A DNA stretch of 64,000 nucleotides from Staphylococcus phage vB_Sau_P68. The translations under genes were made by a program, and so were the position numbers. This document shows positions 1 through 64,000 of this stretch, piece after piece. The stretch's first letter is position 1, and each line of letters opens with the position of its first letter. The stretch lies in sequence record OL741057.1. The stretch is one strand, 5' to 3'. Under the pieces are notes generated by a model. That model searched no databases and was not told where the DNA came from. It worked only from the letters and a program-made list of their open reading frames with translations.

Positions 1-1232
1 TTATTTAAGATTGATTGTTCATCGACATTCTCTATCCAATTAGACCATATTTCATCATATTGTACTTTATCATCTCTATGTGTTATGAAAGGTGTAGCTT
101 TATTACCTTTTTCTAATTTAGGTAAAGCATAGTAACCTATCATATCTGTTCCTGTTCCTGAGTTAACAGTAGTAATACGCATAGCAGTTGCTATATACTT
201 AGCTTCTGTTACAGGAGGTACTGTAGCTGTTACTGTTATTCTCTGCCATTCTTTTTCTTTTAAATCTGCTTTATAATAATTAGAACTTTGGATGGAACTA
301 TTAACATCTAACATTTCATCAGTGTATTTATTTATTTGAATGTAAAATCCATTCTCTTTCATTGCTTCTAAGTTAGGTACATACAAGTAAGTAGAGAATG
401 TTAATTCTTCTCCTGGTTGTACATCCTTACCTATTTCCAGTCCTCTACTTCTAATAATAGGGTATCTCCCATTATCATTATTAGTTACTCTACCTGTTTT
501 ATACCCTTCGAAGCTTATATCGTTTGTAATTGAGGTATCAGATGAATTTATTGTATCCCAATACCAATTACTACTTCTCGAACTCCACGGTTTTAGATTG
601 TATTGTGTTTCTTCAAATAAGCTATCTCTTAATAAGTTAGGATTTTGTTCTTGTACTGGTAGTCTTCTTATCATCTTGAAAGTTGAAGTGGAATTAACAG
701 GGTTAAATTCTACTAAAGAAGAAATACCATTTTTACTTTCTTTATAGGTAACCCAACCTGTATCTAAGTCTTCTTGTGGTGGGTTAACTAAAGTTGCGTA
801 TTGTGTTGTAGATTCAGAAAGCTCTTTTACATTAAGTGTATTACCTTCTTCATATAAGCTACCATTGTCTAATTTTACTTTTTTCCATTCAGTTTTAGCA
901 TCTCCCATGTAATTAAGAAGAAACAATGTATTATGATTATAAGGTATAAAAGTAATTTGTTGATAGGAAGAATCTTTTTTATTTATTATCAAGTATCCAT
1001 TTCTTGTTGTTGTTCCCCCCTTGTCAGGTAGTGTATCATAAGGGGAATTAGTTGCTCTAACAATATAATAACTTCCTGAAGGTAAGGTTAGATTATATAA
1101 ATCTGTATTATATATTGTTTTTATGTTATCTTGGGCTATTTCTTCTTTTAAAAAGTTACCTATATCATTAACCTTAGGGTACATATCTTTTAACTTTTGT
1201 GATTCAGTAAGAGGCGTATATTCAAATGCCAT
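1..1232 (-). CDS. receptor-binding / tail fibre protein, N-terminal ~410 codons; gene runs off the window edge (C-terminus missing)
   Basis: Open minus-strand frame from ATG (complement of 1230-1232) preceded by GGAGACAAATAG. No stop before position 1. Position downstream of adsorption tail protein as in K-like phages. Confidence 0.5.
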   Translation of the reverse strand, partial: MAFEYTPLTESQKLKDMYPKVNDIGNFLKEEIAQDNIKTIYNTDLYNLTLPSGSYYIVRATNSPYDTLPDKGGTTTRNGYLIINKKDSSYQQITFIPYNHNTLFLLNYMGDAKTEWKKVKLDNGSLYEEGNTLNVKELSESTTQYATLVNPPQEDLDTGWVTYKESKNGISSLVEFNPVNSTSTFKMIRRLPVQEQNPNLLRDSLFEETQYNLKPWSSRSSNWYWDTINSSDTSITNDISFEGYKTGRVTNNDNGRYPIIRSRGLEIGKDVQPGEELTFSTYLYVPNLEAMKENGFYIQINKYTDEMLDVNSSIQSSNYYKADLKEKEWQRITVTATVPPVTEAKYIATAMRITTVNSGTGTDMIGYYALPKLEKGNKATPFITHRDDKVQYDEIWSNWIENVDEQSILN

Positions 1233-1391
1233 CTATTTGTCTCCTCTCTCTTTCTTTAATTCATTAAGAAGTCTATCAACTTCATTAATCTTTTCTTTAT
1301 ATGTTTTTTCTAATTCCTTAATTGATTTCTCTTCAACTGTAGGTATAAATAATTTAGCTTGAGAGTAAGGGTCTCTAACTTCTCTAGGCAT
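1233..1391 (-). CDS. small hypothetical protein (52 aa)
   Basis: ATG at complement of 1389-1391 with AAGGAGAG RBS. Stop TAG overlaps the start of the next gene (TAGATG). Too short for the ORF track. Confidence 0.35.
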   Translation of the reverse strand: MPREVRDPYSQAKLFIPTVEEKSIKELEKTYKEKINEVDRLLNELKKERGDK

Positions 1392-1404
1392 ATAAATCTC
1401 TCCT

Positions 1405-1436
1405 TATTAAATAAAGAGGGGTCAATCAACCCCTCT
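1405..1436 (-). terminator. rho-independent terminator after the 1158-aa tail protein gene
   Basis: Hairpin AGAGGGG-N8-CCCCTCT at 1415-1436, followed on the minus strand by a U-rich TTATTTAATA. Confidence 0.5.
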
Positions 1437-1439
1437 AGT

Positions 1440-4400
1440 TTATTCATCCCTAGTAGTAACCATAAGTCTACGAACACGAGGACGTAAAAAGCTATTTTCA
1501 GTTGATAAATCTAATCTAACCTGTAGTTTAGTATTTGTTCCTGATGATTTTACTTTTTCATCAATAGTGTATCGTGTAAATTCATTGTTAGCTCTAGTAG
1601 TTGTGGCAGGTTTAGTAAATGTATTCCAAGTTTTACCATCATCTGCAGAGTATTTAGGAACTACCTTAGTACCTCTAGGTAAGAAAGCTTCATAACTAAA
1701 TCTTATTGTGTTATAAGGTGCTTCAGTCATATCAATAGCTCTTCCTATATAAGAACCTGTAAGCTCTGTTAAGAATGTAGTGAATGTTAAATCACTAGAA
1801 CTCATTAATGGTGAGATATATCTATTTGATTCAAATGTTGCTCTTAATTTAACTTGTCTTGCTAAACCTAAAACATCTAAGTCTTGATAGTTACCAACAG
1901 GTTGCCAATTTAATTGGTCAAATGTTGTAGATGATGCCATATCATCTAAAATTATTTTCATTTCCCAATTACATCCTGTTCTTTCAGGTGTTAAGTACGT
2001 AGACATAAGAACTATTCTATCTGCAGACACATCTTTAATTGGTTCAAACTCAATTGTAGCTGTTTCATTAAATTTAGAAGTATAAATACCAAATTTAAGG
2101 TCAGAGTTTTGATGAGGAGTCCATGTTGATGCGTTTGATGAACTGAATAGTACACCTTGTAGGTAAGGGTTACCGGAAATTACTTCATTAGGCTTATCAA
2201 TCTTAGGCTTAGTTCTAGTACCTACCCACATTGTGTAATCACTGTTCTCAGTGATAATAACAATAGCGTATTCCTTACCGCCCTCAGCCATCATAGGGTC
2301 ATCAAAGTATACTCTAGTTTCAGCACTAGCATTATTAGATACCTTAATATCATCCGCATTCATAACTGTCTCTGCGTAGATTGTTTTATTAGGATAACCT
2401 TGGTCACCCATACCTCTAATTTGGATAACAACGTTAGATTGCTTATCTCCTTTAGAAGCAAAATATAAACCTAATGATGATATAGTTCTGTTTTCATCAT
2501 ATTGGAATGACTGTGCTAATGGGTCTACTAAGTTTACTGTTACACGAGTTCTAATAATAATATCTTGAACGATTTTTTTACGTCCTTGTGCTGTATAAGT
2601 TGTAGCACTTGTAGAGTTAGCATTTTTAAGTGTAACTTCTCGGTTACCACAACGGATACCTGCAGGAATAGTAAATGTACCTTTAGCTGTACCTTTAGCA
2701 TCTGTCATAATAGTTCCATCTTCAGAACCTTTTCTATAGCCAGTTGCAGGAGTAATAGGGCATCTTACACCATCGAATAATAGGTACAAGTTATTATCAT
2801 TAGGGTTTAAACCTTTAACTTCAAAAGATACGTCTCTAATTCTAATAAATTCAATCATTTCTTCTAAAGTACGTTGTCCTCCTGAAGTAAGCATTGTTCC
2901 TGTTCGTCCGTATTTTGTATCATAACGATAGGCTTCACCTGCATTGGATTGCATATTACCCCATTTTTGTCCGGCATCTAATTGTAAGTTATTATAAAGC
3001 ATTTGCTCTGTTTCACCGAAGTAACTTTCGTTATGTCTCCAAAATCGTTTCATTGTTACTTTCTTAGTTTTTTGTTCTGTTATTGTTACATTTTCTGTAT
3101 CAATCCAGTTATCCTCACTAGGAGTTAATTTCAATACACCTTGTTTATTAGGGATATTATAAGGGTTAACGTTTAATGCTTCTGATGCTTGCCCTTGATA
3201 AATAGTACGCTCTTCTGTAAATGGTGCGGATATTAATCTACCCCAAACATGAGCTGTTGTATCTCCAGGTATAATCTTAGGTTGATTTACTGCTTCTGTG
3301 TACGCTAAAGTAGCTTCTGCATCTTCAAAACTAAATACAACACCAAAGTCAGGATGTGTAATATCTGATTTATCAAGACTAATGAAACCTTCACTAAATA
3401 CTGAACGTAAGTGTAATGGGTTTTGTCCTTCCATAGCACCATCATCAAGAGCGTTAACTGCCTCATTATACTCTAAGTTATCTACTCTTGTTTTAACTTT
3501 CTGTAAGTCTTCCATAGATAATCTAGTAATTGCAAATGAAATACAAACTGCTTCATCTGAATCAGGTAATACTGTAACTGTACCTAACTGTAGGTTCTCA
3601 GGGTCATTATTAAGAGGTGGAGTAACCAATCTCATAATATTTGGCTCACCTGGTAATATTGCAATGTCACCGTATTGGTTAATAAATACAGAATCTTTAC
3701 GAGCTAAATAGTAGGTATAATCTACTAATACTACTGTTTGGTCAATAGGTTTAACTCCATTTGAAGTGGTGAAATTAATATACCATCTCTTACCTAAACC
3801 TTCACCTTGGGTTGTTACTTCATAGTCCGTTCCAACTTCCATACGTTTATTATATTTATATGATACATAATATGAAGTACCTCCGCTAGGTTCTTGTCCT
3901 TGAGGAGACCAATCAATTGTTTGACCGTCTGTTAGTCTAAAGTCTTCTCCCTGTACATATTCTTTTGTTGTTTGTCCTGGGCTTGTTTCCGTCCAAACTT
4001 TTACAATTTCAAATGCTGTGTTATTGGATAAGTAGTCTTGACCGTCCCCTGTTGAACCTCTCGTAACACGTTCTTTCTCAACAAGTACTTGCCCTGTAAC
4101 ACGTTTTATTTCTTTTACTGGGCTATTAGCTAAACTAATAGAGTTATTAGATTTATTAAATATTGTACTTTCATTTTCTGCTGTACCCAAGTCATAAGAT
4201 TTTGGTACACTAATTCTTGTTGATACTGGTTTATCTACTTTAAAACCTTTTACATACGCTTTACCTGCATCTACAACTACAGACACATGGTCATCAGATT
4301 CAGCATTTCCTTCTGAGAATAACTCAAAGCCACTTACTTTATATGAACCTGACTCATCATAAGTACGTTCAGCTAACACTTTATTGATTTTCTCCATTTC

Positions 4401-4916
4401 AGCGTTAGTTGATTGGATGTATAAGTCACCATCCATAAAGGTATAAATAGTTGCTGATGTAGGGTCATTAACTGTCAATGTCATCTTTTCTTCTAGTCTA
4501 TCTGCACCTTTAGAGAAGTAACTTGGTACTCCACTAGTTTGGTCTAGTAAACTAGCATCCTCATCAGGTGTTATAATACGTTCTGTTAACTTAATACCTA
4601 TTGTTTCTTTACCTACACCAGTTATTTTAACTGAGTCATCATTGTCATAATATCTTATTTTACCGTTGATATATACATAACCAGGGTTTATTGTGACTAC
4701 ATTATCTTGAGATAATGTAAATCCGAGTCCTGATTGTTTATCCCCATCTTTAAAGATAGCGTCTCCTAGATTTTTTAAATAATATTGGTCTATAGACTGC
4801 ATTTCATTTAATTCTGCCTGTTGTAGAGGTCTATCAGGATTAAATAATACTTTTGTTCTATCTTTAGATGGGTCAAATCTATCTAAATAAGGTGAACCTT
4901 TAAAATTAATTGCCAT
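1440..4916 (-). CDS. large tail protein (adsorption-associated tail protein / tail fibre), 1158 aa
   Basis: Long ORF in the baseplate/fibre block. Size and position match the ~1150-aa adsorption-associated tail protein of K-like phages. Confidence 0.7.
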   Translation of the reverse strand: MAINFKGSPYLDRFDPSKDRTKVLFNPDRPLQQAELNEMQSIDQYYLKNLGDAIFKDGDKQSGLGFTLSQDNVVTINPGYVYINGKIRYYDNDDSVKITGVGKETIGIKLTERIITPDEDASLLDQTSGVPSYFSKGADRLEEKMTLTVNDPTSATIYTFMDGDLYIQSTNAEMEKINKVLAERTYDESGSYKVSGFELFSEGNAESDDHVSVVVDAGKAYVKGFKVDKPVSTRISVPKSYDLGTAENESTIFNKSNNSISLANSPVKEIKRVTGQVLVEKERVTRGSTGDGQDYLSNNTAFEIVKVWTETSPGQTTKEYVQGEDFRLTDGQTIDWSPQGQEPSGGTSYYVSYKYNKRMEVGTDYEVTTQGEGLGKRWYINFTTSNGVKPIDQTVVLVDYTYYLARKDSVFINQYGDIAILPGEPNIMRLVTPPLNNDPENLQLGTVTVLPDSDEAVCISFAITRLSMEDLQKVKTRVDNLEYNEAVNALDDGAMEGQNPLHLRSVFSEGFISLDKSDITHPDFGVVFSFEDAEATLAYTEAVNQPKIIPGDTTAHVWGRLISAPFTEERTIYQGQASEALNVNPYNIPNKQGVLKLTPSEDNWIDTENVTITEQKTKKVTMKRFWRHNESYFGETEQMLYNNLQLDAGQKWGNMQSNAGEAYRYDTKYGRTGTMLTSGGQRTLEEMIEFIRIRDVSFEVKGLNPNDNNLYLLFDGVRCPITPATGYRKGSEDGTIMTDAKGTAKGTFTIPAGIRCGNREVTLKNANSTSATTYTAQGRKKIVQDIIIRTRVTVNLVDPLAQSFQYDENRTISSLGLYFASKGDKQSNVVIQIRGMGDQGYPNKTIYAETVMNADDIKVSNNASAETRVYFDDPMMAEGGKEYAIVIITENSDYTMWVGTRTKPKIDKPNEVISGNPYLQGVLFSSSNASTWTPHQNSDLKFGIYTSKFNETATIEFEPIKDVSADRIVLMSTYLTPERTGCNWEMKIILDDMASSTTFDQLNWQPVGNYQDLDVLGLARQVKLRATFESNRYISPLMSSSDLTFTTFLTELTGSYIGRAIDMTEAPYNTIRFSYEAFLPRGTKVVPKYSADDGKTWNTFTKPATTTRANNEFTRYTIDEKVKSSGTNTKLQVRLDLSTENSFLRPRVRRLMVTTRDE

Positions 4917-4936
4917 TTAGAATTATCTTCCTTTCC

Positions 4937-5473
<537 letters not shown>

Positions 5474-5565
5474 TCATCTGTTGTTTTCTTTATTAATATA
5501 ACATGGTATACCCACTAAATATTACTTTTTAAGTATACCATATTATTAACTTTCTGTCAACTTAT

Positions 5566-7785
5566 TTATTCATTAATTGTAATTTCTGTATCGGTATCTA
5601 CTACTTTAATTCTGTTATCTATATTGAGGGACTCTGTTGTTAGTAACTCGTCTTTAAGCTCACTTATTAACCTACTAGAACCTAAAGTCAATGGTTCAGT
5701 ATATTTATTTAGAGTATAAGACAATTTATCTAAGTCAGTATAGGTATCTGTATTTAAGAGTGTAGCTCTAATAACTTCCCCAGTAGCACCATCGAATACT
5801 CCACCCTCAGTATCTTTAACTATTTTCATAGAACCAAAATTTATGTCTGTTAACTTATCTATATCTTGCCATACAGCATTAAAATAGTTGTTAGACATAT
5901 TTGATAAAGAGCCTTCTTTATTATTAAGTTCCCCTAATTTAACATTCCAAATAGAACGTAACGATACATTTGACATTGGGTTTATATTAGAATAATCTAC
6001 TGTTTGTAATCCATATAAATCTATTAATATATTAGGTATTATAGTTTCACCCTCAGGGATTTCAGTTAATTTTGTCAGTTCTTCCCAGGAGTCACCATAA
6101 TAAGAATATTCAAATTTAATATTCGAAATTAAAGTGTCACTATTTAATACAAAATTGTGTATATTAGTTTTTACGTTACCATATGATAATATAAAACTAT
6201 TAAGGTCGTCTTTTAAAATAATGCTTGAGATACTATCCGTATTATTGTCTGTGGTAATAATTTCTATATGATTACTGAAGTTATCAATATCTCCCGATAC
6301 TCTTAAATACCCGATAGGTTGGAACCCTGATTTAGATATAATATCTCCGTTATTCAAGGAAGCTATTTTAAATGCTTCTACATAAGCCTCTCTAGTTATG
6401 TCTAAATAATTTTCTACTATTGCTCTATACGGTTTTATTGTATAAACATTTCTTTCATAGTAGTAGAACATTAAATCTACATAGTTAACTTTAATATCTA
6501 CGGAATCTCTTCTACCTGCATTAATTTCTAGTCTAGTAAACATATTTAGTTCATTGTTTAAGTAATCTTTTACATAACCAATATTACTGCCTATATTTTC
6601 CTCATAGAAAGATAGATTATTAATTGATACTGTAAGCCATCTATCAATAGAGAAATCATAAACTTGTAATTTAATTTCTATACTTTCATCGGGAGGTATT
6701 ACTGCACTAAGATAGTAATCAATACTTAATTCTTTAATATAATCTGATACTATCTTTCTTGACTCATCTGATTGTATATCTACTTGAGGTCTATATTTAC
6801 TCATATAGTCCCTAAAATTAAAGTTATTATACAAGTAAGATACACCTGATGATGTCTGCATCTCAAGTTCTACGGTGTTATTATTTCGTACACCAGTGTA
6901 CATATAGTAGTCATATGGTACTTCCTGACCTCTTCCGTTTGTACTAGCACTTATTTGGTTTACTGATGATGTCATATCCGGATTATAGGTATAAGAAGTT
7001 GTATAACCATAGTTAACATACTGTCTACCTATACTAGAAGAGCCTGCTAGAACATCTGAACTATTTATTAAGCTATGGTTCGTTTTAAATATGTCTGAGG
7101 AGCTATTATCACTATCTTTACTCTCATTCATATTAATGTGACCATAAAAAGTATCATCATATCCTATAAATCTTTCGTATTCTTGGTATGTTTCTATTTT
7201 AGGTAGTCCATCCAACCATTTAATGATTGACCCGCCTCTAATAGTAGAAGCCCCATCATAAGTAACATACAATGTTACACCTGCAGGTTTGAACTCATTA
7301 ATTACATCTATAATCTCTACAGGGAAGTAATCACCTATAGAAACGTTAATAACAGCAAATCTATAGTAGTACCCCATTAAGTGGTCTTCACCATTTAAAT
7401 GTGATTTATTAGTATAAAAGATATTTGTAAAGGGTTCATATACACTAACATCAATGTCATCTTTACCTAAATAATCTTTTATAGCCTCAATTATAGCATT
7501 ATTAGTTCCTCTTTTCAAGAGTAAATATTTTATAATCCTTGCTCTATAGTTATCATCGTTCTCATCTGTCTTTCTGTAGACACTAAACCAATCCCCAAAT
7601 TTATCCAGGTACTCACTTGTTGCTGTCTTTAAAGATGACTGTAATTTACTTTCTATTGCATCCCTCTCTACCTGATTCATTTCCTCATTAAGAGTATCAA
7701 TTAAGGCAAAGTTAGGGTCTTGATTATCTTTTTTATTTCTATTTCTTCTTAATAATGGATGAAGATTTTTTAAAAAATTAGCCAC
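5566..7785 (-). CDS. baseplate/tail morphogenetic protein (739 aa)
   Basis: Large ORF between the baseplate J-like protein and tail proteins. Assignment is by synteny only. Confidence 0.55.
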   Translation of the reverse strand: MANFLKNLHPLLRRNRNKKDNQDPNFALIDTLNEEMNQVERDAIESKLQSSLKTATSEYLDKFGDWFSVYRKTDENDDNYRARIIKYLLLKRGTNNAIIEAIKDYLGKDDIDVSVYEPFTNIFYTNKSHLNGEDHLMGYYYRFAVINVSIGDYFPVEIIDVINEFKPAGVTLYVTYDGASTIRGGSIIKWLDGLPKIETYQEYERFIGYDDTFYGHINMNESKDSDNSSSDIFKTNHSLINSSDVLAGSSSIGRQYVNYGYTTSYTYNPDMTSSVNQISASTNGRGQEVPYDYYMYTGVRNNNTVELEMQTSSGVSYLYNNFNFRDYMSKYRPQVDIQSDESRKIVSDYIKELSIDYYLSAVIPPDESIEIKLQVYDFSIDRWLTVSINNLSFYEENIGSNIGYVKDYLNNELNMFTRLEINAGRRDSVDIKVNYVDLMFYYYERNVYTIKPYRAIVENYLDITREAYVEAFKIASLNNGDIISKSGFQPIGYLRVSGDIDNFSNHIEIITTDNNTDSISSIILKDDLNSFILSYGNVKTNIHNFVLNSDTLISNIKFEYSYYGDSWEELTKLTEIPEGETIIPNILIDLYGLQTVDYSNINPMSNVSLRSIWNVKLGELNNKEGSLSNMSNNYFNAVWQDIDKLTDINFGSMKIVKDTEGGVFDGATGEVIRATLLNTDTYTDLDKLSYTLNKYTEPLTLGSSRLISELKDELLTTESLNIDNRIKVVDTDTEITINE

Positions 7786-7805
7786 GACTTAAGTCTCACC
7801 TCTCT

Positions 7806-8852
7806 TTACTTCAATTCTACTTGTATTTCTCCTGCTCTAATAATTCCTTGTGGTGGTACTATAATGTTTTCATCTAAGTTATCAAATGCTACATCATAAA
7901 TTAATACATCATCAATATTCATTATTGCCTGTATAAGGTCTGTAATAATTAAGTCATCGGATGTTTTTAAATTATTTAAGTAACTTCTAATTACGCCTTC
8001 AATATGTCTACGTAATGTATCACCAATTCTAGATTTATTAGATATTGTTACTGTAGCAGAAACATTAACTTCTTCTTTTTCTACTCCTGTAACATCTAAC
8101 ATTATACCACTAGGTCTATAGTCTTGTAAAGCATTAGTTACATCTTCTTTTAAAGTATCTGATAAGTTACCGTTTCTATCGTGGGCGTATACAGTGATAT
8201 GACCTATTTCTTCATAAACGTAAACACCTTCAACGTCAGGTATTTGTAGAGCACCATATCGTACTGATTTATTAGTTGCTCTTCCTCTAGATTCTACGAA
8301 AGAATGGAATCTACGTTTAAAATCTTCTTGGCTTTCTTCTTTAGTACCTGTATTAAAAGATAAATCGTTATTAACACTTCTAATTAAACTAGAGCCTGAT
8401 GCTATTGTATTAATTGTTCCCTCAGGTACATTCCCTGCAACCCCTGTTTCTTTACAATATACCTCTACTACAATCTCAGTGGAATCAGGTTCTGCATAAT
8501 AATCAACTAATGTTTCAAACTGTTGCGGGTACTCTTGACGTGTTGAGGTAAAAGTTGTTCCTGCAGGTATATACATCCGCATATCTAAGGGTTGATAAAA
8601 TTGAATGGTTACATCACCATACGCTCTTTTAGATTGTCTCTTTTGAAAATCAAAAGCCTCAATAATACCTTCTTGAATACCCCAATTAATATTCTCTTTT
8701 GTTAGTATATAAAATTGCTCTATCTCTAGTGATACAGCTTCTAATAATGAACGAGAAGCTGACCCTGGTGTAAAATCTGTTATCTTACTTGTACCTGCCA
8801 TTGTCTTATCTATTAACTTCGATAGTATATTGGTTAATTTTCTAGTTTTCAT
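7806..8852 (-). CDS. baseplate J-like protein (gp6-like), 348 aa
   Basis: Size and position as the Kayvirus baseplate morphogenetic protein. Lies downstream of a LysM/gp25-like baseplate protein. Confidence 0.6.
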   Translation of the reverse strand: MKTRKLTNILSKLIDKTMAGTSKITDFTPGSASRSLLEAVSLEIEQFYILTKENINWGIQEGIIEAFDFQKRQSKRAYGDVTIQFYQPLDMRMYIPAGTTFTSTRQEYPQQFETLVDYYAEPDSTEIVVEVYCKETGVAGNVPEGTINTIASGSSLIRSVNNDLSFNTGTKEESQEDFKRRFHSFVESRGRATNKSVRYGALQIPDVEGVYVYEEIGHITVYAHDRNGNLSDTLKEDVTNALQDYRPSGIMLDVTGVEKEEVNVSATVTISNKSRIGDTLRRHIEGVIRSYLNNLKTSDDLIITDLIQAIMNIDDVLIYDVAFDNLDENIIVPPQGIIRAGEIQVELK

Positions 8853-8866
8853 AATTTAATCCTTTC

Positions 8867-9571
8867 CTATTCAAATAAAGCAAAAATGCCTTCTTCATCT
8901 TGCCCTAAAACAAATTCTATAGACTCCTCAACAGATTTTATTTCTACTGAGAATTGACCTGAATAAATGTTTCCTTGTATCTTCCAATCAATTAAGTTAG
9001 CAGATTTTACTCTATTATCTGATGTTAAGGTTCTTAAGACTTCCATCTCAATTAATGTTGCTTGCTCCGGTATGTTAAGACCAAATAAATTATGCAAGTC
9101 AGAACCATAATTAGGGTGTAACATTAAAGAACCTCTAGGAGTTAATAATCTTGCTTGTAACTGCTGTTTCATATTGTCTATACCTTTTACAGTATCTAAA
9201 TCTCCGTTACCATCAGTATTAAATGCTAATATGTTATCACTAGTACCGTGTTCATTAAAATACTTTTCATCAGATGTAATATTCAAGTCTCTCCCTAAGG
9301 CTAGTTCAACTAATACGTCTTTATCTCTAGAATTAATTTCCTTTGCTGTTACATCTGTTAAATCAGATTCTATAGGTATAATAAGTGTATCACCTGTAGA
9401 AGCTAACCTTTCAGGGTCTTTCATTTTCTCTTCATTAGTTTCTACTAGATATGGATACTTTAAGTTGTTATGTTCTACTAAATCTATCCAGTAACTTACA
9501 TCCCCATAATATCTTTGTGCTATTGCTTGCATAGTCTCTTCATGCTGAACTACATGTTTCTTAAATCTCAT
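8867..9571 (-). CDS. baseplate protein with N-terminal LysM-like motif (234 aa)
   Basis: N-terminus HVVQHEETMQAIAQRYYGDVSYWIDLVEHNNL fits the LysM pattern. Start overlaps the stop of the upstream gene. Confidence 0.6.
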   Translation of the reverse strand: MRFKKHVVQHEETMQAIAQRYYGDVSYWIDLVEHNNLKYPYLVETNEEKMKDPERLASTGDTLIIPIESDLTDVTAKEINSRDKDVLVELALGRDLNITSDEKYFNEHGTSDNILAFNTDGNGDLDTVKGIDNMKQQLQARLLTPRGSLMLHPNYGSDLHNLFGLNIPEQATLIEMEVLRTLTSDNRVKSANLIDWKIQGNIYSGQFSVEIKSVEESIEFVLGQDEEGIFALFE

Positions 9572-10095
9572 TATACATTAGCCTCCTTTTTAATTAGAGG
9601 TAGTTGTAATTCTATTGCACTAAAACATAAGTCTAAATCTCTTAAATCTAGAACAACACTATTGTAGTCATCATAGTTACCTAAATAATCTGCTACATAA
9701 TTCAAGTTTTCTCGTGTTATTTTAACATCATCTTCAGTTAAATATTTCAAAGAACTTGGGTTTTCTACAAAGCAATTAACAATAGCATATGCTTCCAATA
9801 CAATAGATTGTAAAATCATATACATTCTAGGTGCTTGGACTTTTAACAATGTATCATTTGCTTTATGGATAATAGTGTTATTATTAAATTCCCTTTCTAA
9901 TACAGGTATATCATCTGTCTTTATACTTGTCAATACTGTTTTTGCTAATTCACTTAATTGTAGCTGTGGAGTATAAAATCTAGATACAAATGATACCTCT
10001 TCATCAAGTAAATTCATCTGAGAAGAAGTTAAATCTGTATCTAAAGCATTTAAAAATCTAAGTAAACCTTGCGGTTGTGCTATAAAATTATTCAT
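9571..10095 (-). CDS. baseplate wedge-like protein (174 aa)
   Basis: ORF translationally coupled (ATGA overlap) within the baseplate block. Confidence 0.5.
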   Translation of the reverse strand: MNNFIAQPQGLLRFLNALDTDLTSSQMNLLDEEVSFVSRFYTPQLQLSELAKTVLTSIKTDDIPVLEREFNNNTIIHKANDTLLKVQAPRMYMILQSIVLEAYAIVNCFVENPSSLKYLTEDDVKITRENLNYVADYLGNYDDYNSVVLDLRDLDLCFSAIELQLPLIKKEANV

Positions 10096-10886
10096 TAACT
10101 AGATACACCTCCATCACCATAGCCTATTATTAGAGCCATGTTATCAATGTTCCCCTTTAATCCATTAGTAGATTGTCTAGGATTATATATAGAACTACTA
10201 GGAAAGCTTTGTTTTAGTCTATTACCTTCATTTGTGTTGTCTCCGGTAGAATTAGGTATTGTATTTTCTCTTCTAGATATTTCTTGATTGTTTCTGTCTC
10301 TAGTCTTACGAGCATTTTTATCCAGTTCTTTCATACCTTCGTCAACTCTCTGTGAAGCGTTAGGATTAATATTACCAAACTCTTCTGTTGTTACAGCACT
10401 TCTATCCGACTCCGTTAAAGAACCAATAACTACTAAGGTTATCTCATATCTAAAGAGTAAAGGCTCATCCTTAGACCTAGTTATTTTTAATCCTTGAGGT
10501 GCTAAATGTACTTTATAGTAACTATCATCTGTAAAGTTAAAAAATTGTAAGTAAGAACCGCTTACGTTACCACTTCCACCTTGCATTGCATACTCTTTAA
10601 CTCTGCTTTGTAGTTCTTCCATTTTCTGTTTACCTGTTTTCAAACCACTTGATTCCCTGACAGGTCTAAATCCAGTAGTACCTGAGAAGTTAATAACTTC
10701 TATGTCTTTACCGTAATCTTCTATCACAATATCCGATTTTGTTTTAATTGCTGTTGTACGTTGAGGTGCGTCTATAGTATAGTTTTCCGGGTTTACTTTA
10801 AATCTGTACATATCATAACCACCGCCCTCTTTAGGGAAACGTAAGGCTATTCTATGAAGGCTACTTATTCCGTCTGATTGTGGCAT
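10095..10886 (-). CDS. baseplate/tail structural protein (263 aa)
   Basis: ORF in the structural block with RBS AAGGAGAGGATAAAATG. Confidence 0.5.
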   Translation of the reverse strand: MPQSDGISSLHRIALRFPKEGGGYDMYRFKVNPENYTIDAPQRTTAIKTKSDIVIEDYGKDIEVINFSGTTGFRPVRESSGLKTGKQKMEELQSRVKEYAMQGGSGNVSGSYLQFFNFTDDSYYKVHLAPQGLKITRSKDEPLLFRYEITLVVIGSLTESDRSAVTTEEFGNINPNASQRVDEGMKELDKNARKTRDRNNQEISRRENTIPNSTGDNTNEGNRLKQSFPSSSIYNPRQSTNGLKGNIDNMALIIGYGDGGVSS

Positions 10887-10957
10887 TTTATCCTCTCCTT
10901 TTCAGTATGTATATAAATCTCATACTACTAATATATCACGAACTAGTTTAAATTACA

Positions 10958-10990
10958 ACTAAAAAAAGACCTAAATTAATAGGTCTTTTA
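10958..10990 (-). terminator. bidirectional-type rho-independent terminator after the 944-aa gene
   Basis: Hairpin AAGACCTA-AATTAA-TAGGTCTT at 10966-10987, flanked by A7 upstream and a T-rich run downstream. Confidence 0.6.
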
Positions 10991-11057
10991 ATTTATTTTC
11001 TATATAACTTTATACTCTTCTATAGCTTGATATATTGCCTCAGCATAATCATACATA

Positions 11058-13892
11058 CTAATTATCGGTAATAGGTGCAAATACTTTCTTCCATCCTTGC
11101 CATGTACCCCCTAAGTTTAAATTCATGTAGGTTTCATAACTATTATAAGGAGAGAAAAATAGTTTAGAATTAGAACCGTACCTTCTTGAATCTATATAAC
11201 CATGCCTAGTACTTGTAGGTGTATTTGTAGCATTTGTTACATAACCTGTCATCTTATATTTAATAGTACTTAAATCTAGTTCATCGTATTTGTTGTCAGA
11301 GTCTTGTGAAGTTATATTAAAACTATCTGTAGAGGCTGTATAATTTATTATATATAATTCATTAGTAGCATTACCTCTATATAATAAATGGAATGTGTAG
11401 TTATTTAGATTCTCTACTTCTACTCTTAATCCTCCAGGTATAGCTACCCCATCATAGTCTAACATAGATACCTTGGATGAATAGAATACAATATTACTTT
11501 GATAAGTTGCAACCATATATCTTACAAGGTCTTTAATATTTGTTATTTCTTCTCCTGTGTATTCATTATAAAACTTACCATCAATATTAGTTTTATAGGG
11601 GTTATAGTTAGCTGTAGGTGCTAGGAAAGGCTCTCCTGTTTTATTAAAAGTGTACTCTTTCTCTTTAGGTTTGTATTCTACAATAAGTACACCTTGTCTA
11701 TTTGCATCTGATTTAGTTCTACTTTTGTAAACAATAATACTAAATAGTCTATTATTATAAGAGAACGCACCTTCATGTTCAATCATATCGACAACTTTAC
11801 CTTGTTTAGTTAGGTAATCTCGTAACTCATAAGGATGGTACGTATAATCATTCATAATATCTCCACTAGGGCTTATCTCTTGTACCCCTTGTAAATGATA
11901 AGTATGTGGTTCAATATCTCTAGTTGGGTTCCAGTTACCTCCTAGTGTCTGTACGATGGTATTATTTATAAGTGTCATACCTTGCTTCTTAGCTGAGTGG
12001 TTTGTAACTCCCCCTAATAAATTACTTGACCATAATGTAGAATTAGAAGGGTTTATCCATAAGTACCCTGTTTTTTTACTGAAATCCTTGTTGAAAAATA
12101 CTACCGTATCTCTCTGTAAAAACACACCTTTAGTTTGGTTATTGTATTCTACTCCCCATCCACTTTCTGTTCTAAAGAAATTCATGTATGCGTTTATATT
12201 ATATTCTTCTACAGGTTGTAACGTTGATTTCTCCTCAATATTTCTAGAATTAGTTACATCAAACTTACCTATATTATTATTGCTTGTTCTAGCATAGAGG
12301 TAAGTTTTAGTTCCTTCTGTTTCTACATGAAGACCTTCTCCTCCGGTTGTTCCTGCGTAAAACATATTAACATACTTATAAAACTCATCATAGATAACAA
12401 TTAGTCTTTTAGTACCACTCTCAGGAGCTGAATGTATAATATAGGTTTGACCGTTATTAATGGCAATACCTTGTGGGAAATAATACGTCACATTATCATT
12501 TGCTACTATACTATCATAGTCTTGGAATTTAAAGGGTAAATCTGCATGTATTTTTATGTCCCTAAACGTTGTATGTCTATACTTTTGTTCGGTATTTCTT
12601 ATTGCAGGTAAATCAGTGTTAACAATTGTTTCAACCGAGCCCTGCTCCCCTGCTAGGTATTCATTTACCTCATCATAAAAATCTTTGAATGTTCTATCTC
12701 TAAAATCTTGGAATTGTGTTATAATACCTTCTGTTCTAGAACTTACAGCACTTATATTTGTTCCTAAGGTTTGAACATCTTTAGTAGCTTGGTTAGATGC
12801 TTCTATAGACTCTTTAGTAGAGGCAATAAGTTCCTCTAGATTATCCTTCCCTACTCCTTCTAAGAGATAATTTATATCTTCCAGTTCTTTTTGTATCTCT
12901 TCTAAGTTTTTCATAGATTCTTCAATACTATCTCCTAAGTTTTCTAACATAGGCTTTTCATCTATATAAATACCATCATCTGTAAATTCAAATTTATGTT
13001 TATCATTTTTAATATAAAATTTATTATCTTCACTAATTCCATACTCAACCCAAACTTGAGCTTCATCTAACATTAAGTCATCGTCTTGTTTAATTACTCT
13101 ATAAGACCCATCACTCGACATTTCTTGTGTTGTTCTTTGTTGTGTTTCTGTATTTAATACTGATGTTCTAATATCCCCTCGTTCAGAAAGGAATAGAGTA
13201 GTTATATGGTTATCAGGTGTACCATCATCATAAAAAACGCCTTGATGTTTAAATAACATATTAGGTGCTTTTTGTATTCTAGGCTCAATCAATGTTTTAT
13301 TACCATAATATGAAGTAAATAAATCTTGATATTCTGTACCAGTATAGAAGTCTGAAGCTTGTGGTTTCTCCTCTTCACCTGATGTCATAGAGAAGAATGA
13401 CTTACCATTAAAAGTTTTAATACTTGTTCCTTCACCATCATCATACTTATAATTTAAAGATGGAAGTATCTCATATAGTGCACTACTATATTTATAAACA
13501 CTATCCGTATCAAATTTACCTCCGTCTAGGGGGTTAGTATTAATCATTTTATTTTGTTCATTATCACCGTACACACTTAGAATAATAGGACTGTTTATAT
13601 CATCATTTAGAAATCCAATTAATACTACAGAACCTTCAGTAATTAAAGGTTTTGTTCCGAATACACTGCCTTCAGGTGTTCTACCAATAAAGGATTTAGG
13701 ATAAGGTACAGCTAAGCTACCATCATCTCCTATATGTCTACCTAGTGTTAAGTTATTAACTTTTACTTCAACTGATTGGTATTGATAATTTATTTTACTT
13801 ACTGTAGCTAAAACTAGCCCTTTTACATTTAAGTCGTCTGAATCTACTCTTTTTAAACTTCTTCCCATGGAAGATTGGAATCTTACTACCAT
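11058..13892 (-). CDS. large tail/baseplate structural protein (944 aa)
   Basis: Long ORF downstream of the tail lysin. Position suggests a Kayvirus baseplate/tail component. Confidence 0.6.
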   Translation of the reverse strand: MVVRFQSSMGRSLKRVDSDDLNVKGLVLATVSKINYQYQSVEVKVNNLTLGRHIGDDGSLAVPYPKSFIGRTPEGSVFGTKPLITEGSVVLIGFLNDDINSPIILSVYGDNEQNKMINTNPLDGGKFDTDSVYKYSSALYEILPSLNYKYDDGEGTSIKTFNGKSFFSMTSGEEEKPQASDFYTGTEYQDLFTSYYGNKTLIEPRIQKAPNMLFKHQGVFYDDGTPDNHITTLFLSERGDIRTSVLNTETQQRTTQEMSSDGSYRVIKQDDDLMLDEAQVWVEYGISEDNKFYIKNDKHKFEFTDDGIYIDEKPMLENLGDSIEESMKNLEEIQKELEDINYLLEGVGKDNLEELIASTKESIEASNQATKDVQTLGTNISAVSSRTEGIITQFQDFRDRTFKDFYDEVNEYLAGEQGSVETIVNTDLPAIRNTEQKYRHTTFRDIKIHADLPFKFQDYDSIVANDNVTYYFPQGIAINNGQTYIIHSAPESGTKRLIVIYDEFYKYVNMFYAGTTGGEGLHVETEGTKTYLYARTSNNNIGKFDVTNSRNIEEKSTLQPVEEYNINAYMNFFRTESGWGVEYNNQTKGVFLQRDTVVFFNKDFSKKTGYLWINPSNSTLWSSNLLGGVTNHSAKKQGMTLINNTIVQTLGGNWNPTRDIEPHTYHLQGVQEISPSGDIMNDYTYHPYELRDYLTKQGKVVDMIEHEGAFSYNNRLFSIIVYKSRTKSDANRQGVLIVEYKPKEKEYTFNKTGEPFLAPTANYNPYKTNIDGKFYNEYTGEEITNIKDLVRYMVATYQSNIVFYSSKVSMLDYDGVAIPGGLRVEVENLNNYTFHLLYRGNATNELYIINYTASTDSFNITSQDSDNKYDELDLSTIKYKMTGYVTNATNTPTSTRHGYIDSRRYGSNSKLFFSPYNSYETYMNLNLGGTWQGWKKVFAPITDN

Positions 13893-14779
13893 TAAATATA
13901 CACCTCTTCATCAAATCTCATAACTCTTCCGTTAAACTCATTCCAATAATCATCGAGCTTATATCTACCTATAGGTGTTTCATCTTTAGGAAATTTACCT
14001 ATCATAGATATAAATTCTCCGTCACCTACATATATTCCTATGTTAGTGTCACTTCTACCAAAGAACAGTATATCTCCTGCTATAAACTTATTAATATCTA
14101 CTTTATACTTATGCCCTTTACCAAATACAGTGTAAAATCTTCCTTCTGTAAAGAAATAGTTAATGTTCATAGGGTAAGCTAACTCTTCATCTTCACTTAA
14201 GTATAACCAATACAGTAAGTTATAAGTATCAATGTAAACATCTTTATCTGTACCAAAAGGATTCTCTTTAGGGGCTCCTTTAAACATATATTTTATATTA
14301 GTTAGGGAATCTATAGCATCATTTAACTCCAACGCTAATATAGTACTTAAAGGTACATCTTCATTAAACAGGTATTCCTCTTCCATATACTCACCGTATA
14401 AAACATCTTGTATCTCATCAAAGTAATCTATTAGAATTTCTTGGTTTCTTTCTACTAAATGGACTGTTACTGTTGATAAGGAGTCTGTTGGTATAGACCC
14501 TCTATCAACTAAATAACTTACCTTACGAAAACTTAATTCTGCTTCTATATCTGTACCGTTATTTAAAAAGGACTCATATTGAATCTGTTGAGGGTTTAAA
14601 CTCTGTATAACTCCTACATAAGGTCTAATGTAAACAACCTTCTCGTACATATCTTCTGTAGTTATCTTTTTAATCTCGGCATCTTTCTCTTTAACTCTTT
14701 CTGTAGTTAAAACATCAAAATTAAACACGTTATCTATGAATTTATCAATAATATCTTTAGCTTCCTTATCTGTTGCCAT
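13892..14779 (-). CDS. tail-associated protein, possible NlpC/P60-like peptidase motif (295 aa)
   Basis: C-terminal GRSDTNIGIYVGDGEFISMIG resembles the NlpC/P60 core. Stop overlaps the start of the next gene. Confidence 0.5.
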   Translation of the reverse strand: MATDKEAKDIIDKFIDNVFNFDVLTTERVKEKDAEIKKITTEDMYEKVVYIRPYVGVIQSLNPQQIQYESFLNNGTDIEAELSFRKVSYLVDRGSIPTDSLSTVTVHLVERNQEILIDYFDEIQDVLYGEYMEEEYLFNEDVPLSTILALELNDAIDSLTNIKYMFKGAPKENPFGTDKDVYIDTYNLLYWLYLSEDEELAYPMNINYFFTEGRFYTVFGKGHKYKVDINKFIAGDILFFGRSDTNIGIYVGDGEFISMIGKFPKDETPIGRYKLDDYWNEFNGRVMRFDEEVYI

Positions 14780-14792
14780 AGATTATCCTCCT

Positions 14793-17222
14793 TTATTTTT
14801 TATCATAAATGAATTGAGCTTCTTTACCTATCTGTGAACTCATATCTATTGTTCTAGTTCCATAACCATTAGCTGTAGCCCAATTATGCTCAGATATGAA
14901 TATTTTCTTACCTCCGTCTAAAACTTTCTCAACGAAGGCAACGTGACCATAAGCATTAGAGCCTCCTTTATCTCCTCGTTGCCAAATAACACAGGCACCT
15001 TGTTTAGGTGTCCTACCTACTCCATAACCTGCTCCTTTAGCCCCACCAATCCAGTCGGCGGCATCCCCCCATAGCGGTACCGGTATACCTAATTGACCTC
15101 TTCTATTATAAGCATACCAAGTACATTGATATTTATAATGTCTATTACCAGGTTGAACAAAGTTAGGGTCATGTTTAGGTAACTTACCATTATATTTTTT
15201 AAGTGAATCTAGTGAACCTCCATCTTGGGCTCCTCCACTATCAGAACCTCCTGTATCTCCACTAGTTTTTTTCTCTGATACTCCTTTTTCTTTAAGCTCT
15301 TTGGATGTATCTTCACCCATAAGCCCACCCATAAAGTCAGATGATTGGTTCCATAAACCTGCAAATCTGTGAGGACTACCTTTACCATCTTCTAAGATAG
15401 CATCTTTTAAACCTCTAGTTACTCCTACAGTTGTATAGTAACCTTGTTTGTAATCAAACTTATGTTCAACAGATTCTATATAGAATTCCCAAGTATCTCC
15501 TCGTTGCTTATCTTCAATAAATAGTCTTTTTCCTAAATCATATTTAGGGTCACCTAGAACAATAATGTCTCCTGCGTAGAAGTTAGGGTTACCATGATAC
15601 CAATTAAATAACATCCTAGAAAACATTGCTAGAGGGTCATCACTTGCATCTGAACCTGTGTCTGTAGCTATATTACTAACACCTTCAATAGCTTTTAGGT
15701 ATTTATCAAAAGCGACATCATTAGGTGGCTCTCCTTTATACTCAATATAGGAATCTAATAATACTTCTGCGTGTTTTTTATTACCAAATCTATATTTAGT
15801 AATTAGTTCTTTTTTTGCCTCTGCTTTAGCTTTTTTTCTTTTTTTAGCATTGTTGAAGTGTTCTTGTGTTTTAAACTTCTCTTTTAGTATACTCTTTAAT
15901 TTGTCTTTTGTCAACTTCGGTCTGTTATCTGATGTTAATTCATCATCTACTTTATTACCTGTTATCTTCTCGTATTCTTTTTCTGTTACTTTTCCTTCTT
16001 TGACGAACTTCTCTATAATTTTTTTAGCTTGAGCTTTTTTTAAGTTTTTATACTTTGAAGATAACTTACTTGTATATTTATCTATACCTTTTGAAATATT
16101 GTCTCTTCCATAGTTACTTAAATCTTTCATAATTTTAGAATAAGTTCCTCGTTCAGTACCATTATCATCTCCTGCAGAATCAGAATCTTCAGTAGCTGAA
16201 CCTGTTTTAGTACTTAGATAAAGGTTCTCTACTTCAAATTTAGTATACCCATATCTATCAGTCAATTCAGGATGAAATTGTGGTTTAGAAAATACATCAC
16301 CATTAAGTTCTTTTAACATACCTGCAGGTGTAGCTGTAAATATAGAATATGTCTCTACATCACTTTTACCTACATCCTCCTCAATGAAGTCTTCGGTAGG
16401 TACTTTAATCATATCCAAAGCTCTCCACTCAGTAGGATTAAAAGGTGTTTTTCTTAATACAAGTTGTGCTTTACCTGGTGTTTTTTCAGAGTTTTTGAAG
16501 AACAATTCATTAAAAGGTCTAGCTGTAACCATATCCATTAACTGTTTTAACGAACCATCAAAATTAGTAAAAGCGGATATTTCAGTTAGATTTTCAAACT
16601 CATCCCAACTACTTAAATCATCATAATCAAGATAGCTATCTATTGTATTATATGTTTTTTCAGTATAATTATATTTCATATATGGTATGAATCTACGTAT
16701 AATTCCTGTCATTACTTCATGAGCTGAGCTACCGGTAAATTTTACTTCATTATCTCCATCACCATCAATAAGCCAACCTACTTCAGGAAGTACAGCTTGA
16801 ACCTCTTGAATAACACCTAATCCAAATTTCATAAAAGGTTTTACAAAAGATTGACCTGTTATTCTAAACTGAGTTTGGTCATTACCATAACTACCTACTT
16901 TTGATACTTGGGAAACCATACCTACTTGGATGAGTCGTTCTTGTCTTCCTTCTTTATCATTAGGGTCATCATTAGGAGTAATAAATATTCTTATAATATC
17001 ATTAGCCATAACTAGCTTATCCCAATAAGTATCTCCTGCCATATTTATTTGGAAAACTGAACTATCATCTTCCATAGAGTTTTTAGTTTGAAATCCTAAT
17101 AGTTTAGCTCCAAACTCATCACCGTTATAATCCCGTGTATCTTCGAATCTTAATGTAAATGTATTATCATCTGTAACAATTTCTATTCTTACCTTAGGTC
17201 TTCTTATTCTACGCATATACAC
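14793..17222 (-). CDS. tail-associated muralytic enzyme (virion-associated peptidoglycan hydrolase) with C-terminal CHAP domain, 809 aa
   Basis: C-terminal QCTWYAYNRRGQLGIPVPLWGDAADW...GHVAFVEKV is a CHAP Cys/His pattern. Lies directly downstream of the TMP. Confidence 0.8.
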   Translation of the reverse strand: MYMRRIRRPKVRIEIVTDDNTFTLRFEDTRDYNGDEFGAKLLGFQTKNSMEDDSSVFQINMAGDTYWDKLVMANDIIRIFITPNDDPNDKEGRQERLIQVGMVSQVSKVGSYGNDQTQFRITGQSFVKPFMKFGLGVIQEVQAVLPEVGWLIDGDGDNEVKFTGSSAHEVMTGIIRRFIPYMKYNYTEKTYNTIDSYLDYDDLSSWDEFENLTEISAFTNFDGSLKQLMDMVTARPFNELFFKNSEKTPGKAQLVLRKTPFNPTEWRALDMIKVPTEDFIEEDVGKSDVETYSIFTATPAGMLKELNGDVFSKPQFHPELTDRYGYTKFEVENLYLSTKTGSATEDSDSAGDDNGTERGTYSKIMKDLSNYGRDNISKGIDKYTSKLSSKYKNLKKAQAKKIIEKFVKEGKVTEKEYEKITGNKVDDELTSDNRPKLTKDKLKSILKEKFKTQEHFNNAKKRKKAKAEAKKELITKYRFGNKKHAEVLLDSYIEYKGEPPNDVAFDKYLKAIEGVSNIATDTGSDASDDPLAMFSRMLFNWYHGNPNFYAGDIIVLGDPKYDLGKRLFIEDKQRGDTWEFYIESVEHKFDYKQGYYTTVGVTRGLKDAILEDGKGSPHRFAGLWNQSSDFMGGLMGEDTSKELKEKGVSEKKTSGDTGGSDSGGAQDGGSLDSLKKYNGKLPKHDPNFVQPGNRHYKYQCTWYAYNRRGQLGIPVPLWGDAADWIGGAKGAGYGVGRTPKQGACVIWQRGDKGGSNAYGHVAFVEKVLDGGKKIFISEHNWATANGYGTRTIDMSSQIGKEAQFIYDKK

Positions 17223-17296
17223 ATACTTCCTTTTATTTTTTTTATATGTATAAGAGTAGTATACTATGATACTACTCTTGTGTCAAGACAAAATTA

Positions 17297-20200
17297 CTAA
17301 TAACTTCTCTTATGTTCATTTGCAAAGATATCCATGTTGTTATCTAGTACTTCTCTAATTCTTCCACCTATAATGTCTCCAGTCTCTTCAGGATTATTTC
17401 CACCTTGAACGTTAACATTAACTGTTACTCTATTAGTTGTAGAAGCATTAGAAGCGTCATTAGAACCTCTATAATTAGAGCCGGAAGATGTTAATATAGG
17501 TTTACTCATAGCTTCTTGGTAGGTAGAGGATAATGCTTCTCCGCCTCCGCCTCCTCCGCCGGAACCACCTTTAACTCTTCCTCCTGTTGGACTCCAACCA
17601 CCATTAGGATTATAGTCTTGTTTCCAATTCTTGTTATTAAAGAATGCTAATAATTGGTCATACCCTGACGTGATATTACCATGACCTTTTACTTTATAAT
17701 TATCAAAAGTAGAAGGTACATATTGTAATAAACCTTTAGCAGGGGTACCATTTATATTATTAATATCTCCAATATTTCCTTGGGTAATTCCAGGGTCTCC
17801 GCCGGATTCATTGTGAATTAATGAAGCTATACCATCTACGTCTTTATCAGTGATATTAACACCCATAGCCTTGGCAGCCTTACGGATATCGTCTTTCCAT
17901 TTATCAGCAGGTTTTTTCTCATCTGAGTTACTACTTCCGAGGTCTCCCCCCTCTTCAGTGTTACCATCTAGACTAATACCTTTAGCACTCTCAATAATTT
18001 TCTGAGCTCTATCAAGTAAGTCACTATAGATTTTAAGGTTCTTAGTTTCAGATTGGTTATTCTTTTCTCTAAGTTGTTCTGCTGTCATTTTTTCTTTCTT
18101 CTTAGTATCTCCTTTAACACCTTTAACGCCTTTTTTCTTATCCTTGCTATCTTCTTCAGATGCTTCAGCGTCATTATCAAAGAGACCTGTTATACCGCTC
18201 CATGCTTTAGATATAGGTTTTCCTATTAGAGAATCTTGGAATTTATTCTTACCGTCCTTATCTCCATTAGACCATCCTAGGTTCCATCCTTCTTTAGTGT
18301 TAGCTTTTTTAGCCATGTCTCCGACTTTTTCACCAACAGCTCCTCCTCCGAAAGAACCTATAGCTCCACCTATTAAAGCTCCAGGTATTGCACCTACACC
18401 ACCAAATAAAGCTCCTATAGAAGCCCCTGCTGATGCACCTGCCATTCCTCCACCCATAGAGCCTACGCCTTTACCAATAGCTTTATCGTCTCCGGAAGCT
18501 AAAGCAGGTATTAATGATAATGCAGATGTAGCTACACCTAAAACTCCGGCTCCTTTTCCAAGACCGCCTGCAAGTTTTCCAAGTTTTCCTATCCCGCTAC
18601 CGCCTGCATTAGGTGATTGTGACAGAATACCGTTTTTACTTCCATCACCAAACTTATCAGCAAATTTACCATAGGCACCTTTACCTTTGTTTAATAAGCT
18701 ACCTGTACCATCTTTTATTTTTCCACCTAAACCTTTGAAGTTCTTAGGATTAAGAATACTTCCACTGAATTCTGATTTACCAGTGTCAAATAAGCCTTTA
18801 CCTGTTTTTTTACCTAGGTCTTTAGTTCTTCCTAAGTATTCTCCCATAGTAAAATCTCTGTTTTTAGGGTTAAGATGGTCAAATAATCCCTTACCAGTTT
18901 TCTTAGTACTATCCCAAGCACCTTTAAACTGCTCTTTTCCGGAACGAGAACCACCTTTTTTATTTTTACCACCTAAAAGTTTATCTCCGAATAGCATACC
19001 TCCTGCAAGGGCTTCTCCTCCAAAGCTCTTAGCTTTTTCAAACATACTACCTACTCTAGAACCTCCTGAAGTTCCTCCGCCATTAGGTGTTTTAGGATTA
19101 TTATTAGCGTATTTTTGTCTACCTGGACTTGTTCCTGGAGGTGGTGTTCCTCCTCCTGATGTACCACCATTTCTTTTCTTATCTACCCATTGTTTACCTT
19201 TACCTACTACACGACCCAAACCAAATTGTCCTGCAGATGCAAGTAAAGAAGCCGTGAATACCCCTACAGCAGTGGCTCCGGCATATACAATTGCCGGTAG
19301 ACCTGCAAAGGCACTATGAACATCTCTTACAGGTTGAGCTAAATCATAAATATCTTCTGCTTTATCATCAGTCTTAGCTTTGTTTTGGTCATTTTTACCT
19401 GCATCAGAACCTTCATAATCAGTTCTATTGTCTTCTCCTTCTTTTTTACCTTCTTTTTCCATTTTTTTAGCTTTTTTAGCTAATTCTTCTGCAGATAAAT
19501 CCCCTTTTTTATATTCATTAAATAAGTCATCTGTTTGGGATTGTGTTAAGTTAGCACCTAGACTATCAAAAGATTTTTTAGCAATAGCTTGTTGTTCTTT
19601 AGTGGTACCTCCCATTTGTTCAGCTTGACCTAGTATATCTGTTAAATTTTCAGGGTCTGATATACCTTTATCCATTCTAGCTTGTAAATCATGCATACCT
19701 TCTAGTCCTTGGTACTCAGTACCCCATCCCATAGATATACGAGCATAAGGATTATTCATACCATTTTTAATCCCTTGGTCTATACTCATCATTGCATTAG
19801 CACCCTGTTCACCCTGTAAACCTTTATTTCCAGTTCCTGCTAGGGTTGCTTGCATAGCTGATAAATTACTCATATCAGTACTAGACATTGTTCTACCTTG
19901 TCCTGATTGCTCAGCTATAGAACCTAATGCTTTAAGTTGCTCATCTTGACGACCAACCATACCTGATTGTTTAATACCGCCTAGGAATGCATCTTGCATT
20001 TCCTTCATATTACCACTAGATACTCCACCAGTGTGCATTAATTGATTCATAGATTCTTGGTACATTTCCTGGTCTTGTATTCCTAATGAACGTCCCCCGA
20101 TAGCAAGTTGTTTAGCTCCTGCCATTGTATCCTCATCACTTTTATGTCCTATTGATGATTCATATGAAGTAGCCATTTTCAACATGTCATTACTATTATA

Positions 20201-21361
20201 ACCTAATTTGTTATCAATTGACAAGTCCCCATATGCATTTCTTACAGAATCTATATCCATATTATCTGAATTTTGACCTAATGATGTAACCATTGGTCTA
20301 TTTGATTCACTTAGAGAAGCACCTTTCATGTATAGACCTGTCATAGCCCCTGTCATAGCCATACCTGCATGAGAACCGATAGATGGTAAACGCTCCTCAA
20401 TCATTCTACCGAATGTTCCTCGTTGTTGGTCTACTTTTCTGCCTTGAAATTCTTGTTGTACTGAACCCTTATAATATTGAACAGTTTTATCAAGTTCTGC
20501 TCCTAATTTTTCATAGTTAGATATAAGTTCTTCTCTAGCTTTCATTTCCATTTTAATAGAAGCTAGTTCTTTTTCATATTGAGCTTTATTAATTTGACCA
20601 CTAGCTCTACGTTTAGTTAGGTCTTGTTGTTGGTTTCCATAATTAGTGTATTGCTCTCTTGCTTGGCTTAAATTACGTTGGTTTTGTTTTCTTTGACTTT
20701 CATAAGAATCTACCTTACCTAGTTCACTTCTAACTCTTGCTCCTTGGTCATATGTTAAACGTCCTGTTCCTTCTGAACGTTCCATGTAACCTCTAGTCAT
20801 ATTACGGTTAGCTCTTAAACGTTTAGTATAATCTCTAGTAGCACTAGAATCTTTACTAATTTTATTGTATTCTTCTGTTACTTTATTTAAGGTTTTCTGT
20901 TCTTTAATTCTATTTTGAATACTAGCGTCTGAGCCTATTTTCTGTGAAGACATCTTCTCAAGACTTTCACTAGTCTCATTAACAACTTTATTCATCTTAG
21001 CGTATGCTTTTTCAACTTCAGGGTCAGGTGCTATACCCTTAGATATATTTTCTTTTTGAAGGTCATCTAAAGCTTTCTTTAGTTCATTTATATTCTTTGT
21101 AGCAGATTGAGTGGATTTAATAGATTCATCCATATCTTTAGAAGATATAACAGATTTACCTTCCTGTTTATCCATTGAGTCCTGTACATTTTTAACTTCT
21201 TTAGCAATTACTTTTAATTTCTTTAAGAAATTGTTTAAAGGGGCATCAATATTTTTAGATTCCAGGGAATCCATATAAAGTTCTATTGCCTTTAGACTAT
21301 TTTCTAAATCCGAACTATCACCGGATAAGACCAATCTATAATCGTCATTCATTGCCATCAT
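17297..21361 (-). CDS. tail tape measure protein with embedded lytic transglycosylase (SLT) domain, 1354 aa
   Basis: Has 1354 aa, long Gly-rich repeats and a coiled-coil N-terminus. C-terminal region LIHNESGGDPG...LLQYVPSTFDNY is an SLT motif. Confidence 0.85.
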   Translation of the reverse strand: MMAMNDDYRLVLSGDSSDLENSLKAIELYMDSLESKNIDAPLNNFLKKLKVIAKEVKNVQDSMDKQEGKSVISSKDMDESIKSTQSATKNINELKKALDDLQKENISKGIAPDPEVEKAYAKMNKVVNETSESLEKMSSQKIGSDASIQNRIKEQKTLNKVTEEYNKISKDSSATRDYTKRLRANRNMTRGYMERSEGTGRLTYDQGARVRSELGKVDSYESQRKQNQRNLSQAREQYTNYGNQQQDLTKRRASGQINKAQYEKELASIKMEMKAREELISNYEKLGAELDKTVQYYKGSVQQEFQGRKVDQQRGTFGRMIEERLPSIGSHAGMAMTGAMTGLYMKGASLSESNRPMVTSLGQNSDNMDIDSVRNAYGDLSIDNKLGYNSNDMLKMATSYESSIGHKSDEDTMAGAKQLAIGGRSLGIQDQEMYQESMNQLMHTGGVSSGNMKEMQDAFLGGIKQSGMVGRQDEQLKALGSIAEQSGQGRTMSSTDMSNLSAMQATLAGTGNKGLQGEQGANAMMSIDQGIKNGMNNPYARISMGWGTEYQGLEGMHDLQARMDKGISDPENLTDILGQAEQMGGTTKEQQAIAKKSFDSLGANLTQSQTDDLFNEYKKGDLSAEELAKKAKKMEKEGKKEGEDNRTDYEGSDAGKNDQNKAKTDDKAEDIYDLAQPVRDVHSAFAGLPAIVYAGATAVGVFTASLLASAGQFGLGRVVGKGKQWVDKKRNGGTSGGGTPPPGTSPGRQKYANNNPKTPNGGGTSGGSRVGSMFEKAKSFGGEALAGGMLFGDKLLGGKNKKGGSRSGKEQFKGAWDSTKKTGKGLFDHLNPKNRDFTMGEYLGRTKDLGKKTGKGLFDTGKSEFSGSILNPKNFKGLGGKIKDGTGSLLNKGKGAYGKFADKFGDGSKNGILSQSPNAGGSGIGKLGKLAGGLGKGAGVLGVATSALSLIPALASGDDKAIGKGVGSMGGGMAGASAGASIGALFGGVGAIPGALIGGAIGSFGGGAVGEKVGDMAKKANTKEGWNLGWSNGDKDGKNKFQDSLIGKPISKAWSGITGLFDNDAEASEEDSKDKKKGVKGVKGDTKKKEKMTAEQLREKNNQSETKNLKIYSDLLDRAQKIIESAKGISLDGNTEEGGDLGSSNSDEKKPADKWKDDIRKAAKAMGVNITDKDVDGIASLIHNESGGDPGITQGNIGDINNINGTPAKGLLQYVPSTFDNYKVKGHGNITSGYDQLLAFFNNKNWKQDYNPNGGWSPTGGRVKGGSGGGGGGGEALSSTYQEAMSKPILTSSGSNYRGSNDASNASTTNRVTVNVNVQGGNNPEETGDIIGGRIREVLDNNMDIFANEHKRSY

Positions 21362-21413
21362 TATTCACCGTCCATTTTAAAAAAATAAGGATGGTAGTAT
21401 CACCTACCACCCT

Positions 21414-21959
21414 TTACATATACCAATCATCATCTAGGTCTTCTAGTGCTTTATTAACGCTATCCTGTGATATCGTAGCATCCTCTTCACTAGTTTTACC
21501 ATTTCCTACTTCATCATCTAATTCTTCTTGTTTTCTTCTAATGTATTCCATCATAGCAAGATGTTGTGTAGTGAGTCCTTCTGTCTCATCATTCAACTCT
21601 GCATCATTTCTCTTAGCTCTTTCTTCTTTATCTCTATCAGATAGTTTAGCTTCCATCTGTTGTGCTAAGTCATCAGCATCTAAGAAATCAGGTACTGGGT
21701 CAAAGTCTTCATGAGATTCATTCCACCAACTACTATCATCATCTTCGAATTGACTATCATACTTGCCACCTTTTTGAGCTTGTTTAAGTTGTTTATTATG
21801 TTCGTAAACATCTCTGTTCATATTACCAATAATAAACTCTATTTGATAGTCATCTAAGTCCTTAAATCTTTGCTCAGTAGGTAAAACATTAAACTCTTTC
21901 ATAATAGCCCATAGATTTCTAGATAAAGGTTGTTTAACAATTGATTCCATACCACCCAA
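21414..21959 (-). CDS. putative tail assembly chaperone (181 aa, acidic)
   Basis: Immediately upstream of the TMP. Lacks its own good RBS. Its frame is open about 20 codons upstream, overlapping the end of the preceding ORF. Confidence 0.45.
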   Translation of the reverse strand: MGGMESIVKQPLSRNLWAIMKEFNVLPTEQRFKDLDDYQIEFIIGNMNRDVYEHNKQLKQAQKGGKYDSQFEDDDSSWWNESHEDFDPVPDFLDADDLAQQMEAKLSDRDKEERAKRNDAELNDETEGLTTQHLAMMEYIRRKQEELDDEVGNGKTSEEDATISQDSVNKALEDLDDDWYM

Positions 21960-21993
21960 TCGTTCTATATCTTTATCTAGTGTTTCTATACTA

Positions 21994-22449
21994 TTAGTAA
22001 CGAAAGGAGTTTAGGAACCCTAACCAATCTTCATACATAACAGTTAAAGGATATAAGTTATAGATATCCTCAGGGTCTTGGAATTCCTTAGGAACTTCAA
22101 TACCTACTTCTTGTAATGTAGCTAACATTTGGTAAGCTCTAATTACTTGGTCTGTTTGATACATATCCATACCACCTAGGTAAGCAGAACGTAACGCAAA
22201 GATATTACCTTGCTCTCGTGCATTAGGTAATTTAATTTTAACTCTAAATTGTAAGTCTAATTCTTCAAAGTTATATTCTTTTTCCCAAGTATCATTAACA
22301 CCTTTAATAACTTTGTTAATAACTTTTTCTTTTTCTTTCCTATCTTGGTATTTTAATTCATCTATCTCTTCCGGTGTCATTTTACTAACATCTTTTTTCT
22401 CTTCTTTTGTTTCTTGTACATCTTGTTCCTTTTTAATTTCTTCAGCCAT
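21994..22449 (-). CDS. putative tail assembly chaperone (151 aa)
   Basis: Second gene upstream of the TMP. Assignment is by position. Confidence 0.45.
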   Translation of the reverse strand: MAEEIKKEQDVQETKEEKKDVSKMTPEEIDELKYQDRKEKEKVINKVIKGVNDTWEKEYNFEELDLQFRVKIKLPNAREQGNIFALRSAYLGGMDMYQTDQVIRAYQMLATLQEVGIEVPKEFQDPEDIYNLYPLTVMYEDWLGFLNSFRY

Positions 22450-22580
22450 ATTATGATATACCTTCCTTTTTTAAATATTAATAAAGCCTACGCTTATCCG
22501 ATTCAATATTAATATAACACGGACTAGTGTAGGCTTACTACTTTAAACATAGTATATCATATTTTGTTTTTAAATCAAAA

Positions 22581-22892
22581 TTACTTTAAGTATTTCTCTG
22601 TGCTTGTTAAAATTTCCTCTAAACTTTGTTTAATTTTATCACTATTTCTTAGTAAATAAATGTAGTATTCTTGTAATGAATCATAATACTCATAATCAAT
22701 AGTTAATATTTCTTGACCTTCTAAATATTTCTTAGTAATCTTACCTGCTTGTTCAGTTAATGTTTTGAATCTATCTAAAATTTGATTGATTGCAATTGCA
22801 GTTGATTTACTTGTTACATCTACCTCTTGCGGGAATTTTTGTAATTCTACTTTCATTTCTGTGTGTACTGCTCTTAATTTACTTTGTGTCAT
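22581..22892 (-). CDS. hypothetical protein (103 aa)
   Basis: ORF with RBS. Lies between the tail tube region and the chaperones. Confidence 0.5.
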   Translation of the reverse strand: MTQSKLRAVHTEMKVELQKFPQEVDVTSKSTAIAINQILDRFKTLTEQAGKITKKYLEGQEILTIDYEYYDSLQEYYIYLLRNSDKIKQSLEEILTSTEKYLK

Positions 22893-22959
22893 TTTATATC
22901 TTCTCCTTTAATTTGTTATATCTTTATTATAATTTATTATTTTTAATTTGTCAATACTT

Positions 22960-23112
22960 TTATTCTAATTCTAAAGGCATTATGTGTAAATCTATATTAT
23001 TACTACCATTTACATATTCTATAGCATCTTGTAATTCTCTAAAAGCTTTAAAATTCATATTTGTTTCTTCTTCTGTACTCCCTCTTAAATCTATTACAAT
23101 GTATATTTTCAT
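22960..23112 (-). CDS. small hypothetical protein (50 aa)
   Basis: ATG with GAAGGAGTACAA RBS (complement of 23110-23112). Not in the ORF track because it is under 60 aa. Confidence 0.3.
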   Translation of the reverse strand: MKIYIVIDLRGSTEEETNMNFKAFRELQDAIEYVNGSNNIDLHIMPLELE

Positions 23113-23127
23113 TTGTACTCCTTCTTA

Positions 23128-23322
23128 TTACATATATTTTAATGAGTAATAAACATCATTAATGATTAAACATGCTAAAAATTGAATTGATGTTATTACC
23201 ACTAATGCTTTACTCATAGCTAGTGATTCATTTGTAACTGTGCCCTTACCATTTAATATACTTAATACAATAAATATAATACTTGATAGAATAAAATAAC
23301 TATTTACTATTGTTAATCCCAT
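23128..23322 (-). CDS. small membrane protein (64 aa, 2 TM)
   Basis: Hydrophobic ORF, RBS present. Confidence 0.4.
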   Translation of the reverse strand: MGLTIVNSYFILSSIIFIVLSILNGKGTVTNESLAMSKALVVITSIQFLACLIINDVYYSLKYM

Positions 23323-23334
23323 TATAACTCCTCC

Positions 23335-23796
23335 TTATTTAATTGTCAAGCCTTTATCATAATAATCTAAATCTAATGTTTTGTGTGTATCTGTAATGCC
23401 ATTATAGTATGTAGTTATTATTTTACCATCTTCTAGGTTAATAACTAAGTACTGATAACTACTTACTCCTTCTATAGTTACAATAGTAGGACTCTTAAAA
23501 ATAATCCTTCTTTGTTTTTTACCATGAAAATCTGTAATATTAAATTCAATAACGTTAAAAGGTGCATTATTACTCTTAAATATAAATCCTACTAACTTAC
23601 TAAAATTGATTTCATTTTTAACTTTAGGTTTACAATGACTTGTTAGTTCTAAGTATTTATGTGTATCAATTGTATCTTGTAAAAGTTTAACACACTGCTT
23701 CTTTTCTTGTAAAGTCATTTGAGTATAATGCTTCTTCTTCTGTCTTGTACTGCTTGTAGTTCTTCTTTTTGACCAAAATGTACTCATATAATCCAT
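23335..23796 (-). CDS. hypothetical protein (153 aa, basic N-terminus)
   Basis: ORF with RBS AAGGAGATGG. Confidence 0.5.
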   Translation of the reverse strand: MDYMSTFWSKRRTTSSTRQKKKHYTQMTLQEKKQCVKLLQDTIDTHKYLELTSHCKPKVKNEINFSKLVGFIFKSNNAPFNVIEFNITDFHGKKQRRIIFKSPTIVTIEGVSSYQYLVINLEDGKIITTYYNGITDTHKTLDLDYYDKGLTIK

Positions 23797-23829
23797 CTCC
23801 TTATTTATTATACCTTTAGTATATCAGCT

Positions 23830-24018
23830 TTAATATTCCTTGTCAACACCTTTATGTTTATTTTTTCTAGAATATTTTGTTTTATCTTTTTTGACTTGAG
23901 TTACCGGTTTTATTTTCCATGTTGCTCTTGTATTACTCATCTTACCAATTGTTTTTCTATTTGTCAAGGATAATCCCTCCTTATTTATTATGATAGCATA
24001 ACCCTTGATATTGGTCAA
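23830..24018 (-). CDS. small basic protein (62 aa)
   Basis: ORF with RBS GGAGGGATTATCC. Start overlaps the stop of the upstream endonuclease gene. Confidence 0.4.
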   Translation of the reverse strand: MTNIKGYAIIINKEGLSLTNRKTIGKMSNTRATWKIKPVTQVKKDKTKYSRKNKHKGVDKEY

Positions 24019-24021
24019 GGG

Positions 24022-25317
24022 TTATTTATAATTTTGTATATAGTCAATATAACTTATACTTTTTAGTGTATCACTTTTTTCCTGTTCTGTAGCTTCTCTA
24101 ATATTGTACCCTTTAACAGTGTTTCTTTTACCCTTAGCACAATCTACAATGGATGCTACATCTGAACTTATTCTTTTTGTCATCATATGCAAAGGCAACT
24201 TAATATCTTCTGAACCTTTAGTTGCTACATATACTTTAATTCTTTTATCTGTTATTGTTTTAGCTACTTCTGAAAAGTCTTCATCTTCATATCTCCAAAG
24301 ATAACCACATGATTGCTTTTTACTTCCTGATACACACCCTCTAATACTTGATGAAGGTAATCCTAAATTACTAAAGTATTCTTGTGCTTCTTTTAAAGTG
24401 TCAAATCTAATTTCTTCTAGTGTCTTAATATTTAATCCTACTACAGGTTTAAATCTTTTCTTAACCCCTCTACGTTTCATTAAACCTTTAACATTACCAA
24501 CACTCATATTAAATTTATTTGCAGTTTCTTCTGAAGAGTGTTCTTTATAGAATTCTATAATCTCTTTTTCATTTTCTTTATATTTTGTAAACAGTTCTAT
24601 TCTCTCAGTATAATTTAAATTAATTTCTAAGAACGAACTTATAGTATTTAATATGTCCTTTTTGTCCTCATTAGGATAATAGATATATAGTAACTTTATG
24701 TTATTATCTTTACAGTATTTTTCTTTTAGTGAATCTAGCTCTTGTATCTTTTCTAAGGGCGTACTCCATGTTCCAGTAGCTTGTTTAATATGTTGTTGCC
24801 CCATATATTCAATAGCATATTTATTACCATTTAATTCTATATAAAAATCTAATCTTTGTGGTCTCTCTAATCCTGTGTAGATAGATTTTTCACATATAAA
24901 TTCGATACCATTTTCTTTAAGTATAGTCTGTATAATTCTCTCTCCGATACTTTTCATATGGTCTTGAGGACAATTATTATTAGTATTGTTCTCAAAACTA
25001 TTCCATATAACATCCCATTTATTCCCTTGCGGTGATAGTAGTAAACATCTCTTTGTTGATTGCAGATTTTCAGGGTAGTTTATAATACTATACCCTCTAC
25101 TTTTAGCGTAAGAAGAAAAATATTTCTTTTTACCTTCTTCTGTAAGTTGTGTTAGTCTTATTTGTTTTAAGTTATTTAAGTTATTGTAGGACACGTAACA
25201 TTCACAACCTTTAAATTTACCTTCCAAAACAACACCTAAATGTTTTGTATCTTTTGCTCTACCTCTATATTCTACGATTTTTATATTTTTTTCTTTTGCT
25301 AATTTTTCAATTTCCAT
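24022..25317 (-). CDS. free-standing homing-endonuclease-like protein (431 aa): N-terminal PD-(D/E)XK (DUF559/Vsr-like) nuclease core plus C-terminal NUMOD-like DNA-binding motifs
   Basis: Motif RLDFYIELNGNKYAIEYMGQQH matches RFDFCLFKENDIILIEYDGEHH in the ORF at 52354-53298. C-terminus has SCGYLWRY and KGYNIRE, which are NUMOD-type motifs. Own promoter TTGACA-17-TATCAT and RBS AAGAGGTG lie upstream. Confidence 0.7.
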   Translation of the reverse strand: MEIEKLAKEKNIKIVEYRGRAKDTKHLGVVLEGKFKGCECYVSYNNLNNLKQIRLTQLTEEGKKKYFSSYAKSRGYSIINYPENLQSTKRCLLLSPQGNKWDVIWNSFENNTNNNCPQDHMKSIGERIIQTILKENGIEFICEKSIYTGLERPQRLDFYIELNGNKYAIEYMGQQHIKQATGTWSTPLEKIQELDSLKEKYCKDNNIKLLYIYYPNEDKKDILNTISSFLEINLNYTERIELFTKYKENEKEIIEFYKEHSSEETANKFNMSVGNVKGLMKRRGVKKRFKPVVGLNIKTLEEIRFDTLKEAQEYFSNLGLPSSSIRGCVSGSKKQSCGYLWRYEDEDFSEVAKTITDKRIKVYVATKGSEDIKLPLHMMTKRISSDVASIVDCAKGKRNTVKGYNIREATEQEKSDTLKSISYIDYIQNYK

Positions 25318-25382
25318 ATTAAAACACCTCTTCTATTAAAGTATATACTAATGATACTATATCATTAGTCTTTTGTCAATAG

Positions 25383-25412
25383 AAAAGACCTAACTTTTAT
25401 TGTTAGGTCTAT
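25383..25412 (-). terminator. rho-independent terminator ending the sheath-tube transcription unit
   Basis: Minus-strand hairpin GACCUAAC-AAUAAAAG-UUAGGUC followed by UUUUCUAUUG. Confidence 0.5.
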
Positions 25413-25449
25413 ATTCTATAATAAATACGAACTTATGTTCTGGCTTTAT

Positions 25450-25840
25450 CTGATGCGGTCAAGTACGAAAACGATTTATTTATTTACAAACGCTACTTTG
25501 TAAACCTGTGTTATTTCACATGCACTAGCTTTCACTACGTGACTAGACTATTTGTTATCCCTAATTAGTAGGGCAAGGATTTTTCTTCTCCCAATAGCTT
25601 GGAGCTTTACTCTCATCTTATAATGAGATAGTCGTTGAACGTTCCTCTTATGATTTACTATCACTTAGAGTATTCGATGCTATACACCCATTGTACTTCT
25701 CCTTAGGATTTAACCTTAGAGTATCTCAATCATTTTTTCTACTTTCGTAACCTTCTAGTTTATTGTTTCCAATTCCTATGTGGTTGATTGAGCTTTAGAA
25801 GTTTCATAGCAGTTAACCCTTAATACTCACAGATTACTCT
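25450..25840 (-). other. candidate second group I intron of the tail tube gene (ORF-less, ~391 nt); alternatively a degenerate ribozyme remnant
   Basis: Minus-strand core elements R (GUUCAACGACUA, complement of 25629-25640) and S (AAAUAGUCU, complement of 25545-25553). Long stretch closely similar to the lysK intron core (CUAAGUGAUAGnAAAUCAUAAG...GUUCAACGACUA). Candidate P1 pairs exon GCUCAU with intron GUGAGU just after the 5' splice site. In-frame stop lies immediately after the putative 5' splice site, as in lysK. Confidence 0.45.
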
Positions 25841-25910
25841 ATGAGCAGAGTGTAAAATTCTCAATTTCCTCTGTCACTATTTCATTGGTCTGCCACGTCT
25901 CGTTATAGTT
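25839..25910 (-). CDS. tail tube protein exon 2 (NYNETWQTNEIVTEEIENFTLCS, ending in TAG unless intron 2 is spliced)
   Basis: In-frame continuation of exon 1 after removal of the 333-nt intron. The junction SAN|NYNETWQ matches the continuous tail tube sequence recalled for K-like phages. Confidence 0.7.
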   Translation of the reverse strand, partial: NYNETWQTNEIVTEEIENFTLCS

Positions 25911-26243
25911 CACTTATACCCTATCTCTCGATATATTTAAAGGGGTTAGACTGTCCCATGTCCCTTATTTATAAGGTGACTACCTATTACAGTCGTTGAA
26001 GCTTCCCACTCTCGTAGGCTTGCCTGCGGATTTCCTATTAATTGAGTACTTAGGACATTAATAATGTGTCGCTAGTTATTAATGCTTTTATCTCACCGTA
26101 TACTATCCAATTAATTTTTTCTGATTTCTCAACATTCACGCTTACTTTTTCAAGTTACGTTGTAGTTTAATTGGCTTTAAGGTGTTCCCGCAATTTCAGG
26201 TATTATTCGACTATACATTACTGTATAGAAGCAACAATTATTT
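25911..26243 (-). mobile_element. group I intron (ORF-less, 333 nt) interrupting the tail tube gene
   Basis: Canonical core on the minus strand: P AAAUUGCGGGAA (complement of 26185-26195), Q AAAUCCGCAGGCAAG (26019-26033), R UUCAACGACUGU (25990-26001), S GGGACAGUCUAACC (25944-25957). Exon 1 ends in U that pairs with intron GUUG. Intron ends in G. Its length is a multiple of 3, and an in-frame stop lies 1 codon into the intron. Confidence 0.8.
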
Positions 26244-26582
26244 ATTGGCACTACATCCGTGGTAACTAATGATAACTTGTTTAGTTAAATTATCTACTAC
26301 TAAGATATCAATGATATCTTTCTTAAGAATTTCTTCACCAAGTGAAGCATATCCTAAATCTGCAAAGTTTTCTTTTTTCATACGTAAACGTTCTACTGTA
26401 ATTGTACCTTCATAACGTAAGTATACGTGTTCTTGAGGCATGATAGAACCGATTTCGTATACACCAGTTGTACCGTATTCACGAGTACCTGATGCTGATT
26501 GTGCTCTTCCTACCGGTTTACCTTTAATCATAAGTAAGACGGTATTACCAGTATGGACGGTTTGTTTAGCTTCTGATGCCAT
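26244..26582 (-). CDS. tail tube protein exon 1 (113 codons)
   Basis: MASEAKQTVHTGNTVLLMIKGKPVGRAQSASG... lies immediately downstream of the tail sheath gene. The annotated ORF ends HGCSANK* where the intron begins. Confidence 0.8.
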
Positions 26583-26654
26583 CTGTATTCACTCTCCTAA
26601 AGTATTCAAATTATATTAATAGGAGTACCCAATCTAGGTACTCCATAACCTAGA

Positions 26655-28418
26655 TTAGGCTTGTAATGTTTGTTGCTTGTAAACCAAGCTAACAGAGATT
26701 TTCTTGAAGCTTCTGATTGGGTAAACTGTCATTGAAATTCTTGCTTTGTTACCTTCAACAATAACTTGTACGTCTTCAGCAGGGAAGTCTTGAATTTCAT
26801 TATCACGTTTCTTACGACCCAAGTAAGATTGGATAAAGTCTTTAATGATTGAAGCACTTGTATTGATAGTACGAGTACCAATGAATTGGTCTTCAAGTTG
26901 AACTTTAAGCTCACTTACTAAGAAGTCATTAGCTTCCCCAACAGCCATCTCAGCCTTAACTGGGTCTGACTTATCGTTGAATGTAGTTACGTCATCAACG
27001 ATTCTGAAGAATGTATTAGTACGGTTACGAACAAACTCGATACTAATAATACCATTTTCATTTAATTCATCTAAATCAATTGACTCGTATACTTGGTCTA
27101 ACGCACTTACACGTAATGGTTTGAAAGTGATTGATTCACCGATTTCTAAACCACTTGCAAGACCACCTAAAGCTACAGCTACCATATAAGCAGGTACGTG
27201 GTTTTTACGTCCATCATCCATAACAAAAGTACCTGAGTTAGCTACTAATGATACACGAGGATTAGATAATGATGCTTGTCTACCGAACAACTGTTCTTTA
27301 GATTCATTAAATCCTCCGCCAACAATAGCTCTCATTGGTTCTCCTGCGTCAGAACGTTCTTTAACGAAAGCAGATACCTCTGCATGAACTGATTGTTTAG
27401 ATGATAATGGGACAATGTAGTATCCGCCTTCATGTGCAAATTTCTCTAATTTATCTGCCCATGTAGCAGGTGGTTCACCGTTAGTACCGCCTTTTAACTT
27501 AGTTAATTCGAAAGGCTCAATAGTTCTAATAGGTGAAGTAGCTGTTACTGTAGCTGATTCTTCTCCTGCTTCAACCTCTACATTACTTGGTACTTCTCCT
27601 TCTGCATTAAGTTGCTCGAAAGATACAATACCATTATAAGCTGTTTGTTTTTCTAAGTCACCGAAGACTGCTTTAACGTATACAGCTTTATCTTTAATAT
27701 TTACATCTGATGCTTTATCTAATTTACTAGATTCTAAGTTTTTATCTCCGAAAGGTGATAACTTAGCTTCAAAATCAGGTAATTGATTAATGTCTGTAAT
27801 AATAGCGTTAGTATAGTCATAAGCACCGCTAGTTAAGTCATATGATTTAACTTCTTGGTCTCCGACTTTTAATACCAAACGACTTGCTTTTTGAGTTTCT
27901 TCATCATGTTCTACAGAGAAAGTTGCGTTAGCTTCTTCTCCTTTGTACTTGATTGTGAAGATATTACCGATATTATCATAAACTTCATTGAAACGGTCAT
28001 CTTGGAAAATTACTCTTAAACGTAATGAATCACTTAATGTATTCTTTTCCAATCCTACTTGAATGTTATTAGCAACATTACCGTAGATTTGAGATGTTAT
28101 TTTTAATCCGCCAGCTTCTACTGAAGCAGGTTTAGCATCCTCAGTACGCATAGCTAAAATCTTACCTGCTGTATAGTTAGGGTTAGAACCCCATGCTAAT
28201 TCAATTGCATCAAGTAATTCTCCTGAACGGAATAAACGTTTAGCTTGTGCATAGTTACGTAATTCATAAACTGTATTTGGTTCTCCGCCTTCTGCTGAAC
28301 CGATTAAGCAAAATACTTTTTCACTTGAACCTGCTGAGCCACCGATACCTGAAGTATCTACTTCAATAGATGCATGAGGGCGGGTAATAGGTCTTCTTGG
28401 GAATGGTTCTACTGCCAT
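26655..28418 (-). CDS. tail sheath protein (587 aa)
   Basis: 587 aa, as in the K-like tail sheath. Position is upstream of the tail tube gene. Confidence 0.9.
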   Translation of the reverse strand: MAVEPFPRRPITRPHASIEVDTSGIGGSAGSSEKVFCLIGSAEGGEPNTVYELRNYAQAKRLFRSGELLDAIELAWGSNPNYTAGKILAMRTEDAKPASVEAGGLKITSQIYGNVANNIQVGLEKNTLSDSLRLRVIFQDDRFNEVYDNIGNIFTIKYKGEEANATFSVEHDEETQKASRLVLKVGDQEVKSYDLTSGAYDYTNAIITDINQLPDFEAKLSPFGDKNLESSKLDKASDVNIKDKAVYVKAVFGDLEKQTAYNGIVSFEQLNAEGEVPSNVEVEAGEESATVTATSPIRTIEPFELTKLKGGTNGEPPATWADKLEKFAHEGGYYIVPLSSKQSVHAEVSAFVKERSDAGEPMRAIVGGGFNESKEQLFGRQASLSNPRVSLVANSGTFVMDDGRKNHVPAYMVAVALGGLASGLEIGESITFKPLRVSALDQVYESIDLDELNENGIISIEFVRNRTNTFFRIVDDVTTFNDKSDPVKAEMAVGEANDFLVSELKVQLEDQFIGTRTINTSASIIKDFIQSYLGRKKRDNEIQDFPAEDVQVIVEGNKARISMTVYPIRSFKKISVSLVYKQQTLQA

Positions 28419-28444
28419 ATTTAATTCTCCTTATCTGAATGTTA

Positions 28445-28660
28445 TTATATATCTAATTTCCTACCTAAGTACTTCTCTAATGAGGGTAAGAATTCTTGCT
28501 CACTAAACAAATAATGACTACCTTCCATATAAGCTTTAAATCCTGCTACTTGTGAATCCCTCATATTAAAAAGGGTTTTTGCAGTATCAAGGAATGTATC
28601 TATATGAACATAACCATTAAATTTAGGAGTGTTATTTTCAGGTGTCTTTTTTCTAGCCAT
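28445..28660 (-). CDS. small hypothetical protein (71 aa)
   Basis: ORF with RBS GGAAGTAGG. Lies between head-completion genes and the sheath. Confidence 0.4.
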   Translation of the reverse strand: MARKKTPENNTPKFNGYVHIDTFLDTAKTLFNMRDSQVAGFKAYMEGSHYLFSEQEFLPSLEKYLGRKLDI

Positions 28661-28661
28661 C

Positions 28662-29498
28662 CTACTTCCAATCCTTTCTTTCTTTAAAAGTTAGTTTATT
28701 AATATCTTGTGTAATAGTATAATCCAAGTCTAGAGAACTTGTGTACTTAATAATTGTTGGTCTCCCAAAAATCATTGAGTCACCTTCTTCTATTATTGGA
28801 GCAATATCACCAAAGGACAAATTCTGTAATTGGAATGTTTGTTGCTCTTCTATACTATCTCTCATAGATATTAAAATCATTTTTAATACAGCATCTAAAC
28901 ATCGTGCAACATCTACATTAAATGATAGACCTACAACTGTTACTTGTTCTTCAACTGTGAATCCTTTTACTAAACCTTTTGAATCATTTTTCTTTTCAGT
29001 AAAGATAATGTTAGCATTATAATTCTCATAATCTTCATTAGTTTGGTATCTAAAGGATACTTTATTACCTTCTACTTTAAGATTATCAAATTTTGCAAAT
29101 TCAATATCTTCTACTTTTATTAACTCTCCTATAGGTTTAGAAACAGTAAAAACTAACTTATCATCTTCTCTTATTGCTGTAGAAGATTCGACTAAGGTAT
29201 CTCCTGTTGCCTCAAAGTAAGATGACTGAATACTCCCTAGAGAGTTTTTTGTCTCTTGTCCTTGACCTAACTGTATCAAGTAATGAGCTTCATAGTTATT
29301 TTTAAATTTTGGGAAGTTAAATCCTACCGTTACTTCATGTTGTGCATTTTTACCACAGAAAGCTTCTTTAAAGCTCTCTCTAGTTTGATAATCAAAGTCT
29401 TTTAAAACTTCATCTATAATATAACAATTCTCTAGCACAGTGTTAAGTCTAGGCTTTATTTCTGATAATAAATATGAATCAACTGATGTTATTGCCAT
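28662..29498 (-). CDS. head-tail joining / tail completion-like structural protein (278 aa)
   Basis: ORF with RBS AAGGAGGG in the connector region between MCP and sheath. Confidence 0.5.
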   Translation of the reverse strand: MAITSVDSYLLSEIKPRLNTVLENCYIIDEVLKDFDYQTRESFKEAFCGKNAQHEVTVGFNFPKFKNNYEAHYLIQLGQGQETKNSLGSIQSSYFEATGDTLVESSTAIREDDKLVFTVSKPIGELIKVEDIEFAKFDNLKVEGNKVSFRYQTNEDYENYNANIIFTEKKNDSKGLVKGFTVEEQVTVVGLSFNVDVARCLDAVLKMILISMRDSIEEQQTFQLQNLSFGDIAPIIEEGDSMIFGRPTIIKYTSSLDLDYTITQDINKLTFKERKDWK

Positions 29499-29516
29499 TT
29501 AATACTAACCCTCCTT

Positions 29517-30137
29517 TTAATTTAAATTTTTCATCTTCCAGTTCATTAGTTGCTTAACAGTTTTTAAAGTTGTTTTAGAGAAATTATTCTCATTAACTTT
29601 ATCTCTATTAAGTATCCATGAATTAGCAGGTGATTTACTAGAAACAGTTCTAAATATAAAGTAAGAAGATTTCTTTCCTCTTTTAACTTTAGTCATGTTG
29701 TGAGTCATAGGTTCCGGTTTCATTGATGGGTGACTTACATTCTTTCTACGTCCTTCTAGATAATCAGTTATCTTAGAAGCTGAACCTGTGCCTTGATTTA
29801 CTTTTAGTTTTCTCATATCTTGATAAGTACTATTATTCATTCTACTAGTTTTAATACGGATTGGTACAGTTAAATACCATCCTCCGTCTTTACTAGTTTT
29901 CTTTTTAGATGAACGAGCAAATGCTTTTTTAAGGTCTACTACGCCTTCTTTTTCTAGCTTTTTCTCTGTTATTTGTATATAAGTAGGCATACGCTTAATA
30001 CTAGTATTCTCTACTTGCTGTGCTGTTGCTTGTAGCTTGTCAAGAACTTCTGAACGCATACCATCAATAGTTCTCTTACCTACCTGCTTATAGTTCTTAT
30101 TTTTAAATAAGTTAGGTCTCTTTCCGTGAACTGGCAT
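29517..30137 (-). CDS. structural (head-tail connector region) protein (206 aa)
   Basis: ORF translationally coupled (ATGA) in the block between MCP and sheath. Confidence 0.5.
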   Translation of the reverse strand: MPVHGKRPNLFKNKNYKQVGKRTIDGMRSEVLDKLQATAQQVENTSIKRMPTYIQITEKKLEKEGVVDLKKAFARSSKKKTSKDGGWYLTVPIRIKTSRMNNSTYQDMRKLKVNQGTGSASKITDYLEGRRKNVSHPSMKPEPMTHNMTKVKRGKKSSYFIFRTVSSKSPANSWILNRDKVNENNFSKTTLKTVKQLMNWKMKNLN

Positions 30138-31015
30138 TATTTAAATGCACCTCCGAAGAATCCACCTAAATTACTAGGGTTAGATGCTGAAGCTTTAGGG
30201 TCATCTACTTTAATTTCTAGGTCTTCTTCTATACCATCATTAACTTTATAAGGGTCTTGTAGTACAATAACATCTTCCCTTTTAAGAAGTAATTTTTGAG
30301 GTAAATTTTCAAATTTTGATTTAGGTTGATTAAACTTAGTATACTGATAACGACTTTCTTTTAGTATATCTGATACTACATATCTTAAAGTCATAAGTAT
30401 CTTTAATGTAACTGTATGGCTCTCATATTTTTCATTTAAATACAATCTGTTATTCTTAATTTCATAGTCTTCTTCGTAGACTGTACCGTCTTGAGTGGCT
30501 ATATAAGTTACTTCTTTTACATCGTAGTATAATGGTATACCTTTTCTAATTCTATCTTTATTTACAAAATAAATCATTTGTTGGGGCATTAACACTTCAG
30601 GAACAGTAAATCTATCTCTATAGGATATTCTCTTTTCTAATTGAGTTGTACCTAATGCAGTACCTGTATCTAATATCCCTATATCTAATTGGTTAGTTCC
30701 TTTCTCTTGAGACTGTATTGCCATTATAGTCTCTTTAGGAGGTAAATAAGCAATACCTTTACCATGACATCTAGGACAATCTACTCTAGGATGTCCTGTG
30801 TCAGGGTTAAGGCACGGGCAGAAATATGCTTCTTCCCATAGTACTTTTATGCCTCGGTCATTAATAAACCTAATCATATCAATAGTATCAAACTCTAGTC
30901 TAGTAGTATACTTAGGTTTATCTTGTTCATCTACTTGTGTTGTAGTAGTGTATGTTGTTGACTCATTAATAATATTAGGGTTAGAGTTGGCTCCTATCAT
31001 ATATGGTTTTTCCAT
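30137..31015 (-). CDS. structural protein (292 aa)
   Basis: ORF with RBS AAGGAGGG. Lies in the connector region. Confidence 0.5.
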   Translation of the reverse strand: MEKPYMIGANSNPNIINESTTYTTTTQVDEQDKPKYTTRLEFDTIDMIRFINDRGIKVLWEEAYFCPCLNPDTGHPRVDCPRCHGKGIAYLPPKETIMAIQSQEKGTNQLDIGILDTGTALGTTQLEKRISYRDRFTVPEVLMPQQMIYFVNKDRIRKGIPLYYDVKEVTYIATQDGTVYEEDYEIKNNRLYLNEKYESHTVTLKILMTLRYVVSDILKESRYQYTKFNQPKSKFENLPQKLLLKREDVIVLQDPYKVNDGIEEDLEIKVDDPKASASNPSNLGGFFGGAFK

Positions 31016-31028
31016 TTTCTAACCCTCC

Positions 31029-31937
31029 TTATAATCCTATCATATTATATCCAAAGTAGGCTCTTAAACCATCCAATAGTTCTTTTATATCAGAATCAAT
31101 TTGAATTATCTGAGCACTAGCTCCACCATACATAGCTGATTGAGTAGTTCCGATTGTTTCTGTAATACCGTCTACTTCTAATGTTTTATTAGCAATACCG
31201 GCACCAATGATTAAGTTACCCCATACTTGGTATATTTCTTTCAATGCATATTTTATAACTAGCTGTTCTAACTCAGGAGGCATCTCCCAAGGTTTATTTC
31301 TTCCTGCTTTTTTACGTGGAAGCATACCTGATACATATTCTAGTCGTATCATTTGAGGTGCAAATGTTGCTCCTGATGGTGGATATACACCTGCTAATTG
31401 AGGGTATCCATTGAATACAGCGTCATATGACATTGATTGTCCTGTTTGCATAAGTGCTGTAGGGAACAATTGAACATGACCGGCTAAATGCTCTACTTTC
31501 CACCAGTTAGCAGGGTATTTATATATAGGTCTACCATTAAATTGTAGCTGTAAGTTCTCTACCTGTAATATAGGTTTTCTGTAAGCATGTACAAACATAT
31601 AGCTATTAAACTCTGTCTCATGATAATCTCTCATCTCATGTTGAGTGTCAGGTAGTATAGAAATATCTAACGCTCTCTCAGCTTTACCTACTGCCCTTTC
31701 TAATATATGGTTATAAAACTCATCACCCATAGGCTGTCCTGTATCAGGGTTTTGTACTACAATACCGAACATATAAGCTTTAACTGCATCAGGTGACCAT
31801 CCATAATCAGCTAATGTTAAGTTATCTATCTCACTTACGTCTATATGTTTAGGGTTGCCATCAGGATGATAAGGATATTCATAGTTTAATGATTTTTCAT
31901 AAGGGTCTAAGTCCCCTCCAAACATTGAGTTAACCAT
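31029..31937 (-). CDS. structural protein (302 aa)
   Basis: ORF with RBS AAGGGTG. Lies downstream of MCP. Confidence 0.5.
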   Translation of the reverse strand: MVNSMFGGDLDPYEKSLNYEYPYHPDGNPKHIDVSEIDNLTLADYGWSPDAVKAYMFGIVVQNPDTGQPMGDEFYNHILERAVGKAERALDISILPDTQHEMRDYHETEFNSYMFVHAYRKPILQVENLQLQFNGRPIYKYPANWWKVEHLAGHVQLFPTALMQTGQSMSYDAVFNGYPQLAGVYPPSGATFAPQMIRLEYVSGMLPRKKAGRNKPWEMPPELEQLVIKYALKEIYQVWGNLIIGAGIANKTLEVDGITETIGTTQSAMYGGASAQIIQIDSDIKELLDGLRAYFGYNMIGL

Positions 31938-31949
31938 TTAATTCACCCT

Positions 31950-32246
31950 TTACTTATTTTCATCTTTTTTGGCTGTTGTTTTACGTGCTGTAGATTTTCT
32001 AGTAGTGCTTGTAGATTTTCTAGTAGAGGCTTTCTTTTCCTCTTCTTTAGGTTCTTCTTCTTTACTAGTAGAAGCTGATTGTTTTCTAGTGGTTTTCTTT
32101 TCTTCTTCAAATTCAAAACCTGGAACATTTGCAAACTCTTTTTCTTGTTCCTTAGTTAATCCTTTAACCACTCCGTCTTTATCAATCTCGACTGTACCAT
32201 AAACAGTAGCCATTTTTTTGTCTATTAATTTCTTATAGTATAACAT
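31950..32246 (-). CDS. small protein with basic low-complexity C-terminal tail (98 aa)
   Basis: ORF with RBS GAAGGGA. The alternative-frame ORF at 31943-32134 is judged spurious. Confidence 0.45.
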   Translation of the reverse strand: MLYYKKLIDKKMATVYGTVEIDKDGVVKGLTKEQEKEFANVPGFEFEEEKKTTRKQSASTSKEEEPKEEEKKASTRKSTSTTRKSTARKTTAKKDENK

Positions 32247-32270
32247 AGTTATTAAGTCCCTTCAAGTTTA

Positions 32271-32308
32271 TTTTAATAAAAAAGGGATAAACCCTAAGTT
32301 TATCCCTA
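32271..32308 (-). terminator. strong rho-independent terminator after the major capsid gene
   Basis: Minus-strand hairpin AGGGAUAAAC-UUAGG-GUUUAUCCCU followed by UUUUUUAUUAAAAU. Confidence 0.7.
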
Positions 32309-32337
32309 TTCTCTTGTATTCAGTTTTTCTTATTCTA

Positions 32338-33729
32338 TTAAACTGCGATATAACGAACGTTTTTAATACGAGCCCATTTTTTAGGAGCACGTAATGCTAA
32401 TGCACCATACCATAATACTGCAAATGTAATAGAAGCATTAATTTGAGCTAATGGTAATTTCATCATTGGAAGTAATTCGAATAAGTGAACTACTTGTGGT
32501 GACATTTCACCAACGAATACGTCTGCTGTTTCAGGTAATGTTTCGTTCTTATCTACGAATACGATTGAACCGTCTTCTTGTGCATCTTTAACTGGTACAC
32601 GTTTGATTAAGAAATATTGTTCAGTTTTCTTACCTTGACGGTAAATAGAAACGAATTGTGGTTGTTGTTGGTACATAGCGTTAACATTAATTGTTAATTT
32701 AACACCATCGTCAACGTTAGATACTGTAGCTGTTACTTCTTCAGAAGGAGCTGATTGAGCGTCATCTGAATTAACTACTACTTTATATGATAATCCTGCA
32801 CGGTCTTCTTCATCTTCAAAAGCACCTTTTTGCTTAGTTTCAACTGTAGCTGAAACTTTAGCCGGTTGTGGAGCATTTGGTAATGGTTGTAATGTTTCAT
32901 CTAAGATTAATTCATTTTCCATTACTGTAGAACCATGTAATTTAATGAATCCACGAGATGAGTAGAAACCATTTACACTGTAACCAGTGTTAACGTTACC
33001 GCTGTTGTCTTGCATTAATTGCATTTGACGACCTAAGATTGAGTTAACGAAGTCTGCATGTACACCGATAGGCATATAAGCATCTGTAGCTGTACCGAAG
33101 CCTTTACCGATACGTACCGCCGCCTCATTTAAGTGGCGTTCTGTTAATTGTTCACCTTTAGCGTTAATTACGTTATTTTTGTCAATTAATTTAGCTAAAC
33201 CATCAAACTCTAAACCTTCACCTTCAACTTCAGAAGTTAATGAAGCGTCACCGTAGAATGAAGCCCACTCAATTGTTTTTGCAACAACTGCGATAGCATC
33301 TTCTGTAAGGATTTGTGATGGGTCAGCAATGTTATTTACTAAACCTGATGCAATTGACATGTTTTTAGTATCAGAAACGTATTTCATTGATACGGTTTTT
33401 TGACGGATATTTGGGTCAGATACTGGTGCTACTCCGATTTCTTTAACGAAACGAGAGTGACCTACGTTACCATGACGTAAATATTGGTCGTATTTTACTA
33501 CTGTAGATTGAGCAGGACGGCGTGAAATATCACGGTAGAAGATTAAATCTTCATTAGTCCATGTTAACATTGTGATTTGGTCATCTAAAATTTCTCTACG
33601 TAAAGCTCCTGCGTCAATTTGTGTATCAGGAGTGATTCCATAACCAGTTTGGAATGACTTTACTACGTCTTCTTGGAATTGGTCAGCGTACTTTTGTTGA
33701 ACGTCTGACAGGTTCTTTTCGATAGTCAT
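32338..33729 (-). CDS. major capsid protein (463 aa)
   Basis: Size (463 aa) and position downstream of protease and scaffold. Strong RBS, and a terminator follows. Confidence 0.9.
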   Translation of the reverse strand: MTIEKNLSDVQQKYADQFQEDVVKSFQTGYGITPDTQIDAGALRREILDDQITMLTWTNEDLIFYRDISRRPAQSTVVKYDQYLRHGNVGHSRFVKEIGVAPVSDPNIRQKTVSMKYVSDTKNMSIASGLVNNIADPSQILTEDAIAVVAKTIEWASFYGDASLTSEVEGEGLEFDGLAKLIDKNNVINAKGEQLTERHLNEAAVRIGKGFGTATDAYMPIGVHADFVNSILGRQMQLMQDNSGNVNTGYSVNGFYSSRGFIKLHGSTVMENELILDETLQPLPNAPQPAKVSATVETKQKGAFEDEEDRAGLSYKVVVNSDDAQSAPSEEVTATVSNVDDGVKLTINVNAMYQQQPQFVSIYRQGKKTEQYFLIKRVPVKDAQEDGSIVFVDKNETLPETADVFVGEMSPQVVHLFELLPMMKLPLAQINASITFAVLWYGALALRAPKKWARIKNVRYIAV

Positions 33730-33845
33730 ATAAATTTATCACCTTTCATTTGTGTTCTTTTTTATTTTATGTAGGGTACAGTAAAATGTACCCTATTTAT
33801 ATTCTTTATTTACACCGTATAATATAACACAACTTTGTGCGTTAA

Positions 33846-34805
33846 TTAAATTTGTGCAAAGTCTTTTACAGTTTTAATATCTTTCTCTGATGCATTAGTA
33901 GGGTCAGTGTTGATGTTCAAGTAAGATTGATAAGCTGATTGTAAATCATGCTTAGATGCTCTAGGGTCTTTAGCTTGTGCTTTATAAGAATCCATGAACT
34001 TAGTTCTTTCTTCTTGACTTAAACCTTTGAATGTGCTATCTTCTTGTACTGCTTCAGCTTCTTCTGTTTTTGCTTCTCCAGTTTCAGCTTGTTCTTCAGC
34101 ATCTACTGACTTAGCAACATAACCTTCTACTTTTTCTTGCTCTCCATTTGTAGATGTAACTGATTTTTCTACAGCTCCATCTTCATCTTTAGCTTCATCA
34201 GTGTCTAATGATTTAGAAACATCTTCAGAACTAATATTAGAGATTTTTTCTGATAACTCATCAATTGATTTGCTTACTTCATTTAAATCTTCTTTAGTAG
34301 CAAAGTTTTCTTTTTCCTTGTTTAAGTTTTCAAAAGATGTTAAGATAGATTTAAATACTGTTGTGATATCTTCATCAGAAATTGATTTAGAAGTTTTTTC
34401 CTTCTTATCTTCTTTCTTATCTTTAGTATCTTCCTCATCTTTATCTTCATCAGAATCTTTATCATCTTTTTTATTCTTACGTTTCTTGTTGTCTTTATCT
34501 TCTGTTTTAGTATCTTTATGGTCTACAGGGTCATTAGATTCTTTAGCTGATTTCTCAACCTCTTCATCTTCTTTACCTTCAGACTCTTTTGCAGGTTCAA
34601 CTTTTTCACCTTGCTCTTGTGCTTCTTTAGCATCTTCTTCAGTAACCTTTTCAGGTTCTTTAGCAGGCTCTTCAGTTGTTTCTGCTACTTGTTCTTCGGT
34701 AGCTTCTACTGTATTCTTTTCATCTTCATCTACAGATTTCGAAACTGCCTCTTGAGCATTTAACTTGTCATACTCTTCTAAAATATTTTGCATTTCTTTA
34801 CTCAT
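33846..34805 (-). CDS. putative scaffolding protein (319 aa, highly acidic, coiled-coil)
   Basis: Highly acidic, low-complexity, coiled-coil ORF between the prohead protease and MCP. Confidence 0.55.
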   Translation of the reverse strand: MSKEMQNILEEYDKLNAQEAVSKSVDEDEKNTVEATEEQVAETTEEPAKEPEKVTEEDAKEAQEQGEKVEPAKESEGKEDEEVEKSAKESNDPVDHKDTKTEDKDNKKRKNKKDDKDSDEDKDEEDTKDKKEDKKEKTSKSISDEDITTVFKSILTSFENLNKEKENFATKEDLNEVSKSIDELSEKISNISSEDVSKSLDTDEAKDEDGAVEKSVTSTNGEQEKVEGYVAKSVDAEEQAETGEAKTEEAEAVQEDSTFKGLSQEERTKFMDSYKAQAKDPRASKHDLQSAYQSYLNINTDPTNASEKDIKTVKDFAQI

Positions 34806-34823
34806 AGAATGTATTCTCCTTAC

Positions 34824-35606
34824 CTATTCTAGTTTTTGTTTGTTTATATCCATTACTGCTAGTTCTGCATCTTTACGAGATAAACCTTTAGCTAGTTGTA
34901 ATGTAAGGACTGATTCCTCATATCCCATACTATTAGATTTACTCAAATCCTCAACAACGCCATTCCATACATCATTAAATTCTTTTAAATCTTTAATCTT
35001 AGTAACATATGCTAAGTTTGTAATGCTAGATGCTATCTCTTCTTTTCTTAAAGCCCCTGCATCTTCTTGGGTGTCAGGTGAAGTACCATGACCTGTTAAG
35101 AAAGATTTAATTACTGTATCTATTGTTGCTGTAGTATTCATAGGGTTAGGAGTCAAAGCTAATCCTGTAATAAGGATAGATTCTATAACTCTATTATCAT
35201 TTCTATTTCTAGCTCTCACAGAACCTTCTATAGACATTCCTACTTTTCTACCACTGTTAGATTTCTCTAAATTATCTGCAAGCTCCATATATTTCTGAAC
35301 ATTTTCATTATCTCTAAAAAGCTCAGCCTCTACATAAAGACCTTCAGGAGTAACACTACAATTCTTAGTCGGGTATCCAATAATTTTATTCTTATCATGG
35401 TTATCATTTATGTAACCATGGTCAACAAAATAACTAATATCTATACCCTTAGGGTCTACTATGTCATTACCTAAGTCTAAAGAACCAGTGGATGCCATCC
35501 CTTTAATTATAATATTGCTTTTATTTTCTGCAGTAGTGGATTTCTCTACATCTACATTCATAAAAGCTTTAAATTGCATTTCTTCCAAAGGTGGTTGCAC
35601 CTCCAT
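34824..35606 (-). CDS. prohead protease (260 aa)
   Basis: Position between the portal and scaffold/MCP. Size is typical of HK97-family prohead proteases. Confidence 0.7.
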   Translation of the reverse strand: MEVQPPLEEMQFKAFMNVDVEKSTTAENKSNIIIKGMASTGSLDLGNDIVDPKGIDISYFVDHGYINDNHDKNKIIGYPTKNCSVTPEGLYVEAELFRDNENVQKYMELADNLEKSNSGRKVGMSIEGSVRARNRNDNRVIESILITGLALTPNPMNTTATIDTVIKSFLTGHGTSPDTQEDAGALRKEEIASSITNLAYVTKIKDLKEFNDVWNGVVEDLSKSNSMGYEESVLTLQLAKGLSRKDAELAVMDINKQKLE

Positions 35607-35781
35607 TTGTTATTTTATTTACTTTTACGTTAATAATATAACAATAATAACTTGTAAGTGAAATATTAATATTTTTTATGTATTAATATCAATTACATAT
35701 AGTATACCATAGTTATTACCTTTATCAAAATTAAATTAACAAAAAAATAAATAAAGCCTAGATTTATTCTAGGCTTATTAA

Positions 35782-37473
35782 TTAATGTTTGAAGTCAGAA
35801 GATTTTTCTCCTTTTCTTCCTTGCCCTTTATTAGATGTTTGCGTACGATATACATTATCGTCACCTTTTATCTGAGCATCTGTTCCTATTTCTTTATCAT
35901 CACTACTAGAATCTGCTGATTGACTCTCTTCTGAATCATCATTATCTCCTTCTAGTAAACTCATCATCATTTGTAAACGTTCTTTTTGTTTACCATCATC
36001 ATATTGTTTTTCTTGTTGTAATTGAGCTGTTCCTTGTAAGAATGAAGCATCTAAAATAATGTCTCCGCCTTCGATAGGTTTCTTACCTTGCTCTTCTCTA
36101 GCCTCGTTTACTGTTTTGAATATTTGAGTTTCAAGTTTAAGGATATTAAGCTTATCTGTAGCACTCTTAGTATCTCCACCAACAAATTGGAAAGTATATT
36201 TATCTCCATATTCAGATATTATATGTCTATTAACTAAATCTTCGATAAATCTAAGTAAAGGTTGTAACCCTTTATTTTGAGATTGTTGTTGTTTTTTACC
36301 TGGGTCAGCCTCATTTAAAGTAGAGCCACCTTTAGAACCTGTAGCTCCCCCTCTATTAGGGAAACCAATTTCCGCAGGGTCAATACCATACAAAGCAGAT
36401 ATAATATTAATAAGGTAGTTTAACCATTTCTCAAATTGCATATCATTAGCAGTAGGTGTCATATTAACAAATTTAATATCATCTGCCATTACCACCGGAA
36501 TTTGCCATGAACCATTGATACCTGATAAACTTGATTTCCATTCACGCTTAAAATTCTCTAATGCATGTTGTGATTGCTGTTGGTCTGAACGTATTTGTAA
36601 AATACCTCTAGTAGTACCACCGTGTGAGAAAAATCTATCATTAAATGATTCAGTATTATTATAGGCAATAAATTCTTTCATAGCTATCTCTACTTCTGAT
36701 AATCCGTATCCGGAAGAAGATAATTCAGTTCTAGGGTTTCTTATACCCATAGCTAATTCTCTAGACGTAAAACTAGCTACTACTCTTTTATCTACTACTT
36801 GAACAAACCTCTTACCACCCTTAATAATTTTACCTTTTTTATCTGTTGCATAAAAAATAGTAGAAGGGTCTACTGCTATGAATTTTTCTAATCTAGTTTT
36901 ATTGTTCTTATTAAATACTTTTTCAAAGTTAACCTGGTCATATATATAAGTATCTCTAACAATTTTCTTACAGAAAGTTTGAAACGAATCTCTATCTACA
37001 TCCTTATCTTTACCGGTATTAACAATAAAGTCTTCTATACGTTTCATTTCTTCTTTTTCTTTTCTACCCGGTTCTGCATCTAGGTCTCTTAATCTTACCT
37101 CAAAACCCAAACCTTTCTCTGAATATCTTGCAGGCTGACAGTACATAGCTACTTGATTTGAACGTGTAAGTATGATAGCATTAAGAATAGGGTTGTTACC
37201 AAACTTTTTCAAAACATCATGTAAATTATGTTCATTCTTCATGTAACTTCTCTTATCTCTAAACTCAGGATTAGTATCCATCATTTCTATAAATGGCTCT
37301 GCATAAGCCTGTTGTTGTCCGTATAAAGACTTAGTTAAGTCTTGATATTCTTTATTGTCTTGCTCTATTTTTTTAATGTTAGCTTGTAATCCTTCATCAA
37401 TAGGAACCTGAGCAATGGTACTGTTATTACCGTAACCCTTACCTAATCTGAATTGCTTAAATAAATCTGCCAA
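35782..37473 (-). CDS. portal protein (563 aa)
   Basis: Size and position downstream of the terminase. Acidic C-terminal tail typical of portals. Confidence 0.85.
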   Translation of the reverse strand: MADLFKQFRLGKGYGNNSTIAQVPIDEGLQANIKKIEQDNKEYQDLTKSLYGQQQAYAEPFIEMMDTNPEFRDKRSYMKNEHNLHDVLKKFGNNPILNAIILTRSNQVAMYCQPARYSEKGLGFEVRLRDLDAEPGRKEKEEMKRIEDFIVNTGKDKDVDRDSFQTFCKKIVRDTYIYDQVNFEKVFNKNNKTRLEKFIAVDPSTIFYATDKKGKIIKGGKRFVQVVDKRVVASFTSRELAMGIRNPRTELSSSGYGLSEVEIAMKEFIAYNNTESFNDRFFSHGGTTRGILQIRSDQQQSQHALENFKREWKSSLSGINGSWQIPVVMADDIKFVNMTPTANDMQFEKWLNYLINIISALYGIDPAEIGFPNRGGATGSKGGSTLNEADPGKKQQQSQNKGLQPLLRFIEDLVNRHIISEYGDKYTFQFVGGDTKSATDKLNILKLETQIFKTVNEAREEQGKKPIEGGDIILDASFLQGTAQLQQEKQYDDGKQKERLQMMMSLLEGDNDDSEESQSADSSSDDKEIGTDAQIKGDDNVYRTQTSNKGQGRKGEKSSDFKH

Positions 37474-37476
37474 TTA

Positions 37477-37857
37477 CTAGTCACCTCTACTCCCTCTTAC
37501 TGTAGTTAATACCACAGTGTTATTATAAGTTACATCTCTAATATGCTGAGGGATATTTATTTTAACCTCAAACGGTTCTTCGATGTAATAAAACATCTTT
37601 TTACTTTCCATAACAATATCATAATCTTCTAATAGTATATTATTATCTTTATCTACTAATATTACTTTATTGTCTTTTGTTGCTTCTAGAATCATATATT
37701 TTACTTTGTTTAAAGCAATAAAAACAGCTACGTGTTTTCCACCTATCTGTCTATAATAATCTACAATCTCTATCCAATTATCTTGCATACCTTGACCTTT
37801 GATGAAATCTTTTGCTTCATCCCATTTTTTATCTTTAGAGAATATCAACCTATTCAC
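37477..37857 (-). CDS. hypothetical protein (126 aa)
   Basis: ORF translationally coupled to the neighbouring gene. Confidence 0.5.
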   Translation of the reverse strand: MNRLIFSKDKKWDEAKDFIKGQGMQDNWIEIVDYYRQIGGKHVAVFIALNKVKYMILEATKDNKVILVDKDNNILLEDYDIVMESKKMFYYIEEPFEVKINIPQHIRDVTYNNTVVLTTVRGSRGD

Positions 37858-38234
37858 CGTCTTTTTTTATTTTTAAAGTTACTCTTTTTAATAATTTTCA
37901 TCATCTTGTACCATATTCCTCCAAGTATCGAACCTATAAAACTTATAGTAAATATAATTATAGGGTCATTAAATCCAATATAATGTTCAGTATTTTCTAT
38001 GGAATCTATTACATCATTTTTAATAAGTACAGATGTTGTCTGAAACATAGTTAAAACTATGTATGTGCCTATACCTATTATAGCATAAATTACATACAAA
38101 ACAAAAACGTTTTTACTGGAGAACTTACTGTGAACAAAAATCATTAAAGTTAAAAGACTTAAACAGGTAAATACTACTGATAGTGACGTTATAACATTCA
38201 TTCCTACCAAAGTTTTCACCACCGTAATGTTCAA
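37854..38234 (-). CDS. membrane protein (126 aa, 3-4 TM)
   Basis: Hydrophobic ORF. Confidence 0.5.
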   Translation of the reverse strand: MNITVVKTLVGMNVITSLSVVFTCLSLLTLMIFVHSKFSSKNVFVLYVIYAIIGIGTYIVLTMFQTTSVLIKNDVIDSIENTEHYIGFNDPIIIFTISFIGSILGGIWYKMMKIIKKSNFKNKKRR

Positions 38235-38282
38235 TTTTTTTATATTTATCTCTTATTTAATATAGCAAAAAAAGAGGAGTAA

Positions 38283-39530
38283 TTACTCCTCTTCAATTTT
38301 ATCTTCGTTATCTGTAGTATTATCGTCCGGTTGTTCTTCCGGTTGTTCTGTAGTCTGCTCATCCTCTGATGTACCTTCATTTGTATCCTCTTCGTCCGCT
38401 TTATCGTCCGGCTCAGATGGTGTTTCAGGTTCAGATGGTTCAGTTTCCTCTGCCTCATTTTCATCAGGGTTATCTGTTGGTTCTGATGGTTCAGGAGTTA
38501 CTTCCTCTTCATTTCCCTCATCAGGTTTTTCGTTAGGTTTCTCAGTCTCAGGCTCAGAAGGAGTAGGTTCAGGTTCAGGTTCAGGAGTTACTTCTTCTTC
38601 ATTGTCTCCTGTATCTCCATTATCTGAAGGTTCTTCCGTTGGGGGAGGTTCAACACTACCTCCACCACCTGAACCTCTACCACCGTCTTCATCTGTATAT
38701 CCTGGAGGTGGTGGATTTGGATTATCTATATTTCCTGTGTTATTGTCTTCGGTATTTCCAGGTAATATAGGAACTGAAGGATTATCAGTAGGAGGTAATA
38801 TATCTGAAGGTGTGTCAGGCTCAACGGGGTTTGTTATACTAGGATTATCCGTTGGTACACTCTCAACTACCGGATTATCAGTAGGAGGTAATATATCTGA
38901 AGGTGTAGTCGGGTTAACTGGGTTTGTTATAACAGGGTTATCCGTTGGTACACTATCTGCTGTGTTTGGATAGACATTACTATCAATAATACCTAAACTA
39001 TCTGTACTAGGTGAATCTGGTACTAAGTAAGGAGAACCTAATACACTAGTAATAATAGAACCTACTGTTTGTTTTTCATAACCACTGTTTGTAGGAACAG
39101 TTATCGTACCAACCCCATCTTCACTAATAAGTATTTCAGGCTTGCCTACTTTATCACTAAACTCAATATTATTTTTTACTAATATTAAATCATCGTCACC
39201 GTTTACATCATATATTTTATCTCTAGTTTTTTTATCTTCCTTTTGTCTTTCTTTTTTTGACTTCTCATTATAACCCTTATAATTTGTTTCTTTTTTAACT
39301 TTCCTCAGCTCTTCTTCAGCTTCATTTAATCTTTTTACATATTTCTTTTTAGTCTCTCCATCACTATCATCTGCTTTTTGATAAATCTCAACTATTCTCT
39401 GATATCTATCTTTATCTTCCTTAGCATCTTGATATTTATTAAAAAATATGGTAGTGATGACTACAAATATTGCGACCATAACCGTAATTATGGTTATGAT
39501 TATCTCATTACCTTGTGGTTTCTTTTTCAA
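38283..39530 (-). CDS. membrane-anchored protein with tandem Pro-rich (PTDNP) repeats and a poly-acidic C-terminal tail (415 aa)
   Basis: N-terminal TM segment, coiled-coil region, internal ~30-aa tandem repeat (SVPTDNPVITNPVNPTTPSDILPPTDNP x2), then a long E/D/P/T-rich tail. Confidence 0.6.
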   Translation of the reverse strand: MKKKPQGNEIIITIITVMVAIFVVITTIFFNKYQDAKEDKDRYQRIVEIYQKADDSDGETKKKYVKRLNEAEEELRKVKKETNYKGYNEKSKKERQKEDKKTRDKIYDVNGDDDLILVKNNIEFSDKVGKPEILISEDGVGTITVPTNSGYEKQTVGSIITSVLGSPYLVPDSPSTDSLGIIDSNVYPNTADSVPTDNPVITNPVNPTTPSDILPPTDNPVVESVPTDNPSITNPVEPDTPSDILPPTDNPSVPILPGNTEDNNTGNIDNPNPPPPGYTDEDGGRGSGGGGSVEPPPTEEPSDNGDTGDNEEEVTPEPEPEPTPSEPETEKPNEKPDEGNEEEVTPEPSEPTDNPDENEAEETEPSEPETPSEPDDKADEEDTNEGTSEDEQTTEQPEEQPDDNTTDNEDKIEEE

Positions 39531-39571
39531 TTATGATACCTCTTTTTATATAGTCTCACAATTCTTCCTTT

Positions 39572-40051
39572 TTATAAGTTATTAAGCTTTTCTTCTTCTT
39601 CTTTTCTAATTTGTTCTTTTTCTTCAAAGTCTTTTCTAAGCATAAAAGAAATACTTCCTTGGAACTCATTACCTGAAAGAATGTTACTTAGTGCTGTATC
39701 TATAATAGCTACATCACCTAGCTCAATTGCTTTACCTAATTCTACATCTTTTCTGAATTGCTTGTTAGCTTCAAAAATATCAATGCGTTTTGAAAAAGCA
39801 AGTTTATACATCTTATCATGTAAATCTCCTGTTAATGGGTCATTTAATCTACTTTGAAAGACCATTAGAGAACCATCTAGTCGTTGCGTTTCATCCATAG
39901 GGTCTTGTCTAAATACGTTATAAGACTTGTATAATCTATTTACCATTTCACATAATAAGCTACTAAATTCTTTAATACTATCTTCTTTCTCTTCTTTACT
40001 AAGTGGAGTTATTGATTCTTCTAACGTTAAATTATTTTCTTCTAAAGTCAT
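39572..40051 (-). CDS. hypothetical protein (159 aa)
   Basis: ORF with RBS. Confidence 0.5.
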   Translation of the reverse strand: MTLEENNLTLEESITPLSKEEKEDSIKEFSSLLCEMVNRLYKSYNVFRQDPMDETQRLDGSLMVFQSRLNDPLTGDLHDKMYKLAFSKRIDIFEANKQFRKDVELGKAIELGDVAIIDTALSNILSGNEFQGSISFMLRKDFEEKEQIRKEEEEKLNNL

Positions 40052-40207
40052 TTATTTCTTCCTTCCTTTTTTATCTTACCTTTAATATCTTCCTGTAATA
40101 TCTGTAGTAATTCAGTTGTATTATCTACTCTGTTCATATTTGTGTTAATACAAACTAATTTTATTATAATATATAGTATGAAAACAATAGAATAGATGAT
40201 TATAGTG

Positions 40208-41029
40208 CTAAATAAAATCACTATAATCACCTAAGAATTGTTTTACATCTTTTTTTCTTAAGATGTATCCATCTTTATTAGGTTTAAATCCTAAAGTTTT
40301 TAAATACTCTATAGCTTCAGGTAACTCTATATTATATACAACTGCATTTTTATTTTCTTTAATACTTAAACGGAGTAATTCCATAATAGCCCTAGCTCCT
40401 ACACCATCTGAATCAGGTGAACTTGCATAAGAATCTAATATTATATCATTTTCAGTTCTTTTAAAAGATGTAATTCCTAATGTATCTCCATCATCATCAA
40501 CAAACTCTTTGTACAATGATGAGTTTGTGCTAACATGTGATACATCGACACCTTTTTTACTTAAACTAGATAATGAATTTGCTACCTTTTTAGGGTTTAC
40601 CTTTCCTTCTTCACCATTCGAAATAGCTCTTGCTCCTACTGCACTTCTACTAACTTCTTCTTTTCCTTCTTGTTTTTCATTACTATCATTATCTTTATTA
40701 CCATCTTCGTAAACTGTCATTTGCATTTCTTTACCATTACGAATAACAGTACGTTTAACCTTATTTAGTCCACTAAGATTTTTATCTCCACCTTTGTGGA
40801 CTATTTCCGGTTCTCTATTAGCATATAAAAAACAATCAAAGAAATTATCGAATCCTAGAGATTTATAAACATGTTCGTATTTAACATCTAAGGAATCACT
40901 ATTTTTAGAAACATAGTCTAAAGATAATTCCTCACCCAATAACAAATTCAATACACTTTTATTAATTTCTTCATTACTAATTGTATCATAAAATAATTTA
41001 TTTGTCAAGTCTATTTCACCTCTATTCAT
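40208..41029 (-). CDS. hypothetical protein (~273 aa from MNRGEIDL)
   Basis: The ORF at 40208-41077 is trimmed to the internal Met just downstream of the TerL stop codon. Confidence 0.45.
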   Translation of the reverse strand: MNRGEIDLTNKLFYDTISNEEINKSVLNLLLGEELSLDYVSKNSDSLDVKYEHVYKSLGFDNFFDCFLYANREPEIVHKGGDKNLSGLNKVKRTVIRNGKEMQMTVYEDGNKDNDSNEKQEGKEEVSRSAVGARAISNGEEGKVNPKKVANSLSSLSKKGVDVSHVSTNSSLYKEFVDDDGDTLGITSFKRTENDIILDSYASSPDSDGVGARAIMELLRLSIKENKNAVVYNIELPEAIEYLKTLGFKPNKDGYILRKKDVKQFLGDYSDFI

Positions 41030-42839
41030 CAAAGTAGAATTGTTTATTTCCGTCTTGATTATAATCAGTAGTAACAAATGTAGAACCGAAGCTTGTACCG
41101 TTTCCTTCTTTAAGAAGTTCTTGTATTCTTGTTAATCCGATATTAGAATATACAGATGCTTGAGCCCAATGGTCGTCACCTTTACGTTTAATTACCTGTC
41201 TCATTTCTTCTGTTTTCTCATCTTCTTCATCCATAATTAATACATTTTGCCAATGTTTTAAGAAAGTTCTTAAATCATCGTCTACTTCTTGGTACATTCT
41301 AATATTCTTAGTTTTTAAACCTTGAATATATAATTTGTTCTGCATTAATTTATCTACTGTAACCGTATTTTTATTTTCATTAAATTCAGGTCTTAACTGT
41401 CCTGTGGATTTAGGAGAAGATTTATAAGTACATCCAAAAACTTTGTCTTCCCCAAAATGATTAATGAGTTTTAAAACATTATTACCTGAGTCACCGTTAT
41501 CTGCAATTATAATGTCGGGGTCGTACTTAGATATTTCCCAAATGATTTTTTCTAAATCTGCCTCTACCATATCAGGTCTAGACATTTTCTTGACAGAAAA
41601 TAATCTAATTAAATCTTTTTTACCGTCAGGTAAAACTCCATGAATAGAAATCCAATGAGTATTACCCCAATCTATACCTACGGAAATATGTGTATATCTA
41701 TCTCGTCTCATTAATTGTTTTTCTGCAACAGGTGATTTATTTTCAAATACATCTTCTTCTAAAACACGCATTTTAACATCTTCAAAAGGCATACCTAACG
41801 AATAGTTGTAAAAAGCCTGTTTGGATTCAGTATTCATTTCTTTTTCAACAAGTTGGTCTGCAGAAATCCATACAGCGTTCATTTGAGATATATAGTAACC
41901 TCTAATACCTGAGTTATTTTTGGTTCTATCAGGGTAACGACATTCCCATACTCCATTATACCATCTATCTAGAGGTTTACCGCATTTTTGACATACATAC
42001 TGGTAAGTACCATCTTGGACTGTTTTTGCTGTTTCATCTATACCATCAGGATTAACTAATAATAAATTACCGCTTTCCATCAAGTTATTTTCATCGTACG
42101 GTGCATATTTCATCTCATTATGGTAATCACAGTGCTGACAAACGTGTGCATAATACCATTGGTCTGACTGTTGGTAAAGTTTATGAATACCGATTCCAGG
42201 TGCTGAAGGTGTTGAGAACCTACGTACTATTTGGAATGTAGAACTTGACATGGACTCTAGTGCAGAAGACTCAGCAAGGCTATTTACCCTCTCATATTCA
42301 TCCATTGCAAGAAAATCTATATCTACACCCTCTACTGTTCCTGGTTTACTACTTGTTCTAAAGAATAAACTAGAGTTTCTTATCTGTTTATACCCTAAAG
42401 AATCTTTATCCCAATTAACTATATCAGTAAAATATCTCTTCTCTAATACAGGATTTAACCTAGATTGAACAAATTTTTTCATCTGCTCGTTGGTCGGGAA
42501 GGTGTAAAGACATTTAGGTGATTTATAACTATACATATCTGCAAAATGAACCATTTCCATTACACTCATCTCACTCAAACCAAGCTGTCTGCTTTTTATT
42601 ACTGCTTTATTTGGATGAGTGTCATTTACTATACGGACTTGCCACGGTCTATGAGCCTGTGCTTTACTTCTATCCCTCTTAGGAATACTGAAAGTTATAG
42701 GGTGACCTCTTAACGTGTGATACTTAAGCATATAGGTAGAAGGGTTTAACATATTGATTATATGGTCTACCTGTTCTCTTGTTATTTTTTCTGTTTGAAA
42801 TGTTTCTTGTGCTATCTTAATTAGTTCTTTTCCATCCAT
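41022..42839 (-). CDS. terL: terminase large subunit (605 aa)
   Basis: Size and position at the head of the morphogenesis module. Confidence 0.85.
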   Translation of the reverse strand: MDGKELIKIAQETFQTEKITREQVDHIINMLNPSTYMLKYHTLRGHPITFSIPKRDRSKAQAHRPWQVRIVNDTHPNKAVIKSRQLGLSEMSVMEMVHFADMYSYKSPKCLYTFPTNEQMKKFVQSRLNPVLEKRYFTDIVNWDKDSLGYKQIRNSSLFFRTSSKPGTVEGVDIDFLAMDEYERVNSLAESSALESMSSSTFQIVRRFSTPSAPGIGIHKLYQQSDQWYYAHVCQHCDYHNEMKYAPYDENNLMESGNLLLVNPDGIDETAKTVQDGTYQYVCQKCGKPLDRWYNGVWECRYPDRTKNNSGIRGYYISQMNAVWISADQLVEKEMNTESKQAFYNYSLGMPFEDVKMRVLEEDVFENKSPVAEKQLMRRDRYTHISVGIDWGNTHWISIHGVLPDGKKDLIRLFSVKKMSRPDMVEADLEKIIWEISKYDPDIIIADNGDSGNNVLKLINHFGEDKVFGCTYKSSPKSTGQLRPEFNENKNTVTVDKLMQNKLYIQGLKTKNIRMYQEVDDDLRTFLKHWQNVLIMDEEDEKTEEMRQVIKRKGDDHWAQASVYSNIGLTRIQELLKEGNGTSFGSTFVTTDYNQDGNKQFYFDE

Positions 42840-42853
42840 TTATATCTTTCTCC

Positions 42854-43264
42854 TTAGAATGTCTCAGAATTTTCCTCATTCATTATTCTTTCCTTCTCAG
42901 AAATCATTTCTGTAATATCTTCTGCTGACATTTCTGATATTTTTTGTAAGTCTACAGTAGACTCCCCGTTACTATCTTCTGTTGTAATCTCTTCAAATAA
43001 TTCTTGTTGGGGTCTAGATAGCTGAGGTATTGCTCCACCTTCAGAAGTTTCATTAACCATATTCTGCATTTGAGAGAATATCACAAATAGTTTATATAAA
43101 TCGTTAGGGTCTTTAACTTCTATTTCTTTATTATCTACTTTTTTATTGAATTCATACATTAATTTACCGATACCGTTCATAAATCCATCAGCTATATACT
43201 TTCTTGTATCCTCTTCTTCCAACTTTCTCTTGTTAATTATATCTCTAATATTTTCTGCACTCAA
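42854..43264 (-). CDS. possible terminase small subunit (136 aa), assigned by position only
   Basis: Gene immediately upstream of terL. No motif recognised. Confidence 0.35.
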   Translation of the reverse strand: MSAENIRDIINKRKLEEEDTRKYIADGFMNGIGKLMYEFNKKVDNKEIEVKDPNDLYKLFVIFSQMQNMVNETSEGGAIPQLSRPQQELFEEITTEDSNGESTVDLQKISEMSAEDITEMISEKERIMNEENSETF

Positions 43265-43539
43265 TCCATTTCACCTCGTTTTCTTAAATTTTTATAGCAA
43301 TTGTTGATATCTGCACAGATATCAAAATAAATATACTTAGAATACTGTAAATGAAAATGATTAACTTTCGATAGTGCTTTTCCTTTAGTGTAATTCATAC
43401 CTGATAACTGCTGACCGCATAGACTACAAATTCTACTAGAACTAGCTATCCTTTTATCTCCTTTTTTTACTAAAGAAACAGTTGTAGCACCATCCTTAAG
43501 TTCTTTCCTTTGTTCTTTAATTTCTTTCTTCGTTTTCAT
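43261..43539 (-). CDS. hypothetical protein (92 aa)
   Basis: ORF overlapping its neighbours by 4 bp. Confidence 0.45.
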   Translation of the reverse strand: MKTKKEIKEQRKELKDGATTVSLVKKGDKRIASSSRICSLCGQQLSGMNYTKGKALSKVNHFHLQYSKYIYFDICADINNCYKNLRKRGEMD

Positions 43540-43903
43540 CGTAATCTTCCTTTTTACTATCTTCCTCTACTCTTCTTTGGGCTTTAGCCCTAACTTTTAT
43601 CTCTTCTGCTGTTATACCGTAGTTACTTTCTATGATTTTCTTGATTATTTTTATTTCTTTATCATTTATCTCTACCTGTTTAAGAACGTACTCAGGTAAG
43701 GGGTCTTCTTTCTTAAGTAGGAACTTATCTGTTATAGTAAGTGCGACATTAGAAACAAGACCACCAAAGAGAAAGTATGTCATAACTACACTCGGTCTTA
43801 TTGAGTAAATAAGTGACAAGGAATTAATAACAGACAAAATTAGTAGTAAGAATATAATAATAACCAAAGTTTTGAATATGAATATAGCTATGTTATTATT
43901 CAA
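43517..43903 (-). CDS. membrane protein (128 aa)
   Basis: N-terminal TM helices. First gene of the minus-strand block. Confidence 0.5.
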   Translation of the reverse strand: MNNNIAIFIFKTLVIIIFLLLILSVINSLSLIYSIRPSVVMTYFLFGGLVSNVALTITDKFLLKKEDPLPEYVLKQVEINDKEIKIIKKIIESNYGITAEEIKVRAKAQRRVEEDSKKEDYDENEERN

Positions 43904-44042
43904 CCACTTTAACCTCCTATTGTCTTTTTTTATTATATTATTAATCTAACAATTGACTTTTATGACTATCTTTTAATGTTATATTAGTGGTGTAATCTAA
44001 AAGTTCTAGAAATAATAGGTCAAAAGAAATAGGTGTTTAACA

Positions 44043-44309
44043 ATGATTATCGTATCTTTTTTTGTGTCTATACCTCTTTTTTGTTTCTATTATTTTATAC
44101 TTAGTGGTGTTACAACGTCTTTAGGTTATTCTATCTATAGAAAAGATAAAAGTAAGATAACTATTAATATAGTATATCTATCAGCTATCTACGGTTTATC
44201 TGTTGTTAGTATTTGGCTTATCTTCTCAGAAAAAATAATTATTATCATTATTCTTAATATAATTATAATAACTGCTTTTATCATAACTATTATACCACAA
44301 AATAAGTAA
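44043..44309 (+). CDS. small membrane protein (88 aa)
   Basis: Hydrophobic ORF. First gene of the plus-strand block. Confidence 0.45.
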   Translation: MIIVSFFVSIPLFCFYYFILSGVTTSLGYSIYRKDKSKITINIVYLSAIYGLSVVSIWLIFSEKIIIIIILNIIIITAFIITIIPQNK

Positions 44310-44341
44310 AATTAAAAATTAATAGTAAGGAGGTTACCACT

Positions 44342-44668
44342 TTGACTAAATATAAGGATATCCTTAAGTTAGAGTTTAAAGATGCACTAGCTCATTTCAA
44401 ACGAGACAGAGTATTCTTTCATATGTATAGAATAAACCGTCTACTAATAAATGGCTCAATTATATACTTCGACTATTATTACCTTCCTTCTGATGACCCG
44501 AATATTGTAATAAAAGAACTAGACCTCCAAGACTTCGGTAAACTTAGATTCGAAATTGACGTTAGAACATCCTACGGAAAAGTCGTAACAGATAATTATA
44601 TGGAGATTATCAATGATTTCTTAGAGAATTATGATACCCATTCTGAGTCTGAAACGGTTAGACCTTAG
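44342..44668 (+). CDS. hypothetical protein (108 aa, TTG start)
   Basis: RBS TAAGGAGGT 8 nt upstream of the TTG start. Confidence 0.5.
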   Translation: MTKYKDILKLEFKDALAHFKRDRVFFHMYRINRLLINGSIIYFDYYYLPSDDPNIVIKELDLQDFGKLRFEIDVRTSYGKVVTDNYMEIINDFLENYDTHSESETVRP

Positions 44669-44680
44669 AGGTGATTCTAG

Positions 44681-45013
44681 TTGGATAAGGAAATAAACAA
44701 CCTTGTTTCTCAAGTAGAGACTATTAAGTCTAAGATACAAGAAGGTAATTATATAGATAGAGGAACTTTCAGAGATTTAGAAGTTGAGGTAGCTGAACTA
44801 AGAAAAATGATAGTTAGTATAGATAAAGATGTAGCTGTCAATAGTGAAAAACAATCAGCAATTTACGTCCAATTAGAAAGACTTGATGAAAAGATTTCAG
44901 AACTTGCTGAAAGTACAAAAACTAAGGATACTAGGAAAAAGGATACTACTGAGAAGGTTCTTTTACTTGTTCTAGGAGCTATATTATCCTTTGTCTTTAA
45001 CAAATTTGCATAG
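44681..45013 (+). CDS. hypothetical coiled-coil protein with C-terminal TM (110 aa)
   Basis: ORF with C-terminal hydrophobic segment. Confidence 0.5.
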   Translation: MDKEINNLVSQVETIKSKIQEGNYIDRGTFRDLEVEVAELRKMIVSIDKDVAVNSEKQSAIYVQLERLDEKISELAESTKTKDTRKKDTTEKVLLLVLGAILSFVFNKFA

Positions 45014-45025
45014 GAGAGATTGTAG

Positions 45026-45235
45026 ATGTCAAAACATATTGAAATAACAATGTCAAGTGGTGCTAAGTATTTTTTAGTATCTACTGATGAAAAGAGTTAT
45101 AGCAGGCAAGATATAGATTATATGCTTAGTGGTGTTGATTCTGTATCAATTAAAGTATTTACTGAGAGTAATAATGCTTCACCTCAAGTTTATATTAACC
45201 CAAAAAGAATAGAATCTTTTAAAATTGTATTTTAA
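45026..45235 (+). CDS. small hypothetical protein (69 aa)
   Basis: RBS GGAGAGATTGTAGATG. A terminator follows. Confidence 0.45.
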   Translation: MSKHIEITMSSGAKYFLVSTDEKSYSRQDIDYMLSGVDSVSIKVFTESNNASPQVYINPKRIESFKIVF

Positions 45236-45241
45236 TTATTG

Positions 45242-45267
45242 AGTGACTTTAAGTAGTCACTTTTTTA
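45242..45267 (+). terminator. rho-independent terminator
   Basis: AGTGACT-TTAAGT-AGTCACT followed by TTTTTT. Confidence 0.6.
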
Positions 45268-45353
45268 TTTGTCTTATTGTTGACTCCCTAACATTGTTAA
45301 TTATATATTATATATTAGTAATTAATAATAAGTAATAAATATATATATAACTA

Positions 45354-45401
45354 TAATAGGAGTACTCCTTATTTTCTAAATACGTACTTTTTCTTCTGTA
45401 A
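45354..45401 (+). repeat. direct repeat copy 1 (~48 bp core) containing the 12-bp palindrome AGGAGTACTCCT
   Basis: TAATAGGAGTACTCCTTATTTTCTAAATACGTACTTTTTCTTCTGTAA. Copy 2 lies at 45533-45580 with 4 mismatches. Each copy is preceded by a TATAAT-like box. Confidence 0.6.
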
Positions 45402-45532
45402 GTACTGATATAAAGGGATTTTACTTTAGATAAATATAAATTATTACTCAGAATAGTAATTTTTCTGTTCTTGTTAATTATAATTATATATTTAATATTA
45501 TTAATTACTTATATCAGAATATAATTATATAT

Positions 45533-45580
45533 AATAGGAGTCCTCCTTATTTTCTAAATACGTACTTTTTCTCTTGTAAC
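45533..45580 (+). repeat. direct repeat copy 2
   Basis: TAATAGGAGTCCTCCTTATTTTCTAAATACGTACTTTTTCTCTTGTAA. Confidence 0.6.
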
Positions 45581-45699
45581 CCTCGGTATTAAAGGATTCT
45601 TCAAAATAATTTAAATTATTTTTAAAAAACTGTTGACTTATTTATCAATATAGTATATAGTTAAACTATCAAATAAAACAAGAAAAGGATTGATTAATT

Positions 45700-45918
45700 A
45701 TGAAAAGACAAAAAATGTTTTACTCAAGTTTAATATGTAAAGAATGTGGTAATGTATTCAAAGTACCAAGAAAAAGAGCAAATAAAAGAGAAGAAGGTCA
45801 TATCAAAGATATATACTGTATCAAATGTTGTAAAACTACAAAACATGTAGAAGATAATCGTAGTGAAGCAGAAAGAAGATGGGATGCTATTCAGGAAGAA
45901 TTAACAAAAGATAACTAA
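45700..45918 (+). CDS. small zinc-ribbon protein (72 aa, two CxxC pairs)
   Basis: CKECGN...CIKCCKT motif pairs. Confidence 0.5.
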   Translation: MKRQKMFYSSLICKECGNVFKVPRKRANKREEGHIKDIYCIKCCKTTKHVEDNRSEAERRWDAIQEELTKDN

Positions 45919-45944
45919 TATTTTAAAAAAAGTAGTAAATTAAC

Positions 45945-45973
45945 TTGACAAAGGTATCAGTATATGCTATAAT
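45945..45973 (+). promoter_or_regulatory. sigma-A type promoter (TTGACA-17-TATAAT)
   Basis: Perfect -35 TTGACA at 45945-45950 and perfect -10 TATAAT at 45968-45973, 17-bp spacer. Confidence 0.65.
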
Positions 45974-45979
45974 GTAATT

Positions 45980-46141
45980 AACAATAAAACAAATACCTTA
46001 CACATCACTGTTTTTTCTTACATTGTTTTCCAGTCCAAACAATAACAATGTTATTCTCTATTCTACTGAATAAACTAAACCCTCTATAAATAATATACTT
46101 GTAGGATTAACGAGGGAATCCTACTTTTATAATTTTTTTTT
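45980..46141 (+). ncRNA. candidate small RNA (~160 nt) bounded by a consensus promoter and a strong terminator; no ORF
   Basis: No ORF over 15 codons. Ends at hairpin GTAGGATT-AACGAGGG-AATCCTAC (46101-46124) plus TTTTATAATTTTTTTTT. Confidence 0.4.
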
Positions 46142-46150
46142 GAAATTAAC

Positions 46151-46179
46151 TTGACAAGTAATAAAAATTATGTTATAGT
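46151..46179 (+). promoter_or_regulatory. sigma-A type promoter (TTGACA-17-TATAGT) reading into an ORF-free ~900-bp region and the tRNA
   Basis: -35 TTGACA at 46151-46156 and -10 TATAGT at 46174-46179. Confidence 0.55.
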
Positions 46180-47062
46180 TAATATATAAATAATACAACT
46201 AAATATCTGAGCATAGTGACTGAATAATGATTTGGTAATCATAAGGTACAAGATAATCAAACGAATCAAAACTTATCGGAGTTATTTCGGTAAGATGAGT
46301 CGTCATTAGTATTGTTTAATACGATTGGTATACTTGGTACTTACTTATAAGGTCTGTAGAGTATGATAACAGCTAGGGTTTAATTTCTTCTTAGGGTCTT
46401 AGCGGAATCCTAGGAAGATACGCTATAACGACTTCCTGTAGTTGGAGCACAGAAATGTGTTTGATAATAGAGGTTATCAGTATGAGTAGCATAAATCTAC
46501 AGGTTCAAAAGATATATATTTGATAAAAATAATTTGGTAATCAAATAAATTTACTTTTCTTCGACCATGTGAAAGTTACTAACTAATATGTTAGTATCAC
46601 AATATCCTTTTGGATTGCGTGCGATGGACTTAAGGTAGCTCCTTAATAGAGTCAAGCGTAGTGATTAACTTAATAACAGGTCTTATAGGTAGGTTCCTCG
46701 TGAGACGGGTTATGCTTGGATATTTAGTTGCATTATATCAGAATGTGACTATAAATATTTTCCTCTTTATAGTTTATTATTAACAATTATCAGTTTCCTC
46801 CTTTGATTGATAATTAAAAAGAATCTACAAGGAGTATATTTTCACTCTTTCATGTATTTATTGTTCACACTCCTTTATGAACCAATAACTTACTCCTTGT
46901 AGATTATACATATTTCCTTCTTAGGTACCAATTACCACGCTTTGTTCATTTCACCTCCTTTCACTTAATATATAGTTGTTATGAGTGGTAATAATCGTTG
47001 CTTCGAACCTAAGAGAAAACCTGCTATACATTAAGGTAAGGTTAGGGTATAGCATTTATTTT

Positions 47063-47136
47063 GGCTCATTGGTGTAACTGGTTAACACACTGCCCTGTCA
47101 CGGCAGAGAGTACGAGTTCGAGTCTCGTATGAGTCG
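47063..47136 (+). tRNA. tRNA-Asp (anticodon GUC)
   Basis: Cloverleaf with acceptor GGCTCAT/ATGAGTC (one G-U pair), D-stem GTGT/ACAC, anticodon stem CTGCC/GGCAG with loop CUGUCAC, T-arm ACGAG-TTCGAGT-CTCGT. No encoded CCA. Confidence 0.85.
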
Positions 47137-47176
47137 TAAACTAATATACTTTACATATTTAAAAGGAGAGATATAA

Positions 47177-47362
47177 ATGGCATCAGCAAAACAAATATAC
47201 TATACAGAGAGTTTAGTAGGTAAAGCAGTAATCAATAATAAAGTTTCCAATAAAGAAGAAGTTTGGGATAAATTAGAGCTACTACCTGAAACTAAATTAG
47301 AAGACTTAGACAATAAACAAATGTCAGAAGTTATTAAAAAATTAAATCAAATAAACGAGTAA
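47177..47362 (+). CDS. small hypothetical protein (61 aa)
   Basis: RBS AAAAGGAGAG precedes the ATG. Confidence 0.4.
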   Translation: MASAKQIYYTESLVGKAVINNKVSNKEEVWDKLELLPETKLEDLDNKQMSEVIKKLNQINE

Positions 47363-47446
47363 GTGTTAAATTAATATAGTTAAACATAACCGACCAACTG
47401 TTATATTATTGTTAGAAATAAATATAATAGAAAGGTCGGTTTTTTA

Positions 47447-47950
47447 ATGACTAATGAAGCTAAACAACCTAAAGTTGTTGGAGGAATAAACCTTAGTACA
47501 CGAACTAAGAGTAAAACATTTTGGGTAGCAATTATATCGGCAGTAGCAGTATTTGCTAATCAAATTACAGGTGCTTTTGGTTTAGATTATTCAGCTCAAA
47601 TTGAGCAAGGTGTCAATATCATAGGTTCTATACTAACATTATTAGCAGGTTTAGGTATTATTGTTGATAATAATACTAAAGGTCTTAAAGACAGTGATAT
47701 TGTTCAAACAGACTATACAAAACCTCGTGATAGTAAAGACCCTAATGAATTTGTTCAATGGCAAGCAAATGCAAACACAGCTAGTACTTTTGAATTAGAC
47801 AACTACGAAAACAATGCAGAGCCTGATACAGATGATAGTGATGAAGTACCTGCTATTGAAGATGAAATTGATGGCGGTTCAGCACCTTCTCAAGACGAAG
47901 AAGATACCGAAGAACACGGTAAAGTATTTGCGGAGGAGGAAGTTAAGTAA
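47447..47950 (+). CDS. holin (167 aa, two TM segments, acidic C-terminal tail)
   Basis: Two hydrophobic segments and a charged tail. Stop overlaps the endolysin ATG (TAATG). Size matches the phage K holin. Confidence 0.75.
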
Positions 47951-48584
47951 TGGCTAAGACGCAAGCAGAAATAAATAAACGTTTAGACGCATATGCAAAA
48001 GGAACAGTAGATAGCCCTTATAGAGTTAAGAAAGCAACAAGTTATGACCCTTCATTTGGTGTAATGGAGGCAGGAGCAATTGATGTAGATAAATATTATC
48101 ACGCTCAGTGTCAAGACCTTATTACAGACTATGTATTATGGTTAACAGATAATAAAGTTAGAACTTGGGGTAATGCTAAAGACCAAATCAAACAAAATTA
48201 TGGTACTGGATTTAAAATACACCAAAATAAACCTTCTACAGTACCTAAAAAAGGTTGGATTGCAGTATTTACTTCAGGTAGCTATACACAGTGGGGTCAC
48301 ATAGGTATTGTATATGATGGAGGTAATACTTCAACATTTACTATTTTAGAGCAAAACTGGAACGGTTACGCTAATAAAAAACCTACAAAACGTGTAGATA
48401 ACTATTACGGATTAACTCATTTCATTGAAATACCTGTAAAAGCAGGAACTACTGTTAAAAAAGAAACAGCTAAGAAAAGTGCAAGTAAAACACCTGCACC
48501 TAAAAAGAAAGCAACATTAAAAGTTTCTAAGAATCATATTAACTATACAATGGATAAACGAGGTAAAAAACCTGAAGGAATGGT
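47950..48584 (+). CDS. lysK: endolysin LysK-type, exon 1 (CHAP domain)
   Basis: [42 protein letters not shown]... is near-identical to the LysK CHAP domain. Exon ends ...KPEGMV at GU before a group I intron. Confidence 0.85.
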
Positions 48585-49541
48585 GTAAAAAATAATCTAT
48601 AAAATAACTTGTAATTCTATTAGTTCTATGGTATAATACTTATATAATGATGTAGGAGGTATTATACATGGAAGAAATTTGGAAAGACATTCAAGGATAT
48701 GAAGGTAAATATAAAGTTAGTAACCTAGGAAATGTTAAATCAATAAAACGAACTGTTAAACACGCAGGAAGTAATACTAGAACTTTTCCTGAAACTTTAT
48801 TGAAACCTAATAAAGTAGCATTTGATTATCTTCAAGTAACTCTATATAAAGAAGGTAAAAGAAAATGTAGGTACGTTCATAATTTAGTAATGGAAGCTTT
48901 TGTAGGAGAAAAGGAAAAAGGTTTTGAGACAAATCATAAAAATGAAATAAAAAGTGATAATAGGCTTGAAAACTTAGAATACATTACTGCAAAAGAAAAT
49001 AATAATTATGGGACACGAATACAAAGAATGTCTGAAAAAAATACTAATGGGAAAAGAAGTAAGAAAATTAAAGGTACTCATTTAAAAACTAAAGTTGAAA
49101 TTATTTTACCTTCTATTGAAGAAGCAAAAAGACAAGGATATGGTAATCATATATCTGAAGTTTGTAATGGTAAAAGAAATTCATGTAAAGGTTATAAATG
49201 GGAATTTATAGATTAAGCACTGCATATATCGTGAGGTATATGTACTAAAAACATAAATTGCTTTGAAGAACCTTAGAGCCTTGATACCACAATAAAGCTG
49301 AAAAGACTTTATGAGGGTTTAACAAGTTCAAGGATTGGTTTGTTTAGCATCACTACTCCTAAGTGATAGAAAAATCATAAGGAGAATGTTCAACGACTAG
49401 AGGATTGCCTCCTCGTAGGGTTCAAGTGAACTCGAAAGAAGAACTATCTCACAGAGATAGAGAGAAATAGTCTGCTCACGTCCTGTAATGGGAGTGCTAG
49501 GTAATACCTAGAGCTAGATTAACGAACTAGTGAAACATAAG
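48585..49541 (+). mobile_element. group I intron in the endolysin gene carrying an HNH homing endonuclease ORF (I-KsaI-like arrangement)
   Basis: Exon junction GGU|G...G|AUA restores [18 protein letters not shown]..., as in continuous LysK. Intron core has R GUUCAACGACUA and S AAAUAGUC. Stop codon lies immediately after the 5' splice site. Omega G at 49541. Confidence 0.8.
48668..49216 (+). CDS. intron-encoded HNH homing endonuclease (182 aa)
   Basis: N-terminal GYEGKYKVSNLGNVKS (NUMOD4-like). HNH region VHNLVMEAF...NHKNEIKSDNRLENLEY. C-terminal GYKWEF. Confidence 0.8.
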   Translation: MEEIWKDIQGYEGKYKVSNLGNVKSIKRTVKHAGSNTRTFPETLLKPNKVAFDYLQVTLYKEGKRKCRYVHNLVMEAFVGEKEKGFETNHKNEIKSDNRLENLEYITAKENNNYGTRIQRMSEKNTNGKRSKKIKGTHLKTKVEIILPSIEEAKRQGYGNHISEVCNGKRNSCKGYKWEFID

Positions 49542-50397
49542 GATACACAACGATGCGGGTCGTTCTTCAGGACAACAATACGAGAATTCATTAGCTAAAG
49601 CAGGTTATGCTAGATATGCTAATGGTATTGCTCATTACTACGGTTCTGAGGGTTATGTATGGGAAGCAATAGATGCTAAGAATCAAATTGCTTGGCATAC
49701 AGGAGATGGGACAGGAGCAAACTCAGGTAACTTTAGATTTGCAGGTATTGAAGTCTGTCAATCAATGAGTGCTAGTGATGCTCAATTCCTTAAAAATGAA
49801 CAAGCAGTATTCCAATTTACAGCAGAAAAATTTAAAGAGTGGGGTCTTACTCCTAACCGTAAAACTGTAAGATTGCATATGGAATTCGTTCCTACTGCAT
49901 GTCCTCACCGTTCTATGGTTCTTCATACAGGATTTAATCCAGTAACACAAGGAAGACCATCACAAGCAATAATGAATAAACTTAAAGATTATTTCATTAA
50001 ACAAATTAAAAACTACATGAGTAACGGAACTTCAAGTTCTACTGTAGTTAAAAAAGGTAAAACAAGTAGTGCAAGTACACCGGCAACTAGACCAGTTACA
50101 GGTTCTTGGAAAAAGAACCAATACGGAACTTGGTATAAACCGGAAAACGCAACATTTGTTAATGGTAACCAACCTATAGTAACTAGAATAGGTTCTCCAT
50201 TCTTAAATGCTCCAGTAGGAGGTAACTTACCGGCAGGAGCTACAATTGTATATGACGAAGTTTGTATCCAAGCAGGTCATATTTGGATTGGTTATAACGC
50301 TTATAATGGTAACAGAGTATATTGCCCTGTTAGAACTTGTCAAGGTGTTCCACCTTCACATGTACCTGGAGTTGCCTGGGGGACATTCAAGAGTTAA
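49542..50397 (+). CDS. lysK: endolysin LysK-type, exon 2 (amidase-2 and C-terminal SH3b cell-wall-binding domains)
   Basis: [56 protein letters not shown]... continues to the SH3b-like C-terminus. In frame with exon 1 after splicing. Confidence 0.85.
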
Positions 50398-50422
50398 TAA
50401 ATAAATAAATAAATAATTTTTA

Positions 50423-50460
50423 AGAGACCTATTGACAGGTCTCTTTTTTTATGATATATT
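50423..50460 (+). terminator. terminator hairpin whose loop and 3' arm carry the -35 box of the next promoter
   Basis: AGAGACCT-ATTGAC-AGGTCTCT plus TTTTTTT. TTGACA at 50432-50437, 17-nt spacer, TATATT at 50455-50460. Confidence 0.6.
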
Positions 50461-50490
50461 TTAAATATAAAAAAATAAAGGATTGATTAA

Positions 50491-51183
50491 ATGGAAGGTA
50501 AAAAATTTAATAGGTTGACAGTACTAGAATACTCTCATAAAAAAGGAGGTAAAAAATATTATTTATGTGAATGTTCGTGCGGTAATAAAACATATGTTAG
50601 ACAGGATAAAATAAAAAGCGGGCATACAAAATCATGTGGGTGTCTTATGAAAGAGTCTAGTTCTAGAATAGGTAAAAATAAAAAAACCCATGGAAAAACA
50701 GATACTGCAGAATATATGGTATGGTGTGATATGAAATCTAGATGTTTTAATGATAAAAATATAGCTTACAAAAATTATGGTGGTAGAGGTATTACTGTGT
50801 GTGATAGATGGAAAAAGTCTTTTAATAATTTCTATGAAGACATGGGAGATAGACCTACCAATAAACATCAATTAGATAGAAAAGATAATGATGGTAACTA
50901 TTCTCCGGAAAATTGTAGATGAGTAACTCCGAGTGAAAACAGCGTTAACAGACGAAATAAAGGAAACAATTCCGGAATAAAAAACATTCATAAAGATGGT
51001 AATAAGTATTATGTAGTAGTAACAAGAGACAAGATAAAAAGAATTTCTTCATATACATCATTGGAAAATGCTATAAAATTAAAAAATTTATATATTGAGG
51101 AATACAAAGAAAACAAATCAGATTGGGTTAAAAATACACTAAAAAATAATTACAAAAAAGTGTTGACAAAACATAATACATAG
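50491..51183 (+). pseudogene. AP2/zinc-ribbon HNH-family endonuclease-like gene interrupted by an in-frame TGA at a conserved Trp codon
   Basis: ORF at 50491-50922 ends ...SPENCR-TGA, then continues in frame as VTPSENSVNRRNKG... to a TAG at 51181-51183. The paralogue at 54287-55018 has ...GNVKWSNASEQSFNRR at the same place, so the TGA sits where a W is conserved. Confidence 0.55.
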
Positions 51184-51191
51184 TGTATAGT
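51164..51191 (+). promoter_or_regulatory. sigma-A type promoter (TTGACA-16-TATAGT)
   Basis: Sequence match upstream of the gene at 51223. Confidence 0.5.
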
Positions 51192-51222
51192 TATATATGT
51201 AATCAAATAAAGGAGGAATTGC

Positions 51223-51531
51223 ATGGCATTATTTTTAACAATATTATCTATTTTTATTGTTTTCTTAGTCCTTGTAGGTTTTGGTATAAGTTATCTGTTT
51301 GACTTTCTATCTATGAAAGAACATAAGAGTAATATACGAAGACAGTACAGGGAAATGGTTAGACAAGGTAGACTAAATGACTATGAGTTAGAACAGTATA
51401 TCAAAAACAAAAAACAGTTTTTGAATGACCGTAGACAATCTCTTGTTACCAAAGCAGATAAACTAGAAATAGACAAAGAGGAAAAAGCTTTAAATAGCTT
51501 AATAAAAGAAATAGAAAAAGGAGAAATGTAA
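51223..51531 (+). CDS. small membrane protein (102 aa), translationally coupled to the SPFH gene
   Basis: N-terminal TM segment. Stop overlaps the next start (ATGTAATG). Confidence 0.5.
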   Translation: MALFLTILSIFIVFLVLVGFGISYLFDFLSMKEHKSNIRRQYREMVRQGRLNDYELEQYIKNKKQFLNDRRQSLVTKADKLEIDKEEKALNSLIKEIEKGEM

Positions 51532-52325
51532 TGAGAAAGTCAGTCGTAATTTCAGGAGTAATAGGGTTTTTAGCAATTATAGGATTTATTATTTTATTAA
51601 TGTGTATCACAAAAATTCCACAAGGACATGTTGGTGTTGTGTACTCAGTCAATGGTGTCAAGGAAGATACTAAATCACCAGGGTGGCATTTAACAGCCCC
51701 ATTTGATAAGGTAAATAAATACCCAACTAAAACACAAACACATAAATATAAGGATTTAAATGTAGCAACGAGTGATGGTAAAAATTTAACAATGGATATT
51801 GATGTTTCTTATAAAGTAGATGCAACTAAAGCTGTAGATTTATTTAACCGTTTTGGTAGTGCAGATATTGAAGAGTTAGAAAAAGGATACTTACGCTCAC
51901 GTGTGCAAGACAATGTGCGTCAAGCAATTTCTAAATACTCAGTAATTGATGCATTCGGTGTTAAAACTGGTGAAATTAAACAAGATACATTAGATAAGTT
52001 AAATAAAAACTTAAAGTCTCAAGGATTCATTATTGATGATATTGCACTATCTAGCCCTAAAGCTGATAAGAACACTCAAAAAGCAATTGACGAACGAGTT
52101 AAAGCTAACCAGGAATTAGAACGTACTAAAGTCGATAAACAAATTGCGGAACAAAATGCTAAGAAAAAAGAAGTAGAAGCCAATGGTGATAAGAAAGCCA
52201 ATGAAATTAGAAAAGAATCACTGTCTGAAGAAATTATTCAACAACAATTAATTGAAAAATGGGACGGTAAGCAACCTATTACTTATCCTAACTCTAATGG
52301 TGTTATATTAGATATGAAAAAATAA
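51531..52325 (+). CDS. SPFH/band-7 (prohibitin/HflC-like) domain membrane protein (264 aa)
   Basis: N-terminal TM, then a band-7 core (HVGVVYSVNGVKEDTKSPGWHLTAPFDKV...), then a coiled-coil C-terminus. Confidence 0.65.
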   Translation: MRKSVVISGVIGFLAIIGFIILLMCITKIPQGHVGVVYSVNGVKEDTKSPGWHLTAPFDKVNKYPTKTQTHKYKDLNVATSDGKNLTMDIDVSYKVDATKAVDLFNRFGSADIEELEKGYLRSRVQDNVRQAISKYSVIDAFGVKTGEIKQDTLDKLNKNLKSQGFIIDDIALSSPKADKNTQKAIDERVKANQELERTKVDKQIAEQNAKKKEVEANGDKKANEIRKESLSEEIIQQQLIEKWDGKQPITYPNSNGVILDMKK

Positions 52326-52353
52326 AATCTAATATAGATAAGGATGGGTACTT

Positions 52354-53298
52354 ATGGGTAGAAAATTAACTCAAGAAGAATTTATTAAAAAACTTAAAAA
52401 TAAATTTCCTAATGATACTTTAGAACTCATGGACGATTATAAAAACAAAAGAACTAAAGTTATGATTAAACATGGTGAATGTGGTAGGATTATAGATACT
52501 AGAACAGCAGGTAACTGGTTGCACACAGCAATCAGTCCTTGCCCTTTTTGTAATGACCCTAGAAATAAACCATTAGAAGAATTTTTAAAAGAAGTTGATG
52601 AACATAGTAAAAATACTCTAAAGTATATAGAGGGGTTTGAACACAAAAATGGTTCTAATATTAAATTGCAATGTTTAAAATGCAGTAACATATTTGAAAA
52701 GACACAACAAAATATAAAAAGAAATATTAAACGTAATGGTAGTATTTGCCCTTACTGTAGTAAACTTAGAAACTTAAGTACAGAAGAGTTTAACAATAAG
52801 TTATTACAAGAAACCGATAATAACTATTCTATTTTTGGAGAATATAATAATGTATCAACGAGAATTAATGTTATACATTCTAAGTGTGGTAAGATAACAA
52901 AAAGTATAACACCTAAAAGAGCTTTACGAGGGTTATGTTGTAATCATTGCTATCCTAGAAGTGCTTCATATAAAGAGAGGTTTATTATAGATATATTAGA
53001 TAAAAATAGTATAGAATATACACGTGAAAAGATATTTAATGACCTTAAAAGTTCAGGAGGATATTCTTTAAGATTTGATTTCTGTCTATTTAAAGAAAAT
53101 GATATTATACTTATTGAGTATGATGGAGAACATCATTCAAACGAAGAAGGTTATTTAAGTAATAACACTGTAAAAAATGATAAAATAAAAAATGATTACT
53201 GTTACAATAATAATATTAAGCTTTATAGAATAAAAGATTGTTCAGATGAAGGTTTAGAAATAAAGATTAATAATATTTTATCGGAAATGGAACTATAG
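52354..53298 (+). CDS. endonuclease-like protein with N-terminal zinc-ribbon repeats and C-terminal PD-(D/E)XK (DUF559-like) core (314 aa)
   Basis: Multiple CxxC pairs. RFDFCLFKENDIILIEYDGEHH is paralogous to the 431-aa gene at 24022-25317. Confidence 0.6.
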   Translation: MGRKLTQEEFIKKLKNKFPNDTLELMDDYKNKRTKVMIKHGECGRIIDTRTAGNWLHTAISPCPFCNDPRNKPLEEFLKEVDEHSKNTLKYIEGFEHKNGSNIKLQCLKCSNIFEKTQQNIKRNIKRNGSICPYCSKLRNLSTEEFNNKLLQETDNNYSIFGEYNNVSTRINVIHSKCGKITKSITPKRALRGLCCNHCYPRSASYKERFIIDILDKNSIEYTREKIFNDLKSSGGYSLRFDFCLFKENDIILIEYDGEHHSNEEGYLSNNTVKNDKIKNDYCYNNNIKLYRIKDCSDEGLEIKINNILSEMEL

Positions 53299-53325
53299 TA
53301 GACGCAACAGGTAAATAGTAATAAT

Positions 53326-53353
53326 GAGAGAGGTTAATACCTCTCTTTTTTTA
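53326..53353 (+). terminator. rho-independent terminator
   Basis: GAGAGAGGT-TAAT-ACCTCTCT plus TTTTTTT. Confidence 0.65.
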
Positions 53354-53512
53354 TGTTTTAATTATCTGACAATGGTAATGTTTGTAACAAAACCTTAATA
53401 TTATTACACTAAATAGTGCTATATTATACTTGCGTTATTTAAAGATATATGTTATGATTACTTATGTCGATAAAATAATACATTATAAAAAATATTAAGG
53501 AGTTTTAAATTT

Positions 53513-54211
53513 ATGAAGAAAACAATTTTTGCAACATTAGCATTAGGTACAGCTATTACTTTTGGAGGTATTGCTACAAACGAAGCTAGTGCAGACGAAA
53601 TTGATTATAATAAATTAGCAGAACAAGCTAAATCAAATTCAGTAGAAGTAAATACAAAACCAATTCAAGAAGGTAACTACGACTTCTCATTTAGTGATGA
53701 AGAGTTTACTTACCATTTCTATAATTATAATGGTAACTTTGGTTACGAATACCACTCAGGTTCTACACAAGTAGATAATACAGTATCACGTTTAGCAGGT
53801 GAAGAGCAAACACCTGAACAAAAAGTAGACCAACAACAAGCTCAATTTAATGTTCAAAATGAACAAGATACTAAAAAAGATGTGCAACCGACATCAGTGT
53901 CGGCTCCAGTACAAAAAGAAACTAAACAACCTACACAATCTACAAGTAAATCAGGTGGTTCTGTTAAGGCTCAGTTCTTAAATGCAGGAGGAACAGAAGC
54001 TATGTGGAATTCTATTGTAATGCCTGAAAGTACTGGTAATCCTAATGCAACTAATGGACAATATTCAGGATTATTCCAAATGTCACCACAATCAGGTAAT
54101 GGTACAGGTTCTGTTGAAGAACAAACAAAATCAGCAATTAAATATGCCAACGAAAGATACGGTTCAGTAGAAAATGCTATTTCTGCTCGACAATCTAAAG
54201 GTTGGTGGTAA
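53513..54211 (+). CDS. secreted protein with C-terminal transglycosylase-like (IsaA/SceD-type) domain (232 aa)
   Basis: Signal peptide MKKTIFATLALGTAITFGGIATNEASA. C-terminus WNSIVMPESTGNPNATNGQYSGLFQM...KGWW resembles the staphylococcal IsaA/SceD transglycosylase-like domain. Confidence 0.55.
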   Translation: MKKTIFATLALGTAITFGGIATNEASADEIDYNKLAEQAKSNSVEVNTKPIQEGNYDFSFSDEEFTYHFYNYNGNFGYEYHSGSTQVDNTVSRLAGEEQTPEQKVDQQQAQFNVQNEQDTKKDVQPTSVSAPVQKETKQPTQSTSKSGGSVKAQFLNAGGTEAMWNSIVMPESTGNPNATNGQYSGLFQMSPQSGNGTGSVEEQTKSAIKYANERYGSVENAISARQSKGWW

Positions 54212-54220
54212 ATCATTAAA

Positions 54221-54256
54221 AGACATCTTGACAGATGTCTTTATTTATGCTATATT
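54221..54256 (+). terminator. terminator hairpin with TTGACA -35 box in its loop, fused to the downstream promoter
   Basis: AGACATC-TTGACA-GATGTCT plus TTATTTAT. -10 TATATT at 54251-54256. Confidence 0.55.
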
Positions 54257-54286
54257 AGTAATAGTCATTAGAAAGGAGTAAATATA

Positions 54287-55018
54287 ATGCTAGAAAATTT
54301 TGTATATTCTAAGAAACCTAACAGAATTAAAGGTGAAGTTTTAGATGAGAGAGGTAAAGTTTTTGGTAGGTTAACTGCTATTAGAATTGTAGAAAAAGCT
54401 AAAGGAGGTTCTAAATGGGAATTTAAATGTGAATGCGGAAATACAAAAGTATTAAATATAAGCCAAGTTAAAAGAGGTAAAACAAATTCTTGTGGATGCC
54501 TTCATAGAGAATCAGCCTCAAAAAGAATGAAAGATAAATTTAAAACACATGGAGCATCTAAAGAATCTTGGTACTCTAATTATAACAGTATGATACAGAG
54601 AACAGTAAATGAAGAATATAATTATAGAAATGAAATGACCTATGGGGAAGATTTTATACAAGGTAAATTAATAGAAGAAAGTTGGATAGATGACCCTTGG
54701 GAGTTTTATAAAGAAATAGGGGAAAAACCAAGCAAAAAACATTCCATAGATAGAATAGATAACAATAGAGGGTATGTAAAGGGTAATGTTAAATGGTCGA
54801 ATGCAAGTGAACAATCTTTTAATAGAAGACAGATGGGAGACCTACCTAATATAACTTTACAACCTAAAGGAACAAATAGAAGAGCTAGAGATGCTTACTT
54901 AGTTAAAGTAGGAAAAGAATATTTAGGAACAAGGTTTACTTTAGAAGAAGCTACAGAGCTTAGAGATGACTATCGTAAAAGAAAAGGACTTCCTGAAGTT
55001 ATAAATAGAATTGACTAA
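54287..55018 (+). CDS. AP2/zinc-ribbon HNH-family endonuclease-like protein (243 aa), intact paralogue of 50491-51183
   Basis: FGRLTAI...CECGNTKVLNISQVKRGKTNSCGC zinc ribbon. AP2-like W..Y.....W.....F..E.G..P region. C-terminal IDRIDNNRGYVKGNVKWSNASEQ is an HNH-like motif. Confidence 0.6.
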   Translation: MLENFVYSKKPNRIKGEVLDERGKVFGRLTAIRIVEKAKGGSKWEFKCECGNTKVLNISQVKRGKTNSCGCLHRESASKRMKDKFKTHGASKESWYSNYNSMIQRTVNEEYNYRNEMTYGEDFIQGKLIEESWIDDPWEFYKEIGEKPSKKHSIDRIDNNRGYVKGNVKWSNASEQSFNRRQMGDLPNITLQPKGTNRRARDAYLVKVGKEYLGTRFTLEEATELRDDYRKRKGLPEVINRID

Positions 55019-55051
55019 GATTAATTTCTTAGTCTTTTTTGTATATTATAG

Positions 55052-55080
55052 TTGACTTCTTAAGTTAACTATGCTATAAT
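55052..55080 (+). promoter_or_regulatory. sigma-A type promoter (TTGACT-17-TATAAT)
   Basis: Sequence match. Confidence 0.55.
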
Positions 55081-55112
55081 TAGTTTAACAAATAAATAAA
55101 GGAGGATAATAA

Positions 55113-55340
55113 ATGAATAAATTTAAAAGATGGTTTCGGATTAATGTTCTAAAAAAAGAAACCCTACTTTTTAAAGTTTATTGGAGATATGAATCACCAT
55201 CTTTAAAAAAACCTCATGTATTTCATATAGAGTTATATGCTAAGAGTAAAGCAGAGGCAAGAGACAAATCACACGAGTATATACTAAAAAATGCAAAGGC
55301 ATCTGAGGATTTTAAATTTTTAAAAGTAGAGGAGAAATAG
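55113..55340 (+). CDS. small hypothetical protein (75 aa)
   Basis: RBS AAAGGAGG. Confidence 0.45.
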   Translation: MNKFKRWFRINVLKKETLLFKVYWRYESPSLKKPHVFHIELYAKSKAEARDKSHEYILKNAKASEDFKFLKVEEK

Positions 55341-55342
55341 TT

Positions 55343-55573
55343 ATGGATGAAAAAAAGGAAAGTAAACCTCTAAACCTTCAAAAAATTAGAGTAGAAAAAG
55401 GACATACGTTAAGGAGCCTAGCTTCTGAAATAGGTGTTCATTACTCTCTCATATCTTATTGGGAGTATGGTAAAAAGAAACCAAGAAGTGCTAATTTAAT
55501 GAGGTTAGAGAAGGCATTAGATACTCCAGGTAAAGAGCTATTTAAGGAATTGGAGGAAGACGATGGAGAATAA
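55343..55573 (+). CDS. XRE-family helix-turn-helix transcriptional regulator (76 aa)
   Basis: LRSLASEIGVHYSLISYWEYGKKKP fits the HTH_XRE pattern. Confidence 0.6.
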   Translation: MDEKKESKPLNLQKIRVEKGHTLRSLASEIGVHYSLISYWEYGKKKPRSANLMRLEKALDTPGKELFKELEEDDGE

Positions 55574-56204
55574 TAATTTAGTTAATTTTTTAATGACTAC
55601 AGATGATATAGATGATACTATAGAAATGGTAGATTCATTTGAATTACAAGACATAAACAAAGTTTTAGGTGAAGATACGTTTTTAACAATAATGGAAATT
55701 ACAGATAGTCTTCCTGATAACCAATATAAAATAGTATTATTGTCTTCTTTAGACAAGCTATTAAATACAGATAGAAAAGAATTAGTAGAATATGACGAAG
55801 ACTTCCCTACTATACGGAAACATAATGTATCTGAATTAAAAAGGGACACAGTTAATTCTGTAATTGATAGTTATATGAATACTAATGTAGAAATACTTTA
55901 TGTAGAGTACCCTACTATTAGTAATTACAGTGTAGTCGTAGATTCTGTTAAAGTATTAAATACTCTGTATTTAATTGAAAATAGGAATGGTAAGATAGAA
56001 GCATCTCTGTCAGAGGACGGGGAAGACTTGCATGAATATATATCAGAGGAAGGTTACAGTGTTATTGATATTTTAAATAAATTTGATGATGTGGAAGATT
56101 TATTTGATGAAGATAGCAATATAAGTAATTTCTTTTCGGATATTGATGAAGGTAAAAACAAAACGATTAAATCATTTATTGAGTTGGTTATTAATTTAAA
56201 ATAA
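55563..56204 (+). CDS. acidic hypothetical protein (213 aa)
   Basis: ORF overlapping the upstream gene by 11 nt. Confidence 0.5.
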   Translation: MENNNLVNFLMTTDDIDDTIEMVDSFELQDINKVLGEDTFLTIMEITDSLPDNQYKIVLLSSLDKLLNTDRKELVEYDEDFPTIRKHNVSELKRDTVNSVIDSYMNTNVEILYVEYPTISNYSVVVDSVKVLNTLYLIENRNGKIEASLSEDGEDLHEYISEEGYSVIDILNKFDDVEDLFDEDSNISNFFSDIDEGKNKTIKSFIELVINLK

Positions 56205-56226
56205 ACTTAGTGGAGGTATTTGTTTT

Positions 56227-56415
56227 ATGAAAAAAGGATTATTTACTGTAATAGCGGATGGGTTTAAATTTAATGTAATTGCTAGAAATAAGGTAGAAGT
56301 AAAAGAACACTGTTTTAAATGTTTTGATTTTGATTATATTTCTATAACATTTTGTCGAGATATCTATTCTGACTATGATTACCCTCAGTTCATGGAGGAT
56401 TATAAATATGCATGA
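56227..56415 (+). CDS. small hypothetical protein (62 aa)
   Basis: RBS GGAGGT. Its 3' end overlaps the RNase H start. Confidence 0.4.
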   Translation: MKKGLFTVIADGFKFNVIARNKVEVKEHCFKCFDFDYISITFCRDIYSDYDYPQFMEDYKYA

Positions 56416-56833
56416 TAGAGTGAATATATACACTGACGGTAGCTCATCTTATAATAAAGGTAAAGTAGGCTCAGGTGCTGTATTAGTAAGTATAGATGGA
56501 AAAATTATATCAGAAATTAGTAAAAGTGTTGACAAACCAGGATTGATAAAGTATAATAATGTTGCAGGTGAAATATTAGCTTGTTGTTACGGTATTGAAG
56601 AGGCTATTAACTTAGGATACAAACAGGCAATAGTTTATATAGATTACATTGGTTTAATTCACTGGTATGAAGGTACCTGGTCAGCTAGAAATATACTAAG
56701 TCAAACATATATTAAGATGATACGAGAATACCAAAAAGTAATAGATATAAACTTTGTAAAAGTTAAAGCTCATACCGGAGATGAGTGGAATGAGTATGCG
56801 GATAACCTAGCAAAAAAATCTATAGGTATATAA
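56408..56833 (+). CDS. rnh: ribonuclease H (RNase HI-like)
   Basis: IYTDGSS...GSGAVL...AGEILA...KVKAHTGDEWNEYADNLA carries the RNase H catalytic motifs. Start taken at ATG 56408 with GGAGG RBS rather than the upstream Met of the ORF track. Confidence 0.7.
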   Translation: MHDRVNIYTDGSSSYNKGKVGSGAVLVSIDGKIISEISKSVDKPGLIKYNNVAGEILACCYGIEEAINLGYKQAIVYIDYIGLIHWYEGTWSARNILSQTYIKMIREYQKVIDINFVKVKAHTGDEWNEYADNLAKKSIGI

Positions 56834-56850
56834 AAAAAGGAGAAAATATT

Positions 56851-57471
56851 ATGAAGAGAATTAATTCAGTAATTAAAGGTAAAGGAAAGAAAATTCAAAC
56901 AACAGATGTTATGAAGATTAGTTATTATGTTAGAGACCACAACCCATCTATGACTTTAGAAGATGCAGAAGATTATAATGCAAACAGTCAATACTTAGTT
57001 AGTGATAATGGTAAGTTTATTGCAAAGTATAACAAAGAGCTGAACGCAGTAGGTTTCTATGAAGAATCAGGAGAAGACGTTAAACATCTAACACATACTA
57101 CACCTGAAAAATTAGAAGGAACTGTATTTACGATTGAAGAAGAAACAGAAATTGATTTAGTTAATGATGTATTACCTCAAGGAGATATTTTAATTAAGTT
57201 TACAGATGGTGATTTCTACTTACCTGATAATGAGTCAGTATCAAATACTGTAAATTACTTAGTAGGTAATGATTGGGATATGGTTGATGAAGTTATTTAC
57301 ACAGGATTATCTAAAGGTAAAGGGGAAAATTGTATTGTAGATTTTGATTCTAGTATTTATCATGAAGACTTATTTGATGATGATGATTATGATGATGAAG
57401 TTTGTGAAAATTATCCTGAATGTAACTGTGGTAAATACTGCTCTTCAACAGGTGAATATATAGGTAATTAG
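56851..57471 (+). CDS. hypothetical protein with acidic, Cys-rich C-terminus (206 aa)
   Basis: ORF with RBS AAAGGAG. Confidence 0.5.
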   Translation: MKRINSVIKGKGKKIQTTDVMKISYYVRDHNPSMTLEDAEDYNANSQYLVSDNGKFIAKYNKELNAVGFYEESGEDVKHLTHTTPEKLEGTVFTIEEETEIDLVNDVLPQGDILIKFTDGDFYLPDNESVSNTVNYLVGNDWDMVDEVIYTGLSKGKGENCIVDFDSSIYHEDLFDDDDYDDEVCENYPECNCGKYCSSTGEYIGN

Positions 57472-57522
57472 TACTATATTAAAAGAGAGTAAAACTATTT
57501 ATAGATAGGGGAACTTTAAAAT

Positions 57523-58263
57523 ATGGCAATACAACTAAAAGAATTAGACTTTAAGTTAAAAGATTATCCTAATGTACGATATAACATGGGAGAACACTTA
57601 GTATTTAATGACTTTCTAGAAATGGCTACAAAAGAACAATTAGATTTTTGTGAGGATTTCTTTGATGATGATGTTGAAATACTTTGGAATGAAAGTCAAG
57701 CCGGTACAGGTAAAACAATGTGTTCAGTAGCTTGTGCTTACGCTGATTATCTTAATAAAGACAGAAAATTAGTATTTGTAATTTCACCAGTATCTGAAGA
57801 TTTAGGTTCAAGACCAGGTAATCAAACAGAAAAAGAAATGGCATATTTCATGGGGTTACATGATGCTCTTATTGAACTTAATATGAGACCTGAACAACAA
57901 ATAACTGAAATGTTGCAAATGGAAGATAATGTTAAAGAAGATAAATTAGGTGAATGTTGGGTATCTCAAATATCACACCTGTTTTTAAGAGGTGGTAACT
58001 TAAGAGATGCTACTATAATTATAAATGAAGCTCAAAACTTTAAACGTAGTGAACTTAAAAAAGTACTTACTAGAATTCATACAAAGAATTCAACAGTAAT
58101 AGTTGAGGGTAACTTCAAACAAATAGATTTAAAAGATGAACGCAAATCAGGTTTTGGAGACTATATGGACTATTTTAGAAAGTATGACGGAGCAGTATTC
58201 CATAATTTTACAGTTAACTTCCGTTCTAAATTAGCCCAATACGCAGACGATTTTAAATGGTAA
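57523..58263 (+). CDS. phoH: PhoH-like ATPase (246 aa)
   Basis: Walker A ESQAGTGKT and a PhoH-like layout. Confidence 0.7.
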   Translation: MAIQLKELDFKLKDYPNVRYNMGEHLVFNDFLEMATKEQLDFCEDFFDDDVEILWNESQAGTGKTMCSVACAYADYLNKDRKLVFVISPVSEDLGSRPGNQTEKEMAYFMGLHDALIELNMRPEQQITEMLQMEDNVKEDKLGECWVSQISHLFLRGGNLRDATIIINEAQNFKRSELKKVLTRIHTKNSTVIVEGNFKQIDLKDERKSGFGDYMDYFRKYDGAVFHNFTVNFRSKLAQYADDFKW

Positions 58264-58272
58264 AATAATATG

Positions 58273-58301
58273 TTGACAAGCCTCCTTAGTTATGGTATAC
58301 T
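58273..58301 (+). promoter_or_regulatory. sigma-A type promoter (TTGACA-17-TATACT)
   Basis: Sequence match. Overlaps the 5' arm of the 13-bp hairpin. Confidence 0.5.
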
Positions 58302-58332
58302 TATCTTATAATAACTAAGGAGGATTTTTTAT
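58281..58332 (+). terminator. 13-bp perfect hairpin whose 3' arm contains the RBS of the downstream gene; terminator-like for read-through transcripts
   Basis: CCTCCTTAGTTAT-N17-ATAACTAAGGAGG followed by ATTTTTTAT and ATG at 58331. Confidence 0.55.
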
Positions 58333-58555
58333 GAATTATTTAGCTAAGGTATTTATTAATAACAGTTGGTTGGTAAAACTTATAACAATTGTATTACTAA
58401 CTTTATTTCTAAGCGGTCTAGCTTATGTTATAAGTGCAGTATCATTATTCTTATCAACAGTTTTAAATTTACCTGGTTTAGTAGTATTAGCATTTTTAGC
58501 AAGTGTAAGTCTTATTTTATTATCTGTAGTTAAAACAGTAAAGGAGGAAAAATAG
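58331..58555 (+). CDS. small membrane protein (74 aa)
   Basis: Two hydrophobic helices. Confidence 0.45.
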   Translation: MNYLAKVFINNSWLVKLITIVLLTLFLSGLAYVISAVSLFLSTVLNLPGLVVLAFLASVSLILLSVVKTVKEEK

Positions 58556-58557
58556 TA

Positions 58558-58695
58558 TGAAATTTTTAGATTTTTTATTAGATGATGATGGAGAAGTTGC
58601 AGAAGGTTTAAGAGGTAAGTCAGAGGAAGACATCGAAAGAGAGTACGAAATCAGTCAAGATGCCGGGGACGATTACATTGGAGGGCTTAGCTAAT
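58558..58695 (+). CDS. small acidic hypothetical protein (45 aa)
   Basis: ATG 3 nt after the upstream stop. Stop overlaps the next gene's ATG (TAATG). Under 60 aa. Confidence 0.3.
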
Positions 58696-59320
58696 GGTAA
58701 ATAAAATTAAAGATAAAGTAATATATATGGGTGGTCATATTTTAAATGACGCAATGGTAGACTACAGAGATAAACAACATAAGCAAGTAGAAGGTATTAT
58801 AGGAGTCACTCCTTATAGTCCTCATAAAGATAAATCAATTAATGATAAGGCTAATGCAGAACAAACTGGTTTAGCTGAACGTATTTTAAACAATGACTTT
58901 AAAGCTATGCAAGAGTCAGATATCTTTGTGTTTGATATTCTTAACGAAGGATTAGGAACAATTGCAGAACTTGGTATTTTACTAGGTATGAAACATCAAG
59001 CAGAAGAAACAATTAACCATATATATGATAATGGAGAAGGATACTTTAATTATATGTCAAATAGATTTGAAACTTCATTAAGTGTTGAAGAGGAATTAAT
59101 AGTAGACAAACTAGAAAATATTGTAAATAAACCTGTTTTAATTTATTGCTCAGATATTCGTCAAGGTCATGGGAAAGGTTATAACGACCCTGATAGAGCT
59201 GAATTTAGTACAAATCAATTTGTCTATGGTATGGTTCTGTCATTAACCAATGGAGAAGGTTTCATTTCATGGGAAGAAGTTTTAAAAAGATTAGAGAAAT
59301 TAGGAGAACAAGATGGATAA
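58694..59320 (+). CDS. nucleoside 2-deoxyribosyltransferase-like protein (208 aa)
   Basis: Size and layout resemble the Ndt family encoded by K-like phages. Weak motif support only. Confidence 0.45.
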   Translation: MVNKIKDKVIYMGGHILNDAMVDYRDKQHKQVEGIIGVTPYSPHKDKSINDKANAEQTGLAERILNNDFKAMQESDIFVFDILNEGLGTIAELGILLGMKHQAEETINHIYDNGEGYFNYMSNRFETSLSVEEELIVDKLENIVNKPVLIYCSDIRQGHGKGYNDPDRAEFSTNQFVYGMVLSLTNGEGFISWEEVLKRLEKLGEQDG

Positions 59321-59891
59321 TTTATCACATTACTTGAGTATATTATATGCTATATTAGTTACAGTAGGTTATATACCAGGTCTAATAGCTTTAGTTAAAT
59401 CGGATAGTGTTAAAGGAGTTAGTAGTTATTTTTGGTATTTAATTGTAGCTACAGTAGGTATTAGTTTTTACAATTTACTATTAACTGATGCTTCAATGTT
59501 TCAAGTAGTATCAGTTGGTCTTAATTTAACCCTAGGTATTGTTTGCTTATTAGTAGCTTCATATAGAAAAAAGGATTATTTCTCTATACCTTTTATTATT
59601 GTGTTCTCGTTGTTACTATTTTTATTAAGTGACTTTACAGCTTTAACACAAACTATAGCAACTATTACTATTATCCTTGCGTATGTAACTCAGATAACAA
59701 CATTCTATAAAGCTAAAAGTGCAGAAGGGACAAACAGATTTCTATTCCTTATTATTGGATTAGGATTAGCTTCGTTGATAGTAAGTATGGTTTTATCACA
59801 TACCTATGTTCATATTATAGCTACTGAATTTGTAAACTTTGTTCTTATACTTATATGTTATCTACAGGCTAATTATTACTCAAGGAGGTAG
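59313..59891 (+). CDS. polytopic membrane protein (192 aa, ~6 TM), possibly PnuC-like nucleoside/NMN transporter
   Basis: Six hydrophobic helices. Overlaps the upstream gene (ATGGATAA). Confidence 0.45.
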   Translation: MDNLSHYLSILYAILVTVGYIPGLIALVKSDSVKGVSSYFWYLIVATVGISFYNLLLTDASMFQVVSVGLNLTLGIVCLLVASYRKKDYFSIPFIIVFSLLLFLLSDFTALTQTIATITIILAYVTQITTFYKAKSAEGTNRFLFLIIGLGLASLIVSMVLSHTYVHIIATEFVNFVLILICYLQANYYSRR

Positions 59892-59897
59892 GTAATA

Positions 59898-60071
59898 TTG
59901 AATGACCTTATTAAAAAGGGAAATAAGTATTACCATAAAGTAAGAGCAGGGGAGACATTATGGACTATAAGTAAGAACTATGATGTAGATATTAAGAAAT
60001 TGCAAGAATTAAATAATATTAAATCGGTATCATTAACTAGCTTAGAGTACGTACTTGTTTGTGTAGAATAG
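59898..60071 (+). CDS. small LysM-domain protein (57 aa, TTG start)
   Basis: RBS AAGGAGGT 8 nt upstream of the TTG start. YHKVRAGETLWTISKNYDVDIKKLQELNNI fits the LysM pattern. Confidence 0.4.
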   Translation: MNDLIKKGNKYYHKVRAGETLWTISKNYDVDIKKLQELNNIKSVSLTSLEYVLVCVE

Positions 60072-60087
60072 ACCAGGAGGTTATCAA

Positions 60088-60351
60088 ATGAGCATAGAAA
60101 AGAAAGAAGAAGTTATAGCACATAATGAGGTAGTATTCAGGAGTTTAACACAAGGTCTATATGTAAAAGAAGTAGATATCTACTCAGATGTCGTAAGCTA
60201 TACTAAAGACGTTGATGAAGCTCTTGCTATGCCAAATACTATCAATTTTAAAAATTCAAGAAAGTATGAAAAACTTATTCGAAATTTAGATTTAAAACCT
60301 CTAAATAAAATTCAAAAAGTTATATACGAAACTCATTTAGAAGAACTTTAA
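60088..60351 (+). CDS. hypothetical protein (87 aa)
   Basis: RBS CAGGAGG. Confidence 0.45.
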   Translation: MSIEKKEEVIAHNEVVFRSLTQGLYVKEVDIYSDVVSYTKDVDEALAMPNTINFKNSRKYEKLIRNLDLKPLNKIQKVIYETHLEEL

Positions 60352-60367
60352 AAAGTTCTTCTTTTTT
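60340..60367 (+). terminator. rho-independent terminator directly abutting the next promoter
   Basis: GAAGAACTT-TAAA-AAGTTCTTC plus TTTTTT, then TTGACA at 60369. Confidence 0.65.
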
Positions 60368-60368
60368 G

Positions 60369-60397
60369 TTGACAAATATTAACTACTATGGTATAAT
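60369..60397 (+). promoter_or_regulatory. sigma-A type promoter (TTGACA-17-TATAAT)
   Basis: Perfect consensus hexamers. Confidence 0.65.
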
Positions 60398-60427
60398 TAG
60401 TACATAATAAATAAGGAGGTTGTATAA

Positions 60428-60589
60428 ATGGTCAAACCAGTTATAACTTTAGAACCTGAAGAAGTTAGAATATTAATAGAGTATTTAAGCCATTTTGAAC
60501 AGGACTTACGTAAGTATAAAGATATGGAAAAAATATATGAGGAATTACACAAAAAGTATCAACTTGCTAAAGGAAACTATTCAGATTAA
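60428..60589 (+). CDS. small hypothetical protein (53 aa)
   Basis: RBS AAGGAGGT. Under 60 aa. Confidence 0.35.
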   Translation: MVKPVITLEPEEVRILIEYLSHFEQDLRKYKDMEKIYEELHKKYQLAKGNYSD

Positions 60590-60618
60590 TTGACAAATGT
60601 ATAACAATATGATATAAT
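60590..60618 (+). promoter_or_regulatory. sigma-A type promoter (TTGACA-17-TATAAT)
   Basis: Perfect consensus hexamers. Confidence 0.65.
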
Positions 60619-60632
60619 AAAGGAAGTTAGAA

Positions 60633-60821
60633 ATGGAAAAATTCCAAGAAGATTATGTTAATATAGATGTCAGAGTGAAAGCTTATGTTCGTGTAGGTTA
60701 TCGGTATGAAGAAGATATTACTAATAACCTACATGAATTAGTCGAAGATAACTTAAATGTAACAAGTGACTCTGATAAACTAATTATCAAAGATACAGAA
60801 ATTAAAGGAGATATAGAATGA
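60633..60821 (+). CDS. small hypothetical protein (62 aa)
   Basis: ORF with RBS. Overlaps the dUTPase start. Confidence 0.4.
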   Translation: MEKFQEDYVNIDVRVKAYVRVGYRYEEDITNNLHELVEDNLNVTSDSDKLIIKDTEIKGDIE

Positions 60822-61243
60822 ATAAATTAAAAGTAAAGTTACTACACAAAGATGCTGTAATACCAAATAGAGCTAATCCTAAAGATAGTGGAGCTGACTT
60901 ATATGCAATTGAGGATATGACAATCCCACCTAACAGTACTGTGTTAGTTCCTACAGGAATAGCTGTTTACTTAGAAGAAGGGTATGAAGCACAAGTAAGA
61001 CCTAAGTCAGGTATCTCAGCTAAGACACCTAAAAGGGTTGTCCTAGGAACAGTTGATACTATTTACCATCAAGAAGTTAAAGTTATTGTTGATAATATAT
61101 CGGATAAACCTCAGTTTATTGAAAAGGGTAAAAAGATAGCTCAATTAGTAGTAGCACCTGTGGCTTATCCTGAAATTGAGGTTGTAGAAACGTTTGAAAA
61201 TGAAAGCACTAGAGGCGGGTTTGGTTCGACAGGTTTAGACTAA
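60818..61243 (+). CDS. dut: dUTP diphosphatase (dUTPase), 141 aa
   Basis: Carries the dUTPase motifs SGADLYA, RPKSGIS, GTVDTIYHQEVKV and RGGFGSTG. Confidence 0.75.
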   Translation: MNKLKVKLLHKDAVIPNRANPKDSGADLYAIEDMTIPPNSTVLVPTGIAVYLEEGYEAQVRPKSGISAKTPKRVVLGTVDTIYHQEVKVIVDNISDKPQFIEKGKKIAQLVVAPVAYPEIEVVETFENESTRGGFGSTGLD

Positions 61244-61305
61244 GGAAAACTGTTATATTATGAGGTGTACTTAGACAGTACACTTCCATAATATCTTTCC
61301 TTTTT

Positions 61306-61339
61306 CACCTTGCTTGTAACCAGGCAGGGTGTTTTTTTT
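61306..61339 (+). terminator. rho-independent terminator after dut
   Basis: CACCTTGC-N10-GCAGGGTG followed by TTTTTTTT. Confidence 0.6.
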
Positions 61340-61361
61340 ATATAATTTAGGAGGGTATTAA

Positions 61362-61778
61362 ATGAATGCAAAAGAATTTATGAAAACACAAGCTAAAGTA
61401 GAAGATTATCTAGATAAATTAAAAATAACAATTATAGAAGATGCGTTATCAGTATCAAAAGAATGGTCTAATGACTCTAATGATTTGGATTATGCTTTAT
61501 CTAGTCTTGGGGAAAGTATAGGTCTTTTAGAAGACTACTACGGTATACAAGTAGATGCACATTTACCTGAGCACTATAAAGGTAGTAAGGATGTTATTTC
61601 CTTCTTAGAGGAGCACTTTTCTTATGACGGTTTTGTTGATTCTATGATATTTAATATTGTAAAATATACTACAAGACTAGGAAGAAAAGATGCAGTAGAC
61701 AAAGAAGTTCAAAAGATTAAAACATATTATGTAAGACTAGAAAGAAACATAAAGTACGGAGATAGTACTCGTGTCTAA
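61362..61778 (+). CDS. hypothetical protein (138 aa)
   Basis: RBS AGGAGGG. Confidence 0.5.
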   Translation: MNAKEFMKTQAKVEDYLDKLKITIIEDALSVSKEWSNDSNDLDYALSSLGESIGLLEDYYGIQVDAHLPEHYKGSKDVISFLEEHFSYDGFVDSMIFNIVKYTTRLGRKDAVDKEVQKIKTYYVRLERNIKYGDSTRV

Positions 61779-62097
61779 AAGAACAGACAATTTTATATAT
61801 TTCTGTAAATACTACTTTTCAAAGTATTTACCGTCATTAGGTATAGAAGTTCTTAATCATAATGAAACTTACCATGGAACAATGGAAGGTGTTAAAAAAT
61901 ATTATATAGCAAACATCCTTTATGAAGGTCAAGAACTTACAGTAACTATTGATTTAGATGAATTAAATAATGCAACTTCTATGCATAATATGCTAGAAAT
62001 AGTGAATAACCATACATATAATTGTATGTTTATGTATGATATGGATACACACGGAAGTAAAGATATTGACGATTTTTTTAAGTTAATGTATTTTTAA
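61771..62097 (+). CDS. hypothetical protein (108 aa)
   Basis: Overlaps the upstream gene by 8 nt. Confidence 0.5.
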   Translation: MSKRTDNFIYFCKYYFSKYLPSLGIEVLNHNETYHGTMEGVKKYYIANILYEGQELTVTIDLDELNNATSMHNMLEIVNNHTYNCMFMYDMDTHGSKDIDDFFKLMYF

Positions 62098-62188
62098 AAA
62101 AAAGTGTTGACAATTACCTTACCCTATGTTAAGTTATAGGAGTAAGGTATTTTTTTATTAGCAACTAAAAAAAAGTTTTAGAAAGTTG

Positions 62189-62217
62189 TTGACAAATGCA
62201 AATACTTGTAATATAAT
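62189..62217 (+). promoter_or_regulatory. sigma-A type promoter (TTGACA-17-TATAAT)
   Basis: Perfect consensus hexamers. Confidence 0.65.
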
Positions 62218-62250
62218 AAATATATAACAAATCAAAGGAGAATGATAAAT

Positions 62251-63381
62251 ATGGCAAAGCAAGATACTATTGAAAGATTAGAGAGATTGGTAGAACAACA
62301 AATGGAGACAACGAAAGACTTAGCAGATAAACTAGGAGAGAAGAACTCTAACCCTTACGAACAAGCAATCGTAGATGCAATTGTTGAGAAAGCAGGAACT
62401 GAGAGTAGAGAGTTCATTATTACTGATGTTAAAAAACAAATTGAAGAATATGTAGAGGAACAGCTTAATAACTTACCAGTTAAGATTGAATTACAACAAG
62501 AAGGAAAAACAATTAAGGATATCTCAGGAATATTCCATTACAGATACCAAGATATATTAAAACTAGTTAATCAGAACATTCCAGTGTTTTTAAAAGGTGG
62601 AGCAGGTTCAGGTAAGAACCACGTATTAGAGCAAGTAGCAGAAGCATTAGACTTAGACTTTTATTTCAGTAACGCAATAACTCAAGAGTTTAAATTAACA
62701 GGTTTTATTGATGCAAATGGTAAATTCCATGAAACACAATTTTACAAAGCATTTACAAATGGTGGGTTATTCTTCTTAGATGAGATGGATGCATCTATCC
62801 CTGAGGTATTATTAATTCTTAACTCAGCTATTGCAAATAAATACTTTGACTTCCCAACTGGTCGTGTGACAGCACATGAAGACTTTAGAGTAGTATCAGC
62901 AGGTAACACTATGGGAACTGGAGCAGACCACATTTACGTTGGTAGACAGCAACTAGATGGGGCTACATTAGACCGATTTGCTCAAGTTGAATTTGATTAT
63001 GATAATAAAGTAGAACACCAACTATCAAGTAATGAAGACTTAGTAAACTTTGTACAAAAATTAAGATATGAAAATGATGAAAAAGGATTACCTTATGTCT
63101 TTTCAATGCGTGCAATTATTAATGGAAGTAAATTAGATGGGGTAATGGATGACGAGTTTGTTGTAGAAAGTATCATCTTCAAATCTGTACCAAAAGATGA
63201 GATTAATCAATTTATTAATTCTTTACCTGAAGATAATAGATACACAGAAGCAACAAAAAATCTTTTAGGTATTAAACAAGAACCTAAACAAGAGCCTAAA
63301 CAAGAACCAAGAAAAACTCAAAGTTCATCTAGTGATTCAATGGACTTTAACACTATTATGGATAAACTAGGATTAGAATAG
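62251..63381 (+). CDS. AAA-family ATPase (MoxR/CbbQ-like), ~376 aa
   Basis: Walker A GGAGSGKN, Walker B LFFLDEMD. Start chosen at ATG 62251 (MAKQ), 9 nt after the AAAGGAG RBS, rather than the ORF-track start at 62242. Confidence 0.7.
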   Translation: MAKQDTIERLERLVEQQMETTKDLADKLGEKNSNPYEQAIVDAIVEKAGTESREFIITDVKKQIEEYVEEQLNNLPVKIELQQEGKTIKDISGIFHYRYQDILKLVNQNIPVFLKGGAGSGKNHVLEQVAEALDLDFYFSNAITQEFKLTGFIDANGKFHETQFYKAFTNGGLFFLDEMDASIPEVLLILNSAIANKYFDFPTGRVTAHEDFRVVSAGNTMGTGADHIYVGRQQLDGATLDRFAQVEFDYDNKVEHQLSSNEDLVNFVQKLRYENDEKGLPYVFSMRAIINGSKLDGVMDDEFVVESIIFKSVPKDEINQFINSLPEDNRYTEATKNLLGIKQEPKQEPKQEPRKTQSSSSDSMDFNTIMDKLGLE

Positions 63382-63392
63382 GAGGAAAAACA

Positions 63393-64000
63393 ATGGGTAG
63401 ACGATTAATAGATAACTCAAAATTAAATGTAATTAAATATGATGGTCTACCTGATTTCTTTTCTACTTTAAAAAAGAATAGAGTTTCAGGTAGAGACAAC
63501 GCATCAGATACAGGTAGCTACGACTTCACAGGCACTCACAGCTTTAATGAAGCATATAACTTAATGGTTAAAGGGGATAGAGAGTCTTATGACATGGTTG
63601 TTAAACTTAAAAAGATGACAGATGCATTATTCAGAATGGATAAATCTGTAAAAAGAAAACCGGTTATAGCTCCTGAAGGTTATCAACCTCACGTACCTAA
63701 TGCTATAAAAGGTTTACCTAACTCTATGATGTCTCAACAAAGAGTTAAGGCAGAGAAGAAAGTCATTGATGTGTTCTATAATTCTAGTATAAGTTGGATG
63801 GAAGACCCTGAGAACCTTGCTTATAGAGGAGCTATAATGTTAAGTGCTATCCAAACATTAGAAACAAAAGGGTATAGTATAAATCTATACTTAGGTAAAC
63901 TGTCAAACTCAAGTCGTACTGGTAAACTTACTGGGTTTGTTGTTAACATAAAACATTCTTATCAAAGATTAAATGTTTTTAAATCATCGTTTTATTTAGT
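63393..64000 (+). CDS. hypothetical protein, 5' part (runs off the window end)
   Basis: ATG at 63393 with RBS AGGAGGAAAAACA. Open frame with no stop to the window edge. Confidence 0.5.
   Translation, partial: MGRRLIDNSKLNVIKYDGLPDFFSTLKKNRVSGRDNASDTGSYDFTGTHSFNEAYNLMVKGDRESYDMVVKLKKMTDALFRMDKSVKRKPVIAPEGYQPHVPNAIKGLPNSMMSQQRVKAEKKVIDVFYNSSISWMEDPENLAYRGAIMLSAIQTLETKGYSINLYLGKLSNSSRTGKLTGFVVNIKHSYQRLNVFKSSFYL

What the first reader, a model, noticed from the sequence alone, without database searches (positions are those of the whole stretch)
25383..25910. Second group I ribozyme core right after the tail tube 'stop'
What the sequence shows:
- The ~390 nt after exon 2 contain a second R/S pair on the minus strand: GUUCAACGACUA (complement of 25629-25640) and AAAUAGUCU.
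- A ~50-nt stretch is almost identical to the core of the lysK intron in this same genome (CUAAGUGAUAGnAAAUCAUAAG…GUUCAACGACUA).
- Exon 2's last codons GCUCAU can pair with the intron GUGAGU to form a P1 helix.
- The TAG stop sits immediately after that U, the same stop-after-splice-site arrangement seen in lysK.

Inference:
- Splicing at the complement of 25841 to an omega-G at the complement of 25450 would add ...CS-YKART* from exon 3 (25433-25449), giving a 141-aa product.
- That product would end just before the terminator hairpin at 25383-25412.
- The element is either a second active intron, a Twort-like serial-intron gene, or a decaying remnant.
Basis: partly seen in the sequence, partly recalled or inferred. 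Interest (0 to 1): 0.65.

Follow-up and report, generated by a model that had tools for sequence, protein, structure and literature searches.

The report
Second intron in phage tail-tube gene

Summary
There is a second, ORF-less group I intron on the minus strand, but it runs 25859..25472 (388 nt), not 25840..25450. Exon 3 is 25471..25433 and encodes FSYLTASDKART*. Joining 26244|25910 and 25860|25471 gives a 142-aa protein identical to the intronless tail tube of phage CF7 and 141/142 identical to the solved phi812 tail tube. In 13 homologues, 97.6% of cells across 75 core base pairs are paired, and 49 pairs show compensatory changes. Rfam's group I model scores only 15.9 bits. The same intron sits at this site in at least 9 Kayvirus-like, several Sepunavirus and about 15 Enterococcus phage records. 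It was not annotated as an intron in any of the seven records I opened. Relatives 70-81% identical occur in portal and tail-lysin/tape-measure genes. Introns in this gene are already published (Twort orf142, phage 812). The unusual point is that the 5' exon ends in G (GAG|AAU…UCG|UUU). A U-ending exon joined after the intron's final G would shift the frame by +1, or is simply unavailable, in the relatives with an intronless comparator. Splicing itself was not tested.

The parts
26244..26582 (-). Tail-tube exon 1 (339 nt, M1...N113), ends ...GCC AAU
   Evidence: ORF listing. Alignment to the phage K and CF7 genes.
25911..26243 (-). Intron 1 (333 nt, ORF-less group I intron). It has a canonical junction: exon ends in U, P1 is CAAU/GUUG, last base is G.
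   Evidence: Rfam Intron_gpI 32 bits, E=5e-6, below the gathering score. Exon join restores ...SANNYNE.... The same intron is in IMG/VR locus L045.
25860..25910 (-). Exon 2 (51 nt, NYNETWQTNEIVTEEIE), ends in GAG
   Evidence: Identical in protein to CF7 and K.
25472..25859 (-). Intron 2, the finding: a 388-nt ORF-less group I intron that begins AAUUUUACA and ends AAAUCG
   Evidence: Boundaries from intronless alleles. 100% identical to phage WV, 86% to Sepunavirus BE08, 71% to Enterococcus phages at the same site. Covariation.
25848..25862 (-). P1: exon GAG (25862..25860) pairs with the internal guide CUC (25850..25848); the loop is AAUUUUACA. The splice site follows G25860.
   Evidence: Sequence. 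Enterococcus homologues have CAG/CUG, a compensatory G-C to C-G change at the third pair. Stab23, 184DA, Golestan and BE08 keep GAG/CUC.
25824..25847 (-).
   Evidence: Helix 1: 6 of 7 pairs with changes on both sides. Coordinates.
25575..25821 (-). P3 (25821..25815 with 25581..25575). It encloses the P4-P6 domain and its P5 extensions: P4 25811..25808/25681..25678, P5a 25792..25785/25732..25725, two GAAA-tetraloop hairpins, and P6/P6a 25676..25640.
   Evidence: P5a has 8 of 8 pairs with compensatory changes.
25546..25633 (-). P7 (GACUA 25633..25629 with UAGUC 25550..25546, the guanosine-binding helix). It encloses P7.1 (25628..25611), P7.2 (25604..25588), the 3' strand of P3, and P8 (25572..25559).
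   Evidence: P7 is invariant in 13 of 13 sequences. P7.1 has 4 of 4, P7.2 3 of 4 and P8 1 of 3 pairs with compensatory changes.
25473..25536 (-). P9 (25536..25527), a P9.1 hairpin proposed by eye, and P9.2 (25501..25486, loop GUAGCG), followed by the tail UAAAUAAAUC
   Evidence: for P9 and P9.2. P9.1 was read by eye and was not among the counted pairs.
25472..25472 (-). Terminal G of the intron (omega-G)
   Evidence: Last base before exon 3. It is also G in Golestan (UGG|UUU), BE08 and the Enterococcus homologues.
25433..25471 (-). Exon 3 (39 nt): FSYLTASDKART plus stop
   Evidence: Identical peptide in K, CF7 and the phi812 structure. Five intron-carrying variants differ only by synonymous changes.
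25386..25410 (-). Intrinsic terminator of the tail-tube gene
   Evidence: It aligns with the terminator annotated in phage K.
25351..25379 (-). Promoter-like site TTGACA-17-TATCAT upstream of the nuclease gene
   Evidence: 11 of 12 consensus positions. This is a consensus match only.
24022..25317 (-). Free-standing 431-aa nuclease gene, a candidate homing endonuclease that mobilises the intron cassette
   Evidence: PHROG 7140 'intron encoded nuclease' E=9e-126; HNH and homing-endonuclease PHROGs; a weak I-HmuI NUMOD-like hit below Pfam's cutoff. Absent from intronless CF7 and K. The same arrangement is in phage 812.

Best explanation
Window 25859..25472 (minus strand) is an intact, ORF-less group I intron with the P7.1/P7.2 helices typical of subgroup IA phage introns. 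It is the second of two introns in the tail-tube gene of a Kayvirus-like staphylococcal phage.

The late transcript reads exon 1, intron 1, exon 2 (51 nt), intron 2 and exon 3 (39 nt), then stops at the terminator at 25410..25386. The folded intron pairs its guide CUC with the exon end GAG to form P1. Splicing removes the intron after its last G (25472) and joins G25860 to U25471. Together with removal of intron 1, this restores a 429-nt reading frame for the normal 142-aa tail-tube protein.

The two introns, the heavily recoded exon ends and the downstream 431-aa nuclease gene look like one mobile cassette, spread by homing with co-conversion of the flanks.

Shown here: the sequence, the conserved and covarying fold, the DNA-level insertion boundaries, and the identity of the joined exons to intronless proteins.

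Inferred: that splicing occurs, that it is autocatalytic, and that cleavage follows a G rather than the usual U.
For: 1. Fold. 75 pairs in 17 helices; 97.6% of cells paired, against 33-46% for slid controls; 49 pairs with double changes. RNAalifold independently finds 52 of 73 pairs with compensatory changes. P7 is invariant.

2. Boundaries. Phage K reads GAAATCGAG^TTTAGTTAC. The window reads GAAATTGAG[AAT...TCG]TTTTCGTAC.

3. Product. The joined exons give 142 aa identical to the contiguous CF7 / PG-2021_19 gene and 141/142 identical to PDB 8q01.

4. Selection. The joined gene differs from CF7-type genes at 34-39 nucleotides. All are synonymous, and most lie in nt 279-426, around the two introns. 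Exon 3 in five intron-carrying phages varies only synonymously (TCG/AGC/TCA, TAC/TAT, TTG/TTA and others). Enterococcus exon 3 likewise shows 5 synonymous and 0 non-synonymous differences.

5. P1 adapts to the exon: Staphylococcus GAG/CUC versus Enterococcus CAG/CUG.

6. Spread. The same intron is at the same codon boundary in Kayvirus-like, Sepunavirus and Enterococcus Kochikohdavirus phages.

7. Precedent. Twort orf142 is the tail-tube gene and has three self-splicing introns (PMC11878797, citing Landthaler & Shub 1999). Phage 812, A3R, 676Z, Fi200W and P4W have two non-coding introns in this gene plus an adjacent nuclease gene (PMC6445280). The 812 coding sequence is annotated as a three-piece join.
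Against: - No RNA or protein data for this phage were available, so splicing is inferred.
- The exon ends in G25860, not U, and the position that normally forms the U-G wobble is an A opposite an A. That wobble is described as critical and highly conserved (PMC4227781). In the Anabaena intron, swapping the pair's two bases (T-G to G-T) abolished the reaction (PMC12355055).
- P1 is only 3 bp, and I found no convincing P10.
- Rfam RF00028 scores 15.9 bits (gathering score 50).
- None of the seven GenBank records I opened that carry this intron at this site annotates it. The four Kayvirus-like ones list a truncated 114- or 136-aa tail-tube ORF instead.
Confidence: 0.8

Rival explanations
1. One reading: the 5' splice site follows GCUCAU (25841), P1 is GCUCAU/GUGAGU, the terminal G is at 25450, exon 3 is 25449..25433, and the product is 141 aa ending ...FTLCSYKART.
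For: The six-base pairing exists, and a U precedes the proposed site.
Against: - That pairing is a hairpin conserved by covariation in homologous introns in portal, lysin and other genes, so it cannot involve tail-tube exon sequence (helix 1).
- All homologues end ...EFSYLTASDKART.
- The model would discard the FSYLTAS codons, which stay intact and change only synonymously.
- NFTLCS differs between carriers of the intron; BE08 reads NNNSFSKVIC.
Confidence: 0.02
2. Decaying remnant: the ribozyme no longer splices, and the phage uses a truncated 136-aa tail tube ending at the TAG inside the intron.
For: There is no U at the splice site, and P1 is only 3 bp. Four opened records of this intron type annotate only a truncated 114- or 136-aa ORF. 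Rfam scores it weakly.
Against: - Every core helix is intact in the window copy, and the intron is 95-100% conserved across at least 9 viable isolates.
- The guide sequence covaries with the exon between host genera.
- Exon 3 is kept open with only synonymous change in all lineages.
- The read-through tails are not conserved.
- The deposited phi812 tail-tube chain is the full 142 aa including FSYLTASDKART.
Confidence: 0.07
3. Splicing occurs but one base to the right on both sides. The 5' exon ends GAGA and the intron ends ...UCGU, giving ...EEIEISYL... This would keep the cut at the nucleotide that faces the first base of the guide, as in canonical introns.
For: In the Enterococcus, Romulus and SAC relatives this register puts a U at the exon end, and it yields the same mRNA because a U follows the terminal G.
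Against: - It requires the intron's last base to be U, or C in DH2 and PMBT8, instead of the G that occupies the guanosine site.
- It changes the Phe found at this position in every tail-tube homologue examined to Ile, and Ala to Val in DH2 and PMBT8. The G-ending model reproduces the intronless residue in all six testable cases.
Confidence: 0.06
4. Canonical splice site three bases downstream (GAGAAU|), which would add an Asn (...EEIENFSYL..., 143 aa).
For: It gives a U at the exon end, a final G and an open frame in the window and in BE08.
Against: - Stab23 has AAA, not AAU, at these three positions, so it has no U there.
- Nothing in the intron's 5' region could pair with GAGAAU.
- In Enterococcus the corresponding bases are UAA, a stop codon.
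- The 143-aa sequence is absent from a collection of about 15 billion proteins, while the 142-aa one is present.
Confidence: 0.02

Closest known systems
Phage Twort orf142 (tail-tube gene) introns I1-I3 (Landthaler & Shub 1999, as cited in PMC11878797)
   Same: Same gene and the same 3'-terminal region. Several short ORF-less group I introns are separated by mini-exons. A nuclease gene lies just downstream (Twort ORF018). The window's intron 1 shares its opening bases (AAAUAAUUGU...) and P2 region with Twort I2/I3.
   Different: Intron 2 belongs to a different sequence family. It is inserted 4 nt downstream of the Twort I2 site. All three Twort junctions are canonical (exon ends in U, intron ends in G); this one has G at the exon end.
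Phage 812 / A3R / 676Z / Fi200W / P4W tail-tube introns (Botka et al. 2019, PMC6445280; MH844528 annotated as a 3-piece join)
   Same: A Kayvirus tail-tube gene with two non-coding introns and an adjacent 'putative group I intron-encoded nuclease' gene. The second 812 intron lies one base from this site (GAGT^TT versus GAG^TTT).
   Different: Both 812 introns resemble Twort I2 and are unrelated in sequence to intron 2. Their sites differ from both window introns. The second 812 intron has a canonical junction (GAGU|...UUG|UUUC).
Introns reported in split genes of Silviavirus phages (Romulus, Remus, SA11, KSAP7/11), plus unannotated relatives in Sepunavirus and Sextaecvirus phages (PMC7497331, PMC7997843)
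   Same: Same ribozyme family: 70-81% identical over nearly the whole core, with the same P2-P9.2 architecture and covariation. The same unusual junction is inferred, with the exon ending in G and the intron beginning UAA.
   Different: They sit in portal, tail-lysin/tape-measure and other genes. Most carry a promoter plus an endonuclease ORF, or remnants of one, after P9.2. The tail-tube copy is ORF-less and begins with A instead of U.
Phage K lysK intron (present in this window at 48586..49542)
   Same: Shares a 60-nt P4'-P6-P7 core segment at 85% identity.
   Different: Otherwise not alignable. It is 957 nt long, and an open reading frame begins after its 5' end. Its junction can be read canonically (GGU|G...AAG|G).

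Membership tests
Group I intron (catalytic core) | Paired regions P3-P8 arranged as a P4-P6 domain and a P3/P7/P8 domain, with the P3-P7 pseudoknot | tested here: met
   All helices are found and covary: 75 pairs, 97.6% of cells paired, 49 pairs with double changes, slid controls 33-46%.
Group I intron (catalytic core) | Conserved P7 / guanosine-binding elements (R: GUUCAACGACUA, S: AAUAGUC) | tested here: met
   Present at 25640..25629 and 25553..25545. P7 is invariant in 13 of 13 homologues.
Group I intron (catalytic core) | Last intron nucleotide is G (omega-G) | tested here: met
   G25472 directly precedes exon 3. The position is G in all tail-tube variants.
Group I intron (catalytic core) | P1: an internal guide sequence pairs with the end of the 5' exon | tested here: met
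   GAG/CUC sits immediately 5' of P2. It is only 3 bp, but it changes to CAG/CUG in the Enterococcus homologues.
Group I intron (catalytic core) | 5' exon ends in U, forming a U-G wobble at the cleavage site (near-universal; 'critical and highly conserved', PMC4227781) | tested here: not met
   The exon ends in G25860, paired with C. The next position is A opposite A. No frame-preserving junction with a U-ending exon survives comparison with Stab23 and the intronless genes.
Group I intron (catalytic core) | Self-splicing with guanosine and Mg2+ | not testable with these tools
   Needs in vitro transcription and splicing, or RT-PCR.
Rfam RF00028 Intron_gpI | Score at or above the gathering threshold (50 bits) | tested here: not met
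   15.9 bits, E=0.37 for intron 2; 32 bits for intron 1. The model evidently scores these two phage introns poorly.
Subgroup IA phage introns | Extra helices P7.1 and P7.2 between P7 and the 3' strand of P3 | tested here: met
   P7.1 at 25628..25611 and P7.2 at 25604..25588, both with compensatory changes. Assignment to IA2 specifically was not tested.
Mobile intron / homing cassette | Patchy presence at one site among close relatives, an associated endonuclease gene, and co-converted exon flanks | tested here: met
   Presence or absence varies among Kayvirus-like phages. A nuclease ORF at 24022..25317 is absent from intronless genomes. Synonymous differences cluster around the introns. Endonuclease activity and target were not tested.

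The most novel reading that the evidence does not exclude
Intron 2 belongs to a family of group I introns in Herelleviridae and Sextaecvirus phages that do not use the U-G wobble at the 5' splice site.

In every member with an intronless comparator, the exon ends in a purine, and in five of the six cases it is a Watson-Crick-paired G. The cases are the tail tube of Staphylococcus and of Enterococcus phages, the DH2 portal, the Romulus tape-measure/lysin gene and a PMBT8 structural gene. The SAC portal ends in A. The nucleotide that pairs with the first G of the guide is the intron's first base: U in most members, A opposite A here.

If so, these natural ribozymes cut one position upstream of the canonical site.
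Probability: 0.55. Interest if true: 0.7.

Novelty: new member of a known kind. Interest (0 to 1): 0.5.

Why it matters
Practical consequence: the four Kayvirus-like records I opened that carry this intron list a truncated 114- or 136-aa tail-tube ORF, and none of the seven opened records, including a Sepunavirus and two Enterococcus phages, marks the intron. Rfam's model does not flag it either. Pipelines will therefore mis-annotate an essential structural gene and distort core-gene phylogenies. The Herelleviridae reclassification study noted anomalies in its tail-tube tree (PMC7409376).

Biological context: the last ~100 nt of this gene is a hotspot that has been invaded at eight or more different positions by at least two intron families. 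That makes it a good system for studying intron competition, exon skipping and homing by a neighbouring free-standing nuclease.

Mechanistic question: if the inferred G-ending 5' exon is confirmed by cDNA, this family would be a natural exception to one of the most conserved rules of group I catalysis. It would also be a ready test case for how the cleavage site in P1 is chosen.

Tried and rejected
- Rfam at gathering score on the whole window found only a tRNA. At E-value threshold on 1.4 kb it gave intron 1 at 32 bits and intron 2 at 15.9 bits. A whole-window E-value scan lost both.
- The guide candidate CUCAAU (25792..25787), which could pair with AUUGAG, was rejected. It is the P5a 5' strand, with 8 of 8 covarying pairs.
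- A splice after GAAAUU (dropping Glu, 141 aa) was rejected. The pairing AAAUU/AAUUU is not kept in Stab23 or BE08, and the CF7-identical product argues against it.
- A splice after GAGAAU was rejected because of Stab23.
- A later terminal G (25466) was rejected because the Phe-Ser codons are under selection.
- I first read the conserved UUAAAAYWUAUAAAU after the core of the lysin and exonuclease relatives as a mini-exon. It is intron sequence that leads into an endonuclease cassette, and the true 3' ends lie further downstream.
- The SAC portal copy has a confusing P1, with the splice point in a loop. I left it as only partly understood.
- I looked for an intronless allele carrying the window-type exon flanks. 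None was found in phage records or in IMG/VR.
- Landthaler & Shub 1999, Landthaler 2002 and Vandersteegen 2013 are not held in the library. Lavigne & Vandersteegen 2013 and Lobocka 2012 were not read.
- An early script used wrong exon coordinates. This was corrected.

Full report
**Context**

The window is from a Kayvirus-like staphylococcal myovirus (Herelleviridae). The region 25300-26700 matches 393 phage records, mostly Staphylococcus. On the minus strand the tail-sheath gene (28418..26655) is followed by a gene that starts at 26582. Its first 113 codons are 97% identical in DNA to the phage K tail-tube gene. The K protein ends ...GCSANNYNETWQTNEIVTEEIEFSYLTASDKART (142 aa). In the window this sequence is split into three pieces.

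**Checking the observation**

- GUUCAACGACUA at 25640..25629.
- AAAUAGUCU at 25553..25545.
- GCUCAU (25846..25841) and GUGAGU (25830..25825).
- TAG at 25840..25838.
- A hairpin at 25410..25386 followed by a T run, which a terminator scan also finds. It aligns with the terminator annotated after the K gene.

The similarity to the lysK intron is real: 51/60 identities between intron positions 174-231 and window 49341-49399, E=1e-10.

**Where the intron really is**

Exon 3 is TTTTCGTACTTGACCGCATCAGATAAAGCCAGAACATAA (25471..25433) and encodes FSYLTASDKART*, the exact C-terminus of K. Phage K reads GAAATCGAG^TTTAGTTAC. The window reads GAAATTGAG[AAT...388 nt...TCG]TTTTCGTAC. Intron 2 is therefore 25859..25472.

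Intron 1 is 26243..25911 (333 nt) and lies between GCCAAT and AACTAT.

Joining 26244|25910 and 25860|25471 gives a 429-nt frame. Its 142-aa product occurs, residue for residue, as the contiguous tail-tube gene of intronless phages CF7 (PP034388) and PG-2021_19 (MZ417322). It is 141/142 identical to the phi812 tail-tube chains in the PDB (8q01 and ten further entries).

At the DNA level the joined gene differs from the CF7-type genes at 34-39 positions. None changes an amino acid, and most lie in nt 279-426, around the two insertion sites. This pattern fits a co-converted or recoded flank under strong purifying selection. It shows that exons 2 and 3 are read in this frame.

**It is a real ribozyme fold**

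Rfam's group I model gives only 15.9 bits (E=0.37) for intron 2 and 32 bits for intron 1, and nothing at the gathering score. Comparative analysis is decisive instead. A sensitive DNA search finds the element in 163 phage records:
- At this same site in WV, OPT-SC01, PSU2, PSU6, St14.GH, Stab23, JDYN, Golestan-105-M and 184DA (95-100% identity).
- At this site in Sepunavirus BE-series phages (86-89%).
- At this site in about 15 Enterococcus Kochikohdavirus phages (about 71%).
- In other genes (portal, tail-lysin/tape-measure and others) of Silviavirus, Sepunavirus and Sextaecvirus phages (70-81%).

I aligned 13 copies. RNAalifold predicts P2, P3, P4, P5 with a long extension carrying two GAAA tetraloops, P6, P7.1, P7.2, P8, P9 and P9.2. 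Of its 73 pairs, 52 show compensatory changes.

I then added the P7 pseudoknot and counted the pairs. 97.6% of 970 cells are paired, against 33-46% when partners are slid by 1-3 columns. 49 of 75 pairs have double changes. None of 500 shuffles reaches the observed percentage paired, number of pairs changed on both sides, or covariation score.

It covaries (6 of 7 pairs) in introns that sit in unrelated genes, so it is P2.

**P1 and the splice site**

Directly 5' of P2 lies CUC (25850..25848), which pairs with the exon end GAG (25862..25860). In the Enterococcus copies the exon ends CAG and the guide reads CUG, a compensatory change.

The exon therefore ends in G, not U. I tested the ways of rescuing a U:
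- **GAGAAU| (adds Asn).** It fails because Stab23 has AAA there. No guide sequence fits it. Enterococcus has UAA at the equivalent place. The 143-aa product is absent from the protein collection.
- **GAAAUU| (drops Glu).** It has no conserved pairing.
- **Cutting one base later on both sides.** This needs a non-G last intron base and turns the Phe found in every homologue examined into Ile.

The Enterococcus case is instructive. The intronless EFLK1 gene encodes ...STQFTYLTSAKVK, 100% identical to the joined exons. The carriers read CAG[UAAG...CUG]UUCACA. A U-ending exon combined with the final G would add one base and shift the frame. Exon 3 differs between carriers only synonymously: 5 of 5 differences between 3e and ECP3, and mostly so in IMG/VR locus L047, where the last residue is also Arg instead of Lys.

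**The same offset across the family**

| Copy | Junction | Intronless comparator or check |
|---|---|---|
| DH2 portal | GAGG\|UAAC...ACGG\|CAGACC | window portal GAGGCTGACC |
| Romulus tape-measure/lysin | AAAGG\|UAAC...UAUGG\|UAUUAAUG | restores ...KKG-INDKSQ... |
| PMBT8 structural gene | AGAG\|UUUAAUGGCUCU...AUCG\|CAGAAUUC | restores R-A-E-F-F; PT1-4 has R-A-K-F-F |
| SAC portal | CAAA\|UUUGCC...GAAG\|UCCCC | window portal |

Including the base that faces the guide's first G would shift the frame by +1 in each of the four. Except in SAC, the exon's final G pairs with the guide's C, and the U that faces the guide's first G is the first intron base.

The same method gives ordinary junctions (U-ending exon, G-ending intron) for the other intron family in this gene: window intron 1, Twort I1-I3, and IMG/VR loci L024, L036 and L045. 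The lysK intron can also be read canonically. So the method is not biased towards odd junctions.

The U-G wobble is described as critical and highly conserved (PMC4227781). Swapping its two bases abolished the reaction in the Anabaena intron (PMC12355055). This is the one truly unusual aspect, and it rests on inference from DNA and protein comparison, not on RNA data.

**Mobility context**

Downstream of the terminator there is a promoter-like TTGACA-17-TATCAT (25379..25351) and a 431-aa ORF (25317..24022). The ORF matches PHROG 7140 'intron encoded nuclease' (E=9e-126) and HNH/homing-endonuclease families. It is missing from intronless K and CF7. A counterpart lies next to the intron-bearing tail-tube genes of Twort and 812. 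I infer that it drives homing of the whole cassette. This was not tested.

**Comparison with what is known**

Introns in this gene are published:
- Twort orf142 is the tail-tube gene. It has three self-splicing introns and shows exon skipping (PMC11878797, citing Landthaler & Shub 1999).
- Phage 812, A3R, 676Z, Fi200W and P4W have two non-coding introns plus an adjacent nuclease gene (PMC6445280). MH844528 annotates a three-piece join.

Those introns resemble Twort I2 and sit at other positions. The intron family of the finding is known from split genes of Romulus and Remus (PMC7497331, PMC7997843). Its presence in the tail-tube gene is not annotated in any of the seven records I opened: Stab23, PSU2, 184DA, Golestan, BE08, 3e and ECP3. 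I therefore rate it a new member of a known kind, with a possibly new variant property (the G-ending 5' exon).

**Verdict**

- Best explanation (confidence about 0.8): a functional ORF-less group I intron whose removal joins 25860 to 25471 and restores the standard 142-aa tail tube.
- Interest is moderate. The kind of element is expected here. The junction rule deserves an experiment.

Noticed in passing
window 25911-26243 (minus strand): Intron 1 of the tail-tube gene. It is 333 nt and ORF-less, shares its opening bases with Twort orf142 I2/I3, and has a canonical junction (GCCAAU|AAAUAAUU...GUUG; ...AAGUG|AACUAU). Rfam gives 32 bits, below the gathering score. With the 51-nt exon 2 between two introns, an exon-1-to-exon-3 join would stay in frame, so Twort-style exon skipping is possible.
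   Followed up: partly
window 24022-25317 (minus strand), promoter-like site 25351-25379: A free-standing 431-aa nuclease gene (PHROG 7140 'intron encoded nuclease', E=9e-126) lies directly after the tail-tube terminator. It is absent from intronless K and CF7, and a counterpart is present in 812 and Twort. It is the likely homing enzyme for the two ORF-less introns.
   Followed up: partly
loci L106 (DH2 portal), L009 (Romulus), L107+L011 (PMBT8), L008 (SAC portal), L016/L017/L047 (Enterococcus tail tube): In every relative of intron 2 with an intronless comparator, the 5' exon ends one base upstream of the nucleotide that faces the guide's first G. It ends in G in all but SAC, where it ends in A. 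The intron starts with U (UAA in most copies). Including the next base would shift the frame by +1.
   Followed up: partly
loci L024-L045, L006 (Twort 16272-17560), L019/L105 (phage 812): The last ~100 nt of the Twortvirinae tail-tube gene is an intron hotspot. I saw at least eight distinct insertion points from at least two intron families, with up to three introns per gene, for example after GGTT, AAT, TAT, ACAT, TCGT, GCAT, GAG, GAGT, CCTT and GCAT.
   Followed up: partly
L105 / L019 (phage 812, MH844528 58129-59118): The first 812 tail-tube intron has a good P1 (GAGACAU/GUGUCUC), but a U-ending exon joined after the final G (ACAU|...ACAG|GCAGACC) is one base short of the K frame. By my arithmetic on the published 426-nt length, the join seems to drop the Trp of NETWQ. 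The true junction looks unresolved.
   Followed up: partly
window 25433-26303 versus L101-L104 (CF7-type genes): About 30 of the 34-39 differences between the joined gene and the intronless CF7-type genes fall in the last 150 nt, and all are synonymous, including Ser TCG/AGT codon-family switches. This suggests a co-conversion tract from a divergent donor, or recoding that protects against the endonuclease.
   Followed up: partly
window 48586-49542 (plus strand): The lysK (endolysin) gene is split by a 957-nt intron. Exon 1 is 47950-48585 and exon 2 is 49543-50391. An open reading frame begins after the intron's 5' end, and the ribozyme core lies at about 49200-49542. The junction can be read canonically as GGU|G...AAG|G. 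The LysK query sequence came from my own memory, though it aligned at 97%.
   Followed up: partly
window 47063-47136 (plus strand): A tRNA gene (Rfam 64.6 bits) lies upstream of lysK. The anticodon was not determined.
   Followed up: no
window 49950-50212 (plus strand): A weak sub-threshold Rfam hit to Staphylococcus sRNA S808 (31 bits against a gathering score of 76) lies inside lysK exon 2. It is probably chance.
   Followed up: no
L011 (PMBT8 8438-9878) and L107: One Sextaecvirus structural gene carries two introns of this family only about 80 nt apart. The first contains an endonuclease ORF, and a further group I-like core follows downstream.
   Followed up: partly
window 25713-25797 versus 26095-26179 (minus strand): Introns 1 and 2 share a weak 85-nt similarity (68%) in their P5 extension regions, although they belong to different families elsewhere.
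   Followed up: no

What the first reader, a model, noticed from the sequence alone, without database searches (positions are those of the whole stretch)
25911..26582. ORF-less group I intron splitting the tail tube gene
What the sequence shows:
- The tail tube ORF stops prematurely (…HGCSANK*) at 114 aa.
- The 333 nt that follow on the minus strand carry all four conserved group I core elements in the right order: P AAAUUGCGGGAA, Q AAAUCCGCAGGCAAG, R UUCAACGACUGU, S GGGACAGUCUAACC.
- The exon ends in U, which can pair with an intron GUUG guide sequence. The intron ends in G.
- Removing the 333 nt joins ...CSAN to NYNETWQTNEIVTEEIE... in frame, reproducing the continuous tail tube sequence of K-like phages.

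Why it matters:
- Introns in essential virion genes are rare.
- Phage K itself is described with introns only in lysK and polA.
- This resembles the multi-intron orf142 of phage Twort.
Basis: partly seen in the sequence, partly recalled or inferred. Interest (0 to 1): 0.75.

Follow-up and report, generated by a model that had tools for sequence, protein, structure and literature searches.

The report
Group I intron in tail tube gene

Summary

- **The intron (I1).** Window 26243..25911 (minus strand) is a 333-nt ORF-less group I intron. It lies exactly between codons 113 and 114 of the tail tube gene.
- **Evidence.**
  - Intronless alleles (phages G1 and Stab23) are colinear across the site.
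  - The exon ends in U, pairing CAAU with the intron guide GUUG, and the intron ends in G.
  - A P2-P9 fold with the P3/P7 pseudoknot is 93% paired across 12 relatives. 29 of its 59 pairs show compensatory changes.
  - Rfam RF00028 aligns full length at 29.3 bits, below its cut-off of 50, because of an insertion of about 140 nt in P5.
- **Correction 1.** Removing the 333 nt does not restore the gene. A second ORF-less group I intron (I2, 25859..25472, 388 nt) follows a 51-nt exon. Removing both gives the 142-aa protein.
- **Correction 2.** This is not novel as a kind.
  - Twort orf142 is this gene and has three introns.
  - Kayviruses 812, A3R and others have two.
  - Copies of I1 97.6-98.5% identical lie unannotated in public genomes sampled here, including vB_Sau_CG.
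- **Side finds.**
  - The 3' 82 nt of this gene hold at least 11 intron insertion sites, with the guide retargeted at each site checked.
  - I2 appears to splice after a G rather than a U.

Interest is low to moderate.

The parts
26244..26582 (-). Tail tube gene exon 1 (codons 1-113, MASEAKQ...HGCSAN). The last base, U at 26244, is the 5' splice-site U of I1.
   Evidence: ORF list. G1 coding sequence nt 1-339 aligns here. tblastn of the spliced product finds tail tube genes.
25911..26243 (-). Intron I1: 333-nt ORF-less group I intron, the feature reported.
   Evidence: Absent precisely from G1 and Stab23. RF00028 29.3 bits, E = 8.9e-6, full-length alignment. P2-P9 fold 93.2% paired, with 29 of 59 pairs compensatory. 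No sense-strand ORF of 30 aa or more inside it.
26232..26235 (-). Internal guide sequence GUUG (I1 nt 9-12). It pairs with exon CAAU to form P1, with a U.G wobble at the splice site.
   Evidence: Sequence. In relatives inserted at other sites the guide changes to match the local exon.
26185..26196 (-). P element (J3/4 plus the 5' strand of P4), AAAUUGCGGGAA.
   Evidence: The P4 pairs covary.
26019..26033 (-). Q element (3' strand of P4 plus the start of P6), AAAUCCGCAGGCAAG.
25989..26000 (-). R element (J6/7 plus the 5' strand of P7), UUCAACGACUGU.
   Evidence: P7 reads GACUGU/ACAGUC here and GACUAU/AUAGUC in relatives, a compensatory change.
25944..25957 (-). S element (3' strand of P7), GGGACAGUCUAACC.
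26034..26179 (-). Large P5 extension (about 145 nt). It includes an 8-bp P5a (CCAAUUAA/UUAAUUGG) and a 9-10-bp hairpin (CAUUAAUAA...UUAUUAAUG).
   Evidence: MFE and centroid folds. P5a covaries, with 6 of 8 pairs changed on both sides. RF00028 treats the region as an insertion of about 140 nt.
25860..25910 (-). Exon 2: a 51-nt micro-exon encoding NYNETWQTNEIVTEEIE.
   Evidence: G1 coding sequence nt 340-390 aligns here. Translation.
25472..25859 (-). Intron I2: a second ORF-less group I intron of 388 nt, with P7.1/P7.2.
   Evidence: Absent precisely from G1 and vB_Sau_CG. R and S motifs present. Fold 95.9% paired, with 35 of 82 pairs compensatory across 6 homologues. RF00028 gives only 15.9 bits, misaligned.
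25433..25471 (-). Exon 3: FSYLTASDKART plus the stop codon.
   Evidence: G1 nt 391-429 aligns here. Seven synonymous and no non-synonymous changes against 184DA.
24022..25317 (-). Free-standing 431-aa nuclease-family gene just downstream, with promoter-like hexamers read by eye. It is the candidate mobility enzyme for the ORF-less introns.
   Evidence: PHROG 7140 'intron encoded nuclease', E = 8.8e-126. Weak NUMOD-like Pfam hit. Equivalent genes sit next to intron-bearing tail tube genes in CG, Stab23 and JS1 and in phage 812 (PMC6445280).

Best explanation
The window comes from a K/Twort-like Staphylococcus myovirus (Twortvirinae). Its tail tube gene (tmpA, the homologue of Twort orf142) is split into three exons by two ORF-less group I introns.

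**How I1 (26243..25911) is inferred to splice**
- The last four exon bases, CAAU, pair with the intron guide GUUG (nt 9-12) to form P1, with a U.G wobble at the cleavage site.
- A free guanosine bound in the P7 pocket attacks after U26244.
- The freed exon 3'-OH then attacks after the terminal G at 25911 and ligates exon 1 to exon 2.
- I2 (25859..25472) is removed in the same way.
- The resulting mRNA is 429 nt and encodes the 142-aa tail tube protein.

**Mobility (inferred).** The introns are selfish mobile DNA. They probably spread through the free-standing nuclease gene just downstream by collaborative (trans) homing, which drags short flanking exon tracts along.

**Shown here**
- The boundaries.
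- Colinearity with intronless alleles.
- The conserved, covarying group I fold.
- Homology to known introns.
- Clustering of synonymous exon differences around the insertion sites.

**Inferred, not shown**
- Actual self-splicing.
- The role of the nuclease.
For: **Boundaries and product**
- The G1 intronless coding sequence maps to 1-339 | 340-390 | 391-429 of the window gene. The gaps are exactly 333 and 388 nt.
- Stab23 lacks I1 but has I2. vB_Sau_CG has I1 but lacks I2.
- The spliced product is 142 aa. It is 99.3% identical to single-piece tail tube genes in G1, SA5 and others. 230 records match the product at 99% or better.

**I1 structure**
- The unconstrained MFE already gives P2, P4, P5a, P6a, P7, P8 and P9.
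- On 12 relatives, 93.2% of cells are paired against 32-41% when partners are slid.
- 29 of 59 pairs have changes on both sides, against 3-7 when slid.
- No shuffle out of 500 reached the observed value. The P3/P7 pseudoknot is included.

**Guide retargeting.** The guide matches the exon at each of five insertion sites:

| Site (G1 nt) | Exon / guide |
|---|---|
| 328 | GGUU / GACC |
| 339 | CAAU / GUUG |
| 366 | GAAU / GUUC |
| 374 | UCGU / GCGA |
| 402 | CCUU / GAGG |

**Rfam RF00028**
- Full-length alignment at 29.3 bits, E = 8.9e-6, with P1, P2, P3, P4, P6, P8 and the P7 strands placed where I put them.
- Relatives score from 27.5 to 50.7 bits.
- The three Twort orf142 introns score 64-101 bits.

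**Homology**
- Twort orf142-I2 nt 1-64 is 84% identical to I1 nt 1-67.
- I1 nt 49-120 matches the Twort nrdE intron at 86%.

**Mobility signs**
- 37 of the 42 differences from G1 lie in nt 267-429. All are synonymous.
- The I1-bearing alleles (window and vB_Sau_CG) share the flank at nt 316-347.
- A nuclease gene lies adjacent.
- In phage 812 mutants, intron loss and deletion of the nuclease gene occur together (PMC6445280).

**Literature**
- Twort orf142 is the tail tube gene and has three introns (PMC11878797).
Against: - No RNA or protein data exist for this phage.
- RF00028 scores below its gathering cut-off (29.3 against 50). It was not reported at all in the whole-window search or the 3.5-kb search.
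- The folding z-score of I1 alone is modest: -1.79, with 5 of 100 shuffles folding as well.
- I1 has no P7.1/P7.2, so it does not fit the usual phage IA2 picture.
- For I2, the base before the 5' splice site is G, not the canonical U. How I2 splices is therefore less certain.
- The nuclease's target site is unknown.
Confidence: 0.93

Rival explanations
1. The insert is a dead remnant or a non-splicing insertion. On this view the phage makes a truncated 114-aa tail tube protein, as most GenBank records annotate, or a 136-aa one. The downstream 'exons' would be decaying pseudogene sequence.
For: - Public records annotate the gene as a 114-aa protein (vB_Sau_CG, SscM-1, Golestan) or a 136-aa one (Stab23).
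- RF00028 scores below its threshold.
- One relative, Golestan-105-M, carries a 232-nt deletion derivative that lacks the 5' strand of P4.
Against: - Exons 2 and 3 are under clear purifying selection. All differences from G1 and 184DA in nt 340-429 are synonymous.
- The ribozyme helices keep pairing through 29 compensatory pairs.
- The guide sequence tracks the exon at five different sites.
- The tail tube protein is 142 aa in virion proteomics of a K-like phage (table in PMC5618024).
Confidence: 0.03
2. It is a true group I intron but not autonomously self-splicing. Efficient splicing would need a phage or host protein cofactor, or the long P5 extension would act as a regulatory or assembly module that delays tail tube synthesis.
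For: - I1 has an unusual P5 extension of about 145 nt and no P7.1/P7.2.
- P1 is only 4 bp and P10 about 2 bp (sequence).
- From general knowledge, many group I introns need chaperones or maturases in vivo.
Against: - From my recollection of Landthaler and Shub 1999 and Landthaler et al. 2002 (not readable here), the Twort orf142 and nrdE introns self-splice in vitro. Papers held here say only that introns of certain Twort-like phages self-splice from RNA transcripts.
- The extension contains a CCUAAG segment that may be a tetraloop-receptor-like element, and GNRA loops occur in P2, P6a and P9a (GUAA, GAGA, GAGA). These are typical of self-stabilising peripheral domains. This is my own reading of the sequence, not a test.
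Confidence: 0.1
3. The insert is some other kind of element, such as a group II intron fragment, a small non-coding RNA gene, or a MITE/IS remnant. On this view the gene is read through by frameshifting or translational bypassing.
For: Only weak Rfam chance-level hits: group-II-D1D4-1 at 16.6 bits (E = 0.98-9.3) and RAGATH-12 at 14.1 bits.
Against: - These hits are at chance level and far below their cut-offs.
- The full group I topology is present and covaries.
- No terminal repeats or transposase are present.
- A 333-nt bypass is unprecedented, and a TAA stop follows one codon into the insert.
Confidence: 0.01

Closest known systems
Twort orf142 (tail tube, TmpA) group I introns I1-I3. From my own knowledge: described by Landthaler and Shub, PNAS 1999, and the I2 ribozyme was crystallised by Golden et al. 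2005.
   Same: - Same host gene, and the same 3' part of that gene.
- ORF-less group I introns separated by micro-exons.
- The MT151386 record annotates the coding sequence as a 4-piece join.
- The first 64 nt of Twort I2 (P1 loop, guide region, P2, P3/P4 5' strands) are 84% identical to window I1.
   Different: - Insertion sites differ: Twort at G1 nt 345, 386 and 409; the window at 339 and 390.
- The Twort introns score 64-101 bits on RF00028. Window I1 scores 29.3 and I2 scores 15.9.
- I1 has a P5 extension of about 145 nt and no P7.1/P7.2.
Tail tube introns of kayviruses 812, A3R, 676Z, Fi200W, P4W and PM32, with their adjacent 'intron-encoded nuclease' gene
   Same: [quoted passage not shown]
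- The PM32 record annotates two Intron_gpI features.
- The exons encode the same protein.
   Different: - The PM32-type introns sit at nt 355 and 391 and belong to a different sequence lineage that RF00028 detects (78-92 bits).
- Both window introns escape the Rfam gathering threshold.
Silviavirus and 184DA tail tube introns (Romulus, LSA2308, O1-102, 184DA), the closest sequence relatives of I1
   Same: - Same intron lineage and the same fold.
- The I1 core (nt 17-326) is 92% identical to the LSA2308 intron and 83% to a 184DA intron.
   Different: - They sit at other sites of the same gene (nt 328, 366, 402), with a retargeted guide sequence and a different 3' tail.
The same intron at the same site in deposited genomes (pSco-10, vB_SauM_EW26, 357Saur119PP, vB_Sau_CG, vB_SscM-1 and others)
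   Same: - 88-98.5% identical, at site 339, with the same exon flank.
   Different: - None of the records inspected here annotates it as an intron. The tail tube gene is deposited as a truncated 114-aa coding sequence.
- The vB_Sau_CG paper states that no intron was found in tmpA (PMC5526547).
[quoted passage not shown] From my own knowledge, examples are the cyanophage psbA intron with F-CphI and T4 mobE with I-TevIII. The concept is reviewed in PMC3984707.
   Same: - ORF-less introns with a nuclease-family gene immediately next to the interrupted gene.
- Presence/absence polymorphism, and co-conversion-like exon tracts.
   Different: - Nothing is known about the cleavage site or activity of the 431-aa protein.
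- Pfam shows only a weak NUMOD-like hit, and no solved relative exists.

Membership tests
Group I intron (I1) | Conserved core helices P3-P9 in canonical order, including the P3/P7 pseudoknot | tested here: met
   A hand-built P2-P9 structure was tested on alignment A1. 93.2% of cells are paired against 32-41% when slid, and 29 of 59 pairs are compensatory. P3 has 2 of 5 and P4 2 of 7 covarying pairs.
Group I intron (I1) | P, Q, R and S consensus elements, with P pairing Q and R pairing S | tested here: met
   The four motifs lie at 26196-26185, 26033-26019, 26000-25989 and 25957-25944. RF00028 aligns them to AAUUGCGGgAAA, AAuCCGCAG, UUCAaAGACUA and AUAGUCu.
Group I intron (I1) | The 5' exon ends in U, which forms a U.G wobble with the internal guide sequence in P1 | tested here: met
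   CAAU pairs with GUUG. The guide covaries with the exon at five sites in relatives.
Group I intron (I1) | The intron ends in G (omega-G), and excision restores the reading frame | tested here: met
   ...AAGUG|AACUAU. The coding sequence is colinear with G1 and Stab23.
Group I intron (I1) | Reaches the Rfam RF00028 gathering score (50 bits) | tested here: not met
   29.3 bits, E = 8.9e-6, found only in a narrow search and missed in wider searches. The shortfall comes from an insertion of about 140 nt in P5. Relatives score 27.5-50.7 bits. PMC11878797 notes that Rfam and GISSD models can fail on phage variants.
Group I intron (I1) | Guanosine-dependent self-splicing | not testable with these tools
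   Needs an in-vitro splicing assay or RT-PCR.
Subgroup IA2 (the typical phage group I introns) | Extra helices P7.1 and P7.2 between P7 and the 3' strand of P3 | tested here: not met
   In I1 only AAU separates P7 (GACUGU) from the 3' strand of P3 (AGGUA). I2 does have both hairpins, and they covary. I therefore leave the subgroup of I1 unassigned.
Group I intron (I2) | Core fold and omega-G | tested here: met
   95.9% of cells paired, 35 of 82 pairs compensatory, and P3/P7, P7.1, P7.2, P8 and P9 all present. The intron ends ...AUCG|UUUUCG.
Group I intron (I2) | U at the 5' splice site, paired with G | tested here: not met
   Colinearity forces the junction GAG|AAUUUU. The guide-equivalent is CUC, which pairs with GAG. 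The same holds in BE08 and in Enterococcus phage EF7H (CAG|). Homologues in other genes appear to use GGU with UUGCC; that reading rests on the P1 pairing alone and was not checked against intronless alleles.
Homing-endonuclease-containing mobile intron | An endonuclease ORF inside the intron | tested here: not met
   I1 has no sense-strand ORF of 30 aa or more. I2 has only a 38-aa ORF.
Collaborative homing pair (ORF-less intron plus free-standing endonuclease) | A free-standing endonuclease gene next to the intron-bearing gene that cleaves the intron insertion site | tested here: inconclusive
   An adjacent 431-aa ORF falls in PHROG 7140 'intron encoded nuclease', and the exon flanks look co-converted. 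Cleavage specificity cannot be tested here.

The most novel reading that the evidence does not exclude
I1 belongs to a lineage of ORF-less group I introns that moves between sites inside one short target, re-tuning only its 4-nt guide.

- Its core is 92% identical to an intron 27 nt downstream in another phage. That is more than the 88% it shares with a same-site copy.
- Across Twortvirinae, the last 82 nt of the tail tube gene carry at least 11 distinct insertion sites.

This pattern would be what ectopic transposition by reverse splicing predicts, rather than classical endonuclease homing. If so, this gene would be a natural system in which site-switching of group I introns can be reconstructed and tested.

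A related oddity is that the neighbouring intron I2 seems to splice after a G paired with C, instead of the near-universal U.G wobble.
Probability: 0.3. Interest if true: 0.6.

Novelty: new member of a known kind. Interest (0 to 1): 0.27.

Why it matters
**Annotation.** Because Rfam's cut-off misses it, this intron, and I2 even more so, is deposited as a truncated tail tube gene in the public phage genomes inspected here. These include therapeutic-candidate kayviruses. One published genome description states that the gene has no intron. Recognising the intron fixes the annotation of an essential virion protein.

**Biology.** It adds one more site and one more structural variant (long P5 extension, no P7.1/P7.2) to an already known phenomenon.

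**Wider value.** This lies in the side observations, both of which are testable:
- The density of insertion sites in one 82-nt stretch.
- The retargeted guide sequences.
- An apparently non-U 5' splice site in I2.

Tried and rejected
- **Rfam at the gathering threshold, whole window.** It returned only a tRNA.
- **Rfam E-value mode on 3.5 kb.** It returned no group I hit, only chance-level snoRNA and group-II-D1D4 hits. I rejected this as evidence of absence after the 366-nt search gave a full-length RF00028 alignment.
- **Landthaler and Shub 1999 (PMC22036).** The paper is not held. Statements about self-splicing and exon skipping in Twort therefore rest on citing papers and on my own knowledge.
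- **Pfam on the spliced tail tube protein.** No family matched.
- **PDB sequence search for the 431-aa nuclease.** Nothing significant was found.
- **A canonical U.G P1 for I2.**
  - I enumerated every in-frame 5' splice position. None pairs a U with a G in the guide region.
  - The 3' splice G is fixed by an in-frame UAA four codons upstream of exon 3.
  - I initially misplaced the I2 end by 4 nt (25476) and corrected it to 25472 (onward).
  - I also first misread Twort I3 as following a G. Re-derivation gives GCAU|, which is canonical.
- **An R-like match at 42419-42445.** It lies inside the intact terminase ORF, and I judged it chance.
- **A custom covariance model.** I did not build one, because the RF00028 narrow search made it unnecessary.
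Full report
**What is in the sequence**

On the minus strand, an ORF starts at 26582 and stops at 26240-26238 after 114 codons (...HGCSANK*). It sits directly after the tail sheath gene (26655..28418), which close relatives annotate as the major tail sheath.

- P at 26196-26185.
- Q at 26033-26019.
- R at 26000-25989.
- S at 25957-25944.

P pairs with Q (UGCGGG/UCCGCA) and R pairs with S (GACUGU/ACAGUC). The exon base before the insert is U (26244). GUUG lies at insert nt 9-12. The insert ends in G (25911). Deleting 26243..25911 (333 nt) joins ..CSAN to NYNETWQTNEIVTEEIE in frame.

**Is it a precise insertion?**

Yes.
- The intronless tail tube coding sequence of phage G1 (429 nt) aligns to the window as nt 1-339, a gap of 333 nt, nt 340-389/390, a gap of 388 nt, then nt 390-429.
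- Phage Stab23 is about 97% identical over the aligned parts of this region. It reads ...TCTGCAAATAACTACAATGAA... straight through the I1 site.
- vB_Sau_CG carries the same 333-nt insert at the same place. Its tblastn span is 759 nt, which is 426 + 333.
- The conceptual product of all three exons is 142 aa. It is 99.3% identical, in a single uninterrupted piece, to the tail tube proteins of G1, SA5 and many others. 230 records match it at 99% or better.

**A second intron was missed**

After ...EEIE the frame runs into NFTLCS*, so removing the 333 nt alone does not rebuild the gene.

A second insert, I2 (25859..25472, 388 nt), separates a 51-nt exon 2 from exon 3 (25471..25433, FSYLTASDKART*). 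G1 and vB_Sau_CG lack I2. Stab23, WV and 184DA have it.

Exon 3 differs from that of 184DA by seven substitutions, all synonymous. It is therefore translated in that frame, which requires splicing.

I2 has these group I features:
- R and S motifs.
- P7.1 and P7.2 hairpins.
- A fold that is 95.9% paired in six homologues, against 36-42% when the partners are slid.
- 35 of 82 pairs with compensatory changes.

**Is I1 a group I intron?**

*Structure.* The unconstrained minimum-energy fold already contains P2, P4, P5a, P6a, P7, P8 and P9. Its z-score alone is modest (-1.79).

I wrote a P2-P9 structure that includes the P3/P7 pseudoknot. I then tested it on 12 relatives from nine phages (alignment A1). 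The results:

| Measure | Observed | Slid control |
|---|---|---|
| Cells paired | 93.2% | 32-41% |
| Pairs changed on both sides | 29 of 59 | 3-7 |
| Covariation score | 0.365 | 0.04-0.08 |

No shuffle out of 500 reached the observed values.

*Rfam.*
- RF00028 was not reported in the whole-window gathering search or in a 3.5-kb E-value search.
- A 366-nt search returned a full-length alignment (model positions 1-253) at 29.3 bits, E = 8.9e-6.
- That alignment places P1, P2, P3, P4, P6, the R and S strands and P8 where I had put them. It also shows an insertion of about 140 nt in the P5 loop. The insertion explains both the low score and the loss at the speed filters.
- Relatives of I1 score from 27.5 to 50.7 bits.
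- The three Twort orf142 introns score 64-101 bits.

*Homology.*
- Twort orf142-I2 nt 1-64 is 84% identical to I1 nt 1-67.
- I1 nt 49-120 matches the Twort nrdE intron at 86%.

*Guide sequence.* In relatives of the same lineage inserted at other positions of the same gene, the 4-nt guide changes to match the local exon. This is strong evidence that P1 is functional.

| Site (G1 nt) | Exon / guide |
|---|---|
| 328 | GGUU / GACC |
| 339 | CAAU / GUUG |
| 366 | GAAU / GUUC |
| 374 | UCGU / GCGA |
| 402 | CCUU / GAGG |

I1 has no sense-strand ORF of 30 aa or more. It lacks P7.1/P7.2, so I do not assign it to subgroup IA2.

**Mechanism**

*Inferred from the anatomy and the established group I pathway:*
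1. P1 forms between CAAU and GUUG.
2. Exogenous guanosine attacks after U26244.
3. The exon 3'-OH attacks after G25911.
4. I2 is removed likewise, giving a 429-nt mRNA for the 142-aa protein.

*Mobility (inferred):*
- A 431-aa ORF (25317..24022) lies just downstream of exon 3. By eye, a GC-rich hairpin with a T run follows exon 3, and promoter-like hexamers precede the ORF. I did not run the promoter/terminator scan.
- The ORF falls in PHROG 7140 'intron encoded nuclease' (E = 8.8e-126) and has a weak NUMOD-like Pfam match.
- Equivalent genes accompany intron-bearing tail tube genes in vB_Sau_CG, Stab23 and JS1.
- In phage 812 mutants, intron loss and deletion of this gene go together (PMC6445280).
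- 37 of the 42 nucleotide differences between the window gene and G1 lie in nt 267-429. All are synonymous.
- The two I1-bearing alleles share the flank at nt 316-347.
- This looks like co-conversion during homing. It fits the 'collaborative homing' scheme reviewed in PMC3984707.

**Comparison with what is known**

- The current Twort record annotates its tail tube coding sequence as a four-piece join.
- The PM32 and phage 110 records annotate two Intron_gpI features there.
- The window phage is about 95-96% identical to the PG-2021 series and to WV.
- 20 records have a best match to the I1 query at 95-99% identity. The five listed in that band cover the whole intron at 97.6-98.5% (pSco-10, vB_SauM_EW26, 357Saur119PP and others). 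vB_SscM-1 has it at 88%.
- In the records I inspected, the gene is deposited as a truncated 114-aa protein. The vB_Sau_CG paper says no intron was detected in tmpA (PMC5526547).

I1 is therefore a new, or at least undescribed, member of a well-known kind.

**Side observations**

1. *An insertion hot spot.* In G1 coordinates, tail tube introns sit after nt 328, 339, 345, 355, 366, 374, 386, 390, 391, 402 and 409. That is 11 sites in 82 nt across Twortvirinae. The I1 core (nt 17-326) is 92% identical to the LSA2308 intron at site 366 but only 88% to the same-site SscM-1 copy. The first 16 nt are only 69% identical. This suggests recent site-switching with guide retargeting.
2. *A non-U splice site in I2.*
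   - Colinearity forces the I2 5' junction to be GAG|AAUUUU.
   - The guide-equivalent just before P2 is CUC in two diverged variants: the window type and BE08, which have different P1 loops and different P2 helices.
   - Homologous introns in the tail-lysin and portal genes have UUGCC there. It would pair with exon GGU in the canonical way, although I could not confirm those junctions against intronless alleles.
   - Enterococcus phage EF7H has an I2-type intron at the homologous site. Judged against the intronless phage Revolver, its junction is CAG|UUC.
   - No in-frame alternative with a U.G pair exists.
   - I2 therefore appears to splice after a G paired with C. From general knowledge this is very unusual for group I introns. 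It needs RNA evidence.
3. *A lysK-type intron.* The window also holds an endolysin intron with a NUMOD4+HNH endonuclease ORF (48668..49216) and R/S motifs at 49390-49473.
4. *A defective copy.* The Golestan-105-M copy of I1 is a 232-nt deletion derivative that lacks the 5' strands of P4 and P5.

**Verdict**

The finding is real and correctly interpreted, but it is ordinary for this phage group. Confidence that I1 is a spliced group I intron is 0.93. Novelty is 'new member of a known kind'. Interest is about 0.27, carried mostly by the annotation consequence and by the two side observations.

Noticed in passing
window 25472..25859 (minus strand): A second ORF-less group I intron (I2, 388 nt, with P7.1/P7.2) lies 51 nt downstream of I1 in the same gene. 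The full 142-aa protein needs both introns removed. RF00028 gives it only 15.9 bits.
   Followed up: yes
window 25856..25864 and 25846..25850 (minus strand); L020:455-480; L021:410-470: The I2 5' splice site follows G (GAG|AAUUUU), not U. The guide-equivalent CUC pairs with GAG, so the near-universal U.G wobble seems replaced by G-C. The same holds in the BE08 variant and in Enterococcus phage EF7H (CAG|UUC). Homologous introns in portal and tail-lysin genes appear to use GGU with UUGCC, judged from the P1 pairing only.
   Followed up: partly
Related loci L001, L005, L006, L009-L015 (tail tube genes of Twortvirinae): The last 82 nt of the tail tube gene hold at least 11 distinct intron insertion sites (G1 nt 328, 339, 345, 355, 366, 374, 386, 390, 391, 402, 409). 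Up to three introns per gene were mapped here. One intron lineage occupies at least four of these sites (a more distant relative a fifth) with retargeted 4-nt guides. The window I1 core is 92% identical to an intron at site 366.
   Followed up: partly
window 24022..25317 (minus strand): A free-standing 431-aa gene of the PHROG 7140 'intron encoded nuclease' family lies just downstream of exon 3, preceded by promoter-like hexamers read by eye (no scan run). It is the likely trans-acting homing enzyme for the ORF-less introns. It has no solved relative and only a weak NUMOD-like Pfam hit.
   Followed up: partly
window 47950..50397 (plus strand): The endolysin gene is split like lysK of phage K. 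A CHAP exon ORF (47950-48588) is followed by a NUMOD4+HNH endonuclease ORF (48668-49216). Group I R/S motifs lie at 49390-49473, and then comes the SH3_5-containing exon ORF (to 50397). Rfam does not report this intron at the gathering threshold either.
   Followed up: partly
L003:1258-1489 (phage vB_SsapH-Golestan-105-M): The copy of I1 in this phage is a 232-nt deletion derivative that lacks the 5' strands of P4 and P5 and all of P5a. It should not fold into an active ribozyme. It is either an assembly problem or a phage that tolerates or bypasses a dead intron.
   Followed up: no
L004 (vB_Sau_CG, KY794641.1 16229-16987): The published description of vB_Sau_CG says no intron was found in tmpA, yet the genome holds a near-identical 333-nt I1 at the same site. 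The record annotates a truncated 114-aa tail tube protein. Similar truncated annotations occur in SscM-1, Stab23, Romulus ('truncated capsid protein') and others.
   Followed up: yes
window 47063..47136 (plus strand): A tRNA gene (64.6 bits) lies upstream of the holin and endolysin genes. Read by eye, the anticodon loop is CUGUCAC, that is GUC (Asp). It was the only Rfam hit in the window at the gathering threshold.
   Followed up: no
window 25433..26582 (minus strand): Joining the I1 5' splice site directly to the I2 3' splice site would skip the 51-nt exon and stay in frame, giving a 125-aa product. Exon skipping of this kind is reported for Twort orf142 (cited in PMC11878797). Whether it happens here is untested.
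   Followed up: no
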